Below, piece after piece: positions 1 through 64,000 of a stretch of 64,000 nucleotides of DNA. Source of the DNA: Harriotta raleighana (taxonomy: Eukaryota); contig JBNZDD010013687.1 of the NCBI GenBank assembly GCA_050575255.1, forward strand, positions 847,024 through 911,023, read 5' to 3'. Below the pieces are notes generated by a model. That model was not told the DNA's origin. It saw nothing but the letters and a program-made list of their open reading frames with translations, and did not search any database. How positions within the stretch are numbered: the first letter of the stretch is position 1; each line of letters opens with the position of its first letter. A program made the position numbers and the translations under genes.

Positions 1-284
1 TTCGAATCGAAATAATACAAGAAAAAGCACAACACTTTTGTTCCTCTATCATCCAATTGCACTGTAAATGGTTGAATTGTTATAAAAGAACTTGCAATTT
101 TACAGCATCTTATCATATCAATGTCCTTTAGGAAATTCAGATGATCACATCCTAATTAAGTACGAGAGAGAAAGAGCTCAATAGAGCTATAAATAGTTGT
201 GGCAACGTTTTTATGTCAATTCCACTGTTGTTCATCTTTGTTTCCCTCACTTTCTTAGCTATTATTAGCAAACTAAAAACTTAC

Positions 285-523
285 AGAGAACATGAACCCC
301 ATGCTGAAGTTGACCAATGTGTTCAAATAGTGAAGTCAATATGGGTAGCAAAGCCACAGTTGTATAATTGATATTCTGAGTAACTCCCTTTAATTGAGTT
401 CGTGACTGTGAGACTTTTCCAAGTTTCAAACTTTCTAATGTTTTTTCAAGGTCTTCTGCTGCATTTTCAAAGAACAAACGCAATCCAGCCTTCACGAGCT
501 CCGAACCAAATTTCATGACATTT
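285..523 (-). CDS. RYR3: RyR exon W63 (239 nt), [14 protein letters not shown]...QHGVHVL
   Basis: AG/GT ends, phase 2-1, RyR peptide. Confidence 0.93.
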
Positions 524-3500
524 CTGCAAAAACACAATTTGGAATGTGTGAATATTCTCAGCTTGCGGTTGGAACAATATTCGATTCTGCACAACATTTA
601 ATAGAGCCCAAAGATAAACAGAAAGACTGAAGTTAAATTTACAAACATTATAGTAAGTGACAATCACCTGGTGTCCAGCGTCCGTGCCAAGATGTGTAAA
701 CAGTTCACTATTGTACCGGAATCAGTTCCTTTAGAGGTGAGAATGGAGAGATTAGAATTCCTATACATTGTCCTGTATGTGGTACACTGTAATTGAGTTT
801 AATATTCTAGACATCTTTTTTGGATCATCAGAATGTCCTTAAATTCTTGACAGTTTGGAAAATGCATCTTTCTGCGAAACATAAAACACTTCAGAACATT
901 TCTGAATTTTTACACCTTAGAACCCAATCAATTGTGAAAAAGCTGCACATCTGGATCAAATGATACTGCATAAAGAGGGCTCTCAATGCTCACAGAACTC
1001 TATCTCAGCCTAATTGAGTGTCTTCAGGAAAAGAGGGCAGACAGCAAGAACAAGTGACAGTGTTAATAAAATAGGAAGGATGTATGATTTGTCTTTGAGT
1101 CAGAGCATGCATTATTTGTTTTATGATTTTCAGGCGGTTGAATTAGCAGTGGTAACACTTTTCCAACTAGTCTGATGTACTTGCAAAAATATTGACTGCA
1201 CTCCAACTAACAACAGTGGAAAGTAAAGAGTATGAAGAGAGCAACGCTTACCAAAGAGTGAGATCCTATGTCTGACAAGGGCTGCAAGTTTGTAGAAAAT
1301 ACTGATACAGAAGAGCATGGAAAAGCAGAAAAATAAATGAGAGATAGTAAATAAGAGTTAAAAAAGTGAGTTAGTCCTGTCAAAATAATCAACTACAGAA
1401 CATGAGTCTGGTGAGTCTTTAACCAGTAAATATTTTATGCTTTTGGTTGTACTTTCCGCAAATGGCTTTTCCTCCAGCCCCCGCACTGTCTCGTGCGGCG
1501 TCCCTCAGGGCTCTGTCCTTGGTCCTCTCCTCTTCACCCTCTATATGCTCCCCCTTGGTGACATCATCCGCAGGCATGGGGTTAACTTCCACATGTATGC
1601 GGATGACANNNNNNNNNNAAAAAGAAATCCAGTGTATGATGTTTACTCCCCTCCTGCCCCATTTTTATTTAAAGAGTACAATTGTGAAGTTGTTTTTCTT
1701 TGTCTCTCTGCTCAGTGGACTCTGACCTGCTCCATGTCCCCCAACCTGTAGGCCCCATACACAGAGGTTGGGCCTTCATCCTTTCTGCTCCCACCCGTTG
1801 GAACTCCATTCCAGTCCTTTCGTCTCACCCCATCCCTTACTCCCTTCAAGGCCAGTTTCAAGAACTTCCTCTTCTACCGCGCTTTTGGCTTGCCTTCCAA
1901 CCCTCCAGATTCCAACCCCCAGCTCGGGTGCACATCCCTGGCTGTCCAGTGCTTTGCGACATCCTTCCAATATGAAAGGCATTTTACAAATGGAATTTGT
2001 TGTGGTTGTTATTATTTGTCTCCAGTATTTAAATATCACAATAACTGGTTGTCATTTTTGGGGGGCTATTTAGTGTTTGCTCAGCCAATCATCAGCAAAG
2101 CGAAGCCTGAACTGCTCAAGCTACACTTTCTGCCAACCCTGGAGAAACTCAAGAAGAAAGTGATAAAGGTTGTTCAGGAGGAAGAGCAGCTGAGGGCAGA
2201 TAGCAAAGCTGATACCCAGGAGGCTGAGCTGCTCATTCTGGACGAGTTTGCTCTCCTTTGCCGAGACCTCTATGCTTTCTGTCCAATTCTGATCCGCTAC
2301 GTGGATTACAACAGGCAAGCCAACCGGATTGTTTCTTAAATAACATGATAATGTGGACATATTTATTTATTTTGATTATTTTAATAGTGTTTGATAATGT
2401 TACCGTCACTTGACTGTACCATTCCCCTAAAGTTATTGAAAAATGAACTATTAACAGTACCTCCTTTACCTCTCCGATCTGCTCACAGCCACCCCACTAC
2501 TTGTCACCTTCGCTCAGATGGCCGAGGGACTGCTGCATGTCCATTGTCCCCTCCACCTGTTCCACAATTGGCTGGGTTTTCAGACACTAAACTCCAAATC
2601 TATCGAACTCCTAATCTCATTCCTTCCATCTTGCCCTTGTCTTTGACCACCTTCAAATCACACCTGCAGATTCAACCTCAACTTTCAGTCACCTCCCTTC
2701 CCTTTCTAGCTCAAGGACAAACTACATCACTGTTGAGTGCTCCAAAATGCTAAACACATGGAGGGTGCTGCATAAATGCAAGCTGTGGTTGTGAAGTGAA
2801 AAGATGCAGAATGATATGAAATTCATCTTGTTTGTATTTGATGACAGATCTGAATCTTGAATGTAAATTCTTGCACAAATCAAAATGGTATTAATTACTG
2901 ATACCCCTGATAACATCTTAAATCATCTGTCCAGCGCCTTGGGACGTCCTCCTGACGTGAAACGCGCTCTATAAATGTAATTTTGTTGTTGTTGTTGTTG
3001 TTGTACTGAAGTTACTGATATAAAGGGAAAATGCAAGGTTGAAAGAAAAATCTTAATATAGTATATAAATGAAGCTGGTTGACACTCAAGTTCTCCAATT
3101 ATCAGTAAAAGCTTCTATTCCCGAGACTTCCTTTTCTAGTTAGTTGGTTTATTTGTCAGCAAGTCCAATATGTACATTTTCAAGACCATTCTCTACAGTA
3201 AAAGCCGTTTTATCCGTGACTCGATGAACCGGAAAACCCGTTGAACCGGAAAACCTGTTGAACCGGCACCTCAAAAAAAAAGTTCTGATTCGATAAACCG
3301 GAAGTTATCCAGCAGAATAGCGATGTCGCATTTAATGAATCGATTGTCGCACGCGAGTACTGTGCAGGATGTCGGCTGGCCACTGATTGAGTCTAAAGCC
3401 ACGCTATAGCTGTTTTTTTAAAAAGTCACGCTGCCGTTTTGTTTTCCTCCCATGGCAGCCATTGCAGAAGTTAAGTATAAATAATACAGTACTCATACAA

Positions 3501-6500
3501 TATTCTGTTATTATAGTATCTGTTATTAATGCATTTAGTCTATTATTTATTTAGTACTGTTCAACATTCACAATAAAGTAGCCAAACAATATTCTGTTAT
3601 TACTGTATTTTCTCTATTATTTATATGGTAGTGTATAACATTTACAATAAAATATCCATACAATATTGTTAATCTGTTATTATTTAGTCTATTATTAATA
3701 TGGTATGTGTTAAAATAATTTTTAATGACATTTTTTTCAAAATTTTTATAAACCATTCAACCAGAAAGCTATTTAACCGGCACAGGCCAGGTTCTGAGGA
3801 TCCTGGATAAACAGGCTTTTACTGTGTTTGAATAGAACGCCTTCCCACCTTGCTATGATTTCTTTTTCCTTGTTGGATGCGTATCCACTGCTGCTGACAG
3901 TCTTGGTTGGAGAGGATAAGAAGTATAGGCAGTGGTTCTTAAAGTAGTCATCAATCAGAGGAAGCAGAATCTAAAACAGAAATTTTAAACAAAATAATTT
4001 GAACATTATCACTTTCATGATTATTCAAATAATAACTATACAATAAGTTTTAGACTTTTTTTAAGTTAGCAATCTCATTTAAATGTGTCTTTTTTTATTT
4101 TCGTAAAATAATCTGGAAGCAATACGTCAATATACAGTTTTTAAAAATCTGCCAAAAAAAATCCAGCAATAAAATCCCACAGATTTATAAATACCTTGTG
4201 GAAAAATGTATTTTGGGGAATAATAGGATTCTGGCTTTAAACAAGTTATTACATTTTAACGATCCTGGAAACCTAATATTCTTCTAAAGAGATTTTGTTT
4301 CAACCTCAAAGTGAAACAATCTTCAATAATAATAATCATCCTTGCATTTTATCACATTCCTCAAAGCTCTGTACAGGATATGCTGTAAAATGGTGTGACT
4401 GTATGTAACTTGTGGACAAATACTTCAGAAATGATTCACATACCTTTGCAAAAAATTTGATCTCCTGCTCATGTGGAGATTTCTCTGCTTTGCCGCTGCT
4501 GACAATGGCCTCTACCAACAAAAGCACAAGTGAACTGTCATAACCCATGGAAAGAATAATGTTAAATATTAAAAGGCAATCAGAGGCAACAAGAACAAAA
4601 TTACATTTGTATAGCATCCTTCACGATGGGTGGACATACCAACAATCAACAATCAAACAGCAACCCACCTCCAGTGCTAATTCTTTTAACATGGCATCAA
4701 TAAGAATATCAATCTATAGTTGCTTTAAGTGCTGGTAGATCCTATTAAGAAGATTGTAACCCTGACTGCTTATAACCAAATATTAAGAAACTCCAGTGAT
4801 TAAGAAATTCAGTATAAACGATGGAAATTTGAGTAAGTAAATAATGTATGGGATATTGCCACTTACCCAAATGTATGATGAATTCATGTCCTGATTCAAC
4901 ATAATTCAGTACCTTCTGAAGGAATTTATAAGCAAATCGCTTTTCAAAAGATGAAGCATCCAACTCCATGTCCTTAAGGCCTCTGTAAGTGCATCAATGA
5001 ATGAAAGAAAAAACGTTATTATGCACTATAATCCGTAACACTCCCACTCCCCATCCACCACCAAGAAACTAATCTTACTTAATCTTCAGTTGCAATAACA
5101 TTTCATTACCAATTCACTTTTATAATAACAATTTTTGTATGATTCAAGACTTCTAAGAGAACAGAATTGGTACAATCATTAAAATAATCATATAGTGTGT
5201 CCATTTTTATCTGATTGAGAGGAAAGAGCACTTCCCTTACCTGGATATTGCATAGCCATTCTTTTGGAGAAACTTGAAGAGCTCATGAGCCTTTTCACGA
5301 TCTCGGGCCTTCTCTTTGGCAGTCAATGTATCATATGGAATAAGCATTGTTTGACTGCCACCACCTAAAGGGATTTCATAGGTTAGAAAAAAATGCGCCA
5401 TTATTTTGGAATAATGATTAAAAATGGGAATATTTCAGAATTTTATTTTCAACATATTTTGCAGGATTTGCAATTCAGATTATTGGAGTTGTATAGGAGT
5501 TTCATGACTACTCTTTAATAATAACTAGTAAATAATTATTGTAATTTGTTGCTTTTTTTCAAATCAGTTTAACAAATCAATTATTGTATTTATTATTATT
5601 CTCATCTATGCTTCCCTTGTGATATTTACCTCTGCTCTTACTTACCTCTGCTTTCTAATTCAGCTTTTCGTTTTTTAGCCCAAATGTTGTAGTAGTTCTC
5701 TGCTATGACTTCTGCCATTCCCTAGGTCAGATCAATGGAACAGAACAAGAAAGTTTTTCCAAAAATTAATACCTCATTTAACTGTTTTGAACTGTGATCA
5801 ATGGACAAAGAAAATGGCAAACATCACCATCTAAATTGTATTTGAATAATTTATAACTATCCTAGCAAGAAAGTGTTTAATGGCTAAAATAAATAGATTA
5901 AAAAAGAAACTATGATGACTACCAGAGTTATTGGTCTATTTTGGCGATGGACTGGGTACAGTATTTTGTATTTTTTATGAGCTACTTGTCATATATTCCT
6001 GGCTAGTAGCTATACATTTTCCTTTAATGGGATAATGGATGATAATAAGCATCAATGGTATTTCCATTCTAGGGAAAGCTCTTCAATATACATTCCAGTC
6101 ATATTAAAAGAAAAATTGGTGAAGATATTTAAAAAACAATTAATATTTAAACTGAAGCATGTAGATTGTCAGTAAAATGGGGGAATAGGAAGAATCATAT
6201 TTTGGGGGGTGGTGGCGTGGAGGTACATGTTTAAATAAATCTCGAATTCACTCAAAAGAACTTGACTAACCTGCAGCTCTTTCGAGAGCAAAACATTGGA
6301 CAGGTCATCAAGAATAGGAGTATATCCTCCTGAACTCTGGAAGTAAAGATCCAAAGAATTACCAACACAAATAAAATTTTATTTGCATCCAACTGTGTAG
6401 AGCTTCTTCAATCATTTATACCCAAACAAAGTTTATCTAATTGATTATTTGCTACATTTATTACTACGGACTGATTAAACTTGTCAAAAGTAATTTGACT

Positions 6501-9500
6501 CCTATGTAGTACTAGTCGACATATGCTTGAAGTGGAAAATTTCAATGTTTATCTGAATACATTGTAAAATGCTTTGTTTGGATAAGGGAACAATAATTAT
6601 TTGAAAGTCATACATGCATTAGACAATGTTAATGCTGCATTGAAACTGGTGCAAATCAAATTATACACACCCGTGGGAGGCGTGAAACAAAGTCTGACTT
6701 GCCTTGTTTAACTGACAGATTCCAAGAGGAGTTATCTGGAAAAATGGCTTCTAATGTTTTGAACTGTGAACAATGTTAGATTATAAAGTTGTCTACCAAG
6801 TTGAAATCAATGCTCAATTCCTTGAACACTTCCTGAGTTCTGTTGTAGTAGACTCCCACAAACAGGTTCAACAACAACAACAAAATGACACTTCTATAGC
6901 CACCAAACATTAAGACAGATTTGCCTTACCTGAGATGCTTTGCGCTGTTTTTCACTTTCCCGGTGCTGGATCACAGCTTCACTTTCCTTTGTCCGTTCAA
7001 TGTTCCAGGAAAGAGCCAGTATGGTTCGAATGGACTCTTTGGCAGGCCAGCGATATAGCTCTTTTTCCTGTTATTTATAGAACAACCACGTATCTGAGTC
7101 CATGTTAGCAAATATGCCCAAACAATTCCTGAATTTCAAGTTCCACTTTCAGAAAATATTCAAAGGCACAGACCAGACTACGATATTTCAAGGATGCAAA
7201 AATGTTCTGAACTGAAGGCCATCGTATTTGATGATCTATAAAACTGTACATTTGTGAGTTTTCAATACAGCAGTATATTTTCTAATAATTGAATAGGAAT
7301 CAAAATGTTCAAGGGGTTAATCATGGATCATATCAAATGGTGTCATAGCATAAGAATCATATTGTACAACTAGGAACAGGCTACAAACAGTTGAGACACA
7401 GGGTAGTGTCCCAGTGCTCTTAAATGGACTGAATACATTACACTTTTAACAAGCTAGCACAGACCCAATGGGCTAAATGACCTTCTTTCGTGCTCCAGAT
7501 TTGTGTGGTTCCAAGTACAAACATCTGCAAACTAAATTTAAGAAAATAATAAAATTTCAGCATGCAGCAGAGTGACATAAAACTTGTAAACTTTGCTTCA
7601 CGAGCATGTCACCTCAAAGGAACTCAACATCAAAATATATTAAGGATCAGTTAATGTTGTTTTGAAGAGCAGAACACAACAGTATTAATATGAATATATC
7701 TTCCAAACTACATTAAATAACAGTTCTATTTTAACAAGTTTATCAAAGCAACAATCCAGATCACTTACCCTCTCTGACAATGTTTTGTACGGTCTCAATA
7801 ATGGATGAGTCTTTGTGTTTTCATTTACAACATCACTATATGTCCATCCATTTTGAAGCTATAAAAGCAAAAAAACACTATTACTGTTATAGTATACTAA
7901 GGAGACAATTCATTTGCATTTGATAAATATGTACAGCACAATTGGACAGTTTCTATCCTTGCCATTTATAATATTTTGTCAGTATCTTGCTTTCTTCCAT
8001 GCATTGCAATTGCTTAGACAAGAATTCATTGCTTTCAGACTCCTGTCATCAGTTGTAGTTTCATTGTTCCATGCTATGGTCTTCTAAACTAAAGGAGAGT
8101 CCTTTTCAAAAGCACATCTTCTGTAGTGCAGCTTGAACCTTTAGTTACTGTAAATGATAGAAAAGCAAGATTCATAAAAGAAAACCAATCTTTACCTTGT
8201 CAAGAGCCCATTTTTCATGTAAATATTCAGCATATTTGTTGATAATATGCTCGAACTTTTCTGGAATTGAAGTACTGAAACAGAACAGGGTAAATATTTA
8301 AACAAAGTTTGCAATTCAACCATAAAACATCTTTTGGCTTTAAGCTGCAGACAACGGTGGCTAGAATTATGTTAACATGACATTAGTGCTGTTTGAATGC
8401 TAAAATATGAGTTGTGTGGCAAATTCTTGAAAATCTGTCCCATTCTTAAAAGAAATGCCATTGAGCAGTCTGGTGACAATGCATGGATATATTGGCGTTG
8501 CATCCAACAAAAATGAAGTGAGAATCGCTTACTTCGCTGAATTTAAAAAAAATGAAATATTCAAAACCAAAAAACAAGAGAACATAAACTAAATTCTGAA
8601 GAATGTTTTCACAACTTAATGAAATATTAAAATGGGAGACTCCACCTCTTTAGGATGGTGTTCAGAGATTTTCAGAAAAATATAAAATGGGTACATTTTC
8701 TTCAGTATATTCATAATCTGTGATTCGGACAATTTTAGTCTAGCAGTCAGTAGAACTCAATACTCGGAGGCACACGATTGCAAAGAGAATTTGCTTAAAA
8801 CAAATAAATGGTGTTCTTTGTTGAACGAGTCAAAAGACTAATGAGCATTTTTATGTCATGCTTTGTAGCTTGCAACCAAGTGTAATTTAGTCTACTCTTC
8901 CAAAGCTACATAATTAATAGAACAGCCAGTGTTTATGACTGCAAGTTCTTAGGTCAGTGTCATACTTAGAAGTGCTGATGGGTTTGGGGTCAAAATTGCC
9001 CTCTTCATCCACTGAAGTCTTTTTCTCCAAATCATCTGATAAGCTGGAATCCACATAGTCAGGTGACAGAGCCCCTGCTATAGCACTCAGGCATGGTAGA
9101 GCCATTTTAAAGAGTTCAGAGTTGTATTTCTGGAGGAAAGAGAAAACTGATTGAATGATCACAAGTAATCTTATAAAGTAACTCGAAGACATGTTAAGGG
9201 GCTAAATCAAGGATTATTCGTGGAGTCCTGTGGCTCAGTGATTTGAGCACTCGTCTTACAAGCATGATACCTGTGTACGAATCCAGGCAGGTCAGGACAA
9301 AACCTTGGGCAACTTTCCTTACTCCACAAGCCTAATAATAATCTCTCAAAAAAAATTGGTTATTTCAATCCATTACTGTTTGTGGGACACTGCTGTGCGC
9401 AATTGGCTGCCACATTTTGCCCGCATATATACAGTCAATTTACTTTATACAGTAGTATATTCCGTGAAGCGCTTTGAAACATCTAGAAGACGTCAAATGC

Positions 9501-12500
9501 GAGGATTATTATTATAGTAAAAACCCAAGTATCCGGCACCCTTGGGACCTGACTGATGCCGGTTAGTTGAAGATGACGGATATTCGGGCGGCAAGTTGCC
9601 AAAAATCCAACACAAAAAATTAACTTTTTTTTAAACATACTATATTAATAATAGACTAAATAATCACAGAATATTGTATGGATACTTCCCAATAAAGCAA
9701 TAAATATTGGTTACAGTCTAGAAATACAGCACACAACCACAAAGCAAACTTCTACAATGGCAGACGGTAGTGGCTTAAAACGCACTCTCGGTTTTTTCTC
9801 TTAAAGTGCCACTTTAAGCCATTCCTGGCAGTATTCAGAACTACTCGTCCTGTACTCTCATGAAACAACTGACTCACTAAACGCACCACCAAGAGTGTGT
9901 CGGATGGCTCCGGTATGAGATCTGGTGGCTTTAATGGTGAATTGTATTGGGAGGTATCGGTTGGTCGAGCGTTCCGGTTGGTTGGGTGCCACATAAACGG
10001 GCTTTTACTGTATTATGATAATACTGCGACTTTCAAATAAAAATACACATCTTAAAAGCACTCTGCCAGATAGAATTGATCAGAAAAGAAAGTTCAATGT
10101 TGTGATACACTGTACTCGAACATGGAAACCAATTTGGCCCAGCCTGTAGACAATAATGAGATGCGCAGGTAATTGGTTTGAAATTTGGGTGAGGAGAGCA
10201 AATAGAAGTAGGATTAAGTGGAACAAAGAATTGGGTTACGCAAATAAAAGAAGAAAAATTATGCTTATGTTTATAATAATAATCCTTCATTTATATAGGG
10301 CTTTCCGCATCTTATCGATATCTTATGTGCATGTTGGGGGCAAGGGTCATAATTTACCTCTATTGTTTTACTGAACTATATTGCAAAGTTTGAGGGTTTT
10401 TTCCTTCTTTTTAAAGATGAAAGTGTTTTTTAGCCTGTTGTGAAAAAAGGTTTTTTTGGGAGGGAAAAAATGCTTGCTTGCAAGCTTCACACACATCACA
10501 CAACTAGATTTATGTACTGACAAAATAATTACCTTTTGAGCGAGTGAATCAAAAATTCCCCAGAACAACTTTTTGGTCAGATGTAATTCTTCATCGGAGG
10601 CACTTCCATAATTTCTCCATCCTGATACTAAGCAATAGTATCTCCAGGACAGCTCATAGTGATTCGTTAAAAGCTGCAAGTTATAAGAAAAAGTAATGAA
10701 ACATCCCACAATTATCATTGCAGTAGATAAAAAATATTGATAAAGACAAATGTCGATTATATGGTTTTATAGGATTACAATGGACACTGAAGTTAATGAC
10801 TTAGTCCTGTATCTCACAATAAACTCAAGCATTAGTGTAAGGACTCAGAAACACAGATCCAAGTGGGCTCCAGTTTCGAATTTTCATAACATCAATAGTC
10901 AATGGATCAAAATTGATCAAATGGCATTAATGTTTTGTCTCAAAGTTTTTTTATGTAATAATAATAATAATTCTTGCATTTGATTATAACGCCTTTCATG
11001 TTAGGAGGACATGATGCAGCTCTTCACAGGATGTATTGTACAGTGCAGTGACTATAAATTTTTGTAGGCAAAAATTTGCCCACATCAATGTCAGCCATGA
11101 AGTGAATGATAATTTTATTTGGAGAGATTGTTAGTCAGATTGCCGGGAGAAACTCTTTTCTTTTTGAAGAGAGCCAAAGGGATCTTTAAAGTCCGCCCGA
11201 ACTGACAGCCAGCCATTATATGGCCCAGGAAAACTTAACAAAGTCTGACATCCAAAATCGCTTCATTAACAAACATACATTTTGTTCTTATTGCAAAAAA
11301 AATTCAAATGAGGTAATTTTACTAAATATGATGGTGACACCTAGTGGCAAAATATCATTTTAGCAACCTTTCTTTTATTTGGTGGCCAATTGGGCAATTT
11401 ACAACAACAAACAACAAAATTACATTTGTAGAGTGCCTTTCAAGTTGGGAAGCCCTTTCATCTTATTTAATTGGAATGCCTATGCTTGATTGGTTAGTTA
11501 AATAGAATGTCAATCCTTGGTAGTCGTCTGGTTATTTCTAATGCTGCTTTTGAATTGCATTACGCACGGTTTAATATTTGTAGGGGTGGTATTGTTCTGA
11601 GGAACATACCTTTAGGGACATTTTACAGTACTCGTTGAGGAGGGGGACATCAAAAACAAAGCGTCGCAGAAGGGGTTGCAACATAGCTGGTTGGAGGTAA
11701 CTGCAGAAGAATGAAAAATGCAAATCAAATCATACAGAAATACATTATCAACTGGAGATCGTAGAAAAGTTCAATGATTTTAAAAGCTGCAAACAACAAA
11801 GATGTGGTTTGACACAGCATTGTGGATTAATAGAAATTAAGATTAATGGCCATGATTCCCTACAGTTGTTCCATTGTGGACCAGGTGCCAAGTGTAAGGC
11901 TAACACACAAACTGGGGCAGGAGAAAGTCATTCTTGGCCACTCTCGCAGCTTCCACAAAGCTGAAAATAGAGCAGCAAAGACATGCTGGCCTCCTTGGCT
12001 GAGAATGGTGCATCATTTAGAGAGACATAGAAACAATAAAACTATAAGAAAGTTAATAACTTCCAAACAGAAATCTCTAAAGAATACTGAAAAATAACAT
12101 TTACTCTATCCTCTTTTCCCCACACACCCCAGCATGGAATGTTTTAATTCTCCTTCCCAGAGTCTCAGGATTTGAAACTCAAACTGACCAGCCTTAATGT
12201 CCTAAAATACTGTATATAAAATAATGAATCTAGTAATTTAACTCATTGCATTTTCCTGTTTATAAGGAAACAGAACAAGGTTTGTCAAATGCTTTCTTTT
12301 CTTGAAGATGGTACCAGGCAAAAATACATAAGTTTAGGCTTTGACTAGTTTTGTTTCCAAAGGTAAGTAAATCTGTACCGGCATATAGACAGCAAACATT
12401 CTTCAATTGATTCTCGTTGAGCTTTGGTAAGGCTAGGTCCTTTGGACATTCGATAGATTGTGTGGAGTACGGCATCTACCCGAGCAGCATAGTGCTCAGT

Positions 12501-15500
12501 CCCAGCAAAAAGGGGTGCACATCTTGTGAGAAGGGGCAGTACTGCAGAACAGATGTATCTGTTAAGGGCAAGAGCTGCCTCTGTAGTACTCAAAGGAGCC
12601 TGTTAAAAAACAAGACGCATAACGTTTGATAGAAAACAAAGCACAAACAAATTTAAAATATTATTTTAATTGAATTAGATATACAGTAATACCTATTTGT
12701 ATTACCTACAAGTTTGCAACTTGTTGTATTTTAATTAATAACTTACATTTGGATGGTTTATTAATTATGTGAAAAGGAACAAAACAGAGTTATTCTAATT
12801 TTCCAAATGTGGCAAAAACAGATTTGGTTGATATTTGCAAATAGGATTTTCCAATTCAAATGCCATATGGATATGCTGCACAGTTTATTAATTTTGACAC
12901 AGTCAATTACTTATTTAAAGGCACCAATTTACATAAATGAATCATTTATTAATTCACTAAATAAAGTGGTCGCTTCTGGTGTCAACTGAAAATAGGTTCA
13001 TTAAATCAATAATTGTCTAGAAAAAGCATATTGCTTGGCGCTTAAGAGAAGACTCAAAGTGGATGAAGTCTTTTTTGGAAGAAAATCTATTCCCTGGGAC
13101 TTTCGGTGCTCTGAGACACCACCCTATGTGTTGGATGCATTAAATATAAATACAAATTGTTGATGGAACTTACTGTATCTAGGGAGGCAGAGGCTTTTAA
13201 ATCAGGTAAAAATGCAACTTCCAGTAAATCAAGCATGAAAATTTGGTCCTCGATACCATACACACGGTCCAGAAATAGTACCATAGGTGCCTTGTGATCA
13301 GGACAGAAACTTGCAGACATATCAGGTTCATTGATGGATCCATCTGCCAAAACATCACAATTGAGATTCAAAATACTGATTAATATTATATTGTTAAAAA
13401 AAACGCAATTGGATAATTGATCTCAATTCTATCATTTAAATCCTTAAGAAATTCTGCACTCTTTCCTGAGCATGAACTATATAAAATCACGAATTGCATC
13501 TGGCCTCACCACACCTCTGGGAATGTATACATACTGCCACTTATTCAGAGGTTGGAATATCTTTTGATCTTTATGAATAGGTCCCAAAAATACGGAGTCC
13601 AATTCAGGCCATTCTCTACTTACAGGTTCAACCGGCAACAAAATACGGTAGTATGGAGGTGGGGGGTGGGTGAAGGTGTAAAGTCAATGACTTTGCTATG
13701 AATTGATAATGAAAATACATCATCATACACTAGTTTTGAATGATGGCTTAAATTGCTTCGAAAACCAATAAAGAATGAGTTATTCAAAACCAGAGAGGAA
13801 AGGCTGTACAGTACATATAATTTAATGAGTACATGTTTATTCTTGCCTAACGAGTAACCCTGAAGAAAATGTATAGCACACAGCTACATTAACATAAGTT
13901 TAATATGACTTACCTTTATTAATAGTCGGCAATTTTAGTGGTATGCTGATAATGCCCACCAGATCCTGAGTTGGCACCAGTGATCGAAGTATTGCTCGGA
14001 TGCGAATAGCCTCACCTTTTCCAGTTTGAATTAACTGATAAACAGGTAAATATTTATGATATGGTCAAAATAATACTTATTCACATAATTTCAAACTATA
14101 AGTGAGGTTTTTTGAGGTGTCACAGGTACCTACAGCTTTATTGTGATACTGTAATTCACCACGTTCACTAATCTGAAGGCAACAGTTATTTGCAAAGTCA
14201 ACAATTGCATGATAAATCTCGGAATCAATTCACGGAGCAAATGCTTAGAATGGTGTTGCTTACGTGCATCTCTGGAGCACAGCGACCCAGAAGGTCTATC
14301 AGAGCAGAGTAGAAGGACATGATAGCATTACCCATGTGTATAATGTCTTCTTCATCACTGTTAATAAATATGACAGGAATGCACAAGTGGGTTGGAGGGG
14401 GGTGTCAGGTGGAGTCGGGGGGGAGAAAGGGAAGAAAATGAGAGTTAATTCTTCAAAATACTTCTTCCAACGGACCACAACGATTTACGTCCTGAATGCA
14501 GCTAAATTCAACTATTGTCTCTATTTACTACCTGGTTACTTTAAATTCAACAAAAATTTGGTGTCCATATCTATACCTCAAAAATCAGAGAAGTCAACCA
14601 TCAAACAGATAATATAGCTAATCAGTAGATTCTTTAAAGATGTCACAAAAGTGAAATTCCGGATTTACCTATCTTTCTGAGCTTCCGCGGGAGGAAGGTC
14701 ACGTAGGGGATCTTCTGAGATTTGAATAGCTTCCTTCATCGCTGCCAGCAAGCCATTTCCCCCCTCACCCCTCAGAGCAGGGCCAAAGCACTCTGGATGC
14801 CGAATTAATAATTTCACAACAACATTTGCATTTTCTTCCACACTTTCACCTGGAACAAAAAAAGGTAAGTTTCATTTCAAAATGAAATAATTAACAAAAT
14901 GTTACGGCTTTTTGCAACAAAAGCCAACGATGCATTAAATAAGTTAAAAAATGTTATGTTATGTTATTAATGTTATGTTATTAATAACTATGATATGAAT
15001 CCCTGTTAAGACACAGTACCGACACCAATAACTGACAAATATTCACTTGTAGCAAATGTTCACTTGTAGCAAAAACTGGAGGGAAGCTAATTTATTGGAA
15101 CTGTATTCCAGAGTGAGTCAAAGGCATGTCAAATAAAGGAGATGGATAGTATCTTAAGAGCAGATAAATTGATAAAGACCTTCGTTAACATTTTGCTGCA
15201 GATATAATAAATCAGGATGTCAAACCTACCATTAACAAAGACTGCGAATCGCAGGAAGAGTAGATAACGTTCCCCTTCAATGGGATTCCAACCAATATCA
15301 GGGTAACCCTTTGCCACCAGAATGGGGCAGTTCTGCAGTCCACAGCCAGCCAAATAGGTTACCACCTGTCAAAGGCAAATATAAACATTTTATTATTCCA
15401 TTCATTTTAGAAAACTGTTTTTAAATACATTAAAAACTCCTCATAACTGGACATCTCAAAGCGCTTCACAGAATATACTGTAAAAGTGAATTGACTGTAT

Positions 15501-18500
15501 ATGAATGATGGAAGAGAAATTAACAGTTAGGGAGCAAAGACATGTTCCAATCATAAAGTGCAAGTCTGTAGCTATTTACATGAATCAAAATATGAATACA
15601 TTAATGATGATCTAATGGTATCAAATATTATGGTTGGCATTTTTAAAATCTAGATAGGTAATATCTATCCACAAAAGTCTATACAGTATTTATAAATTCC
15701 AGAGGTTAAATGTGAAACAGTTTAGTGAATTGATCTGTTGATGACAGAAGGAATACTTTTGTTTATAAAGACTGGGCATACTGCTCTTCGATGCATTACC
15801 TTTTCCAAATCAGGTTCCCGCAAATCCAGAGCAAGCTCATTGTTGTCCATTAGAGAAGCGGCTGCTACATCAAGAGGAGTAGAACCTCGCATGCTGGGTG
15901 ATGCTACAAGTAAAGAATAAGAGGGTTTCTTGGGATGTGAAGTGCACCATTAACCCCAGACAAAATGAGCCAAGCCAGTCTGCAGAAATCAATCCGACAC
16001 TTTCTTCCATTTCAATGAAGCATACATAATAGTATTTTAATCATTCATGCAACAGAGGGCAGCCTCTCCTTGCTAATAGAGATGGCTGGGCAACAGAAGA
16101 TGAGTGAGCATAAATAGGATTTTTCAGTTTGAATCAATGAGGCAGATATTGCATCTATAATTTAAATGCTGCAGCAAATGCTTTCTTTTGAAGGACCCAT
16201 GCTGCTGTGTTTGTCTGACATGATTGCTGTGTTTATCTGACATGTATTGTATTGACCGACATTAGTATAGACTGCACCAGAAGATGAACTCTCACTGCAT
16301 GGCAAGTCAACATAATGAATGTTAAAGATTTAGAAATTGTCGCACCTTTAGCAGCTAGATTGCTATTTCAAACAATATCAACCATGACGGAAGCAAAATG
16401 CTCTGCAATTTTAGGATTCTAAATAGCTTTAGCCATTCTAACTGTTTGTACAGATGAAAACAAGTCCAAGATCTTGTCCACGATAGAGCTACAATTTACA
16501 AGAAATCAAAAGACAGCAGAAACCAGAGCTCCCCTTTACTCCTGACCTATTTGTACAAGGTCAGTCTTGTGATACCTATCTATACACATGGAACGACCTC
16601 ATCAGTTAAAATTAAACTAGGTACCCAGTCCAACACTGCTATTTTCCAGCAAGTAACTGAGATGATCAAACATGGCCTTCTGGTTTTGTCGGCTGATGCG
16701 GCAGAAGTAGCAAAGGAATCGACAGCAGCTCGCCACCATTTCAGGGAAAGCAATCTCCTAAATGCAGACAGCGATCAGAAGAAAAAGCTTGTTTAGTGGA
16801 ATGTATAACTATAAACAGTAAACATCCTAATGACTGTACCACATGATAAGGCACAATATAAAATGCAAGTATTATTATGATTATTATCTGTCTCACTTGT
16901 GCATGCAATCAAATTTTTATTGTATCGTTGATGCAGGGTCTAAAATGCAAATTGAAAAAAAAACTTTAAAATACATGACAATAGTGAATAGGTCTCTTGA
17001 ATTTGGTACTGTAAGTAAGTAAGCCTTCATAACGTTGACTTTCTTTGGTATTTCTATATACAGTAAAAGCTTTGTTATCCGGCACCCTCGGGACCTATTA
17101 ATCAAAGATGCCGGATATTTGAGCAGCAAGTTGCCGAAAATCCTACACAAAAAATTAACTTATTTTAAAACATACCATATTAATATTAGACTAAATAGTA
17201 ACAGAATATTGTATGGATACTTACCAATAAAGCATTCCAGCACAGTCGGTAAAATCTTGTTCGCGAAGTTTAATAAGTCCGCATTCACATGCACACACAA
17301 AGTGAGCATACTGGGAATGTGCCGGATGGCTCCGGTATGAGATATGGTGGTACGCTGGAATGGAACTTATTTCATTGAATTATATTGGGAGATACCGGTT
17401 GGTTGAGCATTCCGGTTGGTCGAGTGCCAGATAACCAAGCTGTTCCTGTATTGTGCTCATGAAGAATGAACACCTGTCCTTTCACAGGGATATTTCCGTG
17501 CATAGGTGCGGAACTCTCAGTCTGGCTTGGCCACTCTTAAGCATGGTGATAGGCTTCTCCCTATGTCACACTGATCAAAAATATCAGGTCTTTGCGACTT
17601 TGAGTTTCTTAGATAGAGTTACACTATTACACAGTACGCATATGAAGAATCAACACCACTGACTTTTTTGTAGATGGATCTCACTTTTCATTGTCATACA
17701 GCTGAGATGCAAAGATGGACTTAAATCCATTCAACATGAATTACCTGTGATTTATTTGCTCCAAGTACATTCACCATCACATCCATGACGGTCTCGTGCA
17801 TACCCAGCACTCTCATCAAATTCGGATGTTGATAGAATACTTTGTTGTTCATAATATCCCTGAGAGAAAAGTAAAGTACTCTTAAATTAGCCTGCCTGAA
17901 GAATTAAGTAAAATTTCTCACCCTGATCCCATTTCAGGAAATTGAGGGATAAATTGACGGCAGGTAAATCAGATGAAAAAGTTTATTCACCACAAACAAA
18001 ATTGCAGAGTATCTTAATGAGGTTGAATGGCCTACATTTTGTTCATGTCTATCCATTTCATTGTGCATTAGTAAAACAATATTTCAAAATGCATTCTATC
18101 TGAAACAAGACTTCTATTAAAACTGGGTAATTTCTTACCCTAATCCACGAATCATGAGCACTTCTTCTTCTCTCCCCATCCTCACACTAAGAAGAGATCG
18201 AATCTGTCCAAGGGAAACTAGCAGGTTGATGGTATCCTGCACAGAGGCAGCACTAATGGTGTATGCTTTTCGCATAGCGCTCAGCAGCTCACCCATGGCA
18301 TCATATTGCCGTCGCAATAGGCTGAACATTGTCTTAATCAATTCAGGATCCTGTAGTACTGATTCTTGTGCCCAGTGCACCATTGTCTGTGAAATAAGTT
18401 CCATCAGGTTGGCTGCAATAGAGTTTAGAAAAGCATTCCATAAATTAAGCACGTAGAACACAGCTCTGATACAGAACTAACTGTAATTTAAAACCATTCA

Positions 18501-21500
18501 ATAGGAAATAGCTTACAATTTGCACTCATTATAGTTCTTGGTCAGGGAATACAACATCCGTTTCTAAAAATATCTAAATACATTGAAAGCAATAATTTTC
18601 CTGTCTTTCACAGGTTTTATTTTGGTCAATTACTTTTTTTTCCCTCATCGAAAGCATTGTGAGAAATTAAGAGTGAGATCCTGAATGATAGGCAAGTGTG
18701 GAGGGAAGTAGGGAATAAGAGTGATAAAGGGAGAACATAAGAACACAAGTAGGAGCAAGACTAGGCCATTCGGCCCCTCAAGCCTGCCCCGCCATTTAAT
18801 AAAATCATGGCTGATCTTCTATCCTAACTCCATTTACCCGCCCTATCCGCATATCCCTTAATCCCTTTAGCTTTTTAAAAAAGGGCACTAATAACCATCG
18901 CTCTTAATCTTTCAACAGCAATAGGTTAAAACACAATACAGATGCAATACAGCTTACGAAAAACGGCTGCTTTGCTGTTTCAAACAGAAAGAATACCAGT
19001 ACCCAAGAGACATAATTTAAATGTTGCGACATTAGCAATATTTCTCATGATGATTGATTCATTATTGACATTGAGGATATAAGTACATATAATGTACTTT
19101 CAATGTACTTTCTTCACATTTCTAGTGAGCTGTTTCTTTTAAAAAATCAGTACAAATGTTGAGAGAAGTGTAGGGAGTTGCTTACTTTGTATGTGGCAAA
19201 TTTTGTGGAAAACGGCTAATGTCAATAAGGATAATGTCAATTCAACAATGTGTTGATGGTTGATTTTATTTGTTGTCAGTACAGGACATTCCAGTTTGAT
19301 GATAATTCTCTTTTCAATTGATAGCAATACTATGTAGTTCCCTTTATATGCCCCCAAATTCACTATCCTCCAAAAGCTGTCCCTGACAATTCATTCCAGA
19401 TTCTTCTAATCCGTTGGGAAAATTGTCCCCCACTTAATAATAATTAAAATATATGAATCAATAGATGCAGAACCTATATAAAAATCGTAATTAAAATGGA
19501 AAGAATAAAATAAAAGATTTGTTTATTGTACTAGAGATTGCTTTAATATTTTAATACTGTAATTTCATATCTATAAAGTTTCAATATTCCTTTGTTATTT
19601 CTGAGTTAAAGATTCAGTTAACGCATTCAAAATCCAGAAACATTCTTAAAGTCAACGAATAAAATAAATGTTTAAGGTATGAGTCTTAGAAATAGCAAAT
19701 CGTAAAAGGAAAACAATTAGGATACAAATATAGAGCACTGTATTATATTTTAATGGCTTTCAACATTAGTGTGTTGTTAATCTACGCATTGCTCTACAAT
19801 GCCAATTAAAGGGATACTGTATGATCCAACATAAATAAGGTTAGAATTTACAAATCCACAACTTTAACATTTGCTGTGTTACTATTTTCGGAGGTCTCTC
19901 TCAAAATATTTCTGCAGCAAATAAATCAGCACACGATTGTACATGATTTTTGTATGGATTCCCACATTCTGCATTGAGGAAAGCATCTTACTAATTGAAG
20001 CACAAATATTTTAGCTATCTTTGGCAGTAATCTGGAGACATTAACAGATGGTACCAATGCCTCAGTCCTAAACATGTAACTATTTTTTACTTCCAAATGT
20101 CTTGGTTATTGTAATTTGACCCTTGACAAATCTTTATAACTGGAATGGAACCCCAGCTGTGCGTTTAAACATTGACTGATCTACTACAGAAAGATAAGAT
20201 AAATTATCTTCCCAGATGATTTGATTTAATTCTGTTTCAAAAAGCTTTGACTCAGAATTCAACTTGAGATTTTATGCTAAACATATTTATTCATAGCAAA
20301 GTTAAGAAAGTATCATCGGACCCAACATCACTGCAAGCAATGTTTTGGCTCATCATATGGTGCAAGCCAATCCATGTTATTTATGATCCTTCATGGATCA
20401 AGCTGTTGAGTGTTTTATAACACATTGAGTAAAGTGTTTGAGATCTCGATTTCTCAAGTTCTTCAATAAAATCATTGCATTTTAAATTATTTTCATCCAC
20501 AGTATTAAATAGAAGGCGACAACTTGAATAGCAGTGTCAATCACTCGACTTTAAGAGTGTGAACTGTGAGCGCTGCATAATTTTTACCTTATTAACCTGA
20601 TTATGATTTGGAAACAAACTGCAGATCCAGAACTCCATCTATCCAGAACCCGGCAGCCATTCTCCTTTCCCACAGAAGACCCTTAAGACTCCACCATTCC
20701 CCATCTTCACCTGGCTCCCTATACCCTAAAGAATCAAATTCAAGATCCTCATTCTACGTTTCAAATACCTCTACACTCTTTCCTCAACTACTTTGGATTT
20801 CCTGCATTCCCATTTGGCTCCCTGCTCTCAATGATGTGCCAACTCAGACACAATGAATAACCCCCATTTGCATCCTCCCTTTCTGCTTTGAAAACCCTTC
20901 TAAACATCTACCACGTTGGCTGCCCCTTCAATCAACTTCATCCTGTCCCACACTTAACATTTCATGTCTCTGTGAAGCACTTTGCAATGGTATCATATCT
21001 GAAAGATGAAATATAAGTTCAGGTGGTTGATATTGGTTTCAGGTGTCAATAATTTCACTTCCCACCCCAACCAAGTAATATTTGTGGGGACTTACTGGGG
21101 GCTTTTTCTTCCTCTTCAGTTGGTTGCTCATCCACTTTCTTTGGCTTCCCTTTGATTTTATGCACTATATAAAGGAGTTTTCCCATCAACGATTCATCTT
21201 TTTCTTCTTCCTCCTCTTCTTCACTTGGAATCCCTGAAGACAAAGGGAACAGATGTATACAACGTCAACAACTTGCACTTATACAGCACCCTCCATGCAG
21301 CGTATTTTCTCAGCGTTTGTAGAACACAGCAAATCTAGTTGACATTCAGAACTATAAGACTGGAACAGGAACGATATTGTGTCAACGTGTCCTTCCAGGT
21401 CCTGTGGTTGAGCCAGGCTGGTTGTGTTGTCATCAGCAGTGCCCTGGAGTACTGCGGATCTGCCTGGCTCAGCAACCGGATTACTGAGATGGCCAGAAAG

Positions 21501-24500
21501 GATTAGCTCGATTCCGCCACTCCATTGCCAGTCATTTCACCTTGCAGTCAGTTCAGCTCCGAGGAGACCCCGCATATCTACCCCCACCCACCCTCCAATG
21601 CAGGATTGAATAGAGAGCATTCCGCATTTTCATGAGCATCCAGGTGAAGCAATGCTTCCTGAACCCATTTGTAACTGCCTTGGTTTTGAATTTAAGACCA
21701 TGGCCCCATGTAATGGATTTGACTAAGAAAGGGAAGACTTATTGAATATCTGCCCTGCTAATTGCTTTCAATACTTTAATCAAAACATCCCTTAACCTCC
21801 TCTGTTGAAGGAATCTACGTTGAAGGAATTTAACCGCTGTCGCCTCAGCCTCTGATCATGCTAAGCCTTTCAGCCCAAGTATTAATCTAGCGAATCATCA
21901 CTAGATACCCTCCATATCCTTCGTAAAATAAACTTTCTTCCTGAACAGAAGAAAGTGTCGAACTCAGGGTAGATTGACAGGTTCCTAGCCCAAGTGCCGG
22001 AATTTAAATTTACAAGAATTTCTGAAGCTGAGATCCAAATTAAAAAGATGTCCATTCTGATTTAATTATAGCAAGTCATTCTTAAACTAGTCTGGCATTC
22101 TGGTCTTATTGATGCTTCCTAGCAGCTGGTGCCAGTTGTTAATTAACGTTTGGATAAAGAGATACTTCCTATTTTCTGTCCTGATATTGCTCTTTACAAC
22201 CATTAAACCATTACAATCTGCTCCTTTAATGAACAAAATCCATATTTTTCTTTCACAGGCAAAGTTGGATCAACTCTGAAATATTGTCCCTTTGATTTCC
22301 TTTCATATCTGTAAATGCAACTGATGGTTATGATAAACATGAGCTGTACAGCTGTGTGATTGTACAGCTGTGTGATTGTACAGCTGTGTGTACAGCTGTA
22401 TGAGCTGTGTGATTTAATTGCCACCTTCTATCTTGTGTGCTGTTACATTGATTAGCTCTGCAATGTCAACATGGCCGCGTAAATGACACTGCATTTTGCA
22501 AATCGGTGTCAGATTCTCCTAAAAAAAACACAGCCGCTGCACTTTACAGTATATCCTGTGAAGTACTCTGAGACATCCCCCCGATGAGTAACACACTGGA
22601 TCAAATGCAAGGATCATTATTAGATTATGACAAGATTTTTTTTCACATGGAGCTCCTGTGGCTCAGTGGTTACAGCACTTGCCTTACATGCCTTACAAGC
22701 ATGAGACCTGTGTTCGAATCCAGGCAAATCAGGGAGAAACCTTGGGCAAGTTTCCTTACTCCACATGCCTAATAATAATCCCTCCAAAAAACCACAATAA
22801 TAAAATTGGTCATTTCAATCCACGACTGTTTGTGGGACCCTGCTGTGCGCAATTGGCTGCCGCGTTCCGCCCACAAAAAATATATACAGTCAATTCACTT
22901 TACAGTATATTCTGTGAAGCGTTTGGGATGTTGATAAGATGTGAAAAGCGCTATATCAAATGCAAGGATTATTATTATTATTATTATTATTATCTTGTAC
23001 TTACATTCAAAAGATTTCTAGGTTATGGGTACTAGAGGAGTGGGAATATTTTGTTATACAACTGTACAGATTCCCTTTTACTAGTAAAATGTATTATTAG
23101 GTTGACTCAAGAGAAGAATTTCGCCCAAAATAATTTTCGCCCACAAATATACAGTCAATTTTTTCTACTTTCCTTCCCCCGCTACATTAATGTAATTTTG
23201 ATTGATTGATTGATTGATATGTTCCTGTAGAAGAGGATTGGAAATCTCCAAATGTATTCGTGATCTCACAGGAAGCGAGAGGAGAGAACTCAACTCTGTT
23301 ATCACTTAGGAAATGGTGCGCCTCGTCTGCTTGAATAACACCAGCTATTATGAGCACAGACACAGGTTGCAAATTGGGATGCCTCCTGACCTATGCTCTT
23401 TGCGAGTGCCAGGGCTCTAATATCGTTCCTTTGGTCAACTCAAGGTCATTCCACTTGACAAAATCAATGCAAGTACATGGCTGCATCTCACACAATTGGA
23501 GATTGCACTGATTATTCAAGGGAAGAGGATCCTGGTTTATTGGTCAGTCTTGTCAAAGTTTGTGAGGACACAAAGACCACTTTCTCTCTTCCAAAGCAAT
23601 TCCTCGATTTTTACTATGACAAGGCTGCAGGGTAATGTTAACCTCAATCTATAAATAACTGTCATATTTTGGCTTAACTTGGAGGAGATGAAATTTTACA
23701 CCCTGAAATGGTTCATCTGGAAGAGTTTAGCTGCTCACCACAGTGCGTTAGAAGGTCATCGTGGAGGTCGTACAGCTCTTCACACATGTCATCGGGGCAG
23801 GTGGAATCATCATCGTTCCTAAAGTTCAGCAACATATTAATCTGCAAGAAAAGACGATAAACCGAGTTAAGCCCTTCTCGCGTAGATTAATAAAAGACAA
23901 AAAAAATCATATGCAGAAAAATAAATCCCACTTTACAACACTGCCAAGTTAATTGTGCTAGAATACAAGATGACCTCAGGAAAAAAAACATGTTTATAAC
24001 GTATAAACTCCTCACTTTTGGTAACTATAAATTAGAAACATAAATATAAACTCCATCCCTGCAATTCCAACATATTATATAGCTCAATAAAGAAACAATG
24101 GACTTGAATTCGCCAATCAATTTGTTTCCTAACCAACGCAGTTCTTCGAGCTTAAACTTGAGGCTACAAACGATCTCCAGAGTACCCAACATTTCTGGTA
24201 CCACCTACAGGAAAAGAGACATCACCTGTTCTTGAGGAGGCGAGCGGAACTCTCTGGTCTTTTTGGCAGTGAGGGCTGCTGACATGTTGTACGCCAGCAT
24301 AAGTTCATCGTAACGGAACTTCTGGTTTTTCTGCAACTTTGCAACAAACGTGTCTGCAAAAGAAACAATGGCCTCCACCCGATGCCGTAGTTCACAGTCA
24401 CAGAAGTAGTGCAGGAGTTCACACATCTTGAAACCAGAACAGAAACCTAGTTACTGTACAATTTGTTCTTTCCAACAAATGAATAGCAATAGAGAAATCA

Positions 24501-26519
24501 GACTCTGAAATGGGTTGCAGCTGATCAGATAATTTTGGCCACAACTGCAGTTTTTAAACTAACAGGAGCCTCAAGAAGCTGGTTTCTGGATCATTTTGAA
24601 ATGTTCAGAGACTGAAAGCACTGCTAAATGGTTTGGGGTCCTGGAAAGAAGAGGTTTTGTACAGAAGGAAACATGGCAGAACAGAAAAGGCCCAACAAAC
24701 TATACAAATAAAATTGCTTGCGTGTTGCGTTTTTGAAAATCCTGAATATTGTTTCTGAGGATACATTCAAATAGATAGCAATTTCCAGTTGTAAATTCTG
24801 AATATAACGAATATAACACATAATAATGGATCACGTTTGCATAAAAAATATAGTTACAGTATTACAGTATATCCTATGAAGAACTTTGAGACGTCCCACT
24901 GAGGTAAAATGTGTTATATCAAATGTAAGGATTATTATTAGAATTACTGGATAAATTGACACAAGGCAGAGGAAATTACAAACAACTGAACACTCCTATA
25001 TTCTCTACCTGATATTTGACTGACTCTGGTAATGTCTTTTCCAATAATCCTTTTAAGGGAGTCTGAGCTGCTTGCGTTACTTCCTCACCGGCCTCCACAG
25101 CCTTTTCTTTGTTCTTGGTGACCAGTTCCTTTGGTGTTTTCTCCTCCTCTATCACCTCCTCTTTAGGCTCACCAAACACATCGGAATCAATCAAAAGCAA
25201 GATCTGTTGGACATCATTGTTGTCAAGCACGCCAATGATGAGCAGAGTCTTAACCAGTTTGAGGATAGGAACAAAATGAAATTCTACACTCCCCCCAACA
25301 GGGTCGCGGATGTAATGGCCACCGCCAGTCACTGCTTCTGTCAGCATCTCAATGGCTTTGACCTTCAGAACATTGAGTGGGATCTCCGGGCTGTACAAAT
25401 GGGTGTCTTCACTGTTGCTAATGAAATAAGGTGTCGAGAAGTTCATTCGAGGTCTTAAACAAGTACTGATGCCAACGCCCGGGAGACCATAGGCCTGATT
25501 CTTTTCCGGATATAACCTTATGCTCCTGGTTTCGGCAGTTACTGGAATGATGAATTCATTGTTCATAATCAACCTGGCTTGTTTTGCTGATTGTAAGTGA
25601 ATACTGATGAGTAGGTCATAGAATCCACTGCGTAAAAGCCCCGGTAGATATTCATTTTCCATTGTGTAAAGCAATTGTGCTTGATTAACATGGCTGCATA
25701 GAGCATGGGCTACACGATTATTACCCAAAGCACAGAGAGCACCGTACAGCTGCAGTGTGTGGTAGTGGAACGTGATCAGCTCTTTGTATTCAGATAGCTC
25801 CAAGATATCCAAGCACCTGAAAATGTAAAAGCAACACAAGTGATGGGGGATGGTAGATACATGGACATGTGAGACGTGTCACATCCAGGTAATAAGGATC
25901 CAAGAGATCATACACAACAATACTCTGCCCTGATGGATGGATGGAGCTCTAGCTATTTAATCTGCATCGATAGGCATCAATGTGGCTTTAAAAAACTTGA
26001 GGTAAGCACAAAGTACATATCATTAGTCAATATAGCTAAACTAGTTTGGAAATGCACAACAAAAGTTGTTCTTCTGATCCTGGATTTAAAGATCAGGACA
26101 GAGTAATATGCTGGCAATCCTACATTCTAATATTTTAGAGGAATTCCAATTTACAAACCTACTCTGTTTTAGAAGAAAACTGAATAAAGTTTTCTTAGTG
26201 CTTCATATTTCATTTACATTTGCAGTCACACAACTGAAAAGGGACTTATTTGAAAGTATCAGAACTCATTAGTATATTTTTTATTTATTCATGTAAGTGG
26301 ACGGAACCTGAATCAAAACACCTGTAAGAATAGATCTTCACATTTCAGATTTTTGGATGAAAATGGCTACATGTATATTAACAGCAACTGGTCACTGACA
26401 ACCCCACCACTATATTTGTGAATTTTTAAATTGTTATTCACGCTCTAACCCAGAAGCATTTTACTTAATCTAGGTTACAGATTTAAACAAGTTAAGAAAT
26501 CAATATCAACCATGGTAAA

Positions 26520-26556
<37 letters not shown>

Positions 26557-29500
26557 AGCAAACAAAATATACACAAGTAGCAATTTAAGGTGTGCTGACC
26601 TATTCTCCTCAGGGATATACACTGCCATCATCTGCAATGGATCCAGGCTTTGCACCACCCAGCCGTGACGATCGCTAATCCGTGCTGTCTCCACATTGAG
26701 AAATTTATTAGGCATTCTACTCCAGAGAACTGGTGTGATCATTTGCACAATAAGCCGAGGAGGGCACTGTGGGATCGGATTGCTTTCTTCACTTTTAAAC
26801 ATTGTCGCAGATAGAGGCATAGTGTTCTGTAGATGGAAGCAGATCTTATGAAACTGTTCTATACACAACAAGACCAAAGTGAATGTTACCCTTAAAACCC
26901 TTAATAATAATGTTTGTCATTTCCTTCGATTATCTTTACCTACTGCAACACAAAGAGTGCACAAGAAATAGGGAAAAAAATGCCCAGGGACAAACAAAAC
27001 TTAAATGGAGCTACAGATGGAGTCTTCATTAAGAGCTGGATGGAATCGATTTCACAAGCACATTTGTGGCTGGACATCAAAGAATGTACAGAAAAACAGC
27101 TGCAGAATTAGGCTATATTTAAAAAATTTCAAATTTGGATGTTCTTGAATGCTGCATAAATATAATAAATTGAGACCCAGGTGCAATTTCTCCCCAAATC
27201 AGAGTGAAAATTTCAGCATGCAAGTCTCTTGAGCCAACAGGCCGGAAATGTGCAAAAGCAGCTGTATTGAATAGACTGTCAAGATTGTTTCTCTCTCTTG
27301 TCTTAGAGAAGCAAGTTGGAAGGCACTACAGTTAACCCTAGTCGATCGAGGGATTTATGTTCCTGGAAAACTACGCACTCAACGAAATCGCTTTAGAGAA
27401 GCTTAAGAAGTAATGGGAAAAGGGAGGTTAGGGGAATCCAGTGGCAGGTTGCCCACCTCAAGCCTCCAGTACATCCAATGCAAGGTACCTACTGAGGCGA
27501 GCTACAGCTGGCTATCCCGCTCCTCGCTCCGCCCGCCTCTCCCTGCACTTGTTGCTCCCCCCTCCCCCAACTCTTCCTGCTCTCGTCTCTCCTACCACCC
27601 AAGAAGTGGGCAAATCAGGGCAGCCCGGGATGGAGGCAGAGAGAAATCGGGGAGAGCGGTGGGCGGTTGGGGAGGGGGTGGGAGGGAACAGAGAACCGCT
27701 CGGAGGCAGGGGGGGACTTGCGGAGGTGCGGGGGAGAGAGCCGTTCGTAGGCGGGGGCGATTCGGGAAGGTGTGGGGCAGTGAGCCGCTGGGAGGCAGGG
27801 GGGAACTCGGCGAAGTGGGGGGCAGCGAGCCGCTCAGAGGGCAGAGTGCTGGGGACACAGAAAGTTTACAGCGGCTTTGTTATCGCTTTATTGCTACAAT
27901 AGTGATAACAAAGCAGTAAAGCAATAAAAAAAAGCAATAAAACAGGGTAGATTAGCCTACATTGCTGTACGATTCCTGTCTCTCTTTCTGTCTCTTCTGT
28001 TTATGCATCGGAATCTCCAAGGCCAAAGCGTTATTCTATTTACCCATAACGCGGGGCTTCGGCTTCAGTTGGGATCTGCTGGCCTCGTCAAAAATGGGAG
28101 CAGCCAGCCGAGGAATCATCGGATTTAGTCGTGAACTATCGGCGCCTTCACCCGTGCGCACGCGCGCGGGGGCCAGCCAGCACGTGTCCACACGTTTTAC
28201 ACGCACTTCACAAAAAAGTGATGCTTTTGTTTCATCGCATATACTTGAATTCGCAATCGATAAAGTCGCCTTCAATGAGGGTTAACTGTACTTTCAAAAT
28301 AAAGTATGATGGCTTCATCGATAGAATTTCAAGAAGATTACCATTTCTTATGAAGAATGAAGGTGGTTAGTTTTGACAATGCATTTCCACGCTCCCCTTG
28401 TTGCTGACACAAGAAGTTTGTCCCTTTCCGACTTGGGAGACAGAGGCATCATGTAGGTTGGATCTGATGGCAACACTTCGGACTCAACTGAATACTTACG
28501 CAAAATTGCTCAAATCAAAGAACGATGCTACTCACTTGGGGGAGGCAAATGCCTCAATTCTTTACATGGCAAATTACTGTGAAAGTCATTCTCTAAAGCG
28601 AGGAAGAGAGAGAGATAGACTGACAACAATTCACTACAGCTGTTCTCACACATTTCACGCTCGTTGGCTCAAAAGCACAGCTGGCAGAGTCACGGGTATA
28701 GATTGTCTTGCTCGGACAATAGTGAATAGTTCAAAAGAATCTCCTCATTGGTAGAATCTTCCACTTGCAGAAATGGTGACAGTTTTATGCAGCCCCGGCA
28801 CGTCGCCTTAAACACACATACCTTCAATTTTCCAAGTTCAAACTGGAACATATTTGAACTCGTAGCTTGCATAAAAACTGCTGGAAATAGCTTTGTGTTT
28901 GGCTCAACCTGAAATAAATAAATCCCTGGTAAAAAACAAAATTGCTTTCTGTATAAACCTTAAACACACTCAGTACTTGTTTAACTTTGAAAATCATTTT
29001 ATTTATAAGCAGGAGGGTGGGGCGAAGAGAGGAGAGCTGAGAGGTAAAATTAAGTTTTTCCTTTCACCTCCAAGCCCTTGTTTTAGCTCAAGCGAAAGTT
29101 GACAACTGTAAATGATCCTAAGTGAAAAGTCTTCTGATTATCACAGCCGAGGTCCTACTGAGCATGACTCCATAGTGATAAACTCTCACAATTCGGCACT
29201 AATGAAGCAATCTTTGTCGGGATGACTGGGTGGGAAATGGAAATCTCAGTACTAGTGCACTAGAAAGTGTCCTTTTGGGGCTAGATTAAGACGGATTATT
29301 GCAGCAGAGAAGAGTTCTTCTCAATATTTGTTTATATTACAGTGCTGCTTTTTACAGAAATTGTGTATACAAGGTGTTGCCATTTACATAAACCCAAGTA
29401 TAGCATTAATATTTCTCCAATAGATCCATAGTTTAGACATATAAGGAAATAATAATATTATTACTAAGGAAATAATTCAGATGCCAGAAACACACATCTG

Positions 29501-32500
29501 CATCTTACAGCTTTGATCAGACACTTGAAATACTGTGTCATCTATGATCAAAGTACTTATGAAAAGGTGTAGGAACGAAAGGTTTATAGCAAGACAGTAA
29601 CAGCAATGGACATAAATCAAAGATCAATGTGAATTGGAAAAGAAAGCTAAATCTGACATCAATGGAAATGAACGCAGACTAACTCTGAACACATCATTCA
29701 AGTTATTATTAAAATTATGAAGGGGATTAAGTGGGCACATTGCACTAGAGCTGTAATAAGTCATGTCATGAACTGGCAAGGGACCAGGTAGCCCTTGTAA
29801 TTACTGTACTCACAAATTCTAAAGCAGGCCAAATACAGAGATACCAAGTGCCAGTAATTTCCGATACAGCAGGTATGATAATTGGTTACTGTCATGCACT
29901 TCCTAGATGTCAGTTAAAGAACATTAGCAGTGGGCTGGTCACAGGAGTTGGGCCTGTCTTCCCAATTGGGGGAAGATGTGGCACACAAAAAAAGTGTTTA
30001 GATAAAAAAAAAGTGGGGGGAATAAATAGAGTAGAAATCATCAAGCTGAACCCAGAAGAAAGCTAGTTTACACGATTAAATGCTAAGGAAATATTAAGGT
30101 AATGCAATACAACTTCTAATATTTTACTGGCAATAGTTGTCAACCTTTGGAAACACTGCTCCCCAAAGTAATGTGTATCAATGGTAGAAGAGTAAAAGAA
30201 AAGGCCAGATTCCTGATTCAACAGGGAGCAAATGGAATTGATTAATGCCAATTTGTGAGGGAGATGAAAATGATCCAAGCAATCCAGAACATGGACCTAA
30301 ATAATAGGACAATTCACATGCAATTGTGACCCTACTTTGTTCTCTTTTTCAGATTGTAACAGTTTTAAATAGAAAGTGTTTCCTATCAACTAAGGCAATT
30401 ACAAAATCCATATTTTTCACATTTCAACATTTTAATACGTGTTTTACTTAACATGTATTTGGATAAATTCTCTTAAGAGGGTGGCTCTGTCAGGAATTTG
30501 ACAATATGTTTTGGTAGCATAAAGGGAACTAAATTTCTAGAATGAAGCTTTGAACAAAACAACTACTTTGGAGTCCCGAAGGATAGTGGTTAACATGCTC
30601 GCCTTGCAAACGAGAAGATCTGGGTTTGATTCCCAGACAAGGCAAAACCATAGGCAAAATTCTTTACACCATACATCTCTGTTTACATGGCAGACAGTTA
30701 GTCGGTTGTTAGTCGATTGGTGGATCCCTTTAAAAAAAAGCTGGTCACTCACGACTGCTTGCGAGACACTGCTGTGCACAATAGGTTATCATGTTTCATC
30801 ACAATTGTCATCAAATACACAGTCAATCCACTTTACAATACATTCTGTTTTGAGCGCTTCGAATGCTGTACCAAATGCGCTGAGTATTATTATTTACCTG
30901 ATAGGAAGTATTAATATTACGTCCATTTGCTGTGAATGTTAACAAGCCAGTCGCGACATCAACGAGACAACCGATTTCAAGGTCAACATTACTACGGGTT
31001 GATCGTTGTAAGCTGCTGATCAAATCTCCTGCCCAAATCATGTAACAGTTACTGCGCTTGACGCTATGAACGACAATGGATGGGAGAAACAGATCTTAGC
31101 ATTCCATAATCCTCCATTTAAGATAACATCTGACATGCTTATTAGCAACGTTTTCATTGTCTTCAATGTGGCTATAGGTTGAACAGTTGGAGTGAATTAA
31201 TAAGACATTATCAACTATATAGCTCCACAGTGTTATCATCGCAATTAAAACATTAGGCAAATCACAAAGATCAGCCATAGCTTTGAGTCTCATTTGTGAT
31301 GAATGCATGTTGTGCTCCATTTATACACTAAACACCATCTATTGTAGCACTGGACTTGTCCTGGACACAAATCATTAACGCCCTCTTGTGGAAAATAAAT
31401 ATCTTTTCATGAATGTTGTTCCAATATTTGCCAATATTTTTAGTTTTTAACTTGTGCGATGAACATAGGAAATATACAGGAAATGTAAATGCCGGAAAAC
31501 ACCATTGTTCTCCAAATACTAATTTAATTCTTTAATTCGACCTCATAGCACTCAAAATTAATTCCTTTCCTCATTTCCTCATCCCATTTCCTTCTGATAT
31601 AAGCGACTTCTGATGGATATGGTTCCACCAGTCAACTTGCCTCCTTCCATTCCTAATCAGACACACTGAAGTCAATTGTAGTATTCTCACCAGTTGAAAT
31701 TAACTTATTTTAGCACAGGCAAGAGAAAAGTAAATCTACCCACTCCCAGTATCGCAGCTGTGATATGAGGAACTGGTGGGTGGTTGGCACCTATCGAACC
31801 AGAACCATAAACTACCTTGAATTCAAGGCACTTTAGGACAAGGGATGATGGTGATATGAAGTGTTTTACCACGCTGATAATCTCTCAAATTATTTTCCAT
31901 ACCTCTCATGAACTCGTCCTTTCTCATCACCCAGTGTGATGGTGACTGTCCGATGTTTAGATAAGTCAAATGTTTTATTGTAGTAATGGTAGTCTGGAGT
32001 TACCCAACCGACCCATGCATGAGATGGATCTTGACCAGCAAATATCTTCACTGAGTAGTAATACTACACAGAAAGAAAGAATGAACATTGATGAAAGGGG
32101 TTGGAAGATCTGACCTACAAAGATCAGCACCACTTCCTGCTCTCTCTCTCAAGCTACTCCTATCTAGCACACCAACAAAGATTCACAAGCAGAATTAGGG
32201 AACAGGGTCAGGGTGATGGAATATTTTTGAAACTCGAAAAAGGGAATGCATGTGACAGGTTTTTTGGGGGAAGAGTGGGGAACAAATGGTTGAACGTTTG
32301 CCTGCCAATAGTGGAATGGAGAACTTGCAGCAGACTTTGATGAGAGGGAAGGAAAGGGACTGCAGATGATCACAGGCAGTGTGGCCACATACATACAGTT
32401 CTTGTCTGATAATAAGAATGAGGATCTTCACGTCATTTGTCTAGGGAATAGGGTGCCACATACAGAGATATATTAATTGCTATCTTTCCATTGCTTTTAT

Positions 32501-35500
32501 ATTACCATTGTTGTTTTGGGATCATCTCCAGATAAGCCACAATCCAGCCTGGCACCCCTAAGGAGCATAAGAATTAAAAGGTTTTTCACAGGCTGTAACT
32601 CTGAGCATGCACCTTTCGCATCATGAAAATCCATATTAAACTTTGAGGTTAGACGGATGGATTTGTCTTTGCATTTGATAGCTCAGGACATTTGAAGTCA
32701 AAACTCTGCTGTCTTTAACGTAATATAAATCAAAATATCCTGATAACCTGTTTCAATGAAAGACATTGTAAGCAATATTTGGGGGTATTTCCCCACTCCC
32801 CACCCCGGTGTGTTGAATAACTTAAAAGACTAAGGTTCTTGTTACCAAGAAATCTAAATGTTCATATAACATGCAAAACAATACAACTGAGTTGAACTCA
32901 CCTTAGTTTAGTTTTTGCTGATATTGAATCCTTCTCAAGAACATCCTCCTCATGAGCCACATGTGGAATAGTATCACGTTTAAACACTGAATCAAAGTCA
33001 ACTGGCATGCTCAAGCGGAAGTATGCCAACTCAATAATACAGTTCTGGGTGCCAATGGTTTTGTGGGTGACTTTTAGACAGGGTGGGCTGTCGATGGTAC
33101 CATCAATCCTGGTTATCTATAAATTAGATTAAGTTACATTTATTCACATCTTAATAATGTTATACAACATTTTAATAAACATCTCTATAATACTTCAGTC
33201 ATTCTGCTTTGGTTTAATTTTCCGGAGTTTTGGCATGGAGAATTATTCTTCCCATGTATTGTCGTGTTCATGAATTGAGTTTCTAACAAGAATGGTGGGT
33301 ATGATGAAAAAGCATTCATTCAGAAGAGAACACTGATGATTGTTAGTGCAGAGTATCATTTAATTTTACGATGGCAATAATTTGGAGTGATTGTTAATAT
33401 TCATTTAATCTCTTATTCATATAAAATCACTATCTTACCTCGATGTGTTTATGATCATTTGGCACAGAATGAAATTGAGGCAGACGCTTGCTGAACCACA
33501 TAGCTACATCACGGTTCATATTCACCGCATATGGCTCAAAACCCTCTTGCAAACCACACATTGTGTAGTATTTGAAAGTATTTGCATCCTTTCCAAAGTT
33601 CATCCGACCTATCTGAGATAGGCCCAGACAGCAAATTGGAATGAAACCTTGTGGTTGTGAGAGAGTGAGGGAGGAAATAAAGAAAAAGGATTGATAAATT
33701 GGTCTGATGGTTTATCACATGCCAATTTGGAATCTGATGTCATAGTATTATTGGCAAATTGTTATACAAAACCTATAGTTTAATGTGCTGCCTGATTTTA
33801 AAAGCAATGTTGGGTGTGCTAATTGGTGAGCCAGATGCATTAATATAACAGGCTTTCAAATAAAAGCTTTCGACTTGCACATACTATTTCAGCTCCAGAG
33901 CATTGCCCTGGAAAGCACATTTATTAATTATCTTGCTTAATGTGTGTAAAGAATAACATGAAAATAATAGTTTACTTACTCTGTTTTGGTTCCCATTGAT
34001 AAAATAATAGATTGCAACAACATCCCAGTATTTTTGTCTCCGGATTCACTTTAGGATGATTACATTGTGTGACTTTATAATAATCCTACCATTTGATATA
34101 GTGTCTCAAGCACTTCATAGAATATACTGTAAAGTGAATTGTCTGTATTTATGTGGGTAAAACAGCCATAAACATCAAGCGTAGAAATTGCTTTTACATC
34201 AAGCAGTCATTCACTAATCTGACACCTGTACCAATTTAATTCGGTGATATTATTATGACATTCCCAACCTACCGTCTTCTCTCTCAAAATCAGTAAAAGC
34301 GAGTTCTGAGCCGCTGTTTGTGATGAGTAGTTCTCCATTCAGAGTAAAAACCATCGATTTATCATCCATATCAATCATGCATCCAACCACATCACCAGAT
34401 TGCCAGGTACGACCAAAGTAAATGCCACCTTGATGCCAACATTGGCCCTGGAGGTGAAGATTGAAACACGATTATTTTCATTGACCTTTATTTTTGCTCC
34501 ATTCATATACTGGATGCACCCTATGAAGAATTACTGGGGAGAAATTCCACCCAGGTTGCCATTGAGAATTTAACTATAAATAATAAAGTACTAATGCAAT
34601 ATTCTGTTATTATTTAGTCTATTATTAATATGGTTTTGTTAAAATAATTTTTAATGTTTTTAAAACAAAATTTAATNCAATATTCTGTTATTATTTAGTC
34701 TATTATTAATATGGTTTATGTTAAAATCATTTTTAATGTTTTTAAAACAAAATTTAATTTTTTTAAATAAAAACGCTCAGCTGCAAAACCGTTTACTAGC
34801 CAGGTCCTGTGGGTGCCAGATAAAACGGGGTTTTACTATACATTCAAAAAAAGGCTTACAATTTGCAATGATAATAATAACAGAATCTTTGACATTCCTG
34901 TCTGGAATAAATCTAAAATCCAAAAATCCATCCAATCAATTTATTTTTTGTACAACAAGAGAAGTTATTAAGCAGTGATGACTTTTAGTTACTTTGTCTG
35001 AAAATTTGTACAGTAATTTAGAACTACACCAGAGATATTAGAAATGAAATCTCACTGAGTTACAATTGTAACATAAAACTGTCCTTTGTTCATGTGCAGA
35101 GAAATTTGAAAACTTATACCATTTTTCTAATACAGTACCTAGAAAAGGGGTATTAAGGGTTAAATCCATGCACATTTTAAATAGATGTGTTTGTTAGAGT
35201 GTTTATGACAGTGTAGCAATATTCTGTGCAGGCTCTTTTAACAGTTTTGATGTGTTAGAGGTGGAAATGTCACCTAATTCATTGGAACACTGATCATTAA
35301 AGGACACATAAAACACAATTCGACCTTTGCACAAGCAATGATATCTATCTGTTATCAAATTGAGTGAGGACTAAAGTTTGCCAAGAGTTCAATACAAGAA
35401 TTGGAAGGAGGGGTGTTTAGCTGAGAAAATCCATATAACTGGTGTAGAGGATAGACAGGAGGCAATAACATCTGCGACTGGAATTTCAGTAAGAGAGGAA

Positions 35501-38500
35501 CAACTGCATATCATTAAAGGTGCAGATGGAAGGATATCATGAGTCCTGGGGAACCCAGACATGTGAACGCCAACTGTCAGACTTCCCATGTTTCATGCAA
35601 CATAAGCAAACGCCAACATTTCATCACTGAAAACCAGCAGCTGCCAGTGTCGATGACTCTACGTTATTGGACACCTGAGATGAACTTGGTACAAATGTGG
35701 CTTATGAATTCAGACACAAAGTGTCTGAGGCCAACAGCCTTGTTGGAAATGGCATTATGTCTTTCGATACACTAATATTGGGGAGGGGTTTTGCCTTATA
35801 CCTGTACCAGAGGTACTGGTGGCAAATTACCATTGTGGCTTTGACATATGCACGAGGACAATACATTAATTCTGGACATTGATACGATGATGAACACTCA
35901 TTGTAGGAGGAGGGGTAGAGAGATGGAAGGAGGACCTGATATACAAGTTTAGCAGTGGTTATGGTGTAGAATGGAGCAAAGGAAATTCTGGGGTGATTTA
36001 ACTTCAGTGGCATGGTCCCTGCAAAAGTAAAAGGGGCCACCGTAATAGGACACCAGGAAACTCCGATCTCTTTTCGAATTGTACCATATTTTACTGTCAT
36101 TGCTTAAAGGACAGCTCTGCAAATAAGAAGTGACTTGTTAGATCTCCAAAGGTCAGAATGGACTGCTCTAATATTAATAGAGAGCACTTTATTATGAAGC
36201 AAGCTTCGGAATTTCTTATCTGTCAGCATTACTGATATGCAAAATAATCTACCAATGCAAAAAAATTATTGAGTGTTCTATTCTTTGCCTTTAAAATTCC
36301 CCCATCATAATCTATAATGCTAGAGTCACTGTGCAAAATTCTCACAGAATGTTTTCCCCACAAGCCTGTTTTCATGGCTATGAAATCCCTCCATAATCCC
36401 TCGGCCTCACCCCCTCCCTAGCCTCCTTCAAGTCCCACCTCAAGACCCTCCTCTTCGTCAGTCCCATCGGTCACCCCAATTTCCCTCCGTTCCCTCCACC
36501 TTCCCCGATTCCCGACCCCAGCTCGGGTCCGAAACAGTGCCTTTTCAGCCTTGGGCCGTCCTCCCGACGTGAAAGGCACTATACAAATGTAATATTGTTG
36601 TTGTTATACCTTGTGTATTTAGAAATTGAAGCAAACGTCAGTCTCTTTCGACAGCCTGCCCTGTGCAATCAATGTCTGTTAGGCACACCAGTCACATACC
36701 TTGGAGCCATCAAAAACAAACGCGTGTCTGTCAGCGCCTAATTCTACATTGGGACTGCACCCTGGTCTTGCCCAGCCAACACGCATTTCTCCTGCCGTCA
36801 CTGCCTCGAATTCAAAGTACCACTTCCCGGTCTTGACTGCGAAGAATGTTTCCACTCGGAAAAAGCGGATCTTATCAAGGCTGAGTTTTTCCACCTTATC
36901 AGCTGCTGGAAATGTACAAAAGGAAAAATGTAATGCAGTTGACAAAATCCAAATTACAACAGTGCTAAGTCATTGGTGTGGTTGATGTATCCTAACTTTA
37001 ATACATCAAATATACTCTGTGTACATAATTCACTTATAGAATACACACTCATTACTATTTACAGTAAATCCTGTGAAGCGCTTTGAGACATCCTCTCAAC
37101 ATACAGTAAAAGGCATTATATCAAAAGTATAGATTGTTACTACTGTGAACACTGCTCTGGATTTTTTTTTTTTTACTTGTGGCTTTCTTTCATCCCCAAA
37201 TAGAAATAAGATTGAAGAACCAAGTAATCAATTTGTTGGTGATTTCTGAATAATGGCAAAATGATGGTGAGTTGCTCCTCTTATACAATATTCCACTCCC
37301 ACTGAGTATGCTTCTGGAAGCCAGTGACCAGCACACACATTCCATTTTATTAAGAACATCTTTGCTTAATTTTACCCAGGTTAGCATGGAGAGAAAAGAT
37401 GCAATTTAGTTTACAATTAACACTCACTTGTCTCCTGGTCTGATGGTTCAATGTTGTAGCCATAGCCAATTAAAGTGCGAATCGCTTCACGTAGACTGTC
37501 TCTGTTTGACTTTTTAGTTCGCTCATCGAGAAGACTGTATGGAACCAATCGTGGATTCCTTCTGTTTTTAATATCCTAATGACAGTGATAGGTAATATCA
37601 ATAAACAGATTCTATATCAATGTTCTTATTTACTTGCACCCATTGTAAAGTTCCAGGTTTATCAGCTTTTAATTACAACTGAAAATTATGATAATCTTTT
37701 ACATTCATTCAATGTCTTACATAGATATGCATACAAAGCCTGGCTCCTGGCTATTACATCTGCAGTTCTTACAAGGCTATATTTGCTAAAGGTTTGCAAA
37801 CATCCAAACAAGCTACTAATTATTTTAGGCCAATGGGAACATTTGCTAGAATGAGAGGTCTGTTAAACTGTTCAGAATACAGTAAAACCTTGTTTATCCG
37901 GCACCCAGTGGAGGTTAAATGGTTTACTGGTTGAACGTATTTAAAAAAAAAAAAAATTTATTTAACACATACCATAATAATAGACTAAATAATAATAGAA
38001 TATTGTATTAGTACTTTATTATTTATACTTAACTTCGCAATCGCAGCCCTCACCCAATGGAGGTAAAAAAAAACGCAACTTTTAAAACAGGAGCGAGTTT
38101 AGACCCGACTAGTGGCCAGCCGCGAGTACCTGCCCCAGTACTCGCTTGCGACAATCCATTCATTAAACGCGTCATCACTATTTGCTGGATAACTTCCGGT
38201 TCATCGAATCGGGACTATTTTTTTTGAGATGGCGGTTGAACGGGTTTTCCAGATCATTGAGTCATGGATAAACAAGGTTTTACTGTAATTAGGTTGCACT
38301 ATTCAGTGGCATTTGATACTAGGTTGAGCTGATACTGAAAGATGGTTTGGTGATAATCAAATTTGAACATACAAATATCAAGAGTGGCTGCTTCATTATT
38401 TTAATTATAATAATTTTGGGGAACCAAAATTAAACTTAATATCCCAGCTGTGTGACACCATAGTGAAATGTTGCATATATAACCGCTGAATTGATTTCTT

Positions 38501-41500
38501 GATAAATCTAATTTATTTTCTAACCAAAGTTACTTAATATGGAATTTTAATATAGCAGCAGCAAATTGTGCTGCACACAGCAAATATTAAGACTGATTAG
38601 TTTGTGTTGTTACATCGGTCAGTTTACATCTCCTGCAGTTATTTTTACCTGCTGGATGCCATAAGTCCAACCTTGTCTGATCCTATCTTTAGCCCATACA
38701 TTATGTGCATTTTCAGCCAGTTTATCAACGAGAACATCTTGGGTAGAGAGAAGCTTGACATCCGAAAGGTCCAGCGGAGCAGGCTTATAACCATTTGGCA
38801 TCATATAACTAAAATTGAACAAAAAATTTCATGTTTTAAAATGTCAGCAAAAAAAATTAACCATGCAACTTCTAAGTAAACCTCCAAAACTAAATGTAAT
38901 TTATTTTCCTCTCAAGATCAACATTTTCTATTCATGTTTGAATACTATAAATACTATATTCATGTTTGTAGGTTCAATCAGGGAAGGTTGACTAAAAAAC
39001 ATAAGCTACTTTGGGTTTGAAGTTCTTGAGAATCAATGGTAGATTTATTTTGTATTAAAACTATTTCAAATGTATTAAAATTATTTCACACTTTCATTTT
39101 AAGAATTCGACCATTTAATTAAAATTGTCAGATCTAGTCTGAAATTAAACTTGATTGAGGGAGAGAACTAATTAGTTTCCTTCTTCCTTTATTTTTACAC
39201 TCTTTAGTATTACTCTAAACACTGAAGAATCTAGTTCTCAAATTATTTACAGTTAACGGACAGAACAATAAAACATAATTATCACCCAACAAAAACACTT
39301 CTGAAATTCTGAAAGCTCGTGTAAATTTACAAGGAATAGACAAATATGAAAAGACAAGTAGAGCGAGCATTGAATGGGACTAGATTAGTACAGAGAAAAC
39401 ACCAGCAGACTTGATGGGTCTAATAACCAACAACAAATGACAATTATACAGTAGTTTTCACATTAGGAGGACATCCCAAAGCCCTAAACAGTCAGGGATT
39501 CACATCAGTCTCTGTATTGGTATATTCTAACTTTTATTCATTTGATCCAATAATACATATTCTGTAAGGTACTTAAATTAACATGTACAATAAAAGCTTC
39601 TTTATCCGGCACCTAACCAACCGGAACGCTCAATCAACCGGTATCTCCCAATACAATTCACCATTCCAGCAAATGGATCTCATACCGGAGCCATCCGGGA
39701 CACTCGCAAGTATGTTCTCTGTGCGCATGCGCACTTATTAAACTTAGCAAATGCTGGAATTTTCATTTTACCGAGTGTGCTGGAATGCTTTATTGGTAAG
39801 TATCCATACAATATTCTGTTATTATTTAATCTATTATTAATATGGTACGTTTTAAAACAAGTAAATTTTTTGTGTAGGATTTTCGGCAACTTGCCGCTCG
39901 AATATCCGGCATATTTGATTAAACAGCACTGGTCAGGTCCCAAGGCTGCTGGATAAACAAGCTTTTACTGTAAATGGAAAAAGTAAAAAACATACTGATC
40001 AGCTGAACAACTCATAGACATTCTCCTGATCACTTACTACTGTATTAGGTTACACTTACTTTTTGGGAAGTTTCATTCTTTGTAGATTTTCTTCAGCTTT
40101 TGGTTTAGTGACAACAACGTGACATCCAAGAGCCAACAATGTCCTGAAAAGACATTTCAATCCCTTAAGTAACTTCTGAGACTCAATTTATTTTAGTTTT
40201 TGCACAGTATTTGTAACTGAGGCAGATTTAATAAGAACAAACTTACTTCAACGTTTCAAAAGACATTTGCAAATTGTAGTTTCTCTCTTGCTCTGGCAGT
40301 TTTGGAAAATTCACCAAGCAAGGATGCTGCCTCTTGTTGTCATCTCGTAACTAAAAATGAATCACAGGTAGCTATGAGAAGGATTGCTGGCTTTGTTGCC
40401 AATCCTGAAGATCCCCCAGCTAAAGTACGAGCTCTTTCAAGGTCAGCCTCAAGATCTTCCTTTTTGACTGTGCCTTTGGTCATCTTCCCCCTTGGTTTCC
40501 ACACCCAGCTAAGGTGCCAAGCCAGGATTAAGCACCTTGCGATACCTTCCCAAAGTGAAAGGCACTATGTATAAATATAAATTTGTAACGTATTGCATGA
40601 TGGGACTTGCATTGTGAATAGACAAAGTGAGCGTACTGGCCATTACCAACAAGACAAGAATCTAGAAAGTTTGCTCAAAGATGCCTAGGTTTCCATTTTA
40701 GTAACCATTTGTTATCCACATTTCAGTGAAGCCCATTCCGCAAGTAATGAATTATAAATTATCACAGAAGAGTGCACTTTGGCAGGTGATTGAAAAGCGA
40801 TAGTAAATCACTCTTTTGCCATATCTTAAAATAACATAATTTTATATTGGAAAATAAAACCAATAAGTTACTATGCTGTATATTTAACCCAGGTTTTAAA
40901 CAAATAAGAGGTTATGGTGTTTGACCCTCACTCTTATTAGATTTAGTATGAAGAGCATTGAAAAATCCTTTAACCTCACAACTGCCTTCTCAAATTTATA
41001 AACAAACAAATCTTTCATTGCATTATTGCTTGGGATGAACATATATTTTATTTCAACATTAGACTATCTAACTAAAATAAAAGATGGTAATAAACTAATA
41101 ACTCATTTTGCAAGACAAACTCATTAACATGATGTACAATTACTGTATAATCTTACCTTCCCGTATACCCAGCCAAGTTCAATCTTATTCATTGCCCAAA
41201 GTTCATGGATATTTTCTGCAAGTTTATCCCGTACTTTTTCCAGTTGTGGAGGTAAAATAATCTGCACAATAACAGGAAACATTTCAGCATTTCATCTATT
41301 TCACTTCCACATGCAACAAGAGTGTTACACAAGTATCCTTTCTTTATTTGTGGATTCCTTGCAGGGTAACCAATAAATTATAGAACTATTGCAAAGGATC
41401 ACTAAAATAAAAGGAGTAGGACTTTGGGTGATGGGGGGATAAAAGAAAAATGGTCCTAAATAATCAATGATCCATGCTGTATATTGAAAGTTGAGCCCTT

Positions 41501-44500
41501 TCATTTCTGATAAGCAAGTTTTTTTTATTTTCTGGCTGCAGTTTAGAAAACCTTAAAACCTAATGTGGAAAAAAAAAATGCCTCCAAAGGCCAGTTGCAC
41601 AATACCAATGCTTCATTGTACATACGCATTACATAAGTATTGTACAGTATTATGTATTTGTGTGTTGCAGGGAAAAAAGAATGCAGGTTTATAGGTCGAA
41701 AGAGAAATATGTTGGGCATCTGTGGTTTTTTTAAAAAAGTGATTACACCTAGAGACATCTTCACTATCAATCACCATAATCTCACACGTTATAATCTTTG
41801 AAGAAGGCGCACAATTCAGGATTTGGCAAATATCTTAAAATCCCTATTGTGTGCACCCATGAATAATATCAAAATGTCTGGGATTTTTTTCTGTAGGCAT
41901 GCAAATATATATTAGGAGGTTGTAGGATACATTAGTCTATCCTTCTGTGGGTTTACATATAGCTCTTGGACTGAATCTGTTTAGTGTTCTCCAGGTGAGT
42001 GAATGATGATTGACTGGACAACATTCTGTCTGCGAAGGAATGCAAGCACTATAACCAACCTGAGAAAGTCATCATCATACACATACGCTGGAATTATTTA
42101 GGTTTCGGAACCACACAAGACTGTAATGAATCTGAGCACTGCAGTAGATTTCAAGTTTAATTACCTGGCTGGTATCTACAGGTTTGGGGATGAAGGAGGC
42201 TTGCGAAAAAAAGGAAGTTGTGCCTAGTAGATCTCGAATGCTGTTATTATCTCGTTTGTACTCTTTAATAGGCTCCAATCTCAGTTTCTCCTTTGGTAGA
42301 AGTGCTTCATAGCAAGGAGCGTAACCCGGAGGAGGTAAAAACTTAAAATCGCCATGGTGACCACCCATCAAAAAGCGCATTCTTAAAAACAAAGGAACAA
42401 ACACAGATTACATCAATGGTACTTTAAATTTGGACAAACACCTTGATTATCTAAAAAAAAACATCCTCTGAGATGGGTGAATGCCAAACAGTCCTTGGAG
42501 ATTTGAGGATTAAACGGGAGAGTGTTTTAAAAAGGTTTTGTGGGACCATAAATATTAAAAAGTTACAAACATGTATGCTAATTCAAAGATGTTACTGTGT
42601 ATAATATAATCAAAGACCACAGGTAACTGAAATGCAACCAACCACTTAAATATATAGATGACAGGCAATGAATCAGTCTCTGGTTAGAACGTTTCTATGA
42701 TCTGTGAGCTGACTCATTTGATTATAGAAAAGTTGAGCATGCAAATATGCACCATAAGGTGCAGGCTGTGCATTAAATAAATTATTTTTACTCTGTATGA
42801 ATATACAGGGCAGTGCAGTCTCAGGATTAATAATAAATAATCTGTATTTTGAGGATAACAATCAGCGGTCAGGTATTTCCCAAGGGTTTGTTTATCAAAG
42901 AGCTATTCATGTCTTGCAGAACTTGCAGTACAAAAACTGCCAATTAAGCTTTAGCCTTTTGATAAAGATAATGATCTAACATGCCTATGTGAATACCCTG
43001 GCAGTTGGTCATGCATGCAAAATGACTTGATAAAATTAATACCCAGTATAGGGTTTGCTGCTGTGTGAAGCTGACCGCCTCCTATCAGATAATTTCACAC
43101 ATTGCTTTGGCTACTAGTGAAAGCAATGCAGAAATTCTATGAACAGTATTGAATTATCTAGGTCTAAATCAGGGACTTCCTGTGATATTGCAACCTCTAG
43201 CGAACTCCAGGTCTGGTTAGGAATCAATCATTTGAACATGATTCAAAAAAATTAATTGAGTGATTTGAGAAATGTTATTCACTAACATGATATTTATGGG
43301 TGATACTTCACTTGCCACTAAGTTTAGTGACTGTGACAACGTATACTTCTCATAGGATGTCACTACACTTGGCAGCAAGTGGAATATCTTGCACTGGTCT
43401 GATAAACAGAAAATGATATTAGCTAATAAACTGTAGACACCTATGTGCATTAGAGACCATGTATCTGCATTTTCTAAAGCAAAATAGAGACTTGCTGGGG
43501 AAGTTCAACTTACTTGGCACCCGCTGAGAAGCTAACCACAGGGAAGAAAAGGCCATCAGTGTTGAAGTTCTCAAACATGCCTTGAACTGGTTGACCATTA
43601 ATGCGGAAAGACATACTAGGGATGCCCAAATCCAGGCAACAGCTAACTACATCATCGGAACTCAGTATATGTTGATTAATTGAAGCCACTGCTCGAGCCA
43701 CTCGACCTGTTACAAAAGTGATGACAATAATTTATATTCTTACACAGCAGTGTTTAGTATCAATAACAACAACAACAACAACAGCAAAATTACACTTATA
43801 GAGTGCGTTTCACGTCAGGAGGACGTCCCAAGGCGCTGGACAGATTGGTTCAGGACCCGAGCAAGGGAAAATGTTCAGGGCGAGGGGGGGGAAGGGTGGG
43901 AGCAAGGAGGGGGTAGAGACTCGAGAGGGGAGTTGAAGGCACGGTCGAAGAGAAAGGTCTTGAGACCGGCCTTGAAAGAGGAAAGGGAGGAGGCGAGGCG
44001 AAGGCACAGGGGGATGGAGTTCCAGAGCCTGGGGGCTGAACGGCTGAAAGCCCGGCCGCCGATGGTAGGACGGTTAGGGCAGGGGACGTGGAGCAGACCA
44101 GTGCCAGAGGAACGGAGGGTACGGGCAGGTAGATAGGGGGATAGTAGGTCGGAGAGGTAGGAGGGAGCAAGGCCGTGAATGGCCTTGTAGGTAAGGATGA
44201 GGATCTTGAATTCGATCCTCTGGGGGATGGGGAGCCAGTGAAGATGGGCGAGGGTGGGAGTGATGTGGTCTCGAAGCCTGGTGCGGGAGAGTACACGAGC
44301 TGCAGAGTTCTGGATAACCTTTCTGTTTGAGACCAAGTCCAGTTTCCAGTAATTGAATTAGGTTCATTAAGCAGTCTATTCTAAATGGTAACAAAAAGGG
44401 ATTATTGAATGACTTAAAAGTAAAATCAGCATTTATTTCACAATAGGTGGAATGCTGCCAATTACCAACCTGACCACAAGTGAAGTCCATCAAATCCATA

Positions 44501-47500
44501 GGAATACAGATCATCACCCACTCCGTTGCCACCCCACCCTTCCCCACCTCCTGGATAGGGAGCATAGCCTTTTGTGGAAGCCCACCCAACACGCAAGTGA
44601 ATAGGATCTGCAGTCAAAAAGTGATTCACTTGATCAATGGCCAGTTCATAATACCACTTCTGGTACTGGGCTGATCCTTCACTGATTCCCAAAAAGATGT
44701 TCGGTCTTAAACTGTTAAAAACAAATGGAAAATAAGCATTAGTAGTAATTGGCAACCAATTTGGTTTTATTTATGAAAATGTTCCAAGAAAGTCTAAACC
44801 CTTATGGACTTGCAGATTAGATGTGAAATTAAATGTAAATATCTCTAAAGGGAGTTCCCTCATTTATTTGCTAGTTTATGACCCAATCACTATAAATGGG
44901 ATCAGACAAGGTGATTTCTGGGGAATACAGACTCTATGGTAATAAATTAGGACAATAGACAATTTTCTTTTATTCATTGTAATGGGGGGGAATTTTTTTA
45001 ATTAACATTTTTGATTAACATTAAATTCTTTGCTTTGAAATAAACAGGAATAATTGACTTTACCTGGTCACATTATTGACTAAGCGAGTTTGCAGGAGTA
45101 AATCATGGCGAGGCAGCAAATTGTCACAAATCAGATTTTGATTGATTCGAACAGCAACACCGTTGCATACACAAAGCGAACACAACACATCCAGGATCTA
45201 AAACAGAATAAACAGAGATCATGGTCCAAACTGAGTTCGACAGTATTACTGCCACAGACGAGCAGTTACAATGAGTATATTAAAAAGTGAACTATTCAGT
45301 ATAAATAAAAAACCAAACATTTCATCAGTTTCCTATCCCTTATGGCGGAGAATCTCTAATTGGGTTTGTTTTCTACCCTTCCTTCCAATATAAAGTGCCA
45401 TAGATGTCACCCACAAATATAATCAATTCACTTTACAGTATATTCTGTGAAGCACTTTGAGAAGTCAAGAAGATGTGAAAAGCGCTATATCAAATGCATA
45501 ATAAAACTTTATTATTAAAACCATCAGTAATTTATCCCACCTCATTACTAGCCCACTGATGGGAGTGCCACACTAGAGCTCATTATTTAGAGGTTTGTAC
45601 TTTAGGTTTTCTCATCTCAACATTCACCTATAGATTCAGAAATTGCAAATTATGATTTTTTTTCTTGCATCTATTATTAATCCTGGATCATTTTTCATAT
45701 ACTTCTCTCCTGTACACACCTTATGATTCCGTCCGTGTTTCTCCAGTAATGAGATGATAGATCTAATATGTACTTCTTCAATTATATTGAGAGCCTCTGG
45801 GCTTTCAATCAAGATGCAATGCAACACTTCTAAAATACCTGCAAATAACAGAGAAACACAATACACAGTGAATAGTTTATAGTATCTGCTTGAGTATTTT
45901 CTCATTGATTATATTTCTGTCAGTGGCTAAAATTCAACTATTTCTTTGGGTGTCAATCTCGTGTCACCCACTCTTAGCTAAGACACATCTATTGCATGGC
46001 TATTCTGTGGTAAATAATTACAAAAGAAATGAAAAGAAACTTTAAAATAGTCCACAATCTTCAACCTAAAGAAGATTATCACCTTAATTATTTTCTCCTT
46101 GTATACTTCTATTTAAAAGAAATTGCTGTTCGTCATTGACAATATCGTAAGTGTTCGATTTTTACTCTTAAATGAAAACCTACCTGAAGATGATTCGAGT
46201 CGGTCTAACTTGCTGACCAGCCAGTCTAAGTTTTTGGAAAACTGAGCACAGTTGCTCCGATTACCACGTATGAGGGCAGCTACAAAAAGCAACAGAACAC
46301 AGCAATATGAACTGGAGGACATGACAAACTGAACCAATCATAACACTGGAACAAAGAAAGAAATTACAGGTATATAAAGATATATCATGTATTTATACTG
46401 ATCATACAAATTCTAAGACTAAATTGTAAGAACGATCTAAGAACTGCATGAAAACACATGTCAATTATTAACAATAAATTGAATCCCACGAGGAATAGTT
46501 TTTTTTTAAAAAAAGTTGAAACTTGTCTCAAGTTTAGCTGGGTTTCAAGCCATCAACGTGGTCAGTTCTACAAGTCTTTGTAGCTTGCTAATTCAAGAAT
46601 GATAGAAACAGTTCGTTACAGTGTGTTCAAAGTAACAGAAATGTTAATAAATTTTTGGTTACACTGCTCATATTATATTCTATCAGATTTTATATACCGT
46701 AGTATGGAATGCTTTTTTCTTATTATGTATATATAATAAATTAATTTATAATCAAATGAAACAAAGTCCACTCCTTTCACAGATGATTCAAAGCTTGCCT
46801 TATTGTGCACTCCCTCCAGCCATCCAGAAAGTTATGAGTACAGTCTATGCTCATTGACCAGCAAAGGTATTCCAACAATATCTCTAGAATTTATCTGTCC
46901 CCTACAAAGCCATTTAACTCTAGGCTGCTCCTCACCACAACACGTTATAATAATCCCGATATGCGATGGAAATATAGAATTACAGCCTTTACCTAGCAGC
47001 ACATATAGCAAATTCAACACATCTTTCCACGCTGCCCCAGATTCTTCACCAGCAAATTCTCCAAAATGTGCTGCACTGTGGTAGATATTCAGCCGGTCAA
47101 TGCAATTCAGTACCAATCTCAGCATTGCCTAGAGTTGGAAAAGAGACGATATTTCAGTGACATGTTCTTTTGAATTCTAATGTCTTAAGATGATTTATCC
47201 ATAAAATATAAGAATGAGTAGGAGAGTTGTCTCAGATGTTCTGCTTATCAGTTTGGCTATTGCTGCATACTTATACCATGAATGGAATTTAATTGAAGCA
47301 CTTCCAAAGAGCTGTCAAATGTACATTCACAAGGTAACAAACAATTATGCTACAGGATCTCGCTCCCTGCAATGGCTCACATGTCAAAGATCATTAAGCA
47401 TTAACGTCAGCTATACATCATCGTGACAGAGCTTTACTGGAACAATCAAAATGTTTGCGTTGTGGTATCATACAGCACGTGCAGGAATGTAGTTTAATCC

Positions 47501-50500
47501 TGCTGGATGTTTTGCTCGTCTGACAAGCCTCATATCAATGGACTTGTAAAATATAGATGTTGAATCAGACCTTAAGATATTTATATTTGCCAATCACTCG
47601 GGGGCATTGTTAGACTTTTTAGTATGACAACACATTTAAAACATCATCTTAGATTAAAAGGAGACATTTTATGTGAATGTAGAAGAGAATATGAAAAAGG
47701 CAGCCAACATGGTACACATTATAAATTTGTTCTCCAGTTACACGCAAACTTACAGCACCTTTTACTTATTTGACATTTTGCTTACATGATCTCACAGCTC
47801 TTTGCAATTGTCTACTTCAGTCAACATAATTAATGGGAGCGTCAGTAAAGGAATGACTTATTTAATAAGAATTTTCCTGATATTCCACATGGTCACATGA
47901 GTGTCAAGCATCACTAAAATAACTGACTATGCTTTAGTGGTTTACCCAGCAGCACTGCCATCATTGCAAAAGGCAATAGTCTATTTAAAGGTTAAGTGAC
48001 AGAACTGCAATTTTATATATACACGCACACACACACACATATAATTAAAAATAATCTTTCTATCTGTGTGATTATAATTTTCTAAATGTTCCCATCTAAA
48101 ATATTGCTTGCTATAAGTTATTATGCTAATCTCCTGCAAGAGTTTAGTGATTAGTCACATTTATCAAAATGGAATGTGGGACCCAATGTTGACTTAATAG
48201 ATGCATGTGATCTTGTTGAAAGTGGAAATGCAGTGCTGAAAACTACTTGAAGTAAGTTAGAAAGGGTTAGCCACAACATATTCAAATATTCCACAAGTGC
48301 TGGATCTGTGAAATGAATTTCAATGAGCCTGAAGGATATTGCATTTGCTGACAATTTGTATTTTTTCCTCAGCAGAATACATTATTGAAGGGGAGGGAAT
48401 TGAAATCAGTTGGGACTAATTTGACTGATAAATGCTTAAGTTTCACATCGCTCATGCTATTTTGTTAAATCATGGAATATATAGATACAGTACAAGGCAA
48501 AGGTTGAAGTACTACTAATGCATCAACCCTTAATTAATTGATATATACCAGCTTGTCTAAATCCCCTCCCCCAAACAATTAATTTTGTCTGTATCTTTTA
48601 CCGTAAGTAGTACAGTAAAAACAGCAGTGGAGGCAGTAAAAAAAAATTATGTACAAGACAAATATGTCACACTATCACACCAAATTATCAGATATTATCT
48701 CACTGGCTGTCCTTCAACAGAATGGATGAGCTCTGACTGGCTCCTTCTTGTCCATTAGAAGCTGGGAGGAACTGAGAGGATTGGTGAGGCTGATATGCAA
48801 CATTCAGATTGAGCTCCTTGTAACTTTCGTGTGCCTCCATGAGCTCAATCTCAGATTCACATCCAAAACCGGTAGCGTTGAGTTGAATATTCAAATCATG
48901 TTGGTTTCTGTTTCAACACATCTCATTTCACAATTTTGGTCCTGGTGGGTGGTGTTCATATAATGAATACGCTGAGCTGGCTGATCTTTATGAAAAACAT
49001 GAGCAGGTGAGCTTCTCGAATGGATCAGCAAGCGTAACTAGTAAGTAGCTGAACCATATAGTTTTCATCTCCTGTGTGTTGAGTTATTTAACCTAATTTG
49101 GGATGGCAGTAAGGGTGCTACTATAAGCAGCAGAAATAATATGCCTAGAATCACTCTCCTATACCACATATTCTTTGGAAGCAGGTGCACAATGATCGGG
49201 TATGTTGATGGGGGTATATTTAATTTAAGCTGATGTAATGAAGTGCTCTTTGTGATTTGTCCACAGTTTATCACATCAGCACAGATTGTGTCCCGAGACG
49301 AAAGGCAGGTATTTGCAATGAAATAACGCACGTTGCATACCTTGAAAAGGTCACAAACCGTAAACAAGAACTGAATGCTGAACATGAAAACACTCAACAC
49401 AATCTGGACATTATTTCCTCACCTCCTCTTTAAATAGATTCTGTCTGTTTCTGAGGGAGCGCAGTTTGTTCTGTTTATCTTCATGTTCCAATTCTTCCTC
49501 CGGTGGATGGAAATAAGTGATCAGGTCATTCAAAACTTCCCCAATTTCTTTCATGGGCAATGTGACTGGTGCAGTTTTACCGTTTGCACTGAGATAATCG
49601 AGGCCCCTGTAGAAATGTGTCTGTAAGTATTTTCTAAGCAATTTAAACTAACAGCTAACAATTTTGTAACACATCGGATGTGAAGTAGCTTGTTTCTCAA
49701 GAGTGAATTAAAGCATGTGGCATACAGTATTCAGCGAGTTTTAGAACAAAAACTCAAAAGGTAAGCTATATGGTAACAATGTAAGACAAAAACAAAGCTG
49801 TAAACATGCTAAATGATTGCATTAAACATATTCACCTGAAAAGCTATAATTCAATACATTCATTCTAGTCAGATTGCCTGTTAAGGCTTTTATTCTATCA
49901 TTTAGGAATCATGTAAACCTCAAAACAGTTGTTGCACTAAAATTTAAAAGCAAATAATTTTAGGATTGTGTTTAGAATGAACATTTGTTATCGAAAGCCC
50001 TGCATTAAGGTGCGGTATAAATCAGGGCTCTGGCAGCATAAGTTAAAACGGTAGCCTAGCTTCTTAACATCAATTGAATAGTTTGTCTATGTTAGTGTAC
50101 AGGTACACTTTAACAACAAATGCTAAATTTCAGGCTCTTTGCATGCTCCAAGGTTTCCATGTATTTTTTCCATTCCAAGAAGAATGTTAAATACACAATA
50201 CAATTTACATTTATTGAGCACCTTTCACATCAGGATGATGTCTGAAAGTGCTACCTCGGCAATAGCAAGGCGAAGGGGAGATAAGATGACCCTACGGTCC
50301 TACAATTCAGGATGTAGGTTGTTAGGTAAATATTTGAAAGAATATTTGGAAACGGTATTGATTTCCTGATCAAGTACCTGATAAACCGGTTAAAGAGACT
50401 TGTTGTGTTCCGTATAATACGAGCTGCACGAGATTCTTCATTTTGACATCTTTGCAGGGTTACACCATCATCCATGTGGCCTTCTTGATGCAATATAACC

Positions 50501-53500
50501 TGGAATTAAAATAAGAATTTATTCTCAGTACACGGTTGTTTTCATGTGTAAGGATTGGCAATCAAAATCATGCATTGGAACTTGACTTTCCACTTTTAAA
50601 ATCCATTTACGGCTGTTCTTTTGAAAACCACATGATTTTATGTATTGTATATAAAACACATAAGTTCCAAAGAAGTTGCAACTTGAGATCAGTATTTAGC
50701 AAACATTAATTATTCCAAACACCTGGCAGTGTAATTCCAAAGCACTAATTTCCACCTCAGCTGCTGGTTAAAAAACACTTATCTTTTAGTAAAGAGCAAA
50801 TTAGGTTTTCGTTCAAAATTATTGGCAAAGTGACGAAGTGAGAGGACAATCAATTTGCTAGTTAAAGAACATCCCTTTGTCATTTAAACAATCAATTTGG
50901 AATCAGTGAGCATTTTTTGTATAATTACCACCCTCCTCTTTATTTAATGAATAGGAAATTATTTAATATAATGGGTAAAATCACAGCTAACTCCTATCCT
51001 TAGCCATTATTCACAGGTGCACTTTTCCGCAGAGGTCATAAGATAGTGTTTAGAAATGGATGATTTAATCCTTCCCCTTGCCCAGAGATAGTGAATCTAT
51101 TTATATATCCTCTCCCGTCACTGGTGTTAACAATTTAGTACATACTTTCCGTTTCAGAGTTCCTAGACGTGATGATTTGGCATCTGGAGCACAGTATGTC
51201 AGCCATAGGCAACTTGCTAGGTGCTGAATTATGCAAAGTGAATCACCGTACTTTATCTCAGGGTTTCCCATGCCATCTATCTCTCTCCGCATACCCAAAT
51301 CCAATTTTTCCTTTGGGATTTAAACAAGAGCAAAAAAGAAAAACAATAGTTTAGCAGAATATTTGGAACATTGCAAAATTCTCATCATCATCTAGTAATA
51401 ACAATCATTGCATTTGATAGTGAGCCTTATCATGTCTTCAAGTCGTCTCAAAAGTCTTCGTAGAATCCACTGTAAAGTGAAAAGAAAGTCATTGCATAAA
51501 TGTACAAATGTAAATTAGTTGCAGCTAAGCTCTGCAGATGTATGCAGATTGAATCTATCACACTTGCACCCCTCGTTACCTTTAATCGCACCCTTCGTAA
51601 TACACTTCTCCAATGTGCAACTCTTATAATATCTTGCCCATTATAGTACCTTTGATGTTTGGAAGCAGAATGCTGATGCTTTGGTGTCTGCCTTTTCTCG
51701 ATCCAGCAGCACAAGAACTTGATCTTCAGTCAAGCCCAGATATAGACCTGTTGTGATGTGCCGCAAACGGAAAGCCTGGCCCCATCTTATATGACTTCCA
51801 CTCCAGCTAAATAATAGTCAAAGGGCAAATACAATGATGCCCATCACATTCTGGTAAAATCCAACACTGGCACACGTAAGATATGCAGTAAAAAATTTTT
51901 TTAAAAGTTATCTCAACAAGCCTTACATCAACAAGTACAAAAACTTGCATTTATACAGTGCGCCTTACACAGGGTGGCGCCCCAGTGCGCTTGATAGTGG
52001 CGGATAATGACCCCCGAGCTGGGTGGAGAGGGAGGACGCTCTAGGCACAAAGAAGGTCTTCAGGAGCGACCTGAAGATGGGGACGTAAGGGGCAAGGTGG
52101 AGTGATAGACGAAGAGTGTTCCAAATTTCAAGCTGCTTTTTAAACGAGTCCAGAGTTCTGGCCTCATTCACTCTTCCTAGTCGCCTATTTTAGTCATTCA
52201 TTTACCTTCTGAGTAAAGAACAACAGATTCAAAAGGTAAATGGTAGTTGAGGTTTCTAATAACTTTACCTTATCCGTAGGGGTTCCAGACGCCATAGCGA
52301 TCTGGCACAGGCACTTGCTTCCCCACTTTCATAGTTAACCGTTCTGCAGATAGATCACAAGAAGAGTGCTTGGTGAAATCCTTCGAACCTATCTGGCATT
52401 TTGGATTGACAATTAATTAGACAAATTGTCAAAAACATGTTTCATCTCCACTGCTTCAATCTGCTTCAGATTGAAGTGTGCCACAAGAATAAAATGATTA
52501 CTGCAAACTGTAATGCAAGGTCAACTAAGCAAGCTTACCTCTGCCCCTCCTTCCTCTGAGCTGGAAGGGGGAAAGTCAAGCACTCATCGTGGCCATGAAA
52601 AAGCCGCAGAACATGTCCGCCAATCAGAAACCCTGCAGAGACAATTGTAGGAGATTAATGAAAGTTAAATAATTAACACAATTAGTCTAGCATAGATGAG
52701 TCTAACTAAGATGCTAGCTGTTAATTAAAGCCCATAGATTCTCCAATATCGCAATGAATAATATCCTATTACTGACAAAAAGTCCAAATTCCTCTGTTTG
52801 TGGGAAAGATTATTTCACAAACTTTCCAAATCTACAAATGCTAAAACATTTCACAGTGGACCTATTCACAGTACTAACAACTTTTGTTGCAGTCAAAGGA
52901 AATGTAGTAACCATTGAGCAAATCCCTCAGTGAAAATCTTATTACACTAGAGTTGAGATTGTGGATTTGCAAATATGATAGAGATATCAGTCACAAACCT
53001 CCACCTCACTCTGCTTCTAGGTCAGATGATGACTTCGAATGTTGCCGAGGTGCTGCTCCCAAAAGATTGAAAACAGCTTTGGTTTCAAACTTGGGGAGCT
53101 CCTGTGACTCAGTGGTTAGAGCACTCGCCTTACAAGCATGAGGCCTGTGTTCGAATCCAGGCAGATCAGGGCGAAACCTTGGGCAAGTTTCCTTACTCCA
53201 CATGCCTAATAATAATCCCTCCAAAAAAACTACAATAATAAAATTGGTCATTTTCAATCCATGACTGTTTGTGGGACGCTGCTGTGCGCAATTGGCTGCC
53301 GCGTTTCGCCCACAAATATACAGTCAATTCACTTTACAGTATACTCTGTGAAGCGCTTTGGGACGTTGATAAGATGTGAAAAGCGCTATATCAAATGCAA
53401 GGATTATTATTATTTTATTATAATGAATGTGCCTTAAGAAAGGAGAACATCTCACCTTCTGCTCTATTGCTGCCTGAACATATGAGATGTACATTCCATA

Positions 53501-56500
53501 ATGTCTGCATGAAGGAGGCATCCACTTGTATGTTGCCATTGGAGATGGACAGATGCTGAAAACACATTACAGTCAACTGAGCAGATCCCAACACACAGAA
53601 AATGCTGCATCAATCAGTTTGTCAAAGCAGTCAGGTAGCTCACAAAGTCGAGTGAATTATTGTCAGCTAGCACATTTAATGAGGATTAGAGTTTAGATAT
53701 CAACCATGTTTTTGTTTATAGACTTAGAAATTCATATCTTTAGCAAACAAATATTATTCAAATGATTTACAGCTGAAACAAATGTGTCTAAAATATGCGA
53801 TTGTGGATTTGTATTGTGATATAGATTTACTCACCAGATACCGTTCTGATGAAACACTAACTAGAATTAGGTCGTCACCAATCCGTACTTTCTCCCCTTC
53901 AGATCTCCGTTTCGAAGCGGGGTGAATCGTCCACCAGCATGCTTCCCCTGAACAGAAAGTCAAAATAAAATATACTTTAGACGTTTGCTTTGTCACTGTT
54001 ATGAAACTCAAGCACAAAAAATACCCCATACCCCCATCACAAAACAACTATTGTTAGTAATCCACTAAATTCCCATCCACCAATATATTCCAAGTCAGAA
54101 CTATATCATCTGTCTACAGTGTAATGCATAGAATTAAAATTCGAAGGGCAATCTCCACTCTCCTAATTTCAGTTGATAATTATTATTTTTGTTCTCTTCT
54201 GTCCTGAAGAGTTGCCTACCTTGCCAAGATGATCATTTTTCAGTCTTAATCCGATAGGTATTTTATGATTTCAGAGGAGAAACAGCCAGGGTTTGTGACC
54301 TTCATTGTTGGATAATGATCCCAGCTGCAGTCAACTAATATTGAACTGACTGTTTTCTTGAGTTGATCTGTTTTATTCCAGTCGTTTTCGGTACACGAAC
54401 ATTTTTTTCAAACAATGAGCGAGGTTAGACTTGCTCATCCCCATTAACAAGATTAGACAAAAACGTTCCACTTTGGGAGTGAGGGTTGTCCCCACAGACA
54501 AAACCCCAATACCTCTAAACTCTCTAAATATCCCTAAACGCTTCTGGCCCCCACATTGTCAAAGAACATTGAAGAGTGGTGCAGTAAACAAACTCAACCT
54601 AAAGTAATAATTTTTCTCAAAATGTAAAACTTCCAGTCCAATTAATAACTTTTATTTAAAAAATCATTTTAAGTATCTGATGACTGCTCGGTTAATTACA
54701 GTCCAGCTGTTTTCTAGTTTGGACAGTTACTATTACAGCAACAAATGGAACTCTAACATTTTGAGTAGCTTCATAACTTTACGTTTAGTGTTTGTTAATG
54801 CCCTACTGCCCTATTCTACATGTGGTGGAAACTTATAAAATATGTTGAGCCACACTTCTCTCGATCTACAGTCAGTGATCGATTTTATTCTAATTTGATT
54901 TACCTAAGATATTAAATATGGATATTTACAACATTGTGGAAACTGGTATGGAAACAGAATACTTTTATATTATATCACAAACTCAGACTATAAGATCAGC
55001 TCACTGATTTTACCTGTTGAATCGTCTTGCAGCCCAACATCAAAAGCTAGTTTGTCCGTTAAAGACCTTGTTGTTGTCAAACAACTCAGATACTACAAAG
55101 AAGTGGAAATAAAACAATATTTTTGTTACATATACTTAAAATCTCAAGTTAGTTCTCAACACAAAAACAGTTCAATTTTAAATAGATCTTCATTCCCTGC
55201 CCTCCACCCCTCCTGCTCCGAAACCCCTGCTCTGGTATCCACATCCCTAATTGCCCAGCGCCTTGGGAGGTCCTCCCAACATGAAAGGCCCTCTACAAAT
55301 GTAATCTTTACTAATGTAATTGTTGTATTCCCAGCTGTTCTTTTCACTTTAGCAGTTGATTGATACGATTTAGCATTTCCATCTGCAGCACAAAATCTTT
55401 AAATGTTCCAAGATATTGGCTCATGGTCTCCTTCAAACTCCAGAAGTTACTTTATCCTGTAATGTCAGAGGTCAGTGTTGAGAGCAGAGTGATTAATGAT
55501 TGGAACAGGTTCCTAGGCAAGGTGATTGATGTTAGAACTCATTTAAAAAGCAGCTTGGTGCTGTGTTGGGATGAAGGTAAGGTAGGTGTTTTGAAAGGAG
55601 GAGATTAGATGGGCGGAAAAGTCTTCTTCATACAAAGCAATGGGACGTCTTCCCGATGTTAAAGGCGCTATACAAATGCAATTTTGTTGTTATTGTTGTG
55701 ATTTTGTGACAGCGTAGCTGAGTACCAGCTGCACTATGAGCACTCTGTTCTTCCTACATGAAGAACCATTTCTGAGCACAAAATATACTCGCAATACTTT
55801 ATCAAATTCAAAAAGTACATTGGCAGCTGTCTCTATTTGGTGGTTACATGCCTGATGTGTGCTGGCATGTTGAAATCTCGACTACTTGAAGACTGTGTGC
55901 GTACTTGTAGTCATCAATATAGCCTCAGTAAGTTTCACAGCCATTTAAAAATAGTCAGCTGTAACATATGGAGACTGAAACTGTCACGCCATAAATCTCC
56001 TGACCGTACTGTGAAGAGAAGAGTCTAGGCTCTGCAGAGGTTTTAACACATTAGCTAGACTAAGACATTGGGAATTAAAGCAATACATTTCCTAGACAAC
56101 TTTTCCTTTAAACGCTCAGTTTAAATTTGCTGCTATTAAATTGTCTCCTGCGTTCGGCTACACCTTGCAGTATACGGAATTTGAAACATCCTTCCAATGT
56201 TAAAGGCGCCATAACTCATTAAGATATATCTGTTGTTAAGATTTGTGCTTACCATTCCACTGAATGCGTGTCGCAGCAGAATAGCATGGCCATAAAGAAG
56301 TGTTCTGTGGCTACCTCCCTGTGCTGCCTAAAATCAGAAAGAAAATATTATTCTCAAATTATAATAATAATAATCCTTGTATTTGATATAGCGCCTGATC
56401 GCTTCTTCGAGACATCGCAAAGCGCTTCACAGAACATATTGTAAAGTGAATTGACTTTATGGGCGAAACATTAGGAAATAATGTTCTAACCCCTAGAGAT

Positions 56501-59500
56501 TTACCAAGAGAGGAACTACTAAGGCTCGAAATCCCACCAAAGTTTAGCCCTATCAGACCATTCTGTTTTAAGATTTAAGAAGGTTCATATTTATAGAAAA
56601 CTCTTGAATTCAGTATCATTTAGGAAGTTGGATTTCCACAGGTCACATGCTGTTGAAAATAACCAGCTTCTGTATTATGACTGAGTTTTCTTAAAGGATA
56701 AGATTTAGTGGAATTTCATACCTCTGATGTCAAAATTGCTCCTTCACTCTTCGTGTACATTACTTGCAGTGAGAATTAGAGATGAGGGGCAATTGGACAT
56801 CAGTAGCAATAAACTGCTGAAACCAGTAGTGAAGTTACTTGTTAAAAAAAAGTTTTACTTCCACACTTTACTGGATGCAGTTACTGTATTAAGAACTCCA
56901 GGAGCAAAAAACCTCAGTGATGGAAGTAAATGGTTAACATCACAAACGGTTACTGTTCACAGTCATTATGTTCTAACTAATAATCCAGAAAAACAATACC
57001 AGTTTTGCTGATACGGAACTCAACTATAATTGATCTGCCATTTTGTTATACTAAAGGTGATTGAAGTGTATCTTCCTCTTTTGTTGTGGATTTATTACCC
57101 GATCGTCAAGGATGCTGTATTTTTTTTCTACTTAAGACCATTTACCGGAAATGACCAGTTTACCTCTAGCTTCTATTTGCTTCTCTAACATGAACAACAA
57201 TAAACGATCCAATTTTATAAACACAAGAGGTATCAGCATTAAAGGACGATTGATTGGCTTGTCAATCTATAAAGTCTTTTTGGCTGACAGAATGTTAAAA
57301 ACCTTGAGGAATCATTGTTATTTCAATAAATCTTCTCTGTGCAAATTTTAAGAAAAAAACCCACAACTATCTTTGTCTTTACTAAATTGAAAATATGATT
57401 CGCAAATTAAGTTCTGCTGGATTACAGACAGCATAGTTAGCATCTATCAAATAACAGCAGCTATCAAACTACAGTATCATGCTGCACTTTACTTAAAACC
57501 CAGAGAGGCAAGATTGGAGTTGTTTTCTGAAAAACATAATGAGGACTATTCCATTGCTGATGTGCAGACAGGAATATTTCTCTCTCTTTACAGTTGAACA
57601 AGATTTTAAACAAAGAATGGAAATAGCTATCGGACAACTGGTATTGTTTTTGAATGGACTACTGGATGAAAATGACAGCTTGACTTACCTTTATCATAAA
57701 CTTCTAAAAAGCGGGAAAAGATGAAAGTAAATAAAATGAATTAATGTTAGCATGTCATTGTTGCACTTTTCATCAAGTTGGCACTACAAAAAACATCTCA
57801 TTTGAATTTGCTTACACATTTGAGTTAAAGCATGTCTTAATTATGAATTCTTCAAAGAAAAGCAACTCATTTCAAATGTCGTTTACAACAATGACTGCTG
57901 GAGATATCATTTTTGACTCTTAGCCTTCAACGTTTAAGCGAAGTCAAAACACCAATTCCTCGGAGTCAAGACATTTGCTGCATTTTAATACAAGTTACAT
58001 CTCCCTCATCAGCCTTTGGAAGAAAGGTTAAAAGCTCACATTTGTTATCATTGAGTAACGGGGTTGTGGGGTGGCACGTACAAAACATCCGGCAGATCAC
58101 ACCAAAGACATTTTCAATGCCTTGATAACTGTCTTATGAGAACTGCTGGGAACAGTTTCCCAGGATGGGTGTTGACACGGCTTTTAATGTGTTACAATAA
58201 ATAACACTGAGTTCATTTACCCACCACTTTTAACACTGACTGCATCAAAGGGGGCAAAATATTCATGTACAGTATTGGTGATACGTAAGTGATATCCATC
58301 AATAAGAAGCAATACTACTGAAAACAACATAAACCAAATATACTAAATACAGAGTAGCCCTATGATAACAGGCTTCATTTTAGTGTAGAATCATTTATAA
58401 CACAAATGGGTTGTGGACCCCAACTCACTGCAAGGCAGCTCATGTACTGAGTCCAGCTGGTTCCCACTCCCAATATTGCCAAGTTCTAAGTGATTTAAAT
58501 TGCCGTTTCCTATGCATTGCCAGTTGCCTGGACATAATAATAATAATCCTTAAATTTGATATAGTAAAGTGAATTGACTTTATAGTTAGCAGGCGAAAAA
58601 CGGCAGTCAATTGCGCACAGCAGGTTCCCACAAATATTAGTAGATTGAAATGACATCAGAAGCGAACTGATGATCTGGAAACTGTTTTTTTTTTATTAAG
58701 GTGCACATGAAGCAATCCGGCTGATTGTGTGCATGTGCAGTGAAATTGACCATCACAGCCTTNATTGAAATGACATCAGAAGCGAACTGATGATCTGGAA
58801 ACTGTTTTTTTTTATTAAGGTGCACATGAGCAATCCGGCTGATTGTGTGCATGTGCAATGAAATTGACCATCACAGCCTCGCTAAAAGGTACATTGAAAT
58901 TTTATAGATCCAACTACAGCAATGTACTACCTTAAAACAAGGCCCCTTGGTAGCAGTTACATTTGTCAGTTTTTAGAGTAACAAAAATTATCATCTCAAC
59001 TTTTAAGCTTCCATTATCTGATACATAGAACAAAATGCATACAGAACTTATATTCAACAGCATATATAATGTACAGAGCCTTTCATGTATAATGGACGCT
59101 TCAAAGCCTTCACATCAAACGATGGGAAACACCAAGCAGGGAAGAGAAGAATGGGGTATTGGTCAAGGTTAAAGAGGGTTTTTTAAGGAAGGGAGAAGAT
59201 GTACAAGATAAACAGATATTGGGAGAGGGTTCCGGGTTGTAGGGCACAGTGCAAGGAAATGGTAAGATGGAAGGAGTGAGGAACAAGGGCGAGTCCAGAA
59301 TCAGAAGAGATAGTACAGCCAGGAGAATGGGGATAGGGGAGATTATGGAGACAAGGTAATAGTGAGACAAGAGTGTGAATGGATTTAAGATTAAGAGTCT
59401 TAAGTGAATACCAAAAAAAAGATTTTTTCCCCCCAAAACAATAACATAATAAATAATAAACTATATTCAAAACTCGCACAGAAATACGTAATACAAAATG

Positions 59501-62189
59501 TAAAGCAGTGTACAACAAAACAACAACAAAATTACATTTATATATCGCCTGTAATATTGGGAGGAGTATAGTTGGTTGGTTGAAATTATTTGGGAATATT
59601 CTTTAATTAATTACATACCTTTAGTTGTCAGTAGGGTTAGAAATCCATTTCAGACAACTTTTTCAGAAAATAAATTGTTAGCTACAGCAAATATTTGTAT
59701 ATCAATAGAAATCCTGCAAAAAATCAGTTAGAATACTAGTCATGGGAGATGGGGGAGGAAATTAAGGACAATCAAAATATTCCATTTGTACATTTCTGCC
59801 AACACAGAAATATCTTGAGCATTAATAATAATGCAAAGGAAATATATTTGTACCAGCCAGACCATTGGGATAGGATATAGCTAATTGGGAGAAGCAAGGT
59901 AAACATTCTCTATCAGTCATATCCAAATGTTCTCTACAGAAAAAGCAGCAAAGTCCAGGAGGGTGAAAGTAGTAATTAATACCAGGTGACAGCTAATAGT
60001 TTTCCAGTATATGATCCTTGTTATAAATTCTTCATTTGCTTTTTTCAAACATTAGTACCTTATTATGACACCAAAAAGTGCTGATTGAATTTAGGGGCTT
60101 GTCAGACAACAAAGGAATGTTTTACAACTCTATTATTTCTGAATCAATTATCTTAAAACAAGTAATCTGTCACTGGGAAAAGGGTAAATTATTAAGTTAA
60201 GCATGTCATTGGGTACTTTGGGAAAACCTTCTCAGGGAAGTAAAATGTTTACAAAACGTTAGTAGCCAATGTGAACACCGTGAGTTGCTTTCATATGAAA
60301 TGTATTTTTAAAAAGCATTGAAATTTACATTTGGCCCATTGAGTTTGCCCTGGCTATCAGAGTAAGCTGCTCATTCAATCCTACTATCCAGCCATATACC
60401 CATACAATGGATTAAAAAAAACATATTATCAAAATATTTACATTCCTTCTCTAGGTTTGAACCAATATTTTCTTTTCCAAAAAAGTAGATTTCTTTTATA
60501 TTGTCATTTTATTTATTTAGTTTCCTTATTTCAAAATATTCTAATTTCCTTTCCATCACTTGGACTCAGAAAACCTCCCACCTATGTGAATTCTACATGG
60601 CTTACTTGATGCAATAATTATTATTTCCAAGGTATTCAACTAATTACAGTACTACAATTTAAATTTATACTGCGGCTTTCACATTGGGAAGACTTCTCAA
60701 GTGCTTCTCATTGCTTCCTGGGGAGCTGAAATGAACAATTATAATGTCATGGAAATTATCCAAAATGCTACCATCTAAAGTCATCAAATTAAAACCTTAT
60801 TTCCAATTATAAATGTTTCTGTACTACATTTTAAAAATAATTATTTATCTTCTTAAAAAGTTTGCCGGGTCAGTGACTTACTGTGACTGAAAGGATTAAT
60901 TGCTTCTTGCTATCGATCACTCCTATTATTTACTCTCCGCTCTGATGATAACTCCCAACTAGACATTAATCTACATTTATATATTGAATATGAATAAGAT
61001 CATTTAATCAGGGAAGAATAAAATAAGTTCCAGCAAAACTGTATGATTATATTTTTAAATAAGTGATTCACTGCATAGGCTATATTTCTAAGACATTTAC
61101 AAATAAATCAAATATTTGACAATTAATATGTGCAAAAGGGAATAATGTACATTTTCCTATGAAAGCACCCTGAGTGTCCAACACTTTGGGACTAGTGATT
61201 GTGATCATATACATGCAGAGATAGAGGAAACAAACAGAATTATCAACATACCCACTTGGTGAAGTCAATTGGCTAGCATGGTTGGTGGACAAAAGAAATA
61301 ACACAGAAAGAATAAATTACAATACTTTGAGCATTCGTTTATCACAAACAATATTTTTCCAGACGGATTTTAATGGTTTAACATTGTGGTGTTAAACGAT
61401 TCCTCCAAGCCAAATTATGGAGAAACAAATGTGAATCATTCGGGTTTTTTCCTGGTTTGGTCAGAAATTGTTGACAATAACTATTTTGTTTTATCAAATA
61501 ATGAAAGTCTTTCAGCAACCATGCAAGTACTAATGAGGCCACGTAAATAACATCAGGGAACTTCAATTCAGTCTGTGGTACCTAGACATTTCCCATGATC
61601 ATGTTTATGGGTACAGCCAGAGTGTGGAGAACAATCTGCAAAGGCACCATATCCGCCTTCAGTAATGACACGTGTAAACAACTTACAAAGATATGATAGC
61701 TGACTCAAGAAAGTCACAAGAGCCTATTTTTCCGCTGCCACAGAACTCTGTGAATGGATTTCATTGCAACTCGTCTTCCTACATTTTGTTATTGCAGAAT
61801 TTTGAAAGGTACGCAATTGAAAAAGAGACAAAACTAGGAATGACAAATGCATAGAATCCACCTGTGAGCGCATTGTCGTACAACTGAGGGAGTAAGGTAC
61901 AACATTTACAAAGCCAAACATGTAATGTACATCTGTCGTTCGTGTGACATTTGGAACACAGTAAAATAATTCCAATAGCAAAAGCCAACGGCCTGGATAT
62001 ATGAGGAATCCAAGTCTTCCGAAGTGAAATTGCACAGCAATAAAAATGTATAACATTTAAATGACTGGTTTGGATACTTACCCCATCATTGTTCTTTTCA
62101 CTCGTACTAGTTAGCATCTCCTGCAAGGCTCGAACAGAGAGTGATTGCTCCAGCACAAAATTACAGATGCAAAGGTCAGGTGGGACATA
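285..62189 (-). CDS. RYR3: Ryanodine receptor (RYR3-like), partial multi-exon gene: 61 regular exons plus 2-3 microexons; 5' and 3' ends outside the window
   Basis: Exons join in frame (8932 nt without microexons) via GT-AG introns. RYR3-type motifs as recalled: [44 protein letters not shown], [21 protein letters not shown]. Family is certain, paralogue less so. Confidence 0.9.
668..728 (-). CDS. RYR3: RyR exon W62 (61 nt), [19 protein letters not shown]
   Basis: AG/GT ends, phase 1-2. Confidence 0.92.
1252..1301 (-). CDS. RYR3: RyR exon W61 (50 nt), [16 protein letters not shown]
   Basis: AG/GT ends, phase 2-1. Confidence 0.92.
1446..1608 (+). mobile_element. L2-clade LINE reverse transcriptase fragment, cut by assembly gap
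   Basis: Open frame [24 protein letters not shown]...HMYADD; N run at 1609-1618. Confidence 0.9.
1715..2017 (+). mobile_element. Decayed L2 LINE 3' end
   Basis: Similar to the L2 3' end at 43761-44320 (LLHVP, WNSIP remnants); degenerate GTT/ATT tail. Confidence 0.75.
2074..2314 (+). other. RYR3: Inverted, out-of-order RyR exon (241 nt), [15 protein letters not shown]...LIRYVDYNR
   Basis: Open frame of RyR bridging-solenoid sequence on the + strand; TAG acceptor, AG|GCAAGC donor; host gene is on the - strand. Confidence 0.9.
2921..3003 (+). mobile_element. Young L2 3' UTR and (GTT)n tail
   Basis: TCTGTCCAGCGCCTTGGGACGTCCTCCTGACGTGAAACGC nearly identical to the reverse complement of about 43775-43845. 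Confidence 0.85.
3196..3824. mobile_element. Non-autonomous Tc1/mariner-Tigger-like MITE, subtype A
   Basis: TIRs CAGTAAAAGCC...GGCTTTTACTG, TA on the left; inverted copy at 37880-38285. Confidence 0.85.
3849..3970 (-). CDS. RYR3: RyR exon W60 (122 nt), [17 protein letters not shown]...SNKEKEIIA
   Basis: AG/GT ends, phase 0-2. Confidence 0.92.
4444..4511 (-). CDS. RYR3: RyR exon W59 (68 nt), [22 protein letters not shown]
   Basis: AG/GT ends, phase 1-0. Confidence 0.92.
4867..4982 (-). CDS. RYR3: RyR exon W58 (116 nt), [21 protein letters not shown]...
   Basis: AG/GT ends, phase 2-1. Confidence 0.92.
5241..5364 (-). CDS. RYR3: RyR exon W57 (124 nt), [25 protein letters not shown]... (RYR repeat 4)
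   Basis: AG/GT ends, phase 1-2. Confidence 0.92.
5646..5721 (-). CDS. RYR3: RyR exon W56 (76 nt), [25 protein letters not shown]
   Basis: AG/GT ends, phase 0-1. Confidence 0.92.
6271..6336 (-). CDS. RYR3: RyR exon W55 (66 nt), [22 protein letters not shown]
   Basis: AG/GT ends, phase 0-0. Confidence 0.88.
6703..6711 (-). CDS. RYR3: Candidate 9-nt microexon (LNK) with GC donor
   Basis: CTGTCAG|TTAAACAAG|GCAAGT; frame-preserving in a phase-0 intron. Confidence 0.45.
6930..7067 (-). CDS. RYR3: RyR exon W54 (138 nt), [12 protein letters not shown]...EKQRKASQ
   Basis: AG/GT ends, phase 0-0. Confidence 0.92.
7769..7858 (-). CDS. RYR3: RyR exon W53 (90 nt), LQNGWTYSD...[13 protein letters not shown]
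   Basis: AG/GT ends; RYR repeat 3. Confidence 0.92.
8196..8274 (-). CDS. RYR3: RyR exon W52 (79 nt), [26 protein letters not shown]
   Basis: AG/GT ends, phase 2-0. Confidence 0.92.
8966..9129 (-). CDS. RYR3: RyR exon W51 (164 nt), [14 protein letters not shown]...[11 protein letters not shown]
   Basis: AG/GT ends, phase 0-2. Confidence 0.93.
9221..9514 (+). mobile_element. tRNA-derived SINE
   Basis: A/B-box head; body shared with 22649 and 53093 copies; (ATT)n tail. Confidence 0.88.
9515..10010. mobile_element. Tigger-like MITE, subtype B, inserted in SINE tail
   Basis: TA-flanked degenerate CAGTAAAA TIRs; homologous to 17061-17448. Confidence 0.82.
10533..10673 (-). CDS. RYR3: RyR exon W50 (141 nt), [15 protein letters not shown]...[10 protein letters not shown]
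   Basis: AG/GT ends. Confidence 0.93.
11610..11700 (-). CDS. RYR3: RyR exon W49 (91 nt), [19 protein letters not shown]...
   Basis: AG/GT ends, phase 2-0. Confidence 0.92.
12379..12599 (-). CDS. RYR3: RyR exon W48 (221 nt), [15 protein letters not shown]...ECLLSIC
   Basis: AG/GT ends, phase 0-2. Confidence 0.93.
13174..13343 (-). CDS. RYR3: RyR exon W47 (170 nt), [31 protein letters not shown]...
   Basis: AG/GT ends, phase 1-0. Confidence 0.93.
13914..14034 (-). CDS. RYR3: RyR exon W46 (121 nt), [21 protein letters not shown]...
   Basis: AG/GT ends, phase 0-1. Confidence 0.93.
14264..14357 (-). CDS. RYR3: RyR exon W45 (94 nt), [31 protein letters not shown]
   Basis: AG/GT ends, phase 2-0. 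Confidence 0.92.
14669..14849 (-). CDS. RYR3: RyR exon W44 (181 nt), [30 protein letters not shown]...
   Basis: AG/GT ends, phase 1-2. Confidence 0.93.
15230..15365 (-). CDS. RYR3: RyR exon W43 (136 nt), [11 protein letters not shown]...[15 protein letters not shown]...
   Basis: AG/GT ends, phase 0-1. Confidence 0.93.
15800..15903 (-). CDS. RYR3: RyR exon W42 (104 nt), [25 protein letters not shown]...
   Basis: AG/GT ends, phase 1-0. Confidence 0.93.
16625..16757 (-). CDS. RYR3: RyR exon W41 (133 nt), [33 protein letters not shown]...
   Basis: AG/GT ends, phase 0-1. Confidence 0.93.
17061..17448. mobile_element. Tigger-like MITE, subtype B
   Basis: TA|CAGTAAAAGC...GCTGTTCCTG|TA; inverted copy at 39588-39970. 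Confidence 0.85.
17745..17859 (-). CDS. RYR3: RyR exon W40 (115 nt), [25 protein letters not shown]...
   Basis: AG/GT ends, phase 2-0. Confidence 0.93.
18139..18412 (-). CDS. RYR3: RyR exon W39 (274 nt), [16 protein letters not shown]...LMIRGL
   Basis: AG/GT ends, phase 1-2. Confidence 0.93.
18733..18870 (-). mobile_element. CR1-like LINE 3' fragment
   Basis: GAACATAAGAA...AGGCCATTCGGCCCCTCAAGCCTG...CATGGCTGATCT resembles the reverse complement of CR1 3' ends (recognised from memory). Confidence 0.65.
20620..21030 (+). mobile_element. Old L2 3' fragment
   Basis: Decayed IQNxAA / HWLP / RIxFKIL-like sequence matching the 43761-44320 element. Confidence 0.6.
21096..21233 (-). CDS. RYR3: RyR exon W38 (138 nt), [19 protein letters not shown]...EEEKAP
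   Basis: AG/GT ends, phase 1-1. Confidence 0.9.
22341..22412. repeat. Short tandem repeat of about 16 nt (TGTACAGCTGTGTGAT) containing four CAGCTG motifs
   Basis: CAGCTG at 22349, 22365, 22381, 22393. Confidence 0.85.
22649..22993 (+). mobile_element. tRNA-derived SINE, full length
   Basis: TGGCTCAGTGG A-box, GTTCGAATCC B-box, long (ATT)n tail. Confidence 0.9.
23739..23841 (-). CDS. RYR3: RyR exon W37 (103 nt), [18 protein letters not shown]...LLTHC
   Basis: AG/GT ends, phase 0-1. Confidence 0.92.
24226..24426 (-). CDS. RYR3: RyR exon W36 (201 nt), [18 protein letters not shown]...EFRSPPQEQ
   Basis: AG/GT ends. Confidence 0.94.
25009..25816 (-). CDS. RYR3: RyR exon W35 (808 nt), CLDILELSE...LPESVKYQ
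   Basis: AG/GT ends, phase 2-0; [14 protein letters not shown] and [10 protein letters not shown] motifs. Confidence 0.95.
26520..26556. repeat. (TA)n(CA)n microsatellite
   Basis: Visible dinucleotide run. Confidence 0.9.
26600..26826 (-). CDS. RYR3: RyR exon W34 (227 nt), [13 protein letters not shown]...PQCPPRL...IPEEN
   Basis: AG/GT ends, phase 0-2. Confidence 0.93.
27329..28288. mobile_element. GC-rich non-autonomous DNA transposon (Tigger-like, second family)
   Basis: TA|CAGTTAACCCT...AGGGTTAACTG|TA: 11-bp perfect TIR with TA duplication. Confidence 0.85.
28822..28908 (-). CDS. RYR3: RyR exon W33 (87 nt), [29 protein letters not shown]
   Basis: AG/GT ends. Confidence 0.93.
30570..30894 (+). 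mobile_element. Diverged tRNA-derived SINE
   Basis: Degenerate match to the 53093 copy throughout. Confidence 0.7.
30898..31063 (-). CDS. RYR3: RyR exon W32 (166 nt), [13 protein letters not shown]...NTSYQ (SPRY3)
   Basis: AG/GT ends, phase 2-0. Confidence 0.93.
31903..32063 (-). CDS. RYR3: RyR exon W31 (161 nt), [26 protein letters not shown]...GDEKGRVHE
   Basis: AG/GT ends, phase 0-2. Confidence 0.93.
32506..32557 (-). CDS. RYR3: RyR exon W30 (52 nt, D2 divergent region), [17 protein letters not shown]
   Basis: The AG/GT-bounded open segment I found that bridges phase 2 (32902) to phase 0 (32063); weak homology. Confidence 0.65.
32902..33116 (-). CDS. RYR3: RyR exon W29 (215 nt), [20 protein letters not shown]...FRLSMPV...
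   Basis: AG/GT ends, phase 0-2. Confidence 0.88.
33439..33647 (-). CDS. RYR3: RyR exon W28 (209 nt), [20 protein letters not shown]...CGLQEGFEP...
   Basis: AG/GT ends, phase 1-0. Confidence 0.93.
34273..34447 (-). CDS. RYR3: RyR exon W27 (175 nt), [24 protein letters not shown]... (SPRY2)
   Basis: AG/GT ends, phase 0-1. Confidence 0.93.
34530..34838. mobile_element. Partial Tigger-like MITE (subtype A end) with an N-joined internal duplication
   Basis: Right TIR GGTGCCAGATAAAACGGGGTTTTACTA; AT-rich core shared with 3196 and 37880 copies. Confidence 0.75.
36395..36606 (+). mobile_element. L2 3' end fragment
   Basis: TCCTTCAAGTCCCACCTCAAGACC, GACGTGAAAGGCACTATACAAATGT and GTT tail. Confidence 0.75.
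36700..36905 (-). CDS. RYR3: RyR exon W26 (206 or 203 nt), [18 protein letters not shown]...GKWYFEFE... (SPRY2)
   Basis: CAGCAG acceptor, GT donor, phase 1-0. Confidence 0.92.
37428..37575 (-). CDS. RYR3: RyR exon W25 (148 nt), [13 protein letters not shown]...[13 protein letters not shown]
   Basis: AG/GT ends, phase 0-1. Confidence 0.93.
37880..38285. mobile_element. Tigger-like MITE, subtype A
   Basis: TA|CAGTAAAACCTTGTTTATCC...GGATAAACAAGGTTTTACTG|TA, 20-bp perfect TIR. Confidence 0.9.
38649..38808 (-). CDS. RYR3: RyR exon W24 (160 nt), [15 protein letters not shown]...QGWTYGIQQ
   Basis: AG/GT ends; RYR repeat 2. Confidence 0.93.
39588..39970. mobile_element. Tigger-like MITE, subtype B, inverted relative to 17061
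   Basis: TA-flanked TIRs CAATAAAAGCTT...AAGCTTTTACTG. Confidence 0.87.
40060..40143 (-). CDS. RYR3: RyR exon W23 (84 nt), [27 protein letters not shown]
   Basis: AG/GT ends, phase 2-2. Confidence 0.92.
40247..40350 (-). CDS. RYR3: RyR exon W22 (104 nt), [13 protein letters not shown]...[13 protein letters not shown]
   Basis: AG/GT ends, phase 0-2. Confidence 0.93.
41157..41261 (-). CDS. RYR3: RyR exon W21 (105 nt), [35 protein letters not shown]
   Basis: AG/GT ends; RYR repeat 1. Confidence 0.93.
42165..42381 (-). CDS. RYR3: RyR exon W20 (217 nt), [25 protein letters not shown]...PVDTSQ
   Basis: AG/GT ends, phase 2-0. Confidence 0.93.
43514..43706 (-). CDS. RYR3: RyR exon W19 (193 nt), [12 protein letters not shown]...[11 protein letters not shown] (SPRY1)
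   Basis: AG/GT ends, phase 1-2. Confidence 0.93.
43761..44320 (-). mobile_element. Young 5'-truncated L2 LINE (ORF2 C-terminus, 3' UTR, (GTT)n tail)
   Basis: Open frame IQNSAARVL...[23 protein letters not shown]...[17 protein letters not shown]...[10 protein letters not shown]. Confidence 0.93.
44470..44711 (-). CDS. RYR3: RyR exon W18 (242 nt), LRPNIFLG...[26 protein letters not shown]
   Basis: AG/GT ends; SPRY1. Confidence 0.94.
45064..45197 (-). CDS. RYR3: RyR exon W17 (134 nt), [17 protein letters not shown]...
   Basis: AG/GT ends, phase 0-2. Confidence 0.93.
45720..45838 (-). CDS. RYR3: RyR exon W16 (119 nt), [17 protein letters not shown]...KHGRNHK
   Basis: AG/GT ends, phase 1-0. 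Confidence 0.93.
46184..46279 (-). CDS. RYR3: RyR exon W15 (96 nt), [31 protein letters not shown]
   Basis: AG/GT ends, phase 1-1. Confidence 0.93.
46993..47128 (-). CDS. RYR3: RyR exon W14 (136 nt), [16 protein letters not shown]...LLYVLL
   Basis: AG/GT ends, phase 0-1. Confidence 0.93.
49423..49606 (-). CDS. RYR3: RyR exon W13 (184 nt), [10 protein letters not shown]...[11 protein letters not shown]
   Basis: AG/GT ends, phase 2-0. Confidence 0.93.
50378..50499 (-). CDS. RYR3: RyR exon W12 (122 nt), [30 protein letters not shown]...
   Basis: AG/GT ends, phase 0-2. Confidence 0.93.
51146..51310 (-). CDS. RYR3: RyR exon W11 (165 nt), [24 protein letters not shown]...LKRK
   Basis: AG/GT ends. 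Confidence 0.92.
51650..51806 (-). CDS. RYR3: RyR exon W10 (157 nt), [20 protein letters not shown]...
   Basis: AG/GT ends; MIR region. Confidence 0.93.
52269..52343 (-). CDS. RYR3: RyR exon W9 (75 nt), [24 protein letters not shown]
   Basis: AG/GT ends, phase 2-2. Confidence 0.92.
52539..52632 (-). CDS. RYR3: RyR exon W8 (94 nt), [19 protein letters not shown]...
   Basis: AG/GT ends, phase 1-2. Confidence 0.92.
53093..53420 (+). mobile_element. tRNA-derived SINE, full length, best preserved copy
   Basis: A-box/B-box head; central GCTGTGCGCAATTGGCTGCCGCGTTT; L2-like 3' end GCGCTTTGGGACG...TGAAAAGCGCTATATCAAATGC plus (ATT)n. Confidence 0.92.
53456..53555 (-). CDS. RYR3: RyR exon W7 (100 nt), [23 protein letters not shown]...
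   Basis: AG/GT ends, phase 0-1. Confidence 0.93.
53835..53947 (-). CDS. RYR3: RyR exon W6 (113 nt), [37 protein letters not shown]
   Basis: AG/GT ends, phase 1-0. Confidence 0.94.
55014..55092 (-). CDS. RYR3: RyR exon W5 (79 nt), [26 protein letters not shown]
   Basis: AG/GT ends, phase 0-1. Confidence 0.93.
56253..56327 (-). CDS. RYR3: RyR exon W4 (75 nt), [25 protein letters not shown]
   Basis: AG/GT ends. Confidence 0.93.
57689..57703 (-). CDS. RYR3: RyR microexon W3 (15 nt), KFMIK
   Basis: Long pyrimidine tract, TAG|AAGTTTATGATAAAG|GTAAGT; matches RYR2 KFMMK. Confidence 0.82.
58644..58879. repeat. Direct duplication of about 118 bp joined by a single N (probable contig-overlap artefact)
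   Basis: 58644-58761 and 58764-58879 nearly identical; N at 58763. Confidence 0.85.
59060..59410 (-). mobile_element. Old L2-like fragment
   Basis: Purine-rich decayed match to the L2 3' region plus a degenerate tail motif. Confidence 0.5.
61252..61272 (-). CDS. RYR3: RyR microexon W2 (21 nt), PIDFTKW
   Basis: Pyrimidine tract, CATGCTAG|CCAATTGACTTCACCAAGTGG|GTATGT; matches RYR2 QVDVEKW in length, phase and position. Confidence 0.78.
62082..62189 (-). CDS. RYR3: RyR exon W1 (108 nt; equivalent to exon 3), [26 protein letters not shown]...
   Basis: AG/GT ends, phase 0-0. Confidence 0.94.
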
Positions 62190-64000
62190 CTGTGAACAAA
62201 TAAAATGTATCACTGCAAAGATAAAAGTATTATATATATCCTTATTTGTGGTCAAAGCTTTTTTTTGATAGCTTCAATAGACTATCAAGATTGTTTGTTA
62301 TCAAATTGCTCATCTTGGAAAAATGTTTTGGTACTTAATATTACAGGCAATTTTGTGGTTGTTATAACACTCATTTTAAGGGATTGTTATGTTATTATAG
62401 TTATGACGTGGTAACTTTTTTTTGTAACAAGTCAATTACTTGGTAAACAGCACATAAGACCATACAGTAAAGCAAAGAATTATAATCTCTTGGAATCTTA
62501 GATTTCAAATGCTGTTCAGCCAGTTATTTGGTTTAATTTGTAGCTTTAATGAATATACTTAACAGACTGGCAGAAATATGATAATCTTGTGGAATTTATG
62601 TCCAGCAAGCACAAAGTAAAGGCAGTTCCGGGATGAAATTTCAAGGATTATCAGGTTTCAGCTATGAAACATTGGCTAACGTGGCAGGAGATGCAAACTA
62701 CTTTGCATTATATTATCAATTATTAGGACAATAATACAATTAATGCTGAACAATTCATGGCTTCGAAAAGTGGTAATGAATCAATCGCCAACACCATTAT
62801 CAACACTGTGGTGTTGGGTCAAGCAGGAAACAGACGTAAGTGTCAGATTAGTGGTTCTTAAATATTAAGAAAAATATAGACTGCCTAAAAATCACTTAAA
62901 ACTTATTGATCATTATTATTACTACTGGAAAACATGATTGTAGCAGTCTCAGTTAAGATCCATACATGAGGCCCAGTCCAACAGATGGGGTCACAGCTAG
63001 CAGGCAATGTTCAGGTAAGAAGAATCATTGCTGATCTTGCAGGAAACATTAGAGTTTATATGTGCAATGACTGCTGGATTCTCAGTACCTGTTAACTGAG
63101 GTACGGATTTGATTGCTGTGCTCAGCAGCCTGGCTTTATTCTCATTTTCTGCTTGGATATCAATATTTTTCCAGGTAATAAAAGTTTATTATTCCCATGT
63201 CTGCAGATGTGGAAGTTTTGACATTATATCATCATTTGTGTTTATTGCTTTACTGGTATTTCTGGGTCCAATTGGGGGAAAAAGTAAGAAATCATTCAAA
63301 CACGTGTACTGTAATCGCAAAATGTCATCATCTCAAAGGAGGAATATATTCTATGACGACTTTATCTTACAATGACTTATAATGTGTATGAAACTCTTCC
63401 ACAATATAGATGTGTAAGCAAATCAATATTGTGTAACCTTTAAACAGTACATGAAACTCACTCTGAATTTTTAAATGAACAGATTTCGAATCTGAATCTG
63501 AAATTTAGGACTTGATCTCATTTAAAACATTAAAATCTGACCCAGACGCCATGTCATTGCATTACGTGGGAAATCTCGATGGTACAGAAAAGCAGGAGGA
63601 GCTGAGGGTATATCAGGGCTGAGCGTGCCAAAGTTACTGGAACAGGTTAATATGTCACATATTCGAAAACACCCAAGTCTGCCTAGGAAACTGAAAAATA
63701 ATGAACTGGACAGCTCGGGTTGTGGGTGAAATATTTTAACAAATCCAACAAAAATAACTCTTAATTTGCCCCCCAATTGGACCTTATTTAGTGGGCAATG
63801 CATAGCATTTAAAGGAACTCTTGAGTCAGTGCAATCTAGAGAACCCTCCATTTGAATAAACAATTATTGTGTTGGTTTATGTTTTTATAAAGTCAGTATC
63901 TTCAGTTTTGTAGAAGCTGAATGCTGACATGTCACTGGAGGCAATTAACTCCACTCTTCTGCATGCCAGATTCAACCAGATCAGCATGTCAGAGCCCAAA

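What the first reader, a model, noticed from the sequence alone, without database searches (positions are those of the whole stretch)
2074..2314. Intact RyR exon inverted and out of order inside an intron of its own gene
Seen: a stop-free 241-nt exon (VFAQPIISK...YVDYNR) with acceptor and donor lies on the + strand between minus-strand exons 3849-3970 and 1252-1301, which splice in frame without it. Known: in RYR1-3 this exon lies about four exons downstream of the last exon in the window (285-523). Inference: it is either a real inverted intragenic duplicate or a mis-assembly. If real, the pre-mRNA would carry an antisense copy of its own exon able to form a long duplex, which could affect A-to-I editing, exon skipping or back-splicing.
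Basis: partly seen in the sequence, partly recalled or inferred. Interest (0 to 1): 0.8.

Follow-up and report, generated by a model that had tools for sequence, protein, structure and literature searches.

The report
Likely gap-fill copy of RyR3 exon
A letter-perfect backwards copy of one ryanodine receptor 3 exon sits beside a sequence gap inside a young jumping-gene insertion, and is most likely an assembly error that replaced the middle of that insertion, not a real antisense exon.

Summary
In detail: 2074-2314 (+) is an intact RyR3 exon inside a minus-strand RyR3 intron. It is part of a 1,386-nt block (1619-3004) that copies, inverted, the in-order locus 4.2 kb left (1,375 bases exact, one microsatellite indel). 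The block sits inside a single young 5'-truncated LINE insertion: RT fragment 1453-1608, a 10-N gap, the copy, then a 77-nt LINE tail shared with the source, all within an 8-bp target-site duplication. A relative's contig shows the empty site to the base, and the exon at roughly single-copy depth. Sister LINE copies carry about 900 nt of LINE body where the copy lies. Most of them break the assembly at this point, and 5 of 8 ten-N gaps seen abut near-identical local duplicates. Best reading (0.84): the assembly was extended through the shared tail into the wrong neighbour. Not proven. Low-coverage raw reads of a closely matching sample were 1.9-fold deeper on the copy than on the flanks, which leans towards two copies but is confounded. 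A real recent template-switch copy stays at about 0.15. One PCR or long read decides it.

The parts
1446..1453 (+). Left copy of an 8-bp target-site duplication (GTTGTACT)
   Evidence: Identical to 3000-3007; an empty site built on it predicts 12 letters between 1451 and 3018, and the relative's contig has 12 (table 8, record 1)
1453..1608 (+). 5'-truncated young LINE reverse-transcriptase fragment ending at YADD
   Evidence: Pfam RVT_1 E 8e-10; 99% identical to the 39 other copies listed of 40 scored, 2257 candidates; 5' boundary
1609..1618 (.). 10-N assembly gap
   Evidence: the only 10-N run among 45 N runs in 714 kb
1619..2915 (+). Inverted copy of RyR3 intron-exon-intron sequence from G000:C13687:843104-844401, standing where about 900 nt of LINE body is expected
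   Evidence: exact identity; LINE body 904, 904 and 761 nt in three gapless copies
2074..2314 (+). The copied RyR3 exon (antisense to the gene), AG acceptor, GC donor
2916..3004 (+). LINE 3' tail (77 nt identical to family and to the short tail at the source) plus (TTG)n
3000..3007 (+). Right copy of the target-site duplication
3849..3970 (-). RyR3 exon upstream (in gene order) of the host intron
1252..1301 (-). RyR3 exon downstream of the host intron

Best explanation
The inverted exon is most likely a false duplication made during assembly, in which the middle of a young LINE insertion was likely filled with neighbouring RyR3 sequence. Shown: one LINE insertion occupies 1454-3007 between an 8-bp target-site duplication; its left end is RT sequence, its right end the family tail; a second, tail-only copy of the same LINE lies 4-6 kb away in the opposite orientation, right beside the true exon. 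Inferred: extending leftwards from unique sequence at 3008 through the 77-nt tail, the assembler or gap filler faced two continuations, the multi-copy LINE body or the locally anchored flank of the nearby tail copy. It took the second, copied 1.3 kb including the exon, and was joined to the left contig with a 10-N spacer. The true sequence would be a plain LINE of about 1.15 kb, and the gene would hold one copy of the exon.
For: (1) 1,375 consecutive identical bases, with the only difference in the microsatellite. (2) One end abuts a gap and the other a repeat tail shared with the source. (3) The relative's contig joins 1451 to 3018 with the 12 letters predicted for the empty site, so the whole block is one insertion that starts and ends as LINE. 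(4) Gapless sister copies hold LINE body there: 904, 904, 761 nt, with further colinear copies. (5) The family breaks this assembly: 19 of 19 loci and 23 of 29 non-self loci have a gap after YADD. (6) In 714 kb both duplicates of 1 kb or more are at least 99.9% identical and abut gaps. (7) 5 of 8 distinct ten-N gaps seen abut a local duplicate of 415 nt or more at 99.3% or more; at C13641 a 654-nt non-LINE spacer recurs four times at 100% beside LINE copies, three of which stop at the same base before a 10-N gap. (8) In the relative the exon contigs have depth 44 and 42 against 36 for the flank contig. (9) Skipping a 241-nt exon would shift the frame, which argues against a fixed real duplex (inference).
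Against: Raw reads of organism A (one sample, 4.2x expected) averaged 5.1x on five bins of the copy and 2.7x on ten flank bins, ratio 1.88; P 0.011 (reads) to 0.043 (pairs) under one copy. After a rough cross-mapping correction the likelihood ratio for two copies falls to about 1.5, and against the genome-wide expectation it is 0.19, so the test is inconclusive, but at face value it leans against. No read of the window's own individual was seen, and no junction-spanning read was listed either way. None of the ten hand-picked neighbourhoods showed an inverted case exactly like this one; the C13641 analogue is direct and is itself unchecked by reads. The copy (1,297 nt + 10 N) is longer than the 904-nt body, though within the spans of 376-1,419 nt written across gaps in sister copies. 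Why the copy stops at 1619 is not shown.
Confidence: 0.84

Rival explanations
1. A real, very recent DNA-level template switch: a break or stalled fork in the young LINE invaded the inverted tail copy 4-6 kb away (77 nt of identity), copied 1.3 kb including the exon, and rejoined the LINE's left part. The pre-mRNA would carry a perfect 1.39-kb inverted repeat.
For: Raw-read depth ratio 1.88. Homology at one junction and a nearby template fit replicative template switching (templated insertions at junctions: PMC5120786, abstract seen). A real branch point would explain why the assembly stops at 1619.
Against: Zero substitutions in 1,297 nt while sister LINE copies already differ by about 0.2-5%; absent from the relative; same gap-plus-duplicate pattern elsewhere in this assembly; the two exon bins read only 2.2x, though a human-read filter may lower them; the duplex would cover a frame-shifting exon.
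Confidence: 0.11
2. A real retro-chimera: the LINE enzyme recognised the intronic tail in RyR3 pre-mRNA (it lies in the sense direction), reverse-transcribed 1.3 kb of pre-mRNA into the new site, then switched to LINE RNA and stopped at 1453.
For: The block has a target-site duplication and LINE ends; the copy is unspliced and ends at the tail; several LINEs need their own 3' tail to start (PMC3747384, passages seen).
Against: The copy's microsatellite lacks the extra T of the source and has the plain family form; insertion within 5 kb of its own template has no reason in this mechanism (own knowledge); needs an internal start plus a switch; all points against the first rival also apply.
Confidence: 0.04
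3. An old, functional antisense exon kept to regulate RyR3 splicing or editing.
For: Only the intact look of the exon.
Against: Introns are as identical as the exon, so intactness reflects copying, not selection; the relative lacks it; the host LINE is young.
Confidence: 0.01

Closest known systems
False (homotype) duplications in genome assemblies, Ko et al. 2022, PMC9516828 (passages seen)
   Same: Duplicate pair on one scaffold, separated by an assembly gap, producing a false exon gain; the paper names incorrect gap filling as a cause.
   Different: Here the copy is inverted and is bounded by a shared LINE tail; the paper's depth and discordant-pair criteria could not be settled with the reads available.
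Inverted intronic Alu pairs that alter splicing, Lev-Maor et al. 2008, PMC2533698 (abstract and outline seen)
   Same: What the copy would work like if real: an inverted pair in pre-mRNA that base-pairs, is edited and shifts exon inclusion.
   Different: The arms would be a 1.39-kb perfect copy that includes the exon and both splice sites, not two repeats near an exon.
Replicative template-switch insertions (FoSTeS/MMBIR), PMC5120786 (abstract and outline seen)
   Same: Local templated copy with homology at a junction.
   Different: Second junction is hidden in an N gap; no read support shown here.
5'-truncated L2/CR1-type LINE insertion (clade name recalled from the RT motifs and repeat tail, not from a call)
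   Same: RT fragment, 5' truncation, short-repeat tail, target-site duplication, empty site in a relative.
   Different: The body between YADD and the tail is replaced in the assembly.

Membership tests
False duplication (assembly artefact) | Gap between or beside the duplicated pair on one scaffold | tested here: met
   10-N gap at 1609-1618 directly abuts the copy
False duplication (assembly artefact) | Near-zero divergence between copies | tested here: met
   1,375 exact bases, one microsatellite indel
False duplication (assembly artefact) | Read depth supports one copy only | tested here: inconclusive
   Copy 5.1x, flanks 2.7x, expected single copy 4.2x; likelihood ratios 17, 5.9, 1.5 and 0.19 by baseline; another sample than the assembled one as far as can be told
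False duplication (assembly artefact) | No reads or discordant pairs across the novel junction | tested here: inconclusive
   Tail bins are swamped by thousands of LINE reads and only the best-supported rows were shown
False duplication (assembly artefact) | Long reads cross the site without the duplicate | not testable with these tools
   No long-read run listed
Young 5'-truncated LINE insertion | RT-coding fragment and family 3' tail in the same orientation | tested here: met
Young 5'-truncated LINE insertion | Target-site duplication and empty site in a relative | tested here: met
   8-bp repeat; 12 letters predicted and 12 seen
Young 5'-truncated LINE insertion | Continuous LINE body between RT and tail | tested here: not met
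   RyR3 sequence stands there in the assembly; this is the anomaly being explained
Real inverted intragenic duplication with RNA duplex | Both junctions supported by reads | tested here: inconclusive
   left junction is an N gap
Real inverted intragenic duplication with RNA duplex | Present in relatives | tested here: not met
   one relative tested (run X5): empty site
Real inverted intragenic duplication with RNA duplex | A-to-I editing, skipping or back-splicing in RNA | not testable with these tools
   no RNA holder listed
RyR3 exon | Best match to RyR3 and colinear place in the gene | tested here: met

The most novel reading that the evidence does not exclude
A recent, possibly still polymorphic, LINE-tail-guided template switch put a perfect 1.39-kb inverted copy of an RyR3 exon with both splice sites into an upstream intron of the same gene. 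The pre-mRNA could fold a perfect duplex over that exon with six exons in a 4.24-kb loop: a natural self-antisense allele predicted to cause editing, frame-shifting exon skipping or circular RNA.
Probability: 0.15. Interest if true: 0.55.

Novelty: not a real feature. Interest (0 to 1): 0.12.

Why it matters
If an artefact, it matters only as a warning: in this assembly ten-N gaps inside a young LINE family can hide kilobase false copies of nearby genes, and annotation or exon counts there should be distrusted. If real, it would be a rare natural test of what a perfect self-antisense exon copy does to splicing of a calcium-release channel, and an example of LINE tails seeding local exon duplication. 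One search for RYR3 with inverted duplication, intron and exon returned 1 paper, on precancer genomes, seen as a listing only; that is too narrow to claim absence from print.

Tried and rejected
Misplaced exon (inversion of a contig): rejected, the exon is in order at its proper place and RyR3 exons are colinear on the minus strand. Paralogue-derived exon: rejected, the only other genomic match is 72% identical on C13327. Depth test with raw reads: inconclusive; likeness was set to 88, which lets short repeat matches add depth, and 2455-2795 is an old repeat with 66-79% relatives. No RNA holder listed. A genome search with the LINE tail returned nothing because common words are skipped. Search for an exact inverted analogue: 10 neighbourhoods of 20 kb, picked by hand from about 70 LINE loci because they looked odd, gave 1 direct-orientation analogue, 1 LINE-only overlap at a 10-N gap, 2 duplicates at single-N gaps, 1 short duplicate away from gaps and 5 with none; this is a biased sample and gives no rate. 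L090 repeats L012 and L135 repeats L098; they were counted once in the ten-N tally. Two ten-N gaps (L092, L119) showed no duplicate but were seen only within about 1.5 kb; L098 has about 18 extra bases. Pfam did not name the LINE clade beyond RVT_1. Earlier scan notes: none for this genome. Literature searches on gap filling and on antisense exon copies gave no paper on this exact case; seen as listings only.

Full report
Observation. The window is G000:C13687:847024-911023. Bases 2074-2314 (+) read stop-free in the third frame and match RyR3 best (PDB 9c1e 3196-3274, E 1e-36; best hits are also RyR3 where named). The host gene runs on the minus strand with exons in order across the 114 kb examined. 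Exons 3849-3970 and 1252-1301 join without a stop. The proper copy of the exon is at contig 843706-843946 (-), the fourth exon after 285-523, identical to the window copy. Its donor is GC in both copies.

What was copied. Self-comparison shows one block, 1619-3004, equal to the reverse complement of contig 843015-844401: 1,375 bases exact, then a one-base indel in a (TTG)n run. Introns are as identical as the exon, so the intact exon says nothing about selection. The arms are 4,240 nt apart and enclose six exons (the one near 669-729 is read from a merged hit).

The frame around it. Left of the block is a 10-N gap, and left of that a reverse-transcriptase fragment, 1453-1608, ending at YADD (Pfam RVT_1), 99% identical to all 39 other copies listed among 40 scored of 2257 candidates. 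The right end of the block, 2916-3004, is that same family's 3' tail: 8 of 19 fetched copies show it downstream of the same fragment, 7 of them at 100%, and identity extends over 77 nt. The source locus carries only this tail, a very short copy in the opposite orientation. An 8-bp repeat flanks the whole unit (1446-1453, 3000-3007). An empty site on that model has 12 letters between 1451 and 3018. A contig of a relative (run X5; 49 differences in 922 aligned bases) joins those two points with exactly 12 letters, and holds the exon on separate contigs at depth 44 and 42 against 36. So one LINE insertion occupies 1454-3007, it is absent in the relative, and it starts and ends as LINE. Gapless sister copies have 904, 904 and 761 nt of LINE body between YADD and the tail (more colinear copies). 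The window has 10 N and 1,297 nt of RyR3 sequence instead.

How the assembly treats this family. All 19 loci and 23 of 29 non-self loci have a gap after YADD. In 714 kb around the window there are 45 N runs; 9 of 16 duplicate pairs of 80 nt or more at 97% or more touch a gap, and both pairs over 1 kb do: this one and an exact 1,093-nt tandem pair around a single N. Eight distinct ten-N gaps were seen in all; five abut local duplicates of 415 nt or more at 99.3% or more. At C13641 a 654-nt non-LINE spacer is present four times at 100%, and three LINE copies end on the same base before a 10-N gap: the same pattern of running through the LINE into a neighbour's flank, in direct orientation. Those neighbourhoods were hand-picked and are not checked by reads. 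Gaps between duplicates and incorrect gap filling are the marks of false duplication described in PMC9516828 (passages seen).

Mechanism, inferred. Extending leftwards from unique sequence at 3008, the path enters a 77-nt tail present in many copies. The true continuation is multi-copy LINE body; the other is the unique flank of the tail copy 4-6 kb away, which local read pairs would support. Taking it copies the exon in inverted orientation, because the two tails are inverted. The fill was then set against the left contig with a ten-N spacer. The LINE frame, the identity and the gap pattern are shown; the assembler's choice is inferred; the stop at 1619 is unexplained.

Evidence against. Three raw-read runs of one sample of organism A, whose reads showed none of the relative's differences in the 40 rows listed, gave 4.2x expected depth. 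Five bins in the copy averaged 5.1x (2.2, 2.2, 8.4, 6.2, 6.5) and ten flank bins 2.7x (1.1-5.9); bins over young repeats were left out. Ratio 1.88, P 0.011-0.043 under one copy, likelihood ratio 6-17 for two copies at face value. Three of the five bins overlap an old repeat and drew extra contigs in the relative; using that as a correction the ratio drops to about 1.5, and against the genome-wide expectation it is 0.19. About 60 read-equivalents underlie all this. I treat it as inconclusive with a lean towards real, and it is why the artefact reading is 0.84 and not higher. Junction reads could not be judged because LINE reads swamp the tail. No RNA or long-read run was listed.

Rivals. A real template switch between the two tails (0.11) gives the same anatomy and explains the stop at 1619 as a branch point, but needs an event so recent that 1,297 nt carry no substitution, and an allele whose duplex covers a 241-nt exon whose skipping shifts the frame. 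A retro-chimera primed on the intronic tail of RyR3 pre-mRNA (0.04) fits tail-dependent LINEs (PMC3747384, passages) but the copy's microsatellite follows the family, not the source. An old functional antisense exon is contradicted by the empty site.

Comparison and verdict. It works like a false duplication at a repeat-induced gap and meets the two sequence criteria; the read criteria are open. If real it would act like inverted intronic repeats that pair and shift splicing (PMC2533698, abstract), in an unusually strong form. The L2/CR1 label for the LINE is recalled, not from a call. No supplements were read; none bears on these claims as far as I can tell. Verdict: most likely not a real feature; interest 0.12; novel case 0.15 probable, 0.55 if true.

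Noticed in passing
G000:C13687:830291-832477 (L005; about 15-17 kb left of the window): Exact 1,093-nt tandem duplicate around a single N inside the same RyR3 gene; likely an unmerged contig overlap.
   Followed up: partly
window 58644-58879 and 34592-34758: Short near-identical tandem pairs (118 and 86 nt) around the single Ns at 58763 and 34677; same overlap pattern.
   Followed up: partly
window 2315-2320 and contig 843700-843705: The exon uses a GC donor; the paralogous exon on C13327 has GT at the same place.
   Followed up: no
L163-L164 (G000:C13641:2980200-3000199): Three 10-N gaps, each after a 1.7-3.8 kb near-identical duplicate ending at the same LINE base; probable looped gap fill, or a real LINE-built tandem array.
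   Followed up: partly
L153 (G000:C13532:681150-687600): At least 1,903 nt duplicated at 99.95%, ending at a single N.
   Followed up: no
window about 3172-3827: High-copy repeat with internal 74-nt tandem units, absent from the relative's contig (43 letters there): a second recent insertion in the same intron.
   Followed up: partly
genome-wide, loci L011-L029, L091-L144: A very young, probably active LINE family with (TTG)n tails; at least one copy has an open RT frame over 220 codons (L097).
   Followed up: partly
window 38655-38798 and 41160-41261 (-): Weak extra tblastn hits to RyR3 repeat-domain residues, probably the first of the two Ry repeat pairs earlier in the gene.
   Followed up: no
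L003/L009 (G000:C13327:111148-111381): A second ryanodine receptor gene, 72% identical over this exon.
   Followed up: no
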